From contig OZ004608.1 in assembly GCA_963924565.1 (NCBI GenBank), forward strand, positions 9,672,001 through 9,736,000: DNA of 64,000 bases, in the 5' to 3' direction. A program made the translations under genes and the position numbers. Position 1 is the stretch's first letter. The number at the start of each line of letters is the position of its first letter. The DNA is from Ascidiella aspersa. Its lineage: Eukaryota. The notes under the pieces were generated by a model. It worked only from the letters and a program-made list of their open reading frames with translations. It made no database searches and was not told the DNA's origin. This document shows, piece after piece, positions 1-64,000 of the stretch.

Positions 1-400
1 CCACCTTGTTGACATAAAAAACAGGCCAGGCAAACCGGAAAACCGCTGCTTTGAAGCAGGCTGTATAAGCTGACCAGGTGGTAAAACAATTTTTTGGCAT
101 AAAAATGAGACAATGAAGCCTGACGCTTCAGTATAGGTCAGGGGTCAGCGCTCTTCACCGATACACCATGACCTAAGATAACGTTAAGAAACTTTGGTCA
201 TGTAGTGTTTTTGGGGTTAAGTTTTTTTTATAGGACAAAGAGCAAATAAAGAAATTTGCTAAGAACAAAACATTACTAATTCAAGTGACTTAGTAATTTA
301 GATTAACTATTTTTAAAGCCTATTAGGTTCCCAAGAAGTTAAAACTCAAAGGAAACGCATAGGCTTACTAATAAAAATAAATACCATATTTTTATCGTAG

Positions 401-951
401 TCGCGTTTCTGAACGGGCACGACAACGCGCACTCGGTGGGGCTCGACGAAGTTCATATCTCAAGCGTCGTTCCCCCTCCGCCCCTTCTCTGCCCCGGCAC
501 CCCCCCAGACCCGGCCCACCAACGCCCCAACCACCCCGGCACCGCACAGGGCCTCTACTGCCAGCAACAGCAGCAGCAGACTCGCTACATCGATGCGCTG
601 CAAAGTTCGCAGTTCAACCAAGACAATGAAGCGACTCCGGCCATCGACCTGTCAATCAAAAAACCTATAAAGCTGCCCGCGCATATGCTTAAGGAAGGTT
701 GCGACGCCACCAACCAGGCAATGCTGGCCGCCAGCGTCCTGGCAAGCCTCAACAGCAACAACAACAATACTGATGCGGTCGAGGTCGCGCCGCCCAAAGA
801 GAAATCGCCGGTTTCTTCGCCCGAATCGGCCGGGTCGGCCGTCGTCGCCAGCGATGCCAGGAGCCCGGCCAAGAACACGCTGCCCTACAAACTGCGCTTC
901 AAGTACGCGAAGAGCAACGGCGAAAGCAGCCCGAACGTGGCCGTGATTTAA
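401..951 (+). CDS. Terminal coding exon of a probable transcriptional repressor (gene begins upstream of the window)
   Basis: Acceptor tttttatcgtag at 389-400; frame open from 403 to TAA at 951. Pro/Gln/Asn-rich low complexity, a CtBP-type AIDLS motif, and C-terminal LPYKLRFK resembling the NFIL3/vrille (LPHKLRIK) and ERF/ETV3 (MPLKLRFK) repression motifs. No DNA-binding domain in the window. Confidence 0.6.
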
Positions 952-1635
952 CCGACGCTACACTTTCGCTTTTTGTTTCCACCAGGCCGATTTCCCTTCG
1001 AGGATCGATCCGCAAGGTTTGTCTCGCTTAAATACTATTACTACGTGCCATATCGTGAACGTGAGCGCGCCGGGCTTGGGTTGACTCACCGACAGTTTAT
1101 GTTTGGGCGTGAAGGATGCGCTGGCCTATTTGTTGGCGCAAGCAGTCTGCGATTTGAGCCCGCGGCCTTGCTCCGAGCCACATTTCGCAGAAAAGTCGAC
1201 CTGTAATCGTGCTGAGAGATCTGCTAACGCCCTTAATACGAGGCCTGTTGCGTTTCTGCGGAAGCTCTCTCCTTGTCTTGGACAGCCCGTTGGGAACTTG
1301 GCAAAGTTATATAAAGTCCCTTTCGGAAATTGGAATCACGCTCTGTAATATTCTAACATCGCCATCGCCACGTCTCGCGCTTAACGTTGGTTAAAACAAC
1401 AGTTTTTAACGGTTTAACAAGGGATCCGACTTAGTCCGTCTGCGTCAGTGCCATTTTTAGGCCTTTTTGCGTCTCTTTGTCACTGCAGGAAAATTATATT
1501 TTGCCCGTTAAAATTAAATTTGGACACGTGAATTTGGCCTTTTTGATTTATTGGTCTGACGTTTGGTACAGATACAGCTTTCATGCTCCACCTGGGCTGA
1601 GCAGTAGCTGACCATTAGATTTAACTCCATATATA

Positions 1636-1823
1636 CAGAGTGGGCCAAAACTAGGCTTACAGTTATAAAAAGTAGGGTTTGGGTCTAAAAATAAATTTAT
1701 TGTTTTTGGGTTCAACACCACAAAAAAAGAAATCCATTGGTGTCAGGTCAGGTAAGCGTGGTGGCTATTCAATGCTACCTAAAAAAAGTTTAATAACTGT
1801 GAGCCTACTTTTGGCTCACCCTG
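1636..1823. mobile_element. Tc1/mariner-type MITE
   Basis: About 31-bp imperfect TIRs (cagagtgggccaaaactaggcttacagttat / ataactgtgagcctacttttggctcaccctg) flanked by TA on both sides. Confidence 0.8.
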
Positions 1824-3483
1824 TATTAACAGAAAGTTGGACAAATCTAAAAAAAATTGCCCACTGCTTAGACCTTGGTGAAATCATGAACTACATTTCT
1901 GTAAAGCATTGCTATTTTCCACGACACCCGAAATTATACTAAAATTTGCAGCGGCATTGGGCGTTAATTTTCGTGAGGCTGGCCATGATGTAATCCTGAG
2001 AATTCACCAAGTGATATTTGACCATCTGCGTTCATTCCGGCCGTATGCCACAATAATACAGTTACGATGCAAGTGTTTTTCTATAGTTGAACAAGCTTAT
2101 GTACATGGTTTTCGTGGTTCGTTTTTCAACGATCGTGTTTATTAGCGTGGTGCCTGCCGTTTGCAGCATACACTTGGTAGTTGCTTTACTTTTCGATACT
2201 TGGCAGCCTTGATTTCGTGAAGAAGTGTGGAAAATGCTGTTAACCACAACTTGTCCGCTCGATTATATATATTACGAACGAAAGCGGTAAGCTTGCACAA
2301 TGACGTGAACACCAGAGCCTCTGCCCCCCAGTCCTCATTGCTTTACATTTTTGTGTGTGTGTGGGGGAGGGGGTATTATTTAAGCTTATGCGCAACTCTC
2401 AATATTCGTTTTCTTCTGCATTTTACATGACACTTTCAAGCCTGTTACATTAAAGTTATGTTAAGACTATAATAAAAACAACAGTACATGATCAAAATGC
2501 TTTTTCGAAAACTTGTTCCAGCAGTTGTTCGCTGCCTCGTTTATATTTATGTTTTGCTTTTACAATTAACTTTTCCACGCCCCTTTTTAACGCTATGATC
2601 GTGTATCGTCGTAATGTCCGCTTCGCCTTACCTACACCGCCTTGGTTAAATTGAGCTGGGAATCTTGAAAGCGACAAGGCCGACAAAGTTTTAGTGTCGT
2701 TTGGCAATTTCGCCAACTAAGGAAGTACTTTTGGTTACAATTAGACTCTCTTTTACCATCCTTAACATTCCAACGATGGCTTAGCTATCAGTTGTTTTTT
2801 GCCCCGGGCAAATTTACAAATTTTCCGCCCCTTGAATAGTCCTTTCAACAAAAGGCCTGTAAAAATTTGAAAACCTATATCCGGGAAAACACTTGAGATA
2901 CCCGCCCCCATTAAGTCAGTATACATTAAAACGCTTGGAATATCCTGATAAGTATTGCACAGTCTGCCACTTGTCTTACTCTGCGTTAATATGGCTATTT
3001 TCAGTTCATGGCATTGTGCTTTGTCATGATTTACACTACAATCAGCATAAGCCAAAAAAGTATGGCATAGATTACGAAACCACGTCTTTGGCCTATTGTT
3101 TTGTACAAATTGTGTTTATATTTAAAGCGTTGTTTACCTAAAGGTGTGAGTAGTCATTGATGAACGATTTTGCCGTGTTTACACGTTGGACTGTAATATC
3201 AGTTGCATCCGGCTTAACAGTCAAATGCATACGTGACGCTCCCTTTTTTATAATGGTGCAAATGCTCGGGTTTGGGATTTTTTCTCGCAACTTTATTAAG
3301 TAACACATGTGGCAAAATTACTGCGCAGTTACTTTGTAGCGTCTTTAGGAATTTGACTGTTTCGATGTGAATTTTCAGGTTTTGACAGCCCATAAACTAA
3401 GAATCAGCATACCTACTGGAATGGATTAACTTTTTTTCTGACAAATGCCATAAATTGTATACCTAAGCCATGTTTATACAATG

Positions 3484-3536
3484 TTCGCAAGTTTAAAGTT
3501 TCGCAAGTTTAAAGTTCCGCAAGTTTAAAGTTTCGC
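3484..3536. repeat. 16-bp minisatellite, about 3.3 copies
   Basis: (ttcgcaagtttaaagt)n with one mismatch in the third unit. Confidence 0.9.
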
Positions 3537-6076
3537 TATTTTCTTGGTTCTTTAAAAAAAATTGTATTTTTGGATGAAAAAAATGAAACAGCCTTCACAA
3601 TATAAACAATGTTGTGTTCGCTACTGACCGTTATTTGCACATCACATCATAGTGTAGGTTTTCTCGTATTCTTAACGTTACAAAAACACCTTGTCGCTTT
3701 CAAGGACCCGGACTTGCTGCGCCGTTCCACCTTTTTGCCGTTTTAAAGTCACCATTGCAGCTTTGAAACATGAAAGTGCACGCTACATGGTACTGACCTA
3801 GTACATGAACTTCTCGAGCGTCGTACATGATGTTTTCTTGTTGTTGTTGTTGTCTATCCTTTGATATGATGTCGTCTCCTCTCTTTCCACTTTACTTATA
3901 TGTTGATGGTGTTCTTGCTTTTAATTAATGACGTGTTGTAGGCGCTTTGCTTCTATTCCGTCGTTGTGCGCACAGTTGATTAATGTTGTTTGCCGGTATT
4001 TTTACGCTTATATTAACGCACGTCTTGTATTTGCAACGGAACAGTGCTAACTGCTCGTTCTTCGCCATTGCTCAAAAAGAAAACAGATTGCGTTGGATTC
4101 ATGCTCTGGCCATTTACCGTGAGAGATTATTGTTTTGCTTATACCAAGAACGATTTTATGTGCTTGGTTTTAACACAGCCTTTTTCGGGACGCCTCTCTG
4201 GTTTTGCTATCTTTCTGATAATCTTCCCATTTCCGTTTTGATTTTAATGACATGCAAAGTCCCAAATTAGATCAGAAATGGCGTTTGTATTCTACCCTTG
4301 CTTCATTTATTATATCGTTTATTTTTCCGTAGTTCCAAAAATAACCTTTTTAACACCGTTCGGTTCCACGGTTGTCCCAATAATTCGCATTTCTTTTCAC
4401 CGTTTAAGCGACCAGAAAATAATTTACATTCAGTAGTAAATTGACCAGGTTCTCACAAAAATGTCTTCCCAGTAGAATATAGCATTGCTGAAATGCCTGC
4501 AAAAAGCTAGAATGCCTCCACAGCTTTTTTGCGCCCAATGCGTGTTTACTTTGTTCGTTTTCAAAAACCCTTTTTTTTTTTTTTTTTAAGATTACCTTTT
4601 CACATTTACATTACTTCTTGTCGTTTACCTAAAGCTTTTTAGTCCACAGCAGTTGCAAGACAGGCATGTTGACCAATTAGAAAGTTTTGTTAACGCGAAC
4701 CACAAGGTATCATGATCACCTAAGTTGAAATAACATCTGAAAATGCGCCATCGATGTCCATGAATTAAATGAATTTCCGAGGTAAAACGTCTTGTAAGAA
4801 ATTAAGAAAAATTTTGTTTTGGTCAATTTGTGGCACCTTGTGCAGCACTTCTCAAAAGGACAGATAGGATTTTTTCCCTATTATTGCTGTTGTCAAATTT
4901 GCTTTATATAAGGACTAACGCAGTTTGAAGCAACTAACGTTATTGGTAACCTTTTTCGTAAATGCGTTTCTTCGTCAATAACATATATTTTCTGGCATTT
5001 TAACTTTACCTTTTCCCAAAAATTGAACTAAAAAAAACTAAAAAATCAACCGTTACCGAAACACTTTTTACAAAATCCTCAATTTTCGCTCTTTTACCAT
5101 TTTACACCCACTGACTGCAATGTCGCAAGCTTTGGCTTTTGTAAGAGCATTGTTCGGCCATATATTTGCGTCGTTGCGCATGGTAATGACATATTTTCGT
5201 GTCCTTGTTTTCTCCTTTTTCAAAGTTACTGTCATCGTTCTCTCCTGGTAACCTTGCTTTATCGCTTTTCAATTAACACCTTTATCTATGGTTTAAAATA
5301 ACGCGAAAAACAATTCCCAATAGCAGGTTAAAAATTTCGTGCCCCTTGTCATTCTCTTCCATTTAGCTTAACTTTAACTTTATTATTGTATTGGTCAAGT
5401 GCTAATATTCCTTGCTCCGGCGATTTTGCGCTGCTTTAAACTTTTTTGTGCCACACATTCTATAACTTGTAACGATTGATTACCTGTTACGTTTTATTGC
5501 TATACGAAAGCGATGTTGTGTTTTGCTAAAGCCTCGGACAACCTTTTTGCTTATCTTTGTCACGCTGATGCGAAGGTGACAGTTTGTGACTATAGTGTCG
5601 TATCCGCCGGCCAACATAAAGCAAAATACATGTGAACGGTGTCATTTATTTCCCCTTTTTCTTGTAAGACAAAAGCAAAAAAAGTAGGTTAATAAAAAAA
5701 CAAGTAGTTGAAATAAAGTTGATAACGACAGCATTCGGTAGAAGAAAGGTATACGATCCCTTAGGTAAGGCTCGCCAAGCGTAAAAAACTAAAAAATGTA
5801 ATTTCCAATAAATTTTATTAAAATAATGGTTATAAGAAAATTGCATATCATTTCTTTATGGACGATTCTGCGTTTAATTTTCTTAACTTTGCAAAATTAA
5901 AATTGTTTAAATATTTTCTCGCTTATTGGATTAACACCCTTAAAACTTTAATGTCATATGCAGAAGTAATCGGCGGCAACGTCAGACTTCAATTCCAGTC
6001 TCAATCCTGGACTTCACGCAAACTTAAAACAAACAAATGTTTACTTGTCTTGCGACAAAACCACCCGATAATAATG

Positions 6077-9000
6077 TCACAGCTCGTTACGAAGGAAAAG
6101 CCTTTTCCTCTCTTTAAGGACGTCCGCTCCACTTCTTCCGTCTTCTCCCATCGTTTCATATCCCATGTACTCCTCACCCAACGCTCCGATCAGCTTTTCA
6201 AATAGCGCTGCCCGGAAAAATTGAAAAAAATTGTTTCGCTACAGTAAGAGTTTTGAAACTTTAAGGCAGTGTTTCTCAACCCATGGGTCGATTAGGTCGC
6301 TATTTGATCTGGTTGGGTCGCTTACTGCAGTTTTTCACATGAATAAATTATTTATATTTTCCCTAGTAGGCATTTATTTCTTCCTTGCAGTTACAATTTT
6401 GACAACTCGTTTCGTTACTGTTAAAAAATTGTAGATTCAATAACTTGACAGGGACTTTTACAACACTGTTTGCAAAAAGTCACTGGTCTAGAATCTTAAC
6501 ACAGCGTTCAAGCAATTAATAATTTAAACATATTGTTTGGGTTAGGGTGCGGGTTAGCGTTTGGTGGGGGCGGGTCAAGTATTTTTTATTAATATTTAAT
6601 AATAATGTTTGACCCACCCAAACCGAAACACTACCCCGCACCCTAACCCAAATAATGTGCGTTTATTTAATAATTGCTTGAACGCTGTGGTAGGAATCTA
6701 GAGCAGCGCAAAAAAAATGTTCTCCAGGTAATTTTGTTTACCTAGCGGGGCTGCGTACACCTCGTCGATATCCAGGATCCCGTTTGTATTCTTGTCAATA
6801 AACTGGAATATCTTCTCTGAGTGCTTCGTCTTGTGAGAGTCCATCCACTTTTTCACGGCCGCGTCGCGAGATTTTTGCTGCGCTTCGGCCACCGGTGCCT
6901 CTTGATCCGGAGCGGCAGAGTCCATGGCGAAGAACTTGCGAAAGATATCGCGGCTCATGTTCTGGCCGCCAAGGAACAGATCCAAAAACGCCACTCTGGT
7001 AGATTTTGGTTTTGAATTATTAGAGGCTTAATCTAAGCTCCGTAAAAGGGTGGACATTTTTAGGCCTTATGAGATACCGTAACTAGTTTTAAGTGCTTTT
7101 TATTCAAACTATAAATTTAAAAGGGTCGGGAATCGGGAATCGGCGCGAAATATAAAAATGCATATTTATTTGAATTGGTGATAAGAATATCAAAGCCCAT
7201 ACAGAAGTAGCTATTAATTTGAACGTTTCTAAGAACCCTTTTATTCATTTTTTTAAATAAAAAGAGATATTCCAAACGTTTAAAATGCTGCCTACTGTTG
7301 CATGGGCTGTGATATATTTCGTCTTACTACAACCTCCAACCATTATGAGTCAAAATTAGTCATTTATTAGTTCTGGTTTAAAAGTCACTAGAACCTACAA
7401 ATGACTGATTTTTAATCAGACAAGAAAGTCCAAAGTATATTGCTACCATTTGAAGTCATTGTCGTCTTTCACGTGTAGCCTTTTAGGGCGAGGAGATATC
7501 TTCATATTTTACATATTCAACTTGCCGTTTTTAAATAAAGTAACGAAATACTGTTATGTCAATAGTAATTCGCACCTGGCACTCTCCCTCGGGTCGCTCA
7601 TTTTGACTTGGGACAACACGGTTTTGTGGCTTTCCTTTTTCTGGCAATCTTTCTCGTCAAAGCGGTAGATGTGCGTCATCCAGAAGCTAAGGGCCAGGTT
7701 CCTGGTGTTGGACGAGTTAACGAAGTGGTACCAGCTGCGAAAATAAATTGTATTGCTCCCGTTTTATACAATCGATTATTATAATTTTGCAGCTGTTGCA
7801 TATTTCCTATACGATCGATAATAATCCCAGTATAGTAATCGAAAACGTCTGTTAGCTGCTTAAAAAATTAGTTAATATACGCCCACGGTAGGCTACAACA
7901 AACCAATTAATATTATCTTCAAATTATTCGCTTATTGTTTTATATAGGATTTGTATAAATTGTCGGTTGAAAACTTTGGTTAAAACCATGCTGAAAAGCT
8001 TTTTGATAAATACTTAACAATAAAAAATTGTGTATGTATATGGCCCACTTGTGGGTTTTTTTAAGATTATAGTCTAGTATGTGGCCTTTGCGATAAACAA
8101 CGCCGTGACATTTCAAGTAGGCCTATGAATTACACCACGCCACGGTAAGTGGATTAAATTGTTTGTATAAACAGGTTATAGCTTGATTTTTATAAACTTA
8201 ATAAATAAGCGCAGGACCATTTCCATAATCACACGGGTTTACTAATTTTAATAGTTTAAGGCAGTGTTACCTTTTTTACTTGGTGGCGCACCTAGAGACG
8301 TGTGAAAACGAGGCGGCGCACCTTGCGAGCGAAGTGAGAGCAAAATTATTGAGGTGTACCGATATTTCTCTTAAATTGCCTGCATTTGTTATTATATGTG
8401 TTTTGAAGTTGCATATCTTCAAAGGGAGTTCCAGCCTTTGAGACTAAAAACGTTATTTTGTCCATTAAAGTCTTATCCGATTAATTTTGGACGAATTTCG
8501 ACATGTTCTTTCCTTTCGCTCGCGGCGCACCTAACAGCCGTCCATGGCGCACCGGTTGAGAAACGCTGGTTTAAGGTCTCATTTTTATGACAAGGCCTTA
8601 ATCTGAAAGTGATTTGCTTTAATTATGACTTATTATTTATACAAAAGACTTAACTTGGACTAAGTTATTTTACAAATGTCTTTACTGGGACTTGAATCAT
8701 TTTAAAATGATTTGTTTACAACACTATGGGTGTCGGGCATTGATTTTATAAACCACGCCTAAACCCACAGACAAAAAACAATTGAGAAAGTCACCCGTAT
8801 GGTATAAAGTAGCAGTCGCCCGGCTCAGCGTGCAGTTTGTGCCATGGAACTTGAGCAATGACTGGAAACTTGATCAGGTCGACGCGGTCCACGTCCAGGG
8901 CTTGGTATTCTTCGGCCTTCGTGGACCACGTGCTCTCCCCGTCTTTCTGCACAAATGTGTACAACGGTGGTTAGTGACGATCATTATAAGATTAAGTAAG

Positions 9001-12000
9001 TGACGATCATCGAAACGTGTGCTGTATAGGATTAACATGACTCACGGAGCCTCGCAGTTGGTGTTTAAACTTGTGTATTTTAAGTAAAGATGCCAACAAT
9101 CCAGAGCTATATTACTTATTTATGAAAGTTACAATAAAAACGGCAAAATGGACACGGATGAAGTGCAATTTTTTATTACCGATACGAAAGAAAGAAATCC
9201 GTTTTGCGAAAATTTATAAAATATATTAATTATGTTCTTTAATTGAATATTTTTGTTTACAAAAAATAATTTTCGAATAATACTAAGGGAAATTCTAAAC
9301 AAAAATTAAGTATAAACGAAATCAAAATAAAAAATAATAAAAAAATAAACATTTTAAGTACCGGTAAGAAACAAAATAATTAAATACCGTATTAATTTAA
9401 TTTGTACATATTCTCTTCAAAGCGTAATTTTTAATCTGAAAAGCGGAAAATGCATAATCGCCTACAATTTGTTTATAGGCTAACCAGCGCCTTTACAAAA
9501 TAAAAGAATGAGTGAATACAGTGATTTTATATATATATATAAGTTTTTTCGGTATTATGTAGTTCGCTCTTTCCACATCACCTTATTTAATAGAAGATAC
9601 TCCTTCCATCCGTCCAAAATGCATTCGAAGCTGTCCACGCCCTCAGCATGCAAAGTCGATTTGGTGCCGCCCGAAGAAAACCACATCACCACCGACTGGA
9701 TGTTGTTTTGTAAACCGCCGCACTGAATGCTCTGCGGTACGGGAACTTCATCTATACACGCAACACAACAAAACAAACGTTCAACATTTGGTTAGAAACA
9801 AAAAAACAAGTGGAGCAGTTATAGCGGAAACCATATATGTCCGAAGATTATGCAATCCCAAAGTAATTTCCTTTATTCCCATTGTAGACTTTCAAGATAA
9901 GTTAGTTTGTAGTGGCAAAACACCAAGGCGGATCCAAGAAGGGTATCAGGCTGTGTGAACTATAAACTATTTAAAGTGCCGGTACAAATTTTGTTAAATT
10001 AAACTATAAAAGCTTTTATTTCGAGTAATATGCGAATCTTTTATATGTGCTTATTGCCTTGCCAAATAGGTTTTATGGAATTCAGCTGAAATTTGCGCAC
10101 GAGTTCTTTCCATTGCGCACGAGTTCTCAAGTTTTTAAAGAATAATTGTTTTATGACGTCACGCCATGACGTATCTTGACGTCATTCCTAAACAATTTAT
10201 GGCCGCCTCACTTAAGGTATTTTGTCTTTCGGTCGTAATTGTCATTTCGACAAAGACATATTTTGCAAAAATTCCGTTGGTTTAAGAATATTTTTTATAC
10301 ATAAACTGGTTTACTGTATTCATATTCGGCTTTAAATTTATAATACACAACCTTTTGAAATTTAAAGTAATATATCACCGAATTTAATAACTTTTATTTT
10401 ATTTTGGATTAGCAGTCTACGTTTTACTTTTATTACCTAACTAGACACGGTTTGGGTAACAGATGAGGTTGGTTAGGAGTTGTGAGCAATTTTGGCCTGA
10501 CTAAGAATGGGTTTGCATTGTAAAATAACTTAAATTTATACCAAACCGACTCGTATTCCAATTCATATTAAATTATAGTTCATATCACCAAAACAACTTA
10601 GCTAACAAAATGAAATGTTTGATTACCGGTCATTGGGTTAGGTGGCACGAGATCGTGCACCAAGTAAGTGTCGTTTGTCTTATATCCGTCGAGAAACTCG
10701 TTCAGTGACATAAAGTAACTTGGTCGTTGACGATCCTCTTTCTTACCCTCTTCGATCAGAACCTTCCAGTTTCCAAATTTTCTGTCGAGAAAAGATTAAA
10801 AGTATATATTGTCGCAACTGCGTGGTGAAGACCAGGTGGGCTATGAACTTGGACAAAATTTTGATGATGGTGATGGGCTATGTTTCGGAGTTGGGAAAAT
10901 ACTCAAGTAATTTTTAAAGCAAGACAACTCCAAGTCAAGTCTTCGAAATACAAATAAAACTTTAAATCATTTAAATTAGTATAGGGCCTACCGGTAGACT
11001 TGTTCGATAACGAGCAATTACTCAACTAAAACTACAACTTTTAACAAGCTAAGTGTTTTATGTGCACAAATTATAATGAGTAACCCAATTTTATTAAAAA
11101 ATTAAAAAATCGAGAAAAAGTCATTTGTCCAAAAGACTTTATTCAAGTAATGTCAGTTTGACCAAAAGACTTACATAAGTCAAATCCAATCATTTGAAAA
11201 AGGTGACTTTTTACATGCACTAAAATCAAGCCACTGACTTAAATCATTAAAACACTGCTATTAAGTTGTCAATGACTTGACTTAAGTGCAATTAAGTCAC
11301 TGTTTTTAAATGACTTGACTTGACTTAAGTCATTTGGGCAAAATGACTTGACTTGACTTAAGTCTTTCAGACAAATGACTTGACTTGACTTAAGTCTTTT
11401 GAACAAATGACTTGGGTTTGAAATAAAGCAAGTATTTTTTTTTGTAAGATTAAGCTATTTGTCCAATTTTTGTACAAAAACAAATTGCTTGCTACCGTTT
11501 TCCTTATTTTTTAGTTTAGTTATTGTTCATAGTCATACGAGTTTAAAAATTCTAATAGTTTAACGTTTTATTTTTTTGACAAGGACATGACTTGAAGTTT
11601 ACTTGCTCTAATTATGACTTGACTGGGACTTCACTTGCGCAACTGATGACTTGGACTGGGACTTGTTATTTGTTCGAAAAGACTTGACTTGGACTTGAGT
11701 TATTTTAAAAATAACTTGACTGGGACTTAAGTCGTTTTATAATGACTTGTTTACAATACTGCAACTTGCGATAGTAAAAAATATTCTTGGACAACAAAAG
11801 TGACAAAAAATAGTAACTTATTGCACGTTATGTTTAAAAATTCCCCTATATTTGGGCTTGTTCTACGATTGTTGGAATCGCGTTTAGTATAATTAAAAAA
11901 TATCCGGTGTGATTGGAATTGGCCTCGTACAAATTAGAAGCACAGCACTTTAATTTAATGTATATTTACTTCTGCTCAATATAGGGTTACCCAGCAATCG

Positions 12001-12644
12001 CACACTATTATTGAGACATGCCTAAAAAGAGTCTAACGTTTTGTTTAGTTTTAATTAAGTTCGTGCTAATTGACCTATTAACATACTTTTAGGCCAGGTT
12101 ACACGCAAGCAAACCCGTCAAACCTCAAATACTGGTCGGTCCATCTTTGATAGCAAGGAAATCGCTTGGCGGCTTGCTTGAGGACGACTGGTACGCCGGG
12201 CTTAACGTAATTATTGTAGAACTCCTGGGGACTTGGAAGTCGATACCGGTGTTCAACATCTAAGGGTTGTGCGTGTGACCCAAGCGGTTCAAGATGCCCG
12301 ACGGGTACATTTGGGTGTGCTGAACAAGCGTTAACGTTAGAACACATTCTTTATGGGTAGGCTACAATTAATAGCCAACGATAGATAGGCCTAGGCCTAC
12401 TGATAACTATGTAATGACACGATAACGAATTGTTAGCGATTATAACTGCTTGTTCACCTCAACTTGTGGAAAAAAGCTTTTTCTAGGTAACCTTTACAAA
12501 ACTATTTTTTTTTAAATAACAAGCCTTGCTATAAAACTTGTTGTAGAACCATACTAGTTATACATTGGGTACCGTACAGCCATTCTTACCGTAAACTGAA
12601 GTCAGCAATTGAAAAACAATTAAAAAGTTAATCAACGAAAGCAT
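6077..12644 (-). CDS. Signal peptide JmjC (Cupin_8, JMJD8-like) 2OG-oxygenase-fold protein with EF-hand and C-terminal RNEL, about 423 aa
   Basis: Eight phase-consistent exons: 12644-12590, 12319-12124, 10781-10627, 9751-9582, 8946-8795, 7734-7576, 6995-6742, 6207-6077. Motifs: MLSLINFLIVFQLLTSVYA signal peptide; PSPQEFYNNYVKPGVPVVLK; WFSSGGTKSTLHAE; PGDCYFIPYGWYHFV; EF-hand loop DKNTNGILDIDE; ends RNEL*. Confidence 0.85.
6479..6710. mobile_element. Foldback MITE with internal GGGTTAGGGTGCGGGTTAG module
   Basis: Whole element is an imperfect palindrome. Related copies at 29766-29969, 45612-46011 and 51727-51868. Confidence 0.8.
8262..8568. mobile_element. hAT-type MITE
   Basis: CAG...CTG termini with a perfect 8-bp TSD gtttaagg. 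A related inverted copy lies near 18636-18940. Confidence 0.85.
10900..11761. mobile_element. Two oppositely oriented copies of a GACTT-repeat-rich element family
   Basis: AAGTC-oriented copy at about 10900-11238 and GACTT-oriented copy at about 11260-11761, ending gacttgtttacaatactg. Related pieces at about 8590-8726, 15190-15730, 20900-20950 and 61750-61900. Confidence 0.7.
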
Positions 12645-13718
12645 TTTAAGAGCCTAATCTGCAACAAAAACAATTTAAATATTTTGTATCTCGACTAATT
12701 AGGCGCATTGTTTACAGTTATATATAACCAATTCGATTTGGTCAAAGCACTATAACTGCTGTGAACCAGGCCCGCTGCCAACTAAATGCTTAAATATTTT
12801 TTCTTGTTATAGCTATTTCTGAGGAACTTTTTTATCTAGTTTCAACCTTGGCTTTTTAGTCACGTACTGCTTTCAACAGTCACTAAACCGTCTACCCTTT
12901 GAATGGCAGTTGCAACGAAACTCGACTCTGATAGCATATGCTTCCAAAATTTCTCACTACGCGGCACGTTTCAGGAAGTGGCGAATCTTTAATAATCGTT
13001 TCTGCAGACTGAACTGGAAACTTTATTCTCAGGCCAATTGTTCAGGGCGCATTTGATATACAGAACCTTATTTAAAAATTATGTATTTAACAGAGCGCTT
13101 TCCATCGGCATCTAGGCCACCTACGTAGCCTAAAAACCTGGTTTATTTTTTAGGCGTCTGGCGTAATACCACGCTGTAAAAATTAATCGTTATGTAGCGG
13201 TCAACGAATTTTATATGCTTAGTTAAAAAAAAAAGCTTAATTCATATATGTAAGTTATGTGAAAGCATAATATGTTGATGACGATTAAGGTAAACATTCG
13301 TGATGTGAAATGCCATATTATTATTTTAACCCAGGTAGAATCTAGTTAACTGTTTAATTTGTAAATATATTTTTTAGGTTTTGGCGCAAAATTATTTCAG
13401 GTCTGAATTGTTATAGAAAGCAAATCTATTAAAAAAGGAAGATTTTTCTCATTATCACAAAGTAGAGACTTACGCCTAGGGACCTAAAATGGCTTTTATT
13501 TCCCAACAAAATCAATAGAAGTATTGCTGTAAGATACACAGAGGGAAAGCTTTAAACATTACCACATTCTATTTTGGCGCAAAACATTACATTTCAGCTA
13601 TGACCATGTTTCACAAAACAAGGATATTTGTGTCAACAAACGCATAGCACAATGTGAAACATTTGCACATAATTTTACACGGTATACAACATAGGTAAAA
13701 CTTTTGTTACACACATTT

Positions 13719-14462
13719 TCATTCAGGTTCAGGTTTACCAACATTTTCAACGATTTTCGGTGATGGCTCTTCACTTTCTTGCAATTTACCAGGCTTTGGG
13801 CGCTTGTAAACCAGTTCTGGGTTTCCCTCCATGGAGGAAGTGTACCTGGCCGCAGTAAACAAAAAGTCACTTAGTCTGTTTACATAGCGCAGCACACTGT
13901 CGTCTACTTCTTCCTTTTCGTGTAGCTTGGAGATCTGCCTTTCTGCTCTCCGACAAACGCTCCTCGAAACGTGAAGGTAGCTGCTTGTTTTGCCACCAGA
14001 GGGCAGTATGAAGTTTTTCAGTTCAGGCAGGTCGTTTGTGTATGTGTCGATCCACGACTCAAGTTCACTTACTAGGTCCGGGTCAAAATCAGTGCGAGCC
14101 TTCTGTTTTTCGGTGGCAGAAGAAAGCGGGGTGGCAACATTGGAAGCCACATCCTGCAACACGCATTGTACTTTCTGTAGCGACTCTGAAAGTTCTTCGA
14201 AGTTTTCTTTCTGCCACGATTCTTTTATTAGTTCCATGGCAAAGCCGATGTTACTGCTCAACTCGTCAACTGTTCCTAAGGCTTCAAAAGCATTGTCATA
14301 CTTGATTCTTCTTTCCCCAGTAAAGAGGCTTGATGTGCCCCTGTCACCAGTTTTTGTGTATATTTTCATGTTTCTTTTGGTGGTTGATAAATCTCTTGCT
14401 TGCGACATAAGACGAAAATTATACATCCATTTTCTTGACAGATTTTTAGAAGTCTGCATCAT
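13719..14462 (-). CDS. MMAB: Cob(I)alamin adenosyltransferase, mitochondrial (PduO type), single coding exon
   Basis: KIYTKTGDRGTSSLFTGERR, FEALGTVDELSS, FILPSGG, RSVCRRAER and YVNRLSDFLFTAAR are hallmark PduO/MMAB motifs. Basic N-terminal extension fits a mitochondrial presequence. Confidence 0.95.
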   Translation of the reverse strand: MMQTSKNLSRKWMYNFRLMSQARDLSTTKRNMKIYTKTGDRGTSSLFTGERRIKYDNAFEALGTVDELSSNIGFAMELIKESWQKENFEELSESLQKVQCVLQDVASNVATPLSSATEKQKARTDFDPDLVSELESWIDTYTNDLPELKNFILPSGGKTSSYLHVSRSVCRRAERQISKLHEKEEVDDSVLRYVNRLSDFLFTAARYTSSMEGNPELVYKRPKPGKLQESEEPSPKIVENVGKPEPE

Positions 14463-15488
14463 TTATAAATACCTAATGATAGTCTGAAAAATATTTATGT
14501 GTAAAATTTATATTATGCTTCAAAACATTGTGGTAATTTATTTATTTTATACAGAATATTAAAGCTCTGAGCTGTTTACAGCAAAAACTAATTTAATTTG
14601 GTCAGTAAAACCATCATCATTTAATTTATAAAAACAACAATGCTCTATGATTTAATTTGGGTAATAAAAATACTCTTTAAATCTCCAATAAAAACTAAAG
14701 ACTAATCAATAGTAAGTTCAGTTTTCAAAAATCTATACCCAACTAAAACACAAAAAGTGGAATTAAAAAAATTATATATGTTGACGGATTTAGTGAAACA
14801 ACATCCACGATTATTTAGTGAGTTAGTTGTTACTAGTATTCATAATCTGTCGCTAATGGAATAAGCTTCTACCTTTTTAGTACATCCTATTTCAAAATTA
14901 ACACAATAAAAATCAAACTATGGGACTCACTTCACACCTAACTGAGGCTTTATGCTGTATTATCTATAAATGCTTAATCATATTACAACATTAAATAGCA
15001 TAAGCGACTAAAAGGCATAACATTGTCTGTAATAAAAACAAAAATTACACTATACGGACATAAGCACGACGTTTACCAAACAGATGAAAATGCTACGCAG
15101 TGATGACGTTTTTTACTATTTACTTTTAAGTTCATTCAACCATACCCAAACTTTCTTACCCTTATGGTATGTTTAGTTTACACTTACTTGGGCCAAAGTG
15201 TTACTTGTAATAACTTAAGTCAATGACTTGACTTAAGTCACTATTTTTAAATGACATGACTTGACTAAAGTATTTGGGTCAAAACAACTTTACTTGGGTT
15301 GACATGAAGCTTTACAATTACGCAATTACGCATTTTTGTGTAAATTGGGGTATTTATCTTAATATTTGCACTGAATGAAACAATTTGATTGACATACGTT
15401 GCGTTTGTGACAACTTTTTGTTGAGTTAGTGCTCATTCGGACGAGTTTATCAGTTAACGTTTTATTTTTATTAAAAGTAGCCTACTTG

Positions 15489-15611
15489 CACCCCATCCGT
15501 CAGAAATCAGTGCAGTTCTAAGCAAAAAGGTCTACGACAATCAGTGCATTCAAAGGATCAAAAAGTCCGACTTTTATACTTTGAGGTCACTGATTTCTAA
15601 CGGATCGGGTG
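15489..15611. mobile_element. Short MITE nested in a GACTT-family element
   Basis: TIRs caccccatccgtcagaaatcagtg / cactgatttctaacggatcgggtg, flanked by the direct repeat ctacttg. Confidence 0.75.
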
Positions 15612-16925
15612 CTACTTGACTTGATATCTACTCAAACGACTTTATTCGGACTTCAAATTAACGATTAAGTTATTTTAAGATTAACGTGACTGGGACTTAA
15701 GTCATTTTAATTCGGTGTATAAACACTAGAGATCTGGCAAAGGCAGTCCTAGCAGTCAAATTCACACCAAAATAATTTTATTATCATCGACTATTTTTTG
15801 GCCCAGGTGTCACCTATGTAATCAGACATTTTAACTATCGGTAAAAAGTAACTGACTTTACTAGCTAAACATAAGTGTGTACTGGAAAATTCTATTTATT
15901 TTGTATTACAAAGATAGCAATATTAGGCGTGCCATTATAAATCTCGTGACGGATAGAGCGATGAAGCGAAACAAAACACTAAAAAATAGCAAGCTTGACA
16001 AAAAAACTGCACAATGTTGCCTAAAATACACACAAGTAGAAAGTAAAGCTGAGAACAAACCTTAAGGGTATTATAAACACTTTAATAAGGCGAAACAACC
16101 AAGTGAAAACAGAAAATATTCGTTTGTCGACTAAAGTTTATAAAAAGGCAAGAAAGCTCGTGATTTTTTTTTTCAGGATTAAGCCAAACCACAACGAGAA
16201 ACATTTCAAGATCTCAGCGAGGAAATTGGTTAAGTGACTTAATCAAAAGACGCGGTAATGGGATTACGTTTTTTGTATTATTTAGACACTAAAACAAAAA
16301 AAAGTTTTTAAAAGGGAAGCTCTTATAGAACCCGATTACAAAAAAGAGAAGAGGCCAAAACTGTTATAAAGTCGTGGCATTTTTTGCGAGGACGGATAAA
16401 TGAAATAAAAATCTATGTTAAAATTAGGAAGCGAAACTTCGGTATGTAAGATTATTTATATATGCGGTCTTGCTGTTTAAAAAACGGTTAAAAGGCAAAA
16501 AGCATGACCTGTATAAGATCAAAAACTGTTTAAGACTTGTCAGCTGTTGGTTGTCAAGGTGCAACATTTCGTTGCGTGCTTATTTGTATTTTTTGAACAG
16601 TATTGACGATAACAGATGAGGACGTAATGCGTTCTAACGTTCAGCGGTCGAAAATAATCAGATGTGTTCTTCTTTATTTTTTCCTGCGGGCGTAGAGAAG
16701 ACAGTTTAAATACGGGCCAAAGCTTTAAAAAATAAAATTCAGAATTTACTAAAAATTACTAGGCATATATCAACATTACACCTGTTCCAAAAAATATATA
16801 TATATTGGAGCGGAAATCGATCTCCACATACAAAAACGTAGAAAAATATCAAAGACCCGTGTTTAAAACCAGGTAACAGGCAACGCTCCGCGCGGTTTAA
16901 CAGCAACAACAACAAAACCCTACCG

Positions 16926-19900
16926 CTACAGCTTTACAGGCGAGGCCGGCTGGCGGGCTCCGGCTCCCTGAATGTAAGAGCACATGGCCGCCTGGAGCGC
17001 CGCCGCTCTCCGGGATTCGTCTTCTCTCGCGCGTTCTGCATCAGCCTCGAGGGCTCGGATCGTTTTGCCAAGACGGTCGAGCTCCTTGTCTCGTTCGTTG
17101 ACCGTCTGTCTGTGGGCGGCCGCCTGCTCGCTAAGGCGAGTCTCAAGGCAGACTATCTTTTCGCGTAGACTGCCCGACTTTGAGGCCTCTTCTTCTAGGC
17201 CGGAGATCCTGGAAAGGAAGAAATCAATTGGGAATGAGCATTGAGCAATTTTGTCATAGGGGCATGGCATATTCGTTTTGCTTTTTTTAAGATAAGCAAC
17301 CGAGCAGCCAAGCTTTGGTGGTAGGCGGTGAAAACGTGAAAGCGGCCTTTAAGATATGGTTAGCTTCTGGCATAGACCAGTTGTGATGTGCTGGTGAATG
17401 TTTTTAGGATACTATTTTTACTTTTTTATTTTTTATTTCGTTCATAATATACTTTGTGTTACTAGGATTAAAGGATTACTTCACGCTGAAGACGTTCATC
17501 TTTTAGTCAAGTATTGTGTTTGCTAGACGAAAATTGCTATTTTTGTAGGATGCCGCCTTTTTAATTTGTTTGTTTTAACCTGTACGTGGTCTGCGCAACT
17601 ATGGTACGGCCGCCCAACCGGACAACAAAGAAATATAGGCAACACTATGTAAACGTCGTATTAACCAAAGTGCTGTAACACACGGTGAGCTGGCAAGAAC
17701 CGCTCCGGTTTATAGTTCGTTGAGAGCTCACAGAACGGGCCTACAACGCGTGAAAGACTGAGAACCACTAGACTGTCTGCACTAGAAGTCTAACAAGAAA
17801 TAAAAAAATACCCAGAAAGCAGCAACCGTTAAACTGGCTTCCAGCATCCTTCTCCAAGAACCCTATAGTAGATAAAAACAGCTCCCTCACCGTCTCTCGA
17901 GTTCCTTTCGAACCCGGGCCACCTTCTCTTCCGACTCGTCGTCCTTATTGCCGAGCACCTTCTGCAAGCCGTCCACCGTCCTTCGCATGCTTTCAAGCTG
18001 CGCGTTCGACGCCGTCTTGGCCGCTTCGGCCTCGGCCAGGCCGCCCGACAGCTCGGCCACTCGTTTCTGCAGATCGGCCTTGTCGGCCTGAAGGCAGCGC
18101 GTCTTCTCCTGAAGCTGCTCGGTCTGGAACTGCGCAGTAACAGCACACGGTGTGAAAAAAGCTTTTTTGTTGGTTGGAGTGAATTTGCGCAAGGGAAACT
18201 CCTAACTATATCGTTTGGGATTTTTGCGAGCAAGAAGGATGAGATTTTTTACGTTTGTTTAAATATTTAGAAATTTCGAACGATGAAAATATATGTGTGC
18301 TTTTGTAGTACCGTACCACACTTTTTTGTATTTTTTTTACCTTTGAAAGGACGAAAAAGTAAATAAGTTGCAATGTGACTTTGCAGAGCAATCTATTTAT
18401 GAACAACTCTTCCTGTTGCTTAAACATTTGTAACGTAAGCAAAATATAAAATATACTGTGGTTAACGTAATTGGAATAACAAAAATTAACTTTAGCATAA
18501 CTTTCAAGGCAATACCAACAATAACATTAGTAAATATACACTGAATCATCATAATAGAAAAGCTAAAACCAAAATGTTTGTCAAAAAACAAATACAACGT
18601 AATTTTCATCGAAAGTATTGGAGTCTATATAGCTTCAGTCGTCTTAACTGGTGCGCCGTGGAAGGCAGCCAAGTGCGCCGCGGGCAACCGGAAAACGTAT
18701 TTAAAATTCTTGGACATATACTTTTTTAACATTTTTCATTTTTTTCTTTCGGCTTAGCTCACTGAGCATACAGTACTTTGGAGATTATGCAACTATGAAG
18801 CCTATGTAATGAAACTTAAGAAATTTAAAAGTAATACGGGTATACCAAATAAAACCCGCTCGCTTCGCTTGCCAGGTGCGTCGCCACATATTTCGAGGTT
18901 CACAGGTGCACCCTCACTCAAAAAAGGTTAAGAAACCCTGGTCGAACAAAAATAGTTGAGACATGTCGACAGCATCACGCACAAAAAACAAAATATGAAA
19001 AACAAAAACAAACAGTGGTGGCCACCTTTTCCTCATCCTTAAGTTGCTTGCGCATCGATCGTAACGAGTCGTCGTGGTCGATCCTCTCCTGAGCGAATCG
19101 CGCCTTGATTTCGGCCACCTCTTGATCCAGGGCCTCCCTGGAGAGCCGCGCCCGCTCTGCCTTCTGATCCGCTTGCTGCTGGAGTAGCGAGATGCCCGCC
19201 TGCATCCGCTCCACCTCCTGCATCTTCATTTCCTCCTGTTCTCGCATCTCGGCTTGCATCCGCCTCCGCTCCGACGAAAGACGCTCGTCGGCGGTTGTCA
19301 TTGAAATCCTGGCAACACGTAAATCAGGGGTGTCCAACATGATACATGCGAGCCAAATGTGACACGCGACCTAATAAAAAATGGCATGCAAGCCCCCCCA
19401 AAATACAGCCAATTGTCAACAAAGCTAAAGTTGTTCTACTGCCAATTGTTATTGTTTATTTACAACACAAAACAATCCCAGCAATTACTACAAAAGAAAC
19501 AATTACTTCTGGTATTATAACATTATACTGTTATTTTTTGTATAAAAGTGCTTTTAATATTAGAAAAAAAATGGTTGCTAAACTTTGGCACGGGAGGAGT
19601 AATAAGATAAAAATTGGCACGTCGGCATGTTTGAGTTGGATACCCCTGATAGTTTTTGTCGGTAATTTAACGACAATCAGCAGATAAAACTAATTTGTTT
19701 TTCTCTAAATGGCTGTATTTGTCTGATTCTAAATAAAGGGATCAGGTGTCACTATATAAAGACAATTGTATTAAATTCTCGACAACCTTTCGCACAACCG
19801 TGCTTCATCAGGTCAAAGTATTATTAATTTGCTGCGACTCTTTTTTTATAGGCCGACAAACCGGTTGTTTATGCAACATGTCAATTGCAATTACACAACA

Positions 19901-22900
19901 TATTGACACTTGACAATACCTAACGGACATGTTTCGTCTTCAATCAAACCACCATTGCGGCCGAAATTCTGTTGCTTTATCGTATTTCAATTTGTTCTCT
20001 ACTCAATTTATTTTACTTTTATCCGTGTACCTCCACATGTAATAGTTATATTATAGCAATCAAGGAGCAGCTGATTACCTAACGGTCTTTCACTGCTCCC
20101 TGGAAATCCGTTTCCAAACATTAAAAATATCTATGTATTTATCTATAATAAGTATTTCTGTGTCAGCAAAACAATGTCATAAGAAAAAACAGGATGGGAT
20201 ATTCTTACGCTATATTTTGCTAGGCTATGGCGTGTTGGCACAGATATCTTTAAAAACTGAATTATGTTAGCTCTTTTTAAAGGTTTTTTATAGGCTGCTG
20301 GTCCCAACCTAATCAGGATAGTTAATGTGGGATTACTAATTTTTATTTTGAATTTGTATATTCACACCTGTGTTCGGATTTCTGTTGGGCTAGATTTTCC
20401 TTCAGAAGGTTGATTTGATCCTGCTGATATTTAACCTTTCTTTCAAGGTCGTTTATTGTAGAGTTCGCGGTAGCCAGTGTTGTTTGAGTTTGTTCCAGGT
20501 CTTGCTGATATGTTGTCTGAAAAAAATTAAAAAACAAAAATGATGCTACAGTGTAAACATATAGATAAATTGCAGAAATGTCCAATAGACCTAAACTGTT
20601 GAATAGGCATTAGGCAATCTTGTAGTGATACCTTTACTGAATTGCTGTCGCTCCGTTCTCTTGCAATTTGAGCCTCATATGACTTGACAAGTTCCTGGTT
20701 GTCTCGGCGACAAATTTCAAGCAAGGCTGCTTGGTCAGCATTACGTTGCTCACTGATTGTCAGGGAAGCTTCATTCATATCAAGCTTCGCCCTGGTAAAA
20801 CATAACAACCGAAATGTTTACAATGACTAAAAACCTTTTTGACCTGTACACATACACTTATTGTTCTTTCATCAAATTACTTTACTGAAGATATCACCCA
20901 TTGTTGTAAACAAGCCATTTTTAAATGACTAAAGTCCAGGTCAAATTACATTATTTCCCATTAACTTTAAATATACCACAGTAAATATTTAGTAATGTTG
21001 CCATAACAAGGCAATTTAGAAATAATCTGGTATAAAGGCATTTGCTTGCAAAAACTAAATACAAAGGCTAGATTTAAGGACTTAGGTGAACCTTAAAGCA
21101 TTGAGAGCAGACTTTCTTTCCTCCAGGGTAACTTGCAATTGGTTGATCTTGTTTGAACTTGCTTTACTTGTGGCGTCTAGTTGCTCTCTCGTCATCTCAA
21201 TGTCATCCATGAAACCAATCATCTGCTTTTTCTTCTCAGACTTTAAGAATTCTATTTCCCTGCAAGTCATTATAGAAAAAAGTTATATTGTTTTCAGTAT
21301 ATATATATATATATATATGTAAAATGAAATAGAATCTATCATTCTAATCTTTTTAGTGCTTTAAGAAAATTATCAGTAGATAAAAAATGAAATAATCATT
21401 TTTTTCTTTTAATTACTGCTTAATTTTTACAATGTGTGACCTTTTGCTTCCGATGAAGAACCTGTTTGACGATCTATTTTTTATGAAAAAAATAGGATAA
21501 AGACTTATTAATTTACTGTGTATCACACTGCATCAACAGGGTCATAAATTTGTGATTGTCTTATATGTACTTTATTGTTGTGATATATACAACATTAGTT
21601 GCCCCAAACCGCCGTTTCTTAACGGTGGCCCTCGGCCCCCCAGGGGGGCCACAGAGCAGTTTTCAGGGAGCCACAACCATGCCCCATTTTTAATATGAGC
21701 CAGTGAGACGGAAATTTGTTGTTCTTATTATTACTTTATAGACCTCTCTTGTAATGCTATGTGTAATATTTATCCAATTGGTGAACAAGGGGGGTCACGG
21801 AGTGTTTAGTGTCAATCTAAGGGGGCCACGACTGCTAAAAGGTTGAGAACCACTGCCCTAAACCAAATTTTTGGTAATAAAACTAGGCTGTGATTAATCT
21901 TTTAAAATTTGGAAAATTTAAAAACTTTTGCTACTTTTTTCCAGTTTTCTTATTTTTCTAACCATTTATTTTTACCAATTATAGTTTTAAATGGTGGTTC
22001 CAAATTACCTAAATCATGGTTTTAAAACTGCTGTTTTTTCCGTAGCAAATAATTTTGAAACTTACTGTGTCAGAGTTTTTGTTTTGTGTAAAGAGCTCAT
22101 TGTCAAATGTGCCCTGTCTTCATTGTGCAAAGTAGATGACTCAATGGCACTCAAAACATCTTTGGGGATATTGTTTCCTGTCACACTTATCTAAACACAT
22201 AATTCAAAAATAAACATTAGTAGAGATAGAACAATATATTGGTTTAAGTTTGTCAATAAAAATATTTCAGTTCTACAGATATAACGGTATGAGTAAATTT
22301 CGACCAATATTTTGATACAAAAATATGATATAGTTGTTCCTCAAAAACAAACAAACTTTCTTTTTTTGTGAAAATTTTCTTAACAAGCAAGGTAATAGTT
22401 TAATAAATAATGGTAGATAAACTAAAATGTTGCTTGGATTTTATTATAAATTAATTTAAAATTTTTTTAGTAGGTATAAAAAAAAGTATTTGATATCAGT
22501 TGGCAAAACATAAAAATCAGGTAACAATTTTGGCTGAAAAACTGATATCGGTTGATCTCTAATCAGTGCTGTAAAATAGCACACAAAACAAAACTAGTTC
22601 CAAGTGTAACTAAAATTGTAAAATTATTTTATATTAACAAAACACATTTTAAGAAAGTTTGTTTTTTAAAGAAAGAAATATATCGATTTCTACCTTGTTA
22701 AGAGTGTGATTTTTCTTCAGTGCTTCTGCTAATGCCCTTCCTCCTACCAAGCCAACATTATTCCAGTTTAGGTCAAGTGTTTGCAGGGTACAGTTATTAC
22801 GCAGGGACAAAGCCAATTCTTGTGCGGCAACGTGATCGATCTGGTTGTTTTTTAGGTCAAGGTGAATGAGAGATGAGTTAACGGCCAAGCCATCACAGAA

Positions 22901-23959
22901 CGCCGCAAAAGAAACTTCCCACACGCCAAGAGCATTCCATTCCAAAGCTAGTGTCTCCAGTGTGTGATTGTTCTGCATTAAAAACATTTAGAAAATAATG
23001 TAAAGAAACTAACCAGACAAGTTGATTGTTATCACAAAAAACAAAAACACTAAAAACCATTTTCTCTCGATTGATTCTGGAAATAAATCTTATTGGATAC
23101 AATATTTAACTACCATTATATTTTTAATGGTATATAAATTATGATTTTTTAGACTTTGTTTTTCAATAAAAATGTAGTATAAATGGATAAATAAATTTTT
23201 TCATAAAACTTAGGGACAAACAGATCCCTATAGTTTGCTTAGAAAAACAATTTTTGTATCTAGCAATAGGTTGCGACTGTTCAATACCAGTTTTTCATTT
23301 TATTCGTAGCAATTTACGGCGCTCTTTCACTATTGTACGTAAAAATTAATAAAAAACAAATTTTCTTTAAATGCCGCATACCACAACACATATTGTTATG
23401 GTTAGGGTGCGGGTTAGCGTTTGGTTGAGGGTGGGTCAAGTTATTATTAATAATAAACATAATATTACTGCGGTATTATTATTATTTTTTTTGCATAACT
23501 TTTCACGTACAATAGTGAAAGAGCGCCCAATTTACTTTAAGAGGATCACATATAATAGTTTTTAGGGCAAAAAAACAAAGAAATGTTGTCTGATTTCTAA
23601 ACTTAATACTACATTACCTTCAGGAAGTTGCCCAGCGCTTCAGCACCAATCCGACGAAAGTTATTTCCTCGCAAGTCGAGTTCCTTTACAACTGTGTTCC
23701 GAGACAGGCCAGAAAGAAGGTGTTTAGCGCACTCCTTGCTCAGCATACAGTCTGAAAGCACCACGCTGACAACAGGAAGATCGTAGGAGAACAATTTGCT
23801 GAGAACAGCGCAAGTAGAAAGTTCAAGAGTGTGATTCGAAAGGTCTAACGTTCCATTGTCACCCGAACTCTGATTTTCGATCCTCGACAAAATAGAATCT
23901 TGCGGATCTATGGAATGCTCCTTGCAGAGCCGCAAATACAGCGAACGGAACTCCTCCAT
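16926..23959 (-). CDS. LRRC45: Leucine-rich repeat-containing protein 45 (LRR plus coiled coil, centrosome linker), about 675 aa
   Basis: Nine phase-consistent exons: 23959-23618, 22972-22694, 22190-22066, 21259-21092, 20791-20632, 20516-20368, 19308-19026, 18129-17891, 17208-16926. Starts [14 protein letters not shown]; RI-type LRRs ([43 protein letters not shown]) followed by a long coiled coil. Confidence 0.9.
21610..21855. mobile_element. hAT-type MITE
   Basis: Ends ggttgagaaccactg; near-TSD ccccaaac/ccctaaac. Confidence 0.7.
23318..23527. mobile_element. MITE with perfect GGCGCTCTTTCACTATTGTACGT TIRs and 8-bp TSD
   Basis: TSD caatttac on both sides; carries the internal GGGTTAGGGTGCGGGTTAG..GGGTCAAG module. 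Confidence 0.85.
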
Positions 23960-24526
23960 GTCTGCAAAATTTATTATAAAAACTGCTGTTTACATCACAA
24001 AGTATCACAAAACATGTAAAACTGCGAAAGTGATTGTTGATTTTGCGCAGCAAAACGCTTTAAAATCAGAATCTACAGAGCGGAACGGTGTAGCGGATCT
24101 TTAAATATAGCGGTTGTTAAATTTTATGTTGTTTTTTAAAACTGTATGCTAAGGCCGTGGACCATTTAAAAAAACTAGGATTTAAAAAAAACTGCGATTT
24201 ATTTTGTTGCGCTTATATGCTACAAATCGCTAACAAAACCGTCACCTTTTAATTTCAATTTTGTAAAATATTACAGTAAAAGTCTAGATAAAATGTTATT
24301 GTATATAGAAGCTTGTGCTACAATCATTTACTTCATGTTTAAAAAATGTTAAAGATTTTCGGAAAGCGTATGTAAAATAAAGCCAACGCTATATCAATGG
24401 TTGACATGTTATCCGCCCACTTTGTGGATTGAACAATGGATGGGTGTAACATTACTGGGGCAATATATCGCACATATTACAATCTCACGCCAGTCGCTAA
24501 CTGCACTAGGAGGTTTGAGGAATAAA

Positions 24527-27500
24527 ATGAGTGTATTACGTGAAGAAGTACTGATAAAAAGCCTAAAAAATGTTAGCCTACAACGATTGCGGTATCTTAA
24601 GATGGACATGGACAGACTGGCCACGGATTCACGCATTCAAGATGAAAACTCGTTTTGGTCGGCGTTGGAATTTCACGAAATTAAGTAGGATGTAGATTAT
24701 TACTTCTCAAGTGTTGCATGCGCTGCGTAAACTCAAGTATTTACTGCTGGTAACAAGATTGTATATGAGTTTCAATATTCTAAACAAACGTTAAAATAAC
24801 GTGATCGGGTGACACTATACGGTACATAAAGACAAATTGTTTTAAATTCTCGTCAAGCTTTCGCACAACCGTGTTCACTGATAAAGTATGGTTGTGCGAC
24901 AGCTTGTCAAGAATTGAATGCCATTTTTTTTTTGTAGTGCCACCCGATTAACCTATTCACGATTTAACAAATTCGTAAATTTACAAAAATTGAAATAAAG
25001 ATCAAACTTTATGTGGTGTATGTGTAATATTAGATTATTACTTTGTGTTGATTGGTAATTATTAAGAAGCTTTTAAAACACCCGAAAACACCATTGTTAT
25101 GTATTGTTAACAATTAGGGACTGGTTAACACTCTAAAAAAACTTTTAAGCCTTGATGAGCGAACCAGAAGGGAGTTCGGCCAAATTATCATCGATAATCG
25201 TGGAGTGAACATTGAAATTGCACTCCGCCACTTGAAGAAGGCGCAAAGACAAACAGGTGAGTCTGACTCTTTTGATAAATGCATTTTTAAATTATTTTGA
25301 ATTGAAACTGTTTATTTGTAGGACGAGACAGTGTTGAAGTGCTACCAAAGGAACCAGAGAAACCAGCAATAACAACCGATAAAAAGTTTGTGTTACAGCT
25401 ATATTTTACAAAATTGCAAAACGCTTACGAAGCAATTAGGCCTATCTAGGCCTATAGATTAACAACGATACAGTAACAAAGTTTGTTTGGTGAATTTGCT
25501 GAAAAAAATCAGGAAAACGTAATGTTTAGATTGTCACCACCTCCTACCACAATAACTGAGTTCAAACCGCCTACACCAACTGGAAAACGCAACTACAAAC
25601 TAGACAAACTTCGAACGAAAGCCTTGGGGATCGGAAAGCTTAGAGTGGCATTTAGAAAAAGTGGCGGAACAGCACCAGACCAACCTCTGAAAGCAACCGG
25701 TGACGGACAGCTGGAGTCGGCAACCTCAAGTGAAAAAACGAAGAAAAACGTAGAAAATTCACCGAAACAAGGTACGCCCCGTCACTCTACAGCTGTTACA
25801 AGTTTAACTCCAAAAGAAGTTAAGGGTCAAGTTTTAGTTTTAAGTCAGTCAACCTAATTTTAAATATAACTCACAGGTTAATTTGGTAAATTTTCCTGAA
25901 TTCGTACTTACAAGTCTTTAAATTAGTGGAACTTACTATAGCTTCAATGTTATTTTTCAGAGCCAAATCAAGTTCAAACTGACGAAAATCGCCCGACGAA
26001 GCCAAGCACAGAAGAACAGCCTCCTTTTCTTAAAATATTACTGCAACAGCCATCGTCCTCGGACCAAAATTCGACTTCAGACGAAAAGCAACAACCTTCA
26101 CAAGAACAAAAGGACAACGAAGGCAAAGCAGAGTCGCCAACACTGGACATGAACAAGGATGAAGGTGGTGAGAAGGGTGATAAAAGGGATGAAAAGAGGC
26201 CTCCTTTGGACGAAAGCGAACTGAATCGAATTACGGCAAAATACACTGAAAAGACGCAAAATCAAACGGAAGACAGTTCCAAGGAGAAGGAGAATAACAA
26301 AGATGAGCTTCCCATCACCAACGATAATGGAGAGGCGACCGTTGGAAGTGATCAAGATAGTAAAATCAAAAGCAAAGTGTTAGAAGACCTACCTACCCCT
26401 GAAGTCAGAAAAGAGGCTGAAACAAAAGAAGACCCAGAAAAACAAACTGGATTGGATGAATTGCCAGCCGAAAGCAAAGAGTCAATCGGACAAGAAACCG
26501 ACCCAGTTCAAATGACAAAAGCTCAGGAAGACCTGCCATCTGACACTGATGAACAATCGGCAGATGCACAAGAACATTTGTCAGACGATGCGCAAAAACC
26601 CGATGACGCGCACAACCCCAGCTCAGCCAAAATAGATGACGTCACGACCGAATTTGTAAACAGGCAAAAATTGATTTCAGAAAAAGATCTGCAGAGCGAT
26701 CTCACGTCAGACGAAACTAATCCAGAACCAATAGAAAATGGCGATCCAAATCACAACACTCCTGCGAGTGAATCACTAGACGACAATACCGCTGATTCTC
26801 AAAACGCAGAACCTAACCTCGATAAACAGAATGACGTCACACCCAGCAATGGCAATGCTACGGAAGGCGGTTCGGAAGGAATCGACGCAGGACCCAGTCC
26901 TGGAAGCGAGACTGAAGAGCCCGACGATAAAGACTTGGCCGCGGAGAAAGACGGACTGAAGTTGAAAGCTAACTTTGATCAAGAGTGCGAGAGTGCAGAG
27001 AGTTCGCCGCGAGGAAAAAACCGTGATCCGGAGAAACAAAAAAACGAATCAACAAAAAAACAGAAAAAGCGAAAACGCGAAAAGAAAAAGGGCCCTGTCG
27101 CACCAGAGACGCAAAGTAACAAAAACGAACAAATCCCTGCTAAGAAGGAAGAAAGTATTCCGGAAAAGAATGAGGAAGACCAACCTCTGATTCCTGACAA
27201 CAGCTCTTTGACTGGTGAGTCCTCTGGTGACGAAGCGGGCGACTTTTTCGGCCCAAGCGTTGTCAGATCTGTTAAAGTCCACGTCGGAACTACCGAGGTG
27301 GAGTTGTTTGATACCAGCGATGTTGGTCTACAAAATTTTCCCGCTCCGGTCGATATGAGTCAAGTCGACCTATCCATCGAATGGGTGTAAGTTGGAATTA
27401 TTTTTAAAACGTGATCTATCGAAAAAGCGCGCTATTCGAAAAATACAGCACTTTTGTAAGACATTTATAGAGAAATGTATTTCGACTAGAATGGCATTTA

Positions 27501-30500
27501 TCGGTTATTCGTCGCCATGGCCATATTTATTTATTTAAACGAATTGATGTTATTTGTTAGAAATTCATTTTTTTCGATAAACATTGCCAACTTTGGTATT
27601 TTTCAAAAGCAAGCTATTAACAAAAACAATGTGATAAACCAACGCTTCGGTAGCATTTTGTAACATGGCTAAAGGTAATAGTTAAAACAATATATAAAAA
27701 CCATCAAAAACTTGTGTTTAAATATTAAAAATGTTTCAATGCTATATATTTTTAAATATTTCTGACCGTATCGAACATAGAGAAAGCATGAAATCAAAAA
27801 AGGAATATTAAACATATAACATTTTGTCGTGTAGTTACGGGTGCAACACGAAACTCTCACAATGCATGATCTCGAACGCGAATGGAGAACTAATTTACTT
27901 CTCCGGCCGAATCGTGATTATTTACAACCACCTTCGCAAGACGCAGAGACATTACATGGAACACAGCGGCATAGTTACAAGGTTAGTATAAGCATAATTT
28001 TTTACGCACGTATGACCTTTTTGCCAAACCGCTAGTATTTTGCTACTTGCTTAACGAGCCAAATTTGTGCGCTTGCTTTCAGGGCTACAAATTCGGACTC
28101 GGGACTCGAGTAAGGCCACGTTAAAATACCCGAGTCCAGAGTCCGACGTGTGCATGTGCAGTACCAAATTTTGAAACTGAAACGGCCGCCAACTGTAAAT
28201 TGTAAAGACGGAATAGCATATGGTAGATATTGTTCAACCATGTATTGCGAATGAATGAGTTATACCACACCCCTATGAGTGGATTGCTCAATATTCACCG
28301 TATCGTAAATTGGTGGATACAGTCTGTAGAGTCTGAGCCGAACTCAGAACTAAATTACACATTTGGCCGAAGTCGAACTCGGGACTCGGAAGTTTTATTT
28401 GTGTTTATTTTTGGGGGGGCTGAAGTCGAACTCGAGTTATTTTTAACCGACTCCGCAGCCCCAGGCCTACTTTTTTTAATAAGCCAAATAGTGTATATTA
28501 GTGTTTAACTTCAACTCTGAAATTATAATAGATTTTCTTACTGAACCAGCAAAGTCACGTCACGTTGATTAAGCTGTACTCACATTTAACTATGCTCATC
28601 CAACGACTGGTAATCTGCAACATCCTTAATTTCTTGATTTCGCTTTTGCACCCGCAACCAGCTGTTTCGTTATAAAGTAATTTACCTTCTATGATAAGAC
28701 AACTCAATAAGAAACAACCATAAAATAGCGTCTCCCGTTTAATTCCTTAAATACTGTTAAAACGTACAACCAACTTTTTCAGCATCGCCTGTCACCCGAC
28801 CGAACCGCGAATTGCGTCTGCCCAGCTGTCCAGCCCTGTCCAGGTAGCCCCTTGTGACGAAACGTCGTCCCAGGTCGGCTTCGGCCAGGTCCACGTCCGG
28901 ATCTGGAACTCGGAATCCTTGGAAACCATCACGGTGCTGGGCCTGGGTTTGCTTAGATGCCCGGTGCTGAAAATGCAGTTCTTGGATTTCCAGGTTAGAG
29001 AGTACGGCGGGAACGTTAACTTACCCTTCTACGCATAAACAATTATTTGGTAACTACAGCCGTGTTAGAGTTTGAAAAAAGGCTTAGACCTCACTGTTTC
29101 GAGTTAGTTATGACGAGGTTTTAGAGGTTAGATTAAAGTTATAGGCCAAATCCTAGTTTTAGTGTTGTAAAATCTTGTACATATATTTCTAAACTTGATT
29201 CAGGCCTATAAATAAGTGGCGAGGCAAGTGAAATAATATATTTTAATTATGGTAATCAATTTCTTCCAAAAGCAATATAACAGAGAAGAACAAATTACCA
29301 AACAACATTACGATTTTTATATTATAGCTCATTGTGAAATGGAGATTACCAACAAAATAGATTGTGTTAAATTACTATTCAACATCTCTCTTTAAAAAAG
29401 CAATTTCTCATTAAGGCTCTCTGAGGTTGTTTCGTCGGGTCCTTACCCTAAAACTTTTTATTGACGACTGACTAATGTCTTATTGATCACTGACTTTCTC
29501 AGGATCACTTTGTCACGCTGGAGAATGACGACAATTGCACGATGACCTTGTGGCGCGGCGGTTGCAAGGTCACGAGCAGAACAACGGCTCTGGAAACAAA
29601 GATTCCAGAAGCCTCCATGGTCAAGTCGAATACCAACAAGAACGAACTAAAAAGGCCAAAAACAAGCGGAAAACGGGTGACGGATGCGAAGAAACACCAG
29701 GAAAAGAAGCAGCCAGGTTTCCGTCAGCTTTACAAATTCATATATGTTTATTTTTATGAAATCGTGACTCTGGTCTATAAACCTACAACAACGAACATTA
29801 TTTGGGTTAGAGTGAAGAGTAACGTTTGGGTTTGGGTAGGTTAAGCAATATTATTAAATATTAATACTTGACCAACCCTCACCCAAACACTAACAGACAC
29901 CACAACCCAAATATTGTGCGTTGCTTTAATAATTGATTCAACGCTGTGGTAGGATTCTACACCAGCGCCGAAATCATTGACACCAACCAAGAAATTAAAC
30001 TCACAAATCCTGATGAGCATCTAGTTTAACGGTTCGCAATTATGTACTCTGTACCTCTACGTCTATATCCACCTAACCAAAACATCGTTTTCTGTGTTGT
30101 AACAATTTAAACAGTATCTTGCATGAAGTGCACTTCACTTTTTTTTTTGATTGGACACCTTTTCGGACAAATTGACCAAATTAACGTATTTCTATAATAG
30201 AAAATAATACAAATTAACGTATTTTCATTTTCTATATAGCCTACAGCGGACTGGACTTAGATTAGAATATTGTTAAAATATATACACATTTCCCCCATTT
30301 TGAACACGTTTACTTGGTTAAAATATATTTCGTTTTTTCTGTTTGCCCTACAAAGATTTAGTTTCCAATTTCGAAATTTTAATGTTGTTTTGTTTTAAGC
30401 TCTTTGGCTTGTCATGGTATTGACTAGGAAACAAGTTTGATGGAAAACTATAGTATACTTACTGGTAACCTGCTATTTGTTGAAAACGATTTGACTTGTG

Positions 30501-33500
30501 GATTTAAATTATTTTGCAAACATTATGAAGTTTACTAGGCCATTAAAAAGTAATAGGGGTTTAACCCTGACTGCAATACAATAAAGCTGTAAAGCTCAGC
30601 GTGAACCCAAACGGACCGAGGTGCGTTGGGGCGATTAACACGGGCGAGGGGCAGTTCGTGACGGCCGGTAAACTTCAGCTGCAGCTCTGGCGTCTCTTGG
30701 ACGAGTACGACGACGAATACGTGCAAGGGGAAGGAGAGGGCACTCAACTGTCGCTCCCCGTTACGTAAGAAAAACTCGCTTTAGATGATTTTGCGTAGAT
30801 TTAAGGTGTAAACTATAATTTCAGACGTAAAAAAGTTTTTTTAAGTTAAGGTGTAGAAATATACAAATATAAAATGGAAGGCTATAAATGTTATCAAGAT
30901 GCATTTTCAAAAAGAAATCGCAAATTTTTAATTTAATATTCCACTTGAGTTTTTATTTTTTTTGTTTTAACTTGTTTCCCCCTTTGCAAATTGATTAAAA
31001 GGAATGTAACTTTCGATTGATAACTGGTCAAACGGTTAATCCAAAACAGCACGCGTTTTCAATGAGATGCTTTTTCAAGTCATTAACAAGGTCGAATCGA
31101 CTTAGGTAAGGATATACTTATCTTTGTTTGAAATAACATTGGTGAATAGAGTCGTATACATTTAAAGTCCCAATATAATTTATTACCCAAATTAGGGGTT
31201 ACCAAAATACAGCAAGGGTAATTCTACCGGTCAGCGGCAAATTTTCTTAATTAAGTTGAACTGTTAAATTTAGGATACAACTTCAAACTAATTTAGAAAT
31301 TATAAACTCAACAACAATTTATTACTATAATTTTTTTTAAGTTTTTTGCAAAGGTTTTTTGTTATTTCCTTTGTTTAAGGATAATCAAGTTAAAAACGCT
31401 TCACGCCAAAAAATTTAACTTGCCTGCGATCGCCAATCCTTACAGTCCAGCCATATATATAAAAAAAAAACAGTTTGGTGACTTTGGTGACCCCTGACCT
31501 AAACTAATGAGTAAAGCTGTAAATTAGCTCTTCGATATTCGCACTGACTAACGATAACGCATGCAGCATACATGATGGGTCGGTCTAGCACAGGGGTTCT
31601 TAAACTTTTTTCTCCGCGGACCCCTATATTGTTTTTTGCTTCGCGTGGACCACGGTAAGCAAGAAATTAAAAAAAAATGACGTCATAAATTGACGTCTTA
31701 ATACAAATAGACTGTAGAAATCTGCAGTTTTCAGTCCACAAAATGTGAAAAGGAGAATAGAAATAGAGACATTCAATGCAAAAACGTTTCAATTTTAATT
31801 AAATTATTTCCTTAGAAAAATTGATTACTTCCTAATTATACACCAATATTTTAATTTGTCCTTCACGGACCCCCTAAAACTAGTTCACGGACCGCTAAGG
31901 GGTCCATGGACCCCAGTTTAAGAACCCCTGGTCTAGCAGGATTGCTAGGCAAGGTTGCAACTCAAAAAACAGTAAGATTCAACTCACGGTGTCTTTTAAA
32001 CTTTTGAGAGTTTGACCAATATTAAGGTAGCCAACTTAAATACTACTGTAGGCCAGATAATGGTCTAGCCTTTTTGTATATCCCTGGCTGATTTCGGGCA
32101 CGCGATGACTTAGGCATCTTTAAATTGATTTCTAGAGGCGACGTCGGCAAGCAATTCTTCAAAGCCGAGTTCTTCTCGTGCTCTTACTCAACGAACCACT
32201 TTAGCGACGGATCCCTGCTCACAGGCGACTCTAACGGGACTCTGCTCCTCTGGTCGGAAGAAAGCAAGACGCCGACTCGCGGTTTTGCGCATGCTCACGA
32301 GTGCCATCTGTCGGCGGTTTGCGTGAACGATGACGGTAAGTCTTGTCATTAAAGTTTTTACTGAAGTTTTTGGCGTTTGATATACGACACTAAAAATGAA
32401 AGGAAGCCGCACCGTTTAAAGTAAATTAGGGAAGCGAGGCGTCGCAATACGTTATCGAAATCTTTATTTATTTTAGCTAATTTAAAAAAGGAGTTGAAAA
32501 ATAACGAAACTTTTTCATTTTATACGAATCTTTAAAGCGGGTTGTCTTATATTTATACACGTGCACCGAAACTGAGACTCTTAAGCTTGTGAATAAGTGA
32601 CAAAAATTGCATAGCTCTTGTTGGATGATCTTTGCTGTCATAGCCGGAACGACAATCTCGTTATTGCTTTAAACACGATTGCTCATAGACTCAACCTACT
32701 GTCTTCGACCGCAGTTTAACCCGTAAACCTTACTACCAGGCATTATCTTCACCTCGGGTTCACGTGACCGCACTGTGAAGGCGTTCGCTTGTCGCAAGTC
32801 CAAGTTGGAGTGTTGCGGACAGGTCAAGCTGCCACCGGGCTTCGGTTCCGCCACTTGCCTGGCCACTGTGTCCAAAACGCTCTTCGTGGCCACAGACAGC
32901 AACGCCATCCTTGCAATAGGAGTCGGCCTTGACCAGCAGGAGGCCAGTTACGGCGCTGGGCAGGGACTTAAGATGATGCATAAACGATCTCAGTCCACCC
33001 ACTCGTTGAAGAACAAGGTTTCCGATTTCAAACCGCCTCAAGAGGAGCAGCAGCCGGAAAGGAGGTCCTCCCTGTTCTCCTCCTGGGAGGAGGCGGAGGT
33101 TGCGAGGAGCGTGGGAAAGAAGGAGAGCGTGGTCGCCAAAATTGATGCAATGACATCGAAGAAGCGAAAAATGAGAGGTGGGGATGTTTTTTTTTTGTAC
33201 GGTAGTAAACCGAAAGCCATCGCAGACTCACCGAATCTGTCGATCAATCAAGCAAGCTAGAAAAACAACAAGCCTGCAGTGAGGTTCGAACTCACGAACT
33301 CCGGTATTTATATGGTAGTTGCATATTTAACAGTTAGAATTAAGCTTCCTTCGCTGGTGAGGTGGCATTATAAATCAGGTGAAAAATGTCGATTAAAACC
33401 ATGGGGCTCTAATATTGAAAGGTTGTCATGACAAAGATTTATCGCGGTGGAATTAAAAGTAAGCTATTGTATGTTATTTTTACCACATTTATAGGGACGC

Positions 33501-36500
33501 AGAATCTTCGCGCTTACCACGAGTCGCTGTCGAAAGCCCAAGAAGACGCAGAGGTGAAGACGCCCATGAGACATCTCGCCAAAAGTGCTGGGTATGTCAA
33601 AATTTAATTGTGATGCGTATAAGCCAGTGGTTCTCAACCGGGGTGCCGCGGCACTCTAGGGTGCCACTTTGTAACGTTCATGGGTGCCAAGAGATATTTC
33701 AATTCTTTACAATTTCAATTTTTGCTTTATTGGTAAGCTTCTTGATACAAAATATTTTTTTTACAAAAGTGCCAAAAATTAAAATGTGCTTTTCAACCTT
33801 GTTGCACAGTTAGTGTGTTGTTTCACACTCGTTTATTGTAACGTTACAGTTAATCACTCAGCAAAAAATAGAAAGGGTGCCGCGAAATATTTATAATTCG
33901 ATATAGGGTGCCGCAAGCCAAATAAGGTTGCGAAACACTGCTATAGGCTTTAATTTTGAATGTTATTGCATAAAAAATTACTATAAAAAACATCGCATGC
34001 TCATGATTTCCCTTAATTTGGCCTACAAAGCTGTTTTAATCTCATACACGTGTTAACATTTCTTAAAATTTCCTAAAAAGATTTTCCACCAGAATGATAC
34101 GAGCCTACAACTCGTGTTAAGTGTAGTTTAATGAAAATAGTAAATTCTTAATGCGATTTTAGACTTAGGAGAAAAGTTTACGACAAATCACCTTCACACG
34201 CGTGGAAAACCCCAGAGGAAATCTTCAACCTTCACGACAGCAGGAATGCGATCACGAGCTATCCGCGGTTGCGTGCTCACGAGAGGATTTTACTAAGGTG
34301 AGGTTACTTTTTTAAGTGACTAAATACCTAATTGACAGTTTTCTTTCGTACAATTTTGTTTTTATGAACATTTTAAGGCTACATGTTAAACAAACTTCAT
34401 TTGTCATTTCAAAATCAATAAGGCACATAAAGTCACCATACCGGCAAAATTCATAAACCATGACAAAAATACATCATTTGATCTTTAATCTTATTGTCAG
34501 CATTGCGTTATTGTACCCTAATGTTTCACCTTGTACCGTGCAAGATGTATATACGAAACATAGAAGAAGCAATTATCATTACAAACAAATTGTAATGCAT
34601 CGCAATTACCCGATTGCGCGCAATAAAATCGCAAATTAATCTCTTAGATTTCCAAATAACAGTTGAAAATAGGAATAACAAATCGCGCAAAAGTAGACAA
34701 AGTTTTTTTCCAGACATCAGCAAACCTTTGTCCGACAATTATTTGCATCTATATTTTTTAAAACGTTTTGATACAATTTGAAGGGAGAAAACCCGCAGTG
34801 AAGAGCCAGCCAAACCAGTTGAGCCGTGCGCGGCTGAAAACACAGTCAAGTGCTTGGATGTGTTTTATAACGAGGACTTGTTGAGTCATGATGAGAGAAG
34901 CATGTTCGTCGCTGCCTCCGACGATGGATGGTTGGTGCTTTATAACGCGAAACACCACTCGTAAGTTAAAGAGTGTAACGTATGACAACGAAAAAATGGG
35001 TTTACACTAACCGTGTCTTTTGATTGCCAAGAATGCTTGTTGGCCTTTGTTCATTAGGTATGCATTTTCAAGTTGGTTTCGAAAAAGTTGCCTAACTCTA
35101 AATAACTTTTCTCTGAAATAATATTCATCTATATAAAGTATGCAAAACTTTACACAGTCAAATTCGTTATTTATAGCACATAGGCGTGCAAGATGTACGA
35201 AACATACAAAGAAATATACAAAGATACAAAGAATCTTTTCTACCCCCAATTAAACCATATTGCATTTTTATCATTCTAATGGTCAGTTTTTCAACCCATG
35301 ATTCCCTGACTTAAGTCGTCGTTAGTTTTGCATAGGTCACCAACTGTAATATTTCACATGGTTATAGATTTATTCAGATTGTTTGAGCAAGATTTATCCA
35401 AATTGAAAAAAAATCGCAATACGAAGATTTTGGCTCATATTAATTAAATTTTAAGCATAATTTTGCTATTGTCTTATTTTTGTTTTGTTCACTTTAGCTT
35501 CAAAAAGTTCAGTGGTCATAATTAGGTCACCCGAGCTTGGAGTGTTTCATTTACGATTAATCTATGGCTCGCCGCGAAAAGGTTTATAAACACCGTACAA
35601 AGTCACACATGGGCATCTGGTACTTCAGCGTGGATATATGTTACGTCACAGAATCGTTGGAAGATGCAAGGTGCCGGAGCTTTCTGGAGTCACGTGTCTC
35701 GACACTTGCGCGCGCCGCGAACTGGTTGCCATCGGAACCGCTGTCGGGAAAGTTACAGTGGCAAGAATAAACAAAAACGCTTTTGAGGTAAGAGAAAAAT
35801 TTATTTCTGAAGTAAAAAAATAAAATTTTATCATTTTAAATACTGTTTTTTTTTTTATTTTGGCTAGCTAACCGAGGTTAAATTTGGAACCCGTGGCTGG
35901 AAAGGGGTGTGATACAGGGGGAGATTAAATATTTAATATTCCAATTATTTGCCAGGTAAAAACTTTATGATTTCGATTTATGTTTGGGGTTTTCATTATA
36001 ACTTTAGAGACCTGCCTTGTAAAAATCTGTGACGCATTTTTTCTGAAATGTGATCATGCCTGTGAAGGGGTCACAACTCACGAGAGGTTAGTATAACCAC
36101 TGTGCAGAGGCTTACATATGTCCCCGGGCGCCAAGGTACAGGGACGCCAAAATGAGGTTTACAAATGCTAAAATGAAGCTTCTCCTTCTATAAATACAAT
36201 GTTCTATTAAAGTTTGAACGCTCTATTAAAGTTTTGAATGAAATTTGGCCCCGTGCGCAAATTTGTCCCTGTGCGCAAAAATAGACTGGATACGCCTCTG
36301 CTATTGTGCTATATAGCTTAATATGTCTAATGTACCAGCTCTTGTTTAGCTCTTCGCTCCAGTGGCGTGCGTTTGTTCAAGAGGAGGAAACTCCAGAATC
36401 AACCAGATCCGCTTTTCTCCTGACGGATGCAAGCTCGCCGTGTCGGTCGGTTATGACATCATAATATACGGCGACATCGGCCGAGATCAAGTTGTTGAGT

Positions 36501-38570
36501 TGGGAAGGTGAGGGACGTTGCAAAGAGAGTTGATTTGTTAAGTGTTTGTCGCTAAAGATGTTTAACCGCATGCTTGATTCACTTTTTGTTGCAGATGTTC
36601 TGATGCTGGCCACACATCGCAGTTCATCACGGGATTGGATTGGTCAACCAAGAAATTCCGTGGGGCCTATTTTCTGCGCACATCCAGCATAAAACAAGGT
36701 ATATAAATCAGCGAGTGGAACAGTTTGAGTTTTCCGGTTCAGGTTCTGTTCGGGTTCAAGGATGTTTTTTAAATCCGGTTCGGTTTTGGTTTCGGTTCGG
36801 AGGAATTTAAAAGTTCCGGTGCAGTTTGGTTCGAGTAAATTATTTTCAACAGATAATCAAGTATACTTTTTTATAAAATTTTGAACGTGACATAACTTGA
36901 ATCTGTAAAATGCAAGTTGTGACGTCATGCTGGGGTGAACCGTTTTTTGGCAGGTTCAGGTTCTTTCAAATTATTCAGTACAGTTCCAGGTCGACTCCAG
37001 AAAAAATGGCTGAAAACCGGTTTGTTAAGTTTCAGTTCGGGTTAGGTTCGATTCCCTGATATAAATATTTAGTTACAGTGACGACTTGCTCTAATTGCAT
37101 TTTAAACGTTTAATGTATGATATGCTGTTTAAAGTCTATGTTTACGGAGCTAGCGTAAGCTAGCTTACAACAACTTGGCGGCCTGCTAGTTTCATGCATA
37201 AGTCTTATTTGCTCTTATCCCCAATCTATTTGCCCAGAAATAGAAACATTATTTTGGAATACAAGAACTATGCGAGCGACAAATCCAGAAGATCTTCCGC
37301 TTATTTCTTGGACATCCGCGTCATCTCCTTTCGACTACAGTCTGCAAGGTGTGTCAATTCAGCAAAGTGATTTCAGGCGATTTATTTAGACTTTTGTTGG
37401 CGCTTTACCTTAGTTATATTCGTAGCTTCCAAAACCAATTATGGTAAGTTTCGTTGAATTGATTAAAACATATCAAAATAGACTGACTATTTAATCAAAT
37501 TCATTCAGCTGGACTTCTAAACAGAGAAGTGAACATCCGGTTTACATAAAGCGAAAATTGTTTAAGAGACTAATTTCTTATTTTAAACTTATATCCTACA
37601 AAAATTTGAACCAACCATCGGTATACATAATATGTAAAGTAAGAAAATTCTTCGATGAAAAATTAAAGTAGACCTAGTATATTATATACAGCGTTTGGCA
37701 ATAGTTTTATAGAGCTGCAAACAGTTTGCTTTTCGATTTATCCCAGAATTAAACATCCTCGCATATATTTTGACAGGCCTGTGGTCAGAGTTTGACGAAC
37801 ACTCGTATTCCGCTCACGACCTAAGCGAATTTCCACGAAAACCAGGCATTACCGCAGATCGCGGCAGCAGTGGGCAACTGGTATGGGTTGGCGATGCTGA
37901 TGGAAAGATTACCGCGTTGGCAATACCCGGGTCTAGCATGTCAACAACTTGCACCTACAGGTAAACTGGTATTTTGTCTATAGCTAATTAGGGTTTTTTT
38001 TTACTTTTTCCTTTTAGTTTAATTGACTGTGTGAAAGTAGAATAATTTTCTTACCGTACCGTATCGCATGGAAATTTTCAGAGATGATGTTACGAAGTTA
38101 CATCAAAATAAAACACCTTATCTCTCGAGGTAGTGCACAAACATGCAACACAAAAACCTAGTTCAAACACTTTTAATGCAATCGCGGGCTTGACTGGTTA
38201 AAAAAGACGCGGCCTGGTAGAAGTAGAACATATTTTTTACCGTGAGTAGCCTACCCAAAAAAAAAGCACATACTTGAAATTCATCGTCGTGAGAATATAG
38301 GTCTAATTAAGTCCCGCGGGGCAAGAGAGCTGTTAACGTTTTAAACATTACTATTTTAACAACATTATAGCCTATACGAAAGTTGTTTTTGTGACAAGTC
38401 AGGGAGGTTACTAGTTTTGTACAGCGTGGTGTAATAATCTGCTGCTGTTTTTGCTCAGAGGACACATTTCTCGGATTACGCAACTTCGAAGCACGTCGGA
38501 TAGATTAAGATTTTTAACAGCCGCGGAAAACGACGGGAGTCTGATTCAGTGGAAAGTCGGTCATGCGTAA
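24527..38570 (+). CDS. Divergent echinoderm microtubule-associated protein-like (EML/EMAP; HELP plus WD40 TAPE domain) with long acidic N-terminal region, about 1530 aa
   Basis: Twenty phase-consistent exons: 24527-24684, 25150-25256, 25322-25385, 25530-25771, 25961-27386, 27835-27981, 28783-28993, 29503-29716, 30587-30764, 32136-32335, 32740-33177, 33495-33591, 34163-34297, 34784-34960, 35652-35787, 36350-36507, 36595-36698, 37238-37348, 37777-37960, 38459-38570. EML motifs: LSIEWVYG..GELIYFSGRIVIIYN..TQRHYMEH; VHVRIWNSESLETITVLG; IRFSPDG; GHTSQFITGLDWS; YRGHISRITQL..DGSLIQWKV. The 5' exons are less certain. Confidence 0.8.
24804..24950. mobile_element. Short palindromic MITE
   Basis: Termini atcgggtgacacta / tagtgccacccgat, internal ttcgcacaacc / ggttgtgcga. 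Half copies at about 19741-19820 and 61934-62015. Confidence 0.7.
28080..28463. mobile_element. MITE with internal gactcg/cgagtc hexamer repeats
   Basis: Termini cagggct... / ...gactccgcagccccag; repeated ggactcgg and gagtc motifs. Confidence 0.55.
29766..29969. mobile_element. Foldback MITE (GGCGCTGGTCTAG family)
   Basis: Palindromic; near-perfect 8-bp TSD gaaatcgt/gaaatcat. Confidence 0.8.
31591..31930. mobile_element. hAT-type MITE
   Basis: Perfect TIR caggggttcttaaact / agtttaagaacccctg and perfect 8-bp TSD gtctagca. Confidence 0.9.
33213..33304 (-). mobile_element. 5'-truncated copy of a tRNA-derived SINE
   Basis: Reverse complement matches about 44095-44192, including the B-box gagttcgaacct. 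Confidence 0.75.
33625..33940. mobile_element. hAT-type MITE
   Basis: TIRs cagtggttctcaacc / ggttgcgaaacactg; near-TSD gtataagc/ctataggc. Confidence 0.75.
36105..36300. mobile_element. Short MITE
   Basis: Termini cagaggctta / tacgcctctg; similar 8-bp flanks ccactgtg/ctattgtg. Confidence 0.55.
36709..37058. mobile_element. hAT-type MITE with ggttcr hexamer repeats
   Basis: Perfect 8-bp TSD atataaat; same family as 63508-63627. Confidence 0.8.
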
Positions 38571-39397
38571 CTATTTCAAGAAGCTTACCAATAGAGAAAA
38601 AATTGAGATGCTAAATAATTTGAAATATCTCTCGGCACCATGGTTGAGAACCACTGGTCTATTTGGTGATTCGCAAGATTTATAAAAAAATAACAAACTA
38701 ACAAATCAAACCTTTTTCGTGTCGTTATGTTAATCAGTATATAACAATGGTAAAAAAAACTATGGTGACTCAATCTTCGGCCACATGCTTTTTGATATAT
38801 CCTACTTCAGGTTTTTTGTTTGCGCAATTCTAATATCACTATTGATATTTCGCAAACTTTCACCTAAAATGGATATAAGGGAGAGGTGTTGCAAACTGTG
38901 CATCGTTTCAGTTCTACAAACGTTATTCCGTTTCGTTCCTAAACTATTGCTTTAATAAAATGCTTGCCGATACTATTATACCCTTTTCGTTTGCAATCCA
39001 GTATAATATTACAAAACTGCAGCAATTAATTATAATTTTCTGAAGAAAAAAAGTGAATTTTGGTGAAAATTAGTAAAATTTCTATCGCTGGTTGCGTCGC
39101 GTCAAAACACACATTTCCAAAGCGTGACAAGGGAATAAGTTTGAGAACCACGTATATGAGGTATTCTAATCATTATTTACCAGTAATTCGAATTCCAACC
39201 AAGCCCTATGTGATAGAACTCATAACAATTTTAATCGACAATACGAGGCACTTGCTGAAACTTAAAAAAACATCACAAAATTGCACGTTATAGTGTATTT
39301 GGGGGTTAACGTTCCACTGCAATACACAGATAGCGTGGGCGCGGTTTGCCTTCGTTGTGGCAGTGTTAAAAAGGTAGAAAAAGACTTGCTGTGCCTC

Positions 39398-42300
39398 TCA
39401 TAAACTTTGCTGAACCGAACCGTCTTGGGCGGAGAAGGTGAACACTTTGCAGTCGGCCCCACCGCTCACTATGCTCTGCGCAAAGCAAATTATAGACAAT
39501 GTAAACTTCGCTTGTATATTGTGTACATTATAAGTGGGATTTTGAAACGCAGATCCGTTAATCAGACAGCGCAGTTCGAATAACGATAGTGTGGTTGCTT
39601 TCTGTTCGACTTTCGAGTATATTTGCAAGCTAAAAATAAATTGTTTCGGAGATATAAGTTTTATCTGGAATAGTTTTATTTGACAATCACCACCAAGAAA
39701 AATATATATGAATAGAACCAACGTTTATGTTGTGTTTGCAAATTAGGAAGATCCAAAATTGAAGAGTTTTTTGTATGTAAAAAAAAAACAATTTTAGTAA
39801 TGCTTCACAGTTAAAATAAAGACAGCAGCAGTAAAGTGAGAGGTTGCAAGTTCCAACCTAACTACATGAAAGTGAATGCTGATCTAACCAGTGAGTGAAT
39901 ACAGAGCAAAAAGTAATATCTTTCAAGACTTACTAAGGTTACTGCTATGTTATGTAACGCGCGAATGTCGGACATAAGACACTTTGTCTTTCGATTTAGT
40001 TTGCAAAAAAAAAAAGCACAAGACTAACCTTTGATTTATGCCAATCAAGGCACATCACGCGGTCCGTGTGAGCTGTTAAGTCAAACAGTGGAGTTTTGGA
40101 ACTAAAAGAAGTAAAATTAAATTAAAGGAGGATTTGTATTATATTATAAAGGGTGCATTTTAAGTGAACTATTAATTAACCACAAATGTCTATGTTATTG
40201 TCATGGTGAGTTTTTATTAAACTTTTTTTTTGTTTAGTTTTGGTCTTAATTATCTAAATTCGTTGGAGTCTTTATTCCTTGTTATAATTTGTCAAATTTT
40301 GTGAAACAGCACCTAATTATCGTTTTTAGCACAGTACAATTACTCAACACAAGATTTTACCTTCTAATGTCCCACATTTTAACGACGGTATCAAACGACG
40401 AGGATGCGAGCAGGTTTGGGTTGGTCGTGCACCACTTGGCACAGGTCACCCAACCGTGGTGTGACGTCAAATTGCACTTCACTACCGAGCCTGGATGTCA
40501 ATAAAAACTGATTTACGCCGATGACAAACAATTTTAAAATCACCAAAGAAAGACTAATAACTTTGTTATCCACGACTAAAGTTGCCTAAGAAACGAATAA
40601 AATAATTTAAAAACACGTTTCTTTAATATAACAAATTAAAGTATAGGTTACAAAAAATGTAGGTTTATTTTTTAAGCGTACTTCAGTGTCACAAAATTTG
40701 CAAAAGTTAGATTTTTTTCAAGTTTACTGAAACCATAATGTAATTGAAAGTGAATGTCTAAGCCAAAATGTTCGACATCATCGTGATAAAGGGGTTTCGA
40801 TATGCGCTTGAATCACCATCAGTTGTTGTGACTGAAATATATCCAACCTAACTTATAAAACGTAGGACGCATTGTTTATCTAAAAGTCACCTAAGACTTG
40901 AGTCACATTAATCAACTGATGAGATGATACAAGTTCGTATTAAAATGGTTTTATTAATATAAAGACGATTTTTTAAGTATTTGGCATAGACATTAACATT
41001 TAGGCTACGTCGCATATCCGTGCATAGTGAACCTAAATACAAACGTTGTGTTTTATATATCTGCATCAATACCTGAACTTCTCGGATCCCAGAGCCGTAC
41101 ATGCCGATCGGTGTTTCCAGTTACCAACATGTTATTTAAATGGGAATAATCAACAGACAAAACAGCTTTTGATCCACGCTGGAAAAGAAAGCAAGCCATC
41201 CTTAATATTAAGTTTAACCCTTGTAATATAAAACACGACAATATTATAATAGAAAACGATATGAAGTACCGGCAAATCTAAATTAATCTCTGTAAACATA
41301 ACTAGTCAGACTAGCGTTTCTCAACCTACGAGTCCCGACCCAAAATTGGATCACCGTTCGACTGGGTCGTCAAACTGTAGTACATTAGAAACACGGAGTT
41401 ACACTAAAAGAATTAAAGTATTATTTATAGGTACAGGACAAACCTACATTTTCATCTGTTAACATTTTTAGGCATGTCATAATAATAAAATGACCTAATG
41501 TTAAATTACTTCAACTACGAAGGATAACAGTTTTCTAACTACTGCTATACAGAACTTAAAATCATTTGAATTTAATAAATTCATTAAAATTAAGATACTG
41601 ATGATACTTTTAGTAGGAAAATATATATATCATATTGTAACACCGAAACAAACTGATTTTCTGTTTACTAAGTTCCGTACAATCTTTATCCTTGATTTGC
41701 AACCAGAATCGTTGTTTTCATCATTCGGATTCAGGGAGAATTTGTTATTCAAAAAATGTTCTGATTACTTCTATTGTTACACTTACATCCAATCAATTTT
41801 TAAAAGAATGCAATCAATTTTTAAGCTACTAACCAGTTGTGACTTTTCCCTTCCCTCGCTTGCATCCCACAACCTTAAGGTGTGGTCCCACGAGGCACTA
41901 CACAACTCGTTCTCGTCGATCCAGACCACTCCGGTAACGACCTCTGTGTGACCTGACAAGGTCATGTGGGCTGCCTGCAAATTTGAAAAGTGAATTTAAA
42001 ATACGGATTTTGAGCCCGGCAGCAAGCCTAATCATAAGTAAAGAATACTAATTTGGAAAAGTTTTTTAATGTTATAAAGTGATGTGAAATTAAAATTGCT
42101 ACTATATATATTATTTATTTACACCAGGGGTGAACAAACTGCAAACCGCGGAGTTAGTTCTTCCAGACCGCATCATATTTCCTAAAATATGGTTAATAAT
42201 TGTCAACTAAAATTGGCTCGTATAAGTATAAACTACATTTTAAGTAAATTTAAAAATAAAGGATACAAACAGTAAGCTGTTCATCCAGCCTAAAAAGGTA

Positions 42301-45300
42301 TTTCTTATTCTAGCCATTTACAAAAAAAGTTTGGTAACACCTGATTTAGACATTAAACAATTTAAAAAAAAAGATTATCATTCTATTAGGTTATGACAAA
42401 AAAATAGCTTTAAAAAATTCCGAATTTTTTTTTAAAGGCATCTTACTCTTGAAAAGCCATTCTTCTCTAGCTTGGCTCTTTTCTTATTACTGGCGGAGTT
42501 GTATTGTTCTTCCTCGGCCGTGCCCTTTTCCATTTCCAAACTGGACGACCAGAATTTAACTGTGCAATCCCACGAGCCAGATGCAATCTGCGATCACACA
42601 AGAATCGAATAAACTCAAACACCACAGTAAGTCGGGGAAATACTGATCTAGCAGGGGTGGCATCAACATTTAAGCTGGTCGGTTGAATCTGTTTCGTGTA
42701 GAACGGTTGTGAGAAACCATATATTTTTTTAGACTATGAAACACACACTTTAAAATGTTACTACAACCTAAGGGCTTCAAAGAACTTTTTAAGATTCCCC
42801 AAATAAACAAAATAAAATTTGGTACAAAACACCACAGAACTTTAATATATTTGATACTAATAATTTGGAATAATTTATTTTGACAACAACAACCTCCTTT
42901 GAATAAACTATAAAAATAGAGGACCTAAGGGCAATAATTATAAAAAAATACCTTCATATGTTTGTGATTTACAGCCAAACACTCCACACTCCTGGAATGC
43001 CCTTTACAGACAAACTTGGGCCTCAAGGAGTCTTTTCCGGTGTCATACTTCCACAATATAAGCCTTTGATCTTGAGATGAACTTGCAAGATGCTTCACAC
43101 CTTTATCTTATGACAAAAAAGAAAACAAAACCTTTTTTCTCCATCTGTAAACCTTTAACACCAAATGATTTAGTCTGATTACTAATTGAAAACTCTATAT
43201 CGGGTTTCTCAGATGAACTTGCAAGATGCTTCACACCTTTATCTTATGACAAAAAAGAAAACAAAACCTTTTTTCTCCATCTGTAAACCTTTAACACCAA
43301 ATGATTTAGTCTGATTACTAATTGAAAACTCTATATCGGGTTTCTCAAACTTTAGGGCTTGTATCTTGTTAATTGAGGAGTTAGTAAAAAGGGTCATCCA
43401 ACGTTTTTTTAAAGTCACAAGAGGAGTTTGGATGTTACAAACACCAAATAAATATAGAAAACTAATAGAAATATTCATTTTAGGAGCCTCAATTTTAAAT
43501 GCAGGTTCCATACCCCCTGGATTATAACATTTAATTCACTAATTAATTTAGTATTTAATTGCCTTCTAAACACTAAAATAAAAAAAAAGTAGCCTGGCAG
43601 TTTAAACAACTAGTAAACTCATCACACTACATCTAAATATTTGTAAGTACCATCTTGTTGAAGCCATACAACAGACTTGACCGGTTCGCTGTGACTTATA
43701 CCAGTTGCCAACTTTTCACCAGTCTTTTTGCTCCATACATTCACACTGCAATCATAAGACCCTGTAAAATCAAACAAATTTACTATGTTTATGCCATTTG
43801 TTACGTGTTTATCAACACGTTAAACACCCAAATTGATCCGCTCTGAAGGATTAGTCAACCTGTACTTTTCACTAAATTCTAAATATAAAATAAAAAACAT
43901 TGCAATGTAGGCCAAAATACACATATGTGTAGTGTGTGTGTCTTTCATTGAATGATACTGTATGGTAGATCTCCTTCGTGTGAAGTTTCTTGTACTATCA
44001 GAATGTAGCAAGCATTTGTGTATGGTTTTTTCTTGACTTGCTCTTCTCTGAGCTTGTATCACTCAGTTGGTAGAGCTACAGTCCTGGTATGACTGGAACT
44101 CATGAGTTCGAACCTCACTGCAGGCTACTTGTTTTTCTAACTTGCCTTGCTTGCATCATTGATCGACAGATTCCGTGAGTCTGCGATGGCTTTTCGTGTG
44201 TAGGCCAAAATAGTTTGTTATTTTTATTTTTATACAGTTTTGTATTACTCGCGCTGGATAAAACAGATTCTAGTATAAAGCAATCAATCAAGTAACACAA
44301 AAATGAAATACCTGTCAAAATATAACTGTCATCAACTTTTACCCCACTAATCCAGTCATTTTCTGACAAAGTGTGCTGAAGGGATGGTGCAGTTTGGGCT
44401 TCGAAGTATTCTACTGGCAAGACAGATTCCTATCAAAGGGACAAATTATAACTTACTAAAGAAGAATTTGACAATATTGTACATTATAAAATAGTCAGAA
44501 TTTGGCATTACTATAGTTTGAAAGTAAAATATTCTTTTGCAAGCAAATGCTAAACAAAGTAGAAATATTTTAAATATAGTATTTAAAAACAAACAGCTTG
44601 AAACAATTCAAATCTTTTAAGGCAGATGTTTTGTTTGATATGCAAATTTAACTTGTTCGAAAGAAACAAATATATTTTTAAATTATTGAACATTAGGCCA
44701 TGCCATTAATATTTAAAATTGGAATGTACTTTTATTTAGAGGCGGTCAGTATATTTTATAAATTAACATACCACAGACAAACCCTTTTCTTCAATATGTT
44801 CAAGTAAGGCACTTCTCAGAAATTCTCCATTCACCACAAAATCAAAGTTGTGGTTATCCTGTTGGATTTTCGAGTCCTAGATTAGAAATATGTATAAGTT
44901 TAGGAACGATAGTTGGATCTGGCAAAAATTGGTGTAAAAAGCATCTGTTGAATAGGACACTAAAGTAAATAAGTTTATATAAGAGAAGACAGATTTATAA
45001 GAGATAACTTGGTGGCAGACTGTCAGTACTACCAAGGTAAAAAAATTGTTTTACAGACCAAAGTCTTGAAGGCATGATTACTAATAAGACAACTAACTGA
45101 TGGTCCTTAATAAACAACACAAACAAACAAGCGTAGGATTATATAGGTTTACTAGGTAGTCTGAAAAGGTGCATTACTATTATTAAATTCAGATATTTTT
45201 TTGAGGACTAGATGACAGTTCCTACAAAGCATCATTTTTATTAAAAATCCTAAAGGTAAATTATAAAATAGAGTTTTCAGCTTGTAATCAAATCATTACT

Positions 45301-46085
45301 AAAATGTTATAATATTAAATAAATACAATATTAAATCTTCATTTATATATACTTTTTTAAATGATAAAAAACATTAAAATCTATGCAAAAAGTTAAAAAT
45401 CTTCCAAACACATTTAAGAGGTAGATACCTGTTCGAGAAGAAGCTTGTTTATCAGATCACTTAGTTGTTCCCCGGTTGTTGTTCCTAACACTGAAAATGG
45501 TGATTCACCAACTTTGTACCTAGCAAGCATTTAAAACAAATGTTTTATTTATTTCAGAAATACATGAAAGGTGTCTCTCTAATTGAGTCTAATAATTTTT
45601 TTTAAAACTTGGGCGCTAATATATAATCCCATGAGAGCGTTCAAACAATTATTAAAGCAAACATACAATATGGGGGGTAATACTAATTTAGGGAATAATG
45701 AATGGTCGGAATGGTCGGAACGCTCACTAATTTAAGTGTTACCCCGTTAAAACAATCATTAAACCAACGCACAATATTTGAGTTAAGGTGGGTCAAGTGT
45801 TATTATATTTAATAATAATACTGTGAGCATTCCGACTATTCATCATTGCGTAAATTAGTGTTACCCCAATGTGGGTTAAGGTGTCGGCTATAGTGTTTGG
45901 GTGAGGATGGGTCAAGTAATATTATTTGACATTATTGCTTACCCTACCCAAACACTAATTCGCACCCTAACTCAAATAATGTTCGCTGTGGTATAAAGCT
46001 AGACCAGCGCCAAGGTTTATTCTAGTTTAACTTAGCATATTTACCTTTCTTGTTGAGTAAAAAACTTGACCTGAATTTGAGCCAT
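39398..46085 (-). CDS. WDR12: Ribosome biogenesis protein WDR12 (Ytm1), NLE/UBL domain plus WD40, about 429 aa
   Basis: Twelve phase-consistent exons: 46085-46045, 45519-45429, 44876-44772, 44429-44312, 43761-43651, 43106-42952, 42587-42447, 41974-41834, 41178-41073, 40490-40361, 40101-40029, 39475-39398. Motifs: MAQIQVKFFT, FDFVVNGEFLR, DWISGV..ILTGSYD, TLSGHTEVV, DRHVRLWDPRS, IVSGGADCK. Confidence 0.93.
42125..42343. mobile_element. hAT-type MITE
   Basis: TIRs caggggtgaacaaact / agtttggtaacacctg; near-TSD atttacac/atttagac. Confidence 0.7.
43075..43346. repeat. Perfect 136-bp tandem duplication spanning the WDR12 intron 5/exon 6 boundary
   Basis: 43075-43210 is identical to 43211-43346 (agatgaacttgcaag...cgggtttctc). 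Confidence 0.95.
44051..44195 (+). mobile_element. tRNA-derived SINE
   Basis: A-box-like actcagttggtagagc and B-box gagttcgaacct, followed by a non-tRNA body shared with 33213-33304. Confidence 0.75.
45612..46011. mobile_element. Foldback MITE with a nested second MITE at about 45675-45867
   Basis: Outer termini ggcgcta.. / ..ctagaccagcgcc. Inner TIRs gggtaatactaattta / taaattagtgttaccc with a near 8-bp TSD aatatggg/aatgtggg. Confidence 0.75.
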
Positions 46086-47006
46086 TTTTTGTTGTAGCTC
46101 AAAAATACCCTTTTTCGTGCTAAGTTCAGATAGCAAAAGAGTGGGTAACAAAGTGTTAAGCCTTTTTGTGTAAATATCTAAACCTAAACTTTACATTACA
46201 ACTTAAAAAAGTTTTTTTAGCAACAGCATGTTTTATTTTCCGCACTCAAGCGTAGAAATAAATCAACCGTCACAATAATCATTTTTAGTCATAGAATACT
46301 TTCTAATTTGGTAAATTTACCGTATATTTTTTTGTTAAACTATTAAAAAAAATTGTATATATGTAACGCACCATAATTTACACGGGTTACATTTTGCTTT
46401 ACATCAGTTTAAAAAGCTGATTATAGAACTTGAACACACTTTAGTTGGCTATGACCCAAACAGTTTACAAGTTCCAATTTTATTGACAACGATAAAGACA
46501 CCTCAAACGCACAAAATGACAGCAAAGACATTAGATACATATAAATCAAAAGATCAGCCCTCTGTCACAGTATATTTACGTTATTGCATATTGTTTGTAT
46601 CAAAGAGACTAAAAAACCCTTTGATGTTCACATGCTGCATTAATATTGAAAGACCCGTAACCTAGAAATATGCTGGATATAGTTTAGTAAGAAAAGACTG
46701 AAAAACTTGAGGTCTTTTGAAAATGGTGTTGATGAAATGCGAAACAAATATTATCGGTTATAAATATACCTGTTACACTGAAGTTATTTCTTAGAAGGGT
46801 AAACAAATTTAAAATTGCAACTAAAATATAAGGCCAAATTAATTGTGCAAATAATATCGTACTTTATATAAAGACTAAGCGTATCTACGACCCCCGATTA
46901 AGAAAATCATTTAAATATTTGTGCAAATAATCTGCATCGTAACCACAAACAGGATTTTGCCCTGCGTAATGTTTTTGGCAAGTAAAATAACGCTGTTTGA
47001 TCTTTT

Positions 47007-50000
47007 CTAAACAACTTTGGGTGCGGGGTACTGGCATATACAGCCCCGCAATTTGTCAAAACATCCTGTTTCCAGCCATTCGGTTGTATTCGAGCCAGCC
47101 GAAATGCCAATCGACAAGCAGCCGGCACCTTTAGTCCTCCTCAGCCAGGTTTGGTTCACAGCAGTGCCATCAGTAAAGACGTATATCGAGCCCCTTGTAG
47201 TTCCTTTATACCCGTCGATCCAGTATCTTACGCTTTGCAACTTTCTGCCGAGGTATTGCTGTGAACATTTTAACCAAAAAATATAGTTGTTCACAATGTA
47301 AGAAAAAACCTCAAGGGCTTGTTTAGGCTTCATCGTTAAAGGCGATAATTACAATTCACACCTAAACCCAGTGGTTCTTAATTTTCTAATTATTGTGACG
47401 CTACTGGAAAAGTTTATTTAACTTGCGACGCACCAAGTGATAAGAATTTTACTATTCTTTATTGATTTGCTGTTTGTTTGTTTCAAAAACTCAAGATCAA
47501 TTGCTGTATTTTTTCGTTACATCGAGTTCCAACGCATATATAAGAAAATACCATTATTTGAATATTTACTAACGCAATTCGTTTCAGATACGAAACGGAA
47601 TCGAAATCGTTCGGATAAATTAAAACGAGATAATATACTCATAATAATTCAATTTAACCTTCTTCTTTTCAAAAGAACAAGTTTTAGTTCTATCTGCGAT
47701 ACAAGATAACTATGTTTTATTTTAACCTTATAAAAACAGCTCACAAACCTGAACATTAATGTCTTTAAACATTGCCAGCTTCGCCCCAGAAGTTTCCGTC
47801 CAGCACTTGTACTCAGCCTCGATGTTAGAAATCCCAACGTCCCAAGTCAACAACGAGTAGCAACTCGAGTTGACCCGAATGTGATCTGACTTTGTGCAAC
47901 CTGAAATATCAGCGAAAAACATGCGAAATTACCAACACAAGTTGTAAAAAATATATTTGAACACAAAATATTTGATATAAATTTAGTCCGATTAAAGTGA
48001 GTGATATTGCTTTAAGCTTAGTTTACTTTTTCCATTTACTATAGTAAACCAATTTTCGTATCACCTTATTTGTACATAGAGCGAAGTTTTATATAACATA
48101 TTTTGCTTCAAAACATCATTTAATCAATTTATCATCGTTAAGGTATTGCAACAATTTCAAAAATTGTAAAAAAAAACGCCTTAGTATTTTCAAATACCCG
48201 CCTTTAGTATATCAAGTGATCGAAACTTTTTTTAACGTAGGTGTTGATAACACGGTTGAAGACCATGTTATAAAATTCAAACAGTTTGAAACAGACCGAG
48301 CAACACAACATTTACCTTGGACGTTTGTTGCAGTTGGAGTAGACGATGTACCCCGCCACGAAGCGTTCTGTCTTAAAAACTGAAGCAAAACCCTTTGGTT
48401 GTCCTGCAATAACAGTTTACATCTGCCTCAGTATGCATAAATTCTTAGGAAAGCTGAACTAAAATAAAATATAAGGAAATAGGCCAGTGTTTCTTAATCA
48501 GGTGAACAGTTCACCCCAGGGTGAATAACATTTTTGCAGGGGTGAACCAACCAAAAGGGGTGAATAAGGGTGAACCGTCAGAAATGAAATTTGTAGATTT
48601 GCAATGGTAAAATTTACCTTGAGTTGATCTTAACAAAGATGGAAACAACCTAAGTCATTTTGTGCTGTTATATATAGACGAGATAGTTTTATCATATCAT
48701 GAGACGAGGGTGGAAATCTGGAGATAGATGCTAGGGTTGAACAAAACTAAAAAAGCACTGTAATAGGCCCATAGATAAGCTGGGTCTGAAGTTTAAATTG
48801 CCTCCCGGTCCAAAACAAAAATTGTCACAAATAATCTAACCTGGATAGACGAGACTTTTTGGCGAATCCATTCCACTTCGTCGAAAGTGACGTCAGCATC
48901 ATAAATAACTCCCTCGTCGTTGTCGAATTGCTGTTGCTGGAGACTCTTTTGCTGGATCACTACATTAAGGTATTTGAGCAATATGAACTCGAATTCAAGT
49001 TATTTCCGACGTTCATACGGACTCTGGAATGTAGCCTAAGACTCACATTTATTATCAGACAATTTTTCACTTAAACTTTTTTGTTCTTTATGAAACCGTT
49101 AAGGTTTCTAAAAATGTCCAATAGTTAACATGCGCCATGACTATTTGTTAATGTTTGGCTGTTACAGAGGTTATTCTTTTAATTATGTGTATTTGCAAGT
49201 GAACTTTTACCTTTGTAATTTAAAAGAGCGCCTTTAAAGCGAAAAAAGTTATGTGGTCTGTTTTAAGTAAAATATGCCGTTGCAAAGCAATTATACATTG
49301 TTATTTGTTAGGCTCAAAACAAATCAAAAAAAAAGAAAAAATTTATACAATGTTAAAAAGAAGCATTGCGACACAGAGGCTCACACAAAAATATATTATC
49401 TAGTGATTTTGCATGTTGTAAGTATACCCATCAACCTTGGGATGTGATCCCCCTTGCCCTAACATTTTGTTTCGGCTCCTAACTTACTAAAAATGTTAAT
49501 GTAAATACAGTAAAAGTTAATCGCCTTACTAAGAAAGATAACGACGCATAGCAGCATTATAAATCCAACTGTGAGTCCGAACAGGTACATTTTAATGCAG
49601 AAAGGAAGTTTCGGTCGTCGAGGTCGATCGCCAGACTGAGTCGAAACTAGAAAAAAAGTAAAAACAAGTAAGTAACTTTTATTTTTTTGTTCATATTAAA
49701 CAAATAAAGAAAATAATTAAAATCAGAGACGGGAAGCTTTTAGAATAAGCTCCATCGCACGTTATGCGTGACGTTGTTTGAACTGTGGCGTGCAAAATTA
49801 AATTAATCATCTTTACTGAGAATTCAGTCGCCATTATGACGTTGATAAAGAATTGATGAATAGCCTGTAGCACGAAAAAAAATTGATTAGTATCACACAT
49901 TACAAACGTTAACAATAAGCATACAGACTTTTAACTCATGTATGTAAATATTGGAAACAACAAGTACACATTCGTAAGCTTTACAGTTAAACGAAGTTAA

Positions 50001-50414
50001 GTTCAATCTCATGATTTTTACAATTGCTGTTGAATTGGACACCAATTTACGCAGAGACTGTATTCAGGGTTCGGGAACCTATGGCTCGCGTGTCATATAT
50101 GGCTCTTTTTGTGAAATCATATGGCTCTTTTGATAAAAGAATCTTGCTTGCAGAAAAATCTAAGCTATCGTTTCTCCGCACGATATCAAATTAAACTCCA
50201 CGCGGGGCTATCAGCGTGCCTTTAGTTTAGATTTACATATCTAGTAGTATGCTATGAAACGGTCACGCTATTGCACAAGACGTGTTAAAACGGCGACAAA
50301 CTTCCGTGCAGTAATTAAAGCACCTCTCATCGGGACGTTGACATATCTTTCACCTTCGCTGTCGTCTCGACTCCACTCCGAATCGGCCACGCTGAAAGGC
50401 CGGTCAGCCGACAT
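47007..50414 (-). CDS. Type II transmembrane C-type lectin-like receptor, copy A (short cytoplasmic tail, about 262 aa)
   Basis: Six exons: 50414-50354 (MSADRPFSVADSEWSRDDSE), 49646-49530 (TM LFGLTVGFIMLLCVVIFL), 48959-48841, 48403-48316, 47900-47749, 47258-47007. CTLD motifs SCYSL, AEYKC..GAKLA, YWIDG, GCL, WLETGC..RGCICQ. An extra in-frame ATG lies at 50420. Confidence 0.8.
48485..48759. mobile_element. hAT-type MITE shared by both lectin copies (second copy about 54550-54837)
   Basis: cagtgtttcttaatc...aagcactg with TSD aaataggc/taataggc; presence in both copies shows it predates the duplication. Confidence 0.7.
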
Positions 50415-52380
50415 GTTCATTTGTGCAGCAACGGCAGTGCGCACAATATCCTGCGTTTAGTTTTCGTTATTTCGTAGCACACCAGCTGCAAAAGACAATT
50501 CTTGTTTTGGTTGTAATTCTTTACCAGTCTAAATTGTGCTTTGTTAAAATGTCTGTCAAAATAAGACTGTTTTTTCCTTTAGGTATTTTCGTTCTTGCCG
50601 GAGATCACACATATGTTAACCTTATGTGACCTTCCTGGCAAAGCAGCATCTGTGATTTTCAGTACGAATACGCCACTGTGCGTTGCAGGATGCAACTTTA
50701 CTAGGTTGTGACAATGCTTTGCTAACTGTAACCTTGCATTTTGTAAAGATATTTGTTTATTTTAACTTAATAAACTTCACAGAAAAGTTGCTCGAAAGAT
50801 GATTCATATTGCAGTGTGAAACCATTAGGTTTGGCACGTAAGTTCGTTTTGACTTGGCCTCAGTCAAATCAAAAAAATTCTATTGCACTTAAAAGCTGGC
50901 TATAGCAGAAAACTTTTTCATTCTTTTGTGCAACCACCATGGTTTCATATTGTTGTCATATGAGATGGCTATCGCACAAAACAAAGGGTTTATTTTCGCC
51001 TAGTTTAGCTCAAATTGTTCAGTAGTTTCGCCTCGTAAGCCTTAAATCAGCAACTTCCCATTTAATTGCTTTGTTTACTTGCAACGCCTATTCACCCGAT
51101 TCGTCAAGAAACTTACCGAAACACATCGGTGAACTTACGAAAAAAACGCCGATTCAACTTCGGTAAAATTATAATTTTCTATCCCAGGATATAATCTCGC
51201 TCGATTGGATCATTTACCAGCGATGCGTATCGCGAACAGACGATAAATGCTAGGGTTTGCATATATTTTTTTCCAATTGGCGTATTGGACAGGATAAGGC
51301 AATATATAACGTAGTTTTAAATAAAACAAAACGTAAAATGTAATAAAAAAGTTACAATCAAACCCTATGATACCAGGCCGATGTCTTTTGTGGCAAACGC
51401 GTTGTTAAGCCACTCCTAGCTTCCCAGGCTGACCTGATTCTTGAAAAACTGGTTCACTAAATGTACTAAAAGCGGAATTAAAATAAATTAAACAACATAA
51501 TGTAGGTATAAATGTTGTAATTACAACTCCACCACCCCAGTCTGTATTTATAGGAAATGGGCGCACACTGATGATTTAAATTAGTAGCATGCACATTGCA
51601 CACCTAAATTTGCAACACCAGAATAATAAAAATTTGTTACAGCACACCCGAGATCTTAGCGAAAGGTGCCAAGAAATGCAGACTTGGTCCACCCTAGATC
51701 TGAGTAGATGGTTAATCCCTCAATTTGGCGCTGGCTGGTCAAGAATCCTACCACAACGAGCATTTTTGGGGGGTTAGGTATTGGGTTTTGGTATAGGTTA
51801 AGCAATAATATTAAATATAATAATACTTGACCCATCCTCACCCAAACACTAACCGACACCCTAACCCAGGGGTTCTTAACCTATATTGTATGTTTTACCC
51901 CCTTTAACAAAGATGAATATCAGATTCAAACCTGCCCCAACCCCCTCCCCTCCCCCCCCCCCCCCTTTTGCGGCCGCCAATTTTTTATGGACGAAATTCA
52001 ACGCCAAAATAGGATGATATATACGCCGAAGGCGTGGTTTTAAGCAAGCATTTCAAGCCAAAGATCGCTGGCGGTAAGGCACTAGAATGCAATCACCCCT
52101 CCCCCCCCCCAATATATAAAATAATGCTTAATTATTAAAAAACAAAAGTAACAAATTACATCAGTTAAATTCAATGCGATGGCTGCCCTTGTTTTAACGA
52201 ATTGTTCAAATCATTCTAGTTTTGTCTTTGTAAACTGGACAGTTTTGACTCAAAAAAGGACCGGTTTTTGCTCATCATACTTCGATGACCATTTAGGTAA
52301 AATAGCAGGTTTCATGGTACTGTTTGAAAATGTTTCCATGCACAAAGCATACTAAGGAATTTGCCGATCATCCTTAAAAA

Positions 52381-55300
52381 GATATGTAACACACAATACT
52401 TTACACGGGTTACCTTTTGCTTTGCATCAGTTTAGAAAGCTGGTTATAGAACTAGAACACACTTTATTTGGCTAGTTCAAGACCCAAACAGTTTACAATT
52501 TCCAATTTTATTGACAACGATAAAGACACCTCAAACGCACAAAATGACAGCAAAGACATTAGATACATATAAACCAAACATCGACCCTCTGTCACAGTAT
52601 ATCTACGTTATTGCATACTGTTTGTATCAAAGAGACTAAAAAACCCTTTGATGTTCACATGCTGCATTAATATTGAAAGACCCGTAACCTAGAAATATGC
52701 TGGATATAGTTTAGTAAGAAAAGACTGAAAAACTTGAGGTCTTTTGAAAATGGTGTTGATGAAATGCGAAACAAATATTATCGGTTCTAAATATAGCAAT
52801 ATCTGTTACACTGAATTTATTTCTTAGAATGGTAAACATTAAAATTGCAACTAAAACATATCCGGTCAACATCAAATTGTGCAATGAATATCGTACTTAA
52901 ACGTATAATATTTAGTACAAAAGACCAAGAGTATGAATAACCCCCGAGTACGAAAATGATTTAAATAATTGTGCAAATATTCTGCATCGCAACCACAAAA
53001 AAGCTTTCGCCCTGCGTAAATGTTTTTTGGCAAGTAAAAAACGCTGCTGGATTTTTTCTAAACAACTTTGGGTGCCGGGTACTGACAGATACAGCCCCGC
53101 AGTTTGTCGAAACATCCTGTTTCCAGCCATTCGGTTGTATTCGAGCCAGCCGAAATGCCAATCGACAAGCAGCCGGCACCTTTAGTCCTCCTCAGCCAGG
53201 TTTGGTTCACAGCAGTGCCATCAGTAAAGACGTATATCGAGCCCCTTGTAGTTCCTTTATACCCGTCGATCCAGTACCTTACGCTTTGCAATTGTCTGCC
53301 GAGGTATTGCTGCGAAGATTTTAACCAAAAGATATAGTTGGTTACAATGTAAGAAAAATCCTCAATTAAGGGCTTGTATAGGCTTAATCGTTAAAGGCGA
53401 TAATTATATACCTTAGCACAGTGGTTCTTAATTTCTAATTATTGTAACGCTACTGGAAAAGTTTATTTAACTTGCGACGCCAAAGTGATAAGAATTTTAC
53501 TATTCTTTATTGATTTGCTTGTTTGTTTCAAAAAATCAAGACCAAATGCTGTATTTTTTCGTGACATCGATTTCGAACGCATATATAAGAAAATACCATT
53601 ATTTGAATATTTATTAACGCAATTCGTTTCAGATACGAAACAGAATCGAAATCTTTCGGATAAATTAAAACGACGGACCAGGTATCGCGCCGCACAGTTT
53701 AAGAACCTCCGCCTAGACCAGATAATATACTCATAATAATTCAATTTACCCTTCTTTTTTAAAGAACAAGTTTTAGTTCTATCTACGATACAAGATAACT
53801 ACCGGTATGTTCCATTTTACCCTTATAACAAAACTGCTCACAAACCTGGACATTAATGTCTTTAAACATTGCCAGCTTCGCCCCAGAAGTTTCCGTCCAG
53901 CACTTGTACTCAGCCTCGATGTTAGAAATCCCAACGTCCCAAGTCAACAACGAGTAGCAACTCGAGTTGACCCGAATGTGATCTGACTTTGTGCAACCTG
54001 AAATATCAGCGAGAATCATGCGAAATTGCCAACACAAGTTGCAAAAAATATATTTGAACACAAAAAAATTTGATATAAACTTTTTCCATTTACTATAGTA
54101 AACCAATTTTCGTATCAACTTATTTGTACATAGAGCGAAGTTTTATATAACATATTTTGCTTCAAAACATTATTTAAGCAATTTATCGTCGTTAAGTTAT
54201 TGTAACAATTTTAATTAGTTTTTCAGTTATAAAACCCGCCTTAGTATTTTCAAATACCCGCCTTTAGTATGTCAAGTGATTGAAACTTTTTTTAACGTTG
54301 TTATTTATAACACAGTTAGAGACCATGTTACAAAAGTCAAACAGTTCAATACAGACCGAACATGACGACATTCACCTTGGACGTTTGTGGCAGTTGGAGT
54401 AGACGATGTACCCCTCCACGAAGCGTTCTGTCTTAAAAACTGAAGCAAAACCCTTTGGTTGTCCTGCAATGACAAACAGTTTTACATCTGCCTCAGTATG
54501 CATAAATTCTTAGGAAAGCTGAACTAAAATAAAATATAAGGAAATAGGCCAGTGTTTCTTAATCAGGTGAACAGTTCACCCTAGGGTGGATAAAATTTTG
54601 CAAGAGTGAACCAACCAAAAGGGGTGAATAAGGGTAAACCGTCAGAAAGGAAATTTGTAGATTTGCAATGCTAAAACTTAGCTTGAGTTGATCTTAACAA
54701 AAGTCGAAACAACCTAAGTAATTTTGTGCTGTTATATATAGACGAGATAGTTTTATTATATCTTTAGACAATTGGTAAATGAAACCTGGAAATAGATGCT
54801 AGGGATGAACAAAACAAAAAACGTTTAAGAAGCACTGTAATAGGCCTATAGATAATCTGGAACTGGAGTTTAAATTGCCTCCCGGTCCCCAACAAAAATT
54901 GTCACAAATAATTTAACCTGGATAGACGAGACTTTTTGGCGAATCCATTCTACTTCGTCGAAGTTGACGTCAGCATCATAAATAACTCCCTCGTCGTTGT
55001 CGAACTGCTGTTGCTGAAGGCTCTTTTGTTGGATCACTGTATTTGAGCAATATGAACTCGAATTTGAGTTATTTTCCGACGTTCATGCGGGGTGTGAAAT
55101 ATAGCTTAAGACTTACATTTATTATGGGACAATTTTCACTTAACCTTTTCTGTTCCTGATGAAACGTTATAAGGTTTCTAAAAATGTCAAATGTATAGTT
55201 AACATGCGCCATGACTATTTGTTAATTTTTGGCTGTTACAGAGGTTATTCTTTTAATTATGTGTATTTGCAAGTGAACTTTTACCTTTTTGATTTAAAAG

Positions 55301-58300
55301 AGTACCTTTAAAACCAAAAAAGTTATGTGGTCTGTTTTTAGTAAAGAATGCCGTTGCAAAGCAATACATTGTTATTTGTTAGGCTTATTTTATAGATTAA
55401 AAACAAACATTGCGACACAGGGGCTCACACAAAAATATATTATCCAGTGATTTTGAATGTTGTGAGTATACCCATCAACCTTGGAATGTGAACCCCCTTG
55501 TCCTAAAATTTTGTTTCGGCTCCTAATTTACTAAAAATGTTAATGTAAATACAGTAAAAGTTAATCGCCTTACTAAGAAAGATAACGACGCATAGCAGCA
55601 TTATAAATCCAACTGTGAGTCCGAACAGGTACATTTTAATGCAGAAAGGAAGTTTCGGTCGTCGAGGTCGATCGCCAGACTGAGTCGAAACTAGAAAACA
55701 ATAAAAACAAGTAACTTTCATTTTTTTGTTCATATTAAACAAATAAAGCAAATAATTAAAATCAGAGACAGGAAGCTTTTAGAATGAACTGGCTCTTTTT
55801 GTGAAATCATATGGCTCTTTTGATAAAAGAATCTTGCTTGCAGAAAAATCTAACCTATCGTTTCTCAGCACGATATCAAATAAAACAGCACTCGGGGCCT
55901 TCCTAACCTTATTTTTCCTTTTTTAACACAAATTTTCGGCGCCTTGCGCGAATCCTATTTGTTTTTTGAGACTGTTATCTCGTTTGAAGGAATTTTGAAT
56001 ATCTAAAAGGCCCTATTCTTTCAACGGAAATCCGTAATCAAAGAGCGCAAACTCAACTTAGCTAATTTTTGGTGCATAGCATGTTCCGTCTTCTAAATGA
56101 GAACCAAATAAACGGCATTGCTCAATTTACTAATTTTTGCCAATTGCCAACCTATAACTATGTTAAAAAGTATTATATGGCTCTCATGGAGATAGAACAA
56201 ACCATATTTGGCTTATATTGCCCCCTCAGCTAAAAAGGTTTTCGACCCTTGCTGTATATAGTTCAAATGCAAAGAAACCAAGTTGAGCCAACCTTTCAGC
56301 GGAACAGATTTCTGAGATTTGCCTTTGTTCTCTTCCACTGGTGAGGTCGGTCCGTCGGAGGTCATCATGGAGCGGGCAGCTTCCACATGGGGTGGAATGT
56401 CGTACATCCGACGCTCGGCGTGGAAATCTGCATACAACGACTGCTTTAAGAAAAACCTCACATATCACCGGGCAAATATTTTTAACAGTACATATATACC
56501 CAATCGAAAAAAGTAATCTATCGATTTGGGGTATATAACTGTTACATATTTCAGTGAAGAAAACATTTGGCATACGAAGGCTAGAACTCTAATATAAGAC
56601 CCTATTTATCGCGTCGTAAAATAACCTAATGAAAATGATATCTGTGTTATAGCTTATGGCAAAGACATTCTACGTAGGGAGGAATGTCGTGCATTCGACC
56701 TTCGGCGTTGAAATCTGCATACTACGATAGATGTACTGTATATGTGAAAACGGAAATCACCTTGACCCTTGCAAGATAAATGTCGACCTTAACAATGAGA
56801 TTCGGTCGAATTAAAAGATATACTGACGATGCCATTGCTGGCGAAATACAGTATATATATATCCTTTAAGATATTTTAATAGTGTCTGACCTGAATTGCT
56901 TTTCTACAGTAGTCTGCTGTTACATCGACAGATTTAGGAAAAACGTCACATGTTATCGGCGACTTTTTTACCAGGATACATACCCCAATCAACACAAGTA
57001 AACTATATTATTTTACTGAAGAAAACATTTGACATACGAATGCTGTACGCTAATTTAAGACCCTTTTTATCGCGTAGTAAAATAACTTAATCAAAATAAG
57101 AACTGTGATGTTTGGCTTATGGCAAATGATCGATGTACAATTAATTAGATTTTTATTTGTACATGATAAGGTGCATTCCAAATTCACGTACTGATAAAAA
57201 CAATATGCCTGTTCAAAATATATAAAATGCAATTCGGTAAGCACCGGCCTACGGTTTCCTTTTCCTGGATAGCAAAAGGTCTGTATTGAATGCAAATTTG
57301 TCTTTCTTAGGTTGGACCAGTAGGAATAAAGTATATTTCGTCCTAAATTGCATTTAAGATACAAAACACTTTAATGGACTTGCTGTTAGATTGCTATCAA
57401 ATGGAAACCCAAGTAATAACAATAGTTTAACTAAAGGATTCAACCCAACCTAAGTGAGTCCATAATAAGATCGAAGGAGTTCACATTAATAGTTAAGGAG
57501 GTTATATATATATATAACCAAACAGCCGCCTCACCCCCACAATTTGTGAGCTTTTTACTGCTGTTTATTTTAACTAGTTTTAAACACTTGTTTAAAAAGA
57601 GGGTCGTTTTAAATGAGGGGGGGGGGGCCTTAACGGCGACAAATTTGAGCTATCAGCGTGCCTTTAGTTTAGATTTACATATCTAGTAGTATGCTATGAA
57701 ACGGTCACGCTATTACACAAGACGTGTTAAAACGGCGACAAACTTCCGTGCAGTAATTAAAGCACCTCTCATCGGGACGCTGACATATCTTTCACCTTCG
57801 CTGTCGTCTCGACTCCACTCCGAATCGGCCACGCTGAAAGGCCGGTCAGCCGACATGTTCGTTTGTGCAGCAACGGCAGTGCGCCCAATATCCTGCGTTT
57901 AGTTTTCGTTATTTCGTAGCACACCAGCTGCAAAAGACAATTCTTGTTTTGGTTGTAATTCTTTACCAGTCTAAATTGTGCTTTGTTAAAATGTCTGTCA
58001 AAATAAAACTGTTTTTTCCTTTAAGTATTTTCGTTCTTGCCGGGGATCACACATATGTTAACCTTATGTGACCTTCCTGGCAAAACAGCATCTGTGATTT
58101 TCAGTACGAATACGCCGCTATGCGTTGCAGGATGCAACTTTACTAGGTTGTGACAATGCTTTGCTAACTGTAACCCTGCATTTTGTAAAGATATTTGTTT
58201 ATTTTAACTTAATAAACTTCACAGAAAAGTTGCTCGAAAGATGATTCATATTGCAGTGTGAAACCATTAGGTTTGGCACGTAAGTTCGTTTTGACTTGGC

Positions 58301-58534
58301 CTCAGTCAAATCAAAAAAATTCTATTGCACCTAAAAGCTGGCTATAGCAGAAAACTTTTTCATTCTTTTGTGCAACCACCATGGTTTCATATTGTTGTCA
58401 TATGAGATGGCTATCGCACAAAACAAAGGGTTTATTTTCGCCTAGTTTAGCTCAAATTGTTCAGTAGTTTCGCCTCGTAAACCTTAAATCAGCAACTTCC
58501 CTTTTTATTGCTTTGTTTACTTGCAACGCCTATT
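52381..58534. repeat. Segmental tandem duplication, copy B
   Basis: Aligns with 46361-51092. Lacks the equivalent of about 49750-50100. Confidence 0.9.
53058..57856 (-). CDS. Type II transmembrane C-type lectin-like receptor, copy B (long cytoplasmic tail with YDIP, about 307 aa)
   Basis: Seven exons: 57856-57796, 56427-56293 (DFHAERRMYDIPPH...VPLK, 135 nt, phase 1-1), 55690-55574, 55036-54918, 54463-54376, 53997-53846, 53309-53058. Shared exons are near-identical to copy A. Confidence 0.8.
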
Positions 58535-58589
58535 ACAGTAAAGCGTCACGGCACCTCCCCGCTTTGCATGGCTAGCATACATTGATCTT

Positions 58590-58613
58590 ACTTCCGGCAC
58601 ATATGTGACGTCA
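58590..58613. promoter_or_regulatory. ETS (ACTTCCGG) plus full CRE (TGACGTCA) motifs, candidate promoter of lectin copy B
   Basis: Both motifs read directly from the sequence, about 730 bp upstream of the copy B ATG on the minus strand. Confidence 0.4.
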
Positions 58614-60294
58614 TCCGCATTTCCTGCAGTTATTTTGTAACTTGCGTAGGACGCTGACTGGCAACCTGGGCAATATAAGACAACAGGTCGTTGTTTTTGA
58701 CTTTTTGTTATCTTTTATCGTAAAAATACCGTTTGGAAAATATGGCTGGCGTAAAATTACTTAAAAATAAACTTTTGGTATAGGTCAAACCCGGCGCAGC
58801 ACAACGTCTTGTTTATCTGCGCATTCTTTTACGTATATGTTCAACTTCGAAAATAGACTTTAGATTTAACCTGAGTTTTATAAAGACTCGTAACCCTTTG
58901 TCCATTTATGAAACAACGCCTGTAAGCTATTTTAGGACTTTTTCCATTGTGATAAGCCCAGACGGGTATTAACCAAAAGGGCGCCTGCTCTGATACCAAA
59001 ACAACTTTATTCGTTCAGTGCCCACTTAGTACTCTTTAATTTATTTTAAGGAACTGTACACAGGGTTTCTGCCCGAATTTTCAAATCCGTTTTTTCTAAC
59101 TTTTACCATTTTACAACTTTTAAAAGAAATTTCTTTGGGCACTGCGATCGTAGAAAGTGGTGATGACGGTGAACTGGTGATGCACTTAATCATGGTTCAA
59201 TGTTACATATCCCATGATCTAGAAAAAAACGTTTGGTTTTTGTTGCTGCATCTAATCAAAAAGTAACTTCAACTAGAACGCCTCTTAATCGAATAAATAA
59301 AATATCTAGCTCTAAGTCAGCTTCCAATGAAACCTGAACAGTTGAACACACATATGTGTGTTAACAACTGAAATCTAGCCCTTCTAAAGCTGCTTTTTGA
59401 CCAACGATTCTAAGTCAGCTTGCTATAAAAGCTTTCCAAGAAGTCCCAGTGCCGACAATATATAGTTAGCACTTACAATTTTGGTGTACACATATAACGT
59501 CTGCGTTGTATTGTTATGCTTACTTTCGTATTGTCGATTAAAATGTAACTGTTTGTTTCGTTTTGTTGCGCATAAAGTATTTAACTCACTTACTCGTCAT
59601 TGAAATGGAAATTGCAACTTTAATAAGCAGGGGCGCCATTGAGACCATACGATAACCGTCTAATGTCGCTACACAAACGTTCATCAAACAAAACAACAAT
59701 TAGTCCTGTATATTCAGCTATATATGTTTTCAGAATAAAGTTAGAATGCTTTAATATGTGAATTGGTTAAATTTAAGGGTACGTGTAGGCTACCGCTCTT
59801 GAGTGATAAACAATAGTCGTTTTATGTGGTTACTGAAAAGGGAATCACATATCCAAATCGCGATTACACCAGTTCAAAAAGCCCAAGCCGCCATTTCTAT
59901 CTTCAAGACAAATTAGTCGCCCAAAATTTAACCGGCAGAAACCCAGTTTGATGTTTTATTCAAACATTTGAAAATAGATTGTGTTTAATATTGAGCCCCA
60001 TTTCGTCATTACAATAACACCAAGGTCCATTGAGAAGTTGTCTGTTAAAAAAACGACTTTTATGTACCGATTTACTAAAAGCGGTCGCATTGAAAACATC
60101 GCCTTTTTACGACGACGAGATCTCACAAGTGCGATTACTTCCAAAAACACACAAGTGGGTAAAAGAAATAGGCGAACAGGCGCTTCTTTGTTGCGACACA
60201 AGTTCACGCAAACGAGCGACGCCGCGAGACCATTATCGCGTCACAGTGGAACCCGCCTACAGTCGCGGTTATTGACACTATCAGCCGCGCGCCT

Positions 60295-60307
60295 GTCGCC
60301 TAGCAAC
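60295..60307 (+). promoter_or_regulatory. RFX X-box in a CpG-rich promoter-like segment
   Basis: GTCGCCTAGCAAC matches GTNRCC-N(0-3)-RGYAAC. It is followed by a GC-rich putative 5'UTR exon ending at a gtaagt donor near 60655. Confidence 0.6.
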
Positions 60308-61462
60308 CGGCGGCGTGGTGTACCTGCCGACGAGCCACACAAAATCGTTCGCGCGTGACGGAACGCGAGCGGAGCCAGTTATCGAAAACCGTTTCAGTCG
60401 GGCGGCGGTCTTTTGTGCACAGCTATTTGCGAACGCGGCTCTGTATCGTTTAGGCCTTTGATGGATATGATATTCGACCTGTTATGGTGCTTTGGCATCA
60501 ATGGCTTTGCGAAAGCGAGGCCTCCCTGCGCCCATCTGCGGCCTTCACAAGAACATTATACAGCGGTTACTTCGACAGGCGGAAAATTAAACGTGAGCCC
60601 CGTGTAGCTGTGGAGATTTGCCAGCGCCAGGCCTGCTGACACTCCAGCTTAAGTGTAAGTTGAATGCGTGCTGGTAGTTAGCCTTGCCCATTGCTTCTTT
60701 GTGTTACAACAAAAGGTGTGATTCCTCTGTGTCAATTCAGGAGTCTAAACAAACAGTTTAAGTGCAAGAAATTAATAAGTACTGAGTTTAAAGATGCTAT
60801 ATAGGTTAGTTTCAATTTTGTCAGTCAATTTACCGATATGTGGTCAATAAGTTTATAACACTCCTAACCCTTGAAAATGACATGCCTATAGTAAAACATT
60901 AACCAAGCAGCAAGCAGTGTGTAGAAAGAGTGAGTTTTAAAACTGCTTGAAATCGCCACACAAGCGTGGTTAATTTCGGCGGGCTTAGCATTCGAGTGTC
61001 GTTCAGTAGGTAAAAGTGGTCGCGTATGTACCAAAGGATTAGAAAAGCACTTTCTCGACTAACAGTTTGGAACAGCGAAGGGAAAAAGGTGCTGCCCTTT
61101 TTAAGTTTGGGAAACGCAATTACACAAAATATATTCTGTTCAACCACCGTAGTTTTGTAGGTTCTTTTATAACAATTTTGCAGTTGTGTAAGTCATGCTG
61201 GTTATCTGGTGCTGCTGGACAACTATTGGCATTTAATGCCTGTTTTCAAAGCACGTATGTTGCCTCTCTTATCTTTAAAATGTAACGCTAATTTGCAATA
61301 ATCAGTCTCTCAGCGATAGGCCTATAGCAACGAAACTGACTTTTTTTGTTTATTTTACGCATTTTTAGCGTTTTTACTTTCAACCTGTTTTCCAAACGAC
61401 CGAAGTAGAGTAGGCCCATTGTTAGTTTTAAAGGCAATGTAGTTTAGTGTCACGTTCGACAA

Positions 61463-63156
61463 ATGGCAATGGAGTCTCCGGGAAGCGACGGACAGGATTC
61501 GCTGTTTTTCCACCTGCAGCGAACCCCCGTCCGCCAATATCGGCGTGTCAGGAAAGAGCCTGAAGAGCTACCGCAAGCCTTACGGTGAGTTTCGCGGAAT
61601 CCAATCATAGTCTATTGTCTCCTGAATAGCTTGAAAAAGGAGTGTTGCAAGATGTGTGCGGCTTTGAATTGTCCGTTTGATAAGCGGCTCTAATTGTAGG
61701 CGTCAATAACCGCCCTGCTTTTATTAGTAATTCTCTTTGCTCAAGTGCACAGTGTTGGCTGAATGCACTTAAGTCATTGTTTTATATAGCGTATTTGTCA
61801 ATTGTTAAATTATTTTTAATCGAATTTACCAATTTTATTAATTTTACATTTAGTTTAAATGGTGATGACTTGACTTTTCATATACCACTTGGACTGGAAT
61901 TTGTCTTAGACGTACTATTCGTTAAAATAGAGTAATCAGGGACACTAACATAACGACAAATTGTATTAAAATCGTGACAAGCTTTCGCACAACCGTCCTT
62001 CATCAGATCAAAGTAGAAACTTGTTGAAAAAATGACTCTGATTCTGGTATTTGTTGAAAATGTGTCTATAGGACTAGTGATTTCAAGATAACCTGTTTAC
62101 TGCAATGTAATTTCGTGACATATTCCGCTTAAGTTGTATTTAATTATAAAGATTCTACTAATAGCCTACCAACGCATAACAATACTTTAGTTTAGCCCCT
62201 AGTTTTTCTCATATAAAAATCGCGACCAAAACCACCTGGGTGTGCTTGGACATTTTTTTCTTGTTAAAAGACCTTATTCCAACTGTAAAAACGTATTTGC
62301 TAAAGTTACCGTTTGCGTTTTTTCGACAGATATTTCAAATATGCCAACCTAAACCCGCGCATTGCTGCTTTCTTGGGCAAGCAGGACCCAAAGAACATTC
62401 TCAAGCGATCTAAAGGTGGAAAAACAGATGGGAAAGAAGGTGCAGCGAGCGCACCGAGCGGCGGCATTATGCCTGGCGAGTACGGTAACGATTTGAGCCA
62501 AGAGGCTAGGCGATTGCTCCCAGAAATCGGCCAAAACATGTCGTTTATGAATCCCTTTGGGGACGATTCGTTTGGACAGTCTAGGCTTTCCTTTACCAAC
62601 GATATCGACGACCCTCAACGTTACCAGTTCGAAGAGACTACATTCGCGGCTCCGAATATTTTACGCGAGCTGGCTGATACACTGGCGAGGTTTAACAGCT
62701 CGTTTAAGGAGTACGTGAATCGAACGACGCTGTACGACCCAGATACCGGTGACGCGCTGACCCCAGAAAACACAAATCCGTCTGTGCTCCTGCCAGCCGG
62801 CGTTACAAACCTGTTGTGTATAGATTGGGACAGCGCCGTGGCCGAAACGGTCTACACTCCTCGGGCCTGGCAGACCACGGCCTATAAGGCGGCCTACAAC
62901 TTTAGTCAAATGGCTGGGGCGCCAACGCAGTCTCCAAACCAGAAGGAAAACTCGCAACAAATAGCTGAAAAACCTGCAACGGCAAGTGGAGCCTTGAAAC
63001 CGGAGTTAAAAGGCATGGCAGATCTGCTGGACGAGGTAAAAACGAAGCCGCAAAGCAAACGAGATGGCGACCCCGAGTCCAGGGTCAGCGTTGACACCAA
63101 GAAAAAGTCGAAGTCAGTTTCAAAAGAAATCTCTCTTCATGCGCTAGCCCTCCCAG
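61463..63156 (+). CDS. 5' part of a C3orf20-like (FAM194-related) protein; gene continues beyond the window
   Basis: Exons 61463-61584 (donor gtgagt) and 62330-63156 (donor gtaaga) join in frame. APNILRELADTL...LPAGVTNLLCIDWD resembles the C3orf20 N-terminal pattern as I recall it; not verified by search. Confidence 0.5.
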
Positions 63157-63507
63157 GTAAGAATATAGTCCTGTCCCAAAATGTTCTATTAAAGATAAAA
63201 ACTTCCGCTCGGCTTTTTTGAACTTAAAGTACAGATTTGTTCATAAAATCGAAGATTTATCTTTGTGGTTAAAAAGATTAGGTCGCTAGTTGATGGCGCC
63301 GAGCTCCCGTTAATAACGTTTCATAATCCGTAATACGATCTGTTAGGCTAATATTATTATGAAACAGTTATACACGTTTTTAAAGCGTTAAAGCTGATTG
63401 CGATCTCAAGTTGTCCAAAATATCTTGCCCAAAAAATTATTTGCATATCGTTCGCGGACCAAACACAGTTTGTCACATAAAAAAGAAAATAGTTTATTTA
63501 ACAGTTA

Positions 63508-63627
63508 CAGGGAGTCGAACCGTTTGACTTTTCCACTTCAGGTTCGATTCGGGTTAAAGGATTTTTTCAGAATTCGGTTAAGTTCCGGTTAAAAACCGGG
63601 TTATAAACTTTCCGGTTCGACTCCCTG
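63508..63627. mobile_element. Short MITE with perfect 14-bp TIRs
   Basis: cagggagtcgaacc / ggttcgactccctg. Confidence 0.8.
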
Positions 63628-64000
63628 TTTGTTTGGAACCTCCATGTTGGTAACCACTGCTCTGTTTTAACCTGAAATTTTGTAACCATAACCGAACAAT
63701 TTGAATACATTTTCTGATAATTGACCACTTAGCCTGAATGTCCCAAATAGAATAAAGTTCCGAAATTACTGAAGTAATTGATGTTCGCGAGTCACAGATA
63801 ATGGTGTCAGGCCTGGGTTGGGAATATTTCAGACCACACCATATAAAGTAGACATATAACTTGCTGCTATTGTTACATCATAATAAACGCATTATACTGT
63901 ATTTCAGTCTTTGGTCACAAGCACATAAATGACTAAGAGAGTATAGTTAGGGAAATTTATTGGTGGTAGTGCACGTAAATTTCTGCAAATATGTATAGCA

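What the first reader, a model, noticed from the sequence alone, without database searches (positions are those of the whole stretch)
47007..57856. Candidate nascent paired receptors: duplicated type II C-type lectin-like genes differing by a tyrosine-motif cytoplasmic exon
Seen: two tandem genes have intact frames and splice sites and nearly identical TM, stalk and CTLD. I found only two residue changes (DVTF/DVNF and GRKL/GRQL) against several synonymous changes, six of them in the stalk exon. Copy B has a 135-nt phase 1-1 cytoplasmic exon (56427-56293) encoding RMYDIPP. Copy A lacks the roughly 1.8 kb containing it, yet its exon 1 still splices in frame to the TM exon, leaving a tyrosine-free tail apart from the juxtamembrane MY. 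Known: YDxP is a Crk/Nck SH2-binding consensus, and vertebrate NK-complex lectin receptors form pairs with shared ectodomains and different tails. Inference: a signalling receptor plus a decoy or modulator in an invertebrate immune or recognition locus.
Basis: partly seen in the sequence, partly recalled or inferred. Interest (0 to 1): 0.75.

Follow-up and report, generated by a model that had tools for sequence, protein, structure and literature searches.

The report
Duplicated lectin-like membrane genes, one tail exon
Two neighbouring, almost identical genes for a membrane protein with a lectin-like outer domain are both kept intact by selection, and one has lost the DNA that holds a predicted extra inner-tail exon, but no RNA shows that either gene or that exon is used.

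Summary
Two minus-strand tandem genes (A 47007-50414, B 53058-57856) have intact GT-AG models. A has 6 exons (262 aa) and B has 7 (307 aa). The copies differ by 18 coding nucleotides and 2 residues. dN/dS is 0.034 and dS (0.099) is close to intron divergence (0.087), so both are under purifying selection. The head is a divergent C-type lectin-like domain: Pfam is silent on the exon pieces, but a profile hits solved CTLDs and Pfam-positive lectin exons in the same genome. DNA depth in another individual puts B at full diploid dose, which favours true duplication over tandemly assembled alleles. The 1750 bp missing from A look like a deletion. The 135-nt tail exon is coding-like and unique in the genome, but it remains a prediction. 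One RNA run (6% sampled) has zero depth on six of the seven coding exons of B, and its only reads on the TM exon overrun it; no listed joint is a splice. The "signalling receptor plus decoy" reading is weak. There is no ITIM or ITAM, the TM exons are identical, there is a single YxxP, and the flanking genes are not immune genes. Earlier scan notes describe paired-receptor-like type I lectin families elsewhere in this genome, but not this pair.

The parts
46359..51092 (-). Duplication unit A (gene A plus flanks)
   Evidence: Colinear blastn blocks to 52382-58534; repeat families D1-D17.
52382..58534 (-). Duplication unit B (gene B plus flanks)
   Evidence: In DNA run X6, 13 B-only bins have mean depth 6.85, against 6.27 expected for diploid dose.
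50354..50414 (-). A exon 1 (MSADRPFSVADSEWSRDDSE, ends in phase 1). An extra in-frame ATG lies 6 nt upstream in A only.
49530..49646 (-). A TM exon (phase 1-1): basic juxtamembrane stretch, then a 19-aa hydrophobic span
   Evidence: Kyte-Doolittle 2.66; 5 K/R against 1 D/E before the span. 117 of 117 nt identical to B.
48841..48959 (-). A stalk exon 1 (phase 1-0)
   Evidence: 7 nt differ from B: 5 synonymous plus the T/N codon.
48316..48403 (-).
47749..47900 (-). A CTLD exon 1 (N-terminal half; Cys at positions 1, 13, 32)
   Evidence: 46% identical to an exon in metagenome locus L005.
47007..47258 (-). A CTLD exon 2 (C-terminal part, with stop codon)
   Evidence: Profile hits to solved CTLDs and to Pfam-positive Lectin_C exons of the same genome.
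57796..57856 (-). B exon 1
56293..56427 (-). B predicted cytoplasmic cassette exon CY (135 nt, phase 1-1, holds RMYDIPP)
   Evidence: GC 0.55 against 0.35 in the intron. Codon log-likelihood is best in the predicted frame and above all 2000 intron windows. Unique in the genome. No RNA read.
55574..55690 (-). B TM exon
54918..55036 (-). B stalk exon 1
54376..54463 (-). B stalk exon 2
53846..53997 (-). B CTLD exon 1
53058..53309 (-). B CTLD exon 2 (with stop codon)
55899..57648 (-). B-specific 1750 bp of intron 1, absent from A. It is a mix of unique DNA, dispersed-repeat pieces and an old internal duplication.
   Evidence: Present in X1, X2 and X6.
56667..56727 (-). CY' : degenerate upstream copy of the CY acceptor and first 38 nt (DFNAEGRMHDIPPYVE). 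Could be read as a 48-nt phase 1-1 mini-exon (56714-56667) or a pseudo-exon.
49747..50099 (-). A-specific 353 bp in intron 1; B has 5 nt here. Single copy in the genome.
50207..51092 (-). Promoter, exon 1 and start of intron 1 of A. This block is 98.3% identical to 57649-58534 and ends exactly at the 1750-bp indel.
   Evidence: 1.9% divergence over the 678 nt upstream of the ATG, against 8.7% in introns.
52450..52800 (-). Conserved distal 3' flank, probably 3' UTR, with AATAAA. About 97-100% identical to 46430-46770. It holds the only sizeable non-repeat RNA cover: depth up to 6 in gene orientation, against 0.25-1.5 in four other low-copy bins.

Best explanation
This is a true, fairly recent tandem duplication (dS about 0.10) of a lineage-restricted gene. 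The gene encodes a type II membrane protein: an acidic N-terminal cytoplasmic tail, a basic juxtamembrane stretch, one membrane span, a two-exon stalk, and a divergent C-type lectin-like domain that lacks the calcium and sugar-binding motifs. Both copies have been kept as working protein-coding genes.

The ancestral first intron held a coding-like 135-nt phase 1-1 cassette exon (CY). Copy A lost it through a 1750-bp deletion with a 2-nt microhomology junction. A is therefore fixed in the short-tail form. B can make the long-tail form, and possibly both forms if CY is skipped. The 5' 886 bp (promoter plus exon 1) were later homogenised, so the two genes probably share their regulation. The pair is best read as two tail isoforms divided between duplicates.

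Shown: the anatomy, the selective constraint, CTLD homology, and the copy dose in one further individual.
Inferred: use of CY, the direction of the indel, shared regulation, and any signalling role.
For: - Models and phases.
- Selection: Sd 16 over 172.7 synonymous sites against Nd 2 over 604.3 non-synonymous sites. dS 0.099, dN 0.0033, ratio 0.034, Fisher p 2e-9. Intron distance is 0.0865, so the exons are not simply homogenised.
- CTLD: profile A2 against PDB gave 22 hits at E<=10, of which 18 are CTLD chains, and all 4 hits at E<=0.01 are CTLD chains. The own-genome profile search found 4 distant exons, and all 4 are Pfam Lectin_C above cut-off. P0002 has Lectin_C at E 7e-4. The Atlas gives Lectin_C as a lead for P0001.
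- Type II topology.
- True duplication: 13 B-only depth bins in X6 average 6.85 (sd 3.26), against 6.27 expected at diploid dose and 3.1 at half dose.
- Deletion in A: the B-specific segment holds an internal duplication of 76-86% identity, older than the roughly 91% A/B identity. It is composite and not a single mobile element. The junction is TAGC|CCCG with GC microhomology.
- CY is coding-like. A intron 1 has no coding-like candidate exon.
- CY DNA is present in X1, X2 and X6 with the frame intact.
Against: - No RNA support. In X7, 7.79 M records were read (about 6% of the run). Depth is zero in the bins of six of the seven coding exons of B. The TM bins hold 0.26-0.75, about 200 laid letters on a 117-nt exon, so this looks unspliced. 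None of the 15 listed joints is a predicted splice (22 more were not shown).
- Open phase-compatible segments are common by chance.
- Polymorphism in CY (1 synonymous, 1 P>S) is no lower than in its flanks.
- In X6, the letters at A/B-diagnostic sites are 70-100% A-like rather than 50%. Copies therefore exchange sequence or are polymorphic.
- Fully cross-mappable bins reach 9.6, not 12.5.
- The depth baseline assumes an assembly size of 308.6 Mb and even sampling.
- The A deletion junction itself was not checked in reads.
- The outgroup locus L005 could not polarise the indel.
Confidence: 0.5

Rival explanations
1. Plain redundant tandem duplicates. CY is not a used exon but a GC-rich relic in intron 1 of B. 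Both genes splice exon 1 straight to the TM exon and make the same 262-aa architecture, so there is no tail difference at all.
For: - No RNA read or joint on CY.
- 78% of shuffled introns give an open phase-compatible segment of 135 nt or more.
- The GC-rich island is open in a second frame as well.
- The acceptor has a weak pyrimidine tract.
- CY shows no reduced polymorphism.
- CY has no relative anywhere in the genome.
Against: - GC rises and falls close to the predicted exon ends.
- Codon log-likelihood is 0.308 per codon in the predicted frame, the best of the 3 frames, within the range of the true exons, and above all 2000 intron windows.
- Phase 1-1 keeps the frame.
- The sequence is single copy and retained in X1, X2 and X6 with the frame intact.
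Confidence: 0.3
2. Two divergent haplotypes of one locus were assembled in tandem. The difference would then be an exon presence/absence polymorphism of a single gene.
For: - Earlier notes of the scan call the genome a sea squirt (not checked here). From recall, such genomes can be very heterozygous.
- X6 shows mosaic A-like letters next to B-specific DNA.
- Shared bins reach less than twice the B-only depth.
- No read or contig spanning both copies was seen.
Against: - B-only depth in X6 is 6.85 +/- 0.9 (SE), against 3.1 expected for one haplotype.
- Depth rises where A reads can cross-map: the fit is 7.05 + 4.99 x the cross-mappable fraction.
- Intron divergence is 8.7% with many indels.
- A 1289-bp spacer that does not match the DNA upstream of B lies between the units.
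- There is no N gap in the window.
- X1 contigs total 301 Mb, about the haploid assembly size.
Confidence: 0.12
3. One reading: a nascent paired receptor. B signals through phospho-YDIP, which recruits Crk/Nck-type SH2 adaptors. Tail-less A binds the same ligand and acts as a decoy or modulator in immune recognition.
For: - The ectodomain is the same apart from 2 residues.
- The promoter block is near identical.
- YxxP is the Crk/CrkL SH2 motif according to the titles and abstracts listed.
- Tunicate type II CTLD receptors related to CD94 are known on blood cells (PMC5465252 passage).
- Non-synonymous polymorphism in the CTLD in other individuals (R>W, T>A) is compatible with a recognition role.
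Against: - There is no ITIM, ITAM or YxxL/I in any cytoplasmic exon.
- The TM exons are identical and have no charged core residue.
- A single YxxP in 44 residues is expected by chance in a few per cent of such peptides (my estimate).
- CY is not shared with any other gene of the genome.
- The scanned neighbours are not immune genes.
- There is no expression data.
- dN/dS of 0.034 shows no diversifying selection on the head.
Confidence: 0.1

Closest known systems
Vertebrate paired C-type lectin-like receptors of the NK gene complex (CD94/NKG2A versus NKG2C, DCIR/DCAR, NKR-P1, Ly49). PMC3533184, passages read.
   Same: Type II topology, a single C-terminal CTLD, adjacent genes, almost identical ectodomains, and a long-tailed and a short-tailed member.
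   Different: The long tail has no ITIM. The short member has no Arg/Lys in the membrane span, and the TM exons are identical. No adaptor link is known. The CTLD is only distantly related: Pfam is below threshold on the exon pieces.
Tunicate CD94/NKR-P1-related receptors BsCD94-1 and CiCD94-1. PMC5465252, passage read; the primary paper was not read.
   Same: A type II membrane protein with one CTLD that lacks sugar-binding residues, in a probable tunicate.
   Different: Relatedness was not tested because their sequences were not at hand. Neither appeared among the 7 hits of the all-protein search. They are described as expressed on blood cells, whereas here no expression is shown.
Division of splice forms between duplicates (subfunctionalization of splice forms). 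PMC4417111 and PMC4494069, listing and start of abstract only.
   Same: After duplication one copy loses a phase-symmetric cassette exon, so each gene is fixed for, or biased to, one isoform.
   Different: Alternative splicing of the ancestor, and of B today, is not shown.
Large type I C-type lectin receptor arrays with interchangeable tyrosine tails on the same chromosome
   Same: Same genome and chromosome. The CTLD exons found by my profile 1.5-2.8 Mb away are Pfam Lectin_C. The theme is the same: similar heads on different tails.
   Different: Those are type I, number over 100 copies and are canonical Lectin_C. This is a two-copy, type II, highly divergent CTLD whose tail difference comes from exon loss rather than from swapped tail modules.
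YxxP scaffold receptors that bind CRK/CRKL (DCBLD1/2; PMC6029619, listing only)
   Same: A membrane protein with a cytoplasmic YxxP.
   Different: From recall, those carry several YxxP motifs. Here there is one, and nothing shows that it is phosphorylated.

Membership tests
C-type lectin-like domain superfamily (Pfam PF00059 Lectin_C) | Match to the Pfam Lectin_C model above the gathering score | tested here: not met
   The six exon pieces were scanned separately at E<=1 and gave no Lectin_C hit. The domain is split over two exons and the joined protein was not searched, so this is a weak negative. The relative P0002 scores 20.7 bits against a cut-off of 22.6.
C-type lectin-like domain superfamily (Pfam PF00059 Lectin_C) | Profile-level sequence similarity to proven CTLDs, in register with the C-terminal part of the domain | tested here: met
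   Profile A2 against PDB: 18 of 22 hits at E<=10 are CTLD chains. The best are the IgY receptor (E 4.8e-5), PLA2R CTLD (1.4e-3) and ovocleidin-17 (2.5e-3). In the own genome, 4 of 4 distant hits are Lectin_C exons at profile positions 41-107.
C-type lectin-like domain superfamily (Pfam PF00059 Lectin_C) | Six-cysteine long-form pattern (C0, C0', C1-C4) and a WIGL-type core motif | tested here: met
   Cys at positions 1, 13, 32 of C1 and 47, 66, 75 of C2, plus one extra at 73. WIDG stands in place of WIGL. The assignment of cysteines to the canonical positions rests on recalled domain knowledge.
C-type lectin-like domain superfamily (Pfam PF00059 Lectin_C) | CTLD fold | not testable with these tools
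The only pointer is the Atlas model of relative P0001, with TM 0.43-0.51 to Lectin_C clusters (a lead only).
Calcium-dependent sugar-binding C-type lectins | EPN or QPD triplet and a WND motif | tested here: not met
   C2 reads WLRRTKGAGC and EWLETGC at the corresponding places. The motif definitions are recalled.
Type II single-pass membrane protein | No signal peptide, one hydrophobic span, positive-inside, glycosylation sites C-terminal to the span | tested here: met
   Acidic N-terminus. A 19-aa window scores Kyte-Doolittle 2.66. 5 K/R against 1 D/E precede it. All 4 N-x-S/T sites lie in ST2, C1 and C2. An in-frame stop lies upstream of the ATG. No dedicated predictor was run.
Immune paired receptors (definition in PMC3533184) | Highly similar extracellular regions encoded in a small gene cluster | tested here: met
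   2 residue differences in 262 shared positions; the genes lie 2.6 kb apart.
Immune paired receptors (definition in PMC3533184) | ITIM in the cytoplasmic region of one member | tested here: not met
   The regex [ILVS]xYxx[ILV] is absent from E1, CY and TM. The only tail tyrosine motif is YDIP.
Immune paired receptors (definition in PMC3533184) | Short-tailed member has Arg or Lys in the membrane span to bind an ITAM adaptor | tested here: not met
   The TM exons are 117 of 117 nt identical. The span YLFGLTVGFIMLLCVVIFL has no charged residue.
Immune paired receptors (definition in PMC3533184) | Expression on overlapping immune cells | tested here: inconclusive
   One RNA run of unknown tissue was about 6% sampled. 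Depth is zero on six of the seven coding exons of B; the reads on the TM exon overrun it and look unspliced. The near-identical promoter block suggests shared control only.
Splice-form subfunctionalization after duplication | Ancestral gene alternatively spliced; duplicates each keep one form | not testable with these tools
   This needs cDNA of B and of a single-copy outgroup. L005 has a single copy, but its upstream exons could not be found.

The most novel reading that the evidence does not exclude
A two-gene paired receptor caught at birth in an invertebrate chordate. One intronic deletion removed a tyrosine-motif cassette exon from one of two duplicates. Gene conversion keeps the promoter of both copies the same. 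One cell would then display a signalling receptor (phospho-YDIP to Crk/Nck-type adaptors) and a tail-less decoy for the same ligand. This would be a route to paired receptors that needs neither an ITIM nor a charged membrane residue.
Probability: 0.08. Interest if true: 0.6.

Novelty: new member of a known kind. Interest (0 to 1): 0.3.

Why it matters
If both genes are expressed and CY is used, the pair is a clean, datable example of one small deletion turning a cassette exon into a fixed difference between duplicates. The ectodomain is kept almost unchanged (dN/dS 0.034) and the promoter is homogenised.

It would also add a very divergent, lineage-restricted branch of type II lectin-like membrane proteins. 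The all-protein search found only two true relatives among 1.84 billion representatives.

For immunity it is only a lead. Nothing here ties the genes to immune cells or to signalling.

Tried and rejected
- **Pfam on six exon pieces:** no lectin hit, only sub-threshold COLFI and DUF3048_C on C2. Read as noise.
- **Word search with C2:** nothing. It only sees proteins of 46-145 aa.
- **All-protein HMMER search with C2:** 7 hits at E<=1e-3. I dropped 5 (P0003-P0007): four FG-GAP repeat proteins and one unclassified repeat protein, matched through a short GS.YVF.DG-like stretch. I kept P0001 and P0002.
- **PDB with C1 alone:** 0 hits.
- **Own genome with C1, C2 or CY as single proteins:** only the window's own copies.
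- **Rfam on 45500-59500:** 0 matches at E<=0.1.
- **Fold of the conserved 3' block:** z-score -0.33, no structure signal.
- **Outgroup locus L005/L004:** C1-like and C2-like exons were found. E1, CY, TM and stalk were not (best E 0.1-2). The indel could therefore not be polarised that way.
- **A-specific 353 bp as a mobile element:** rejected, single copy.
- **B-specific 1750 bp as one mobile-element insertion:** rejected. It is composite, CY is unique, and only short flanking pieces are dispersed repeats.
- **A second, alternative tail exon hidden in A intron 1:** rejected. The best candidate has a log-likelihood of 0.045 and GC 0.28.
- **Repeat-mediated duplication:** no shared repeat at the unit ends.
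- **Organism:** I could not check it. "Sea squirt" comes from earlier notes only.
- **Supplements:** none were asked for, and no claim here rests on them.

All searches were exon by exon.

Full report
**What is there**

The window has no N. Between 46.3 and 58.5 kb, a segment of about 4.7 kb (A, 46359-51092) recurs as a 6.2-kb segment (B, 52382-58534). The match runs in colinear blocks of 89-95% identity. The 886-bp block at the 5' end of the genes is 98.3% identical. A 1289-bp spacer separates the units. It does not match the DNA upstream of B, and no shared repeat marks the unit ends.

Each unit carries one intact gene on the minus strand, with GT-AG introns and compatible phases.
- A has six exons, 789 nt, 262 codons.
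- B has seven exons, 924 nt, 307 codons.
- The frame between the stalk exon (ends in phase 0) and the first lectin exon (starts in phase 1) closes only through an 88-nt exon (48403-48316 / 54463-54376) that the finding does not mention.
- B's extra exon CY (56427-56293, 135 nt, phase 1-1) encodes (D)FHAERRMYDIPPHVEAARSMMTSDGPTSPVEENKGKSQKSVPLK.

**What the protein is**

*Topology.*
- The N-terminus is acidic and no coding exon can lie upstream, because an in-frame stop precedes the ATG.
- The third (in A, second) exon has 5 K/R against 1 D/E, followed by a 19-residue span with Kyte-Doolittle 2.66.
- All four N-x-S/T sites lie after the span.

This is type II topology read from the sequence.

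*The lectin-like domain.*
- Pfam found no lectin domain in the separate exon pieces, and the word search found nothing.
- The all-protein HMMER search with the last exon gave 7 hits. Two are real relatives: P0001 at 8.9e-10 and P0002 at 9.4e-8. The other five are repeat proteins matched through a short repeat: four carry FG-GAP, and P0004 is unclassified.
- A profile of the last exon of A and B plus the two relatives hit solved structures. Of 22 hits at E<=10, 18 are CTLD chains; the other 4 are three LytM-type hydrolases and a mandelate racemase. All four hits at E<=0.01 are CTLDs. That those molecules are CTLD proteins is my recall of their names.
- The same profile found four distant exons 1.5-2.8 Mb away on the same chromosome. 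All four are Pfam Lectin_C above cut-off, at profile positions 41-107.
- The six canonical cysteines are present, WIDG replaces WIGL, and EPN/QPD and WND are absent (motif definitions recalled).

The head is therefore a divergent, probably non-sugar-binding CTLD. I left the joined step out throughout.

**Are both copies real genes?**

The shared exons differ at 18 nucleotides. Fourteen are synonymous, and two codons carry two changes each (T/N in the stalk, K/Q in the CTLD).

Counted per exon on whole codons by Nei-Gojobori:

| Measure | Value |
|---|---|
| Synonymous differences / sites | 16 / 172.7 |
| Non-synonymous differences / sites | 2 / 604.3 |
| dS | 0.099 |
| dN | 0.0033 |
| dN/dS | 0.034 |
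| Fisher p | 2e-9 |
| Intron 2-5 distance | 0.0865 |

Synonymous sites have drifted about as far as the introns, while replacement sites barely moved. Both lineages have therefore been under purifying selection since they split. Had one copy been a dead gene since the split, I estimate it would have added about 25 replacements.

**Duplication or two alleles?**

*Depth in X6.* X6 is raw DNA from another individual. 1936 M letters were read, so about 6.27x is expected on 308.6 Mb.
- The 13 non-repeat bins where A reads cannot cross-map average 6.85 (sd 3.26).
- Half dose would give about 3.1.
- Depth rises with the cross-mappable fraction. The fit is 7.05 + 4.99 x fraction, r 0.42.

This favours two loci at full dose.

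*Results that do not fit cleanly.*
- The two bins with a cross-mappable fraction of 0.6 or more (0.64 and 1.0) reach only 9.6.
- At A/B-diagnostic sites, X6 shows 70-100% A-like letters instead of 50%.
- No piece spans both copies.
- The A deletion junction was not examined.

I put true duplication at about 0.8.

The B-specific segment with CY is present in X1, X2 and X6.

**The 1750-bp difference**

- A equals B with 55899-57648 removed. The junction reads TAGC|CCCG, with GC shared by both B flanks.
- The segment is a mix. CY and its near flanks are unique in the genome, while short pieces on either side are dispersed repeats.
- Two stretches are very high-copy repeats by depth.
- It contains an internal duplication of 76-86% identity. 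That duplication includes a degenerate copy of the CY acceptor and first 38 nt, called CY' (56727-56677).

The internal duplication is more diverged than A is from B, so the segment most likely predates the gene duplication and was deleted in A. This is an inference. The only outgroup, metagenome contig L005, has a single homologous gene with the same C1/C2 exon split. Its tail, TM and stalk exons could not be recognised.

A also has 353 bp of its own where B has 5 nt. This segment is single copy in the genome. A's intron 1 holds no coding-like exon candidate.

**Is CY an exon?**

*For:*
- GC is 0.55 against 0.35 in the intron. The rise and fall lie close to the predicted ends.
- Codon log-likelihood is 0.308 per codon in the predicted frame. 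This is the best of the three frames, within the range of the real exons, and above all 2000 intron windows. The intron windows also trained the background, which flatters the contrast.
- The phase is symmetric.
- The frame is intact in three further data sets, with one synonymous and one P>S change.

*Against:*
- An open phase-compatible AG..GT segment of 135 nt or more arises in 78% of 300 shuffled introns.
- The GC-rich island is open in a second frame.
- There is no relative anywhere in the genome.
- There is no RNA.

I put it at about 0.6.

**Expression**

X7 is RNA-seq raw reads. 7.79 M records were read, about 6% of the run.
- 139 reads were laid, 128 of them only partly, mostly on intronic repeats.
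- The bins of six of the seven coding exons of B have depth zero. The TM bins have 0.26-0.75. That is about 200 laid letters on a 117-nt exon, so the cover overruns the exon and looks unspliced.
- None of the 15 listed joints is a predicted splice. 22 further joints were not shown.
- The main non-repeat signal is depth up to 6 at 52400-52800, with the first mate on +. In a usual stranded library that means minus-strand RNA.

That block is the distal 3' flank. It is 97-100% identical between A and B over about 330 nt, carries AATAAA, and is present only in these two places in the genome. It may be a 3'-biased trace of one or both mRNAs, or a separate transcript. It does not show which copy is on.

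Expression of the coding exons therefore remains unshown. Selective constraint argues that it exists somewhere.

**Interpretation**

The DNA-level picture fits a duplicated type II lectin-like membrane protein whose copies differ, if CY is used, only in tail length. The 5' block ends exactly at the indel and is 1.9% diverged against 8.7% elsewhere. The best explanation is gene conversion, which would give both genes the same promoter.

The pattern of one duplicate losing a phase-symmetric cassette exon matches the known division of splice forms between duplicates (PMC4417111 and PMC4494069; listing and abstract start only).

Measured against the definition of paired receptors in PMC3533184 (passages):
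- Met: similar ectodomains and gene clustering.
- Not met: ITIM, and a charged membrane residue in the short-tailed member.

YxxP is the Crk/CrkL SH2 motif according to the listed titles and abstracts. That YDxP fits Crk and Nck best is my recall. A single such motif in 44 residues is weak evidence.

Two further points cut against an immune recognition role:
- The eight largest ORFs elsewhere in the window include a cobalamin adenosyltransferase gene (Pfam E 1.9e-56) and an LRR_6 exon. The other six have no family, and none is an immune gene.
- dN/dS shows no diversifying selection.

Type II CTLD receptors related to CD94 are described in tunicates (PMC5465252 passage). Relatedness to them was not tested.

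**Context from the scan**

Earlier notes (AI, unchecked) call this a sea-squirt genome. They describe large type I lectin receptor arrays with interchangeable tyrosine tails 2.2-3.3 Mb before this window. My profile hits at 6.90-8.14 Mb of the same chromosome are Lectin_C exons, which agrees in part. The organism was not checked by me.

**Verdict**

- This is a new, very divergent member of a known kind: a type II lectin-like membrane protein in a tandem pair, with a probable tail-exon loss in one copy.
- It is of modest interest until cDNA shows the two forms.

Noticed in passing
window 52450-52800 and 46430-46770: About 330 nt of the distal 3' flank of both genes is 97-100% identical, while the DNA between it and the stop codon is only 60-85% identical. 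It carries AATAAA and occurs only twice in the genome. It holds the only sizeable non-repeat RNA-seq cover, in gene orientation. There is no Rfam match and no fold signal (z -0.33).
   Followed up: partly
window 56667-56727: A degenerate upstream copy of the CY acceptor and first codons (DFNAEGRMHDIPPYVE). It can be read as a 48-nt phase 1-1 mini-exon and is part of an older internal duplication of intron 1 of B.
   Followed up: partly
window 54600-54799, 56600-56999, 55800-56199, 52200-52399: Intronic and spacer stretches with DNA depth 5-50 times the local level in X6. They also carry RNA reads. An opposite-strand joint at 56792/56900 points to an inverted-repeat mobile element.
   Followed up: no
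window 53189 and 53225 (CTLD exon 2 of B): Non-synonymous variants R>W and T>A appear in about 40% of X6 reads and in the X2 contig. The lectin-like head is therefore polymorphic at the protein level in other individuals.
   Followed up: partly
window 50415-50420 versus 57857-57862: Copy A has an extra in-frame ATG two codons upstream of the shared start (MNMSADRP...). In B this codon is ACG.
   Followed up: no
window 13719-14462 (minus): A single open reading frame of 247 aa for a cobalamin adenosyltransferase (Pfam E 1.9e-56), apparently intronless in this intron-rich genome.
   Followed up: no
L005 4733-5344: The intron upstream of the homologous lectin exons in the 29-kb metagenome contig holds an open frame that looks like a reverse-transcriptase remnant. 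This is by eye; no search was run.
   Followed up: no
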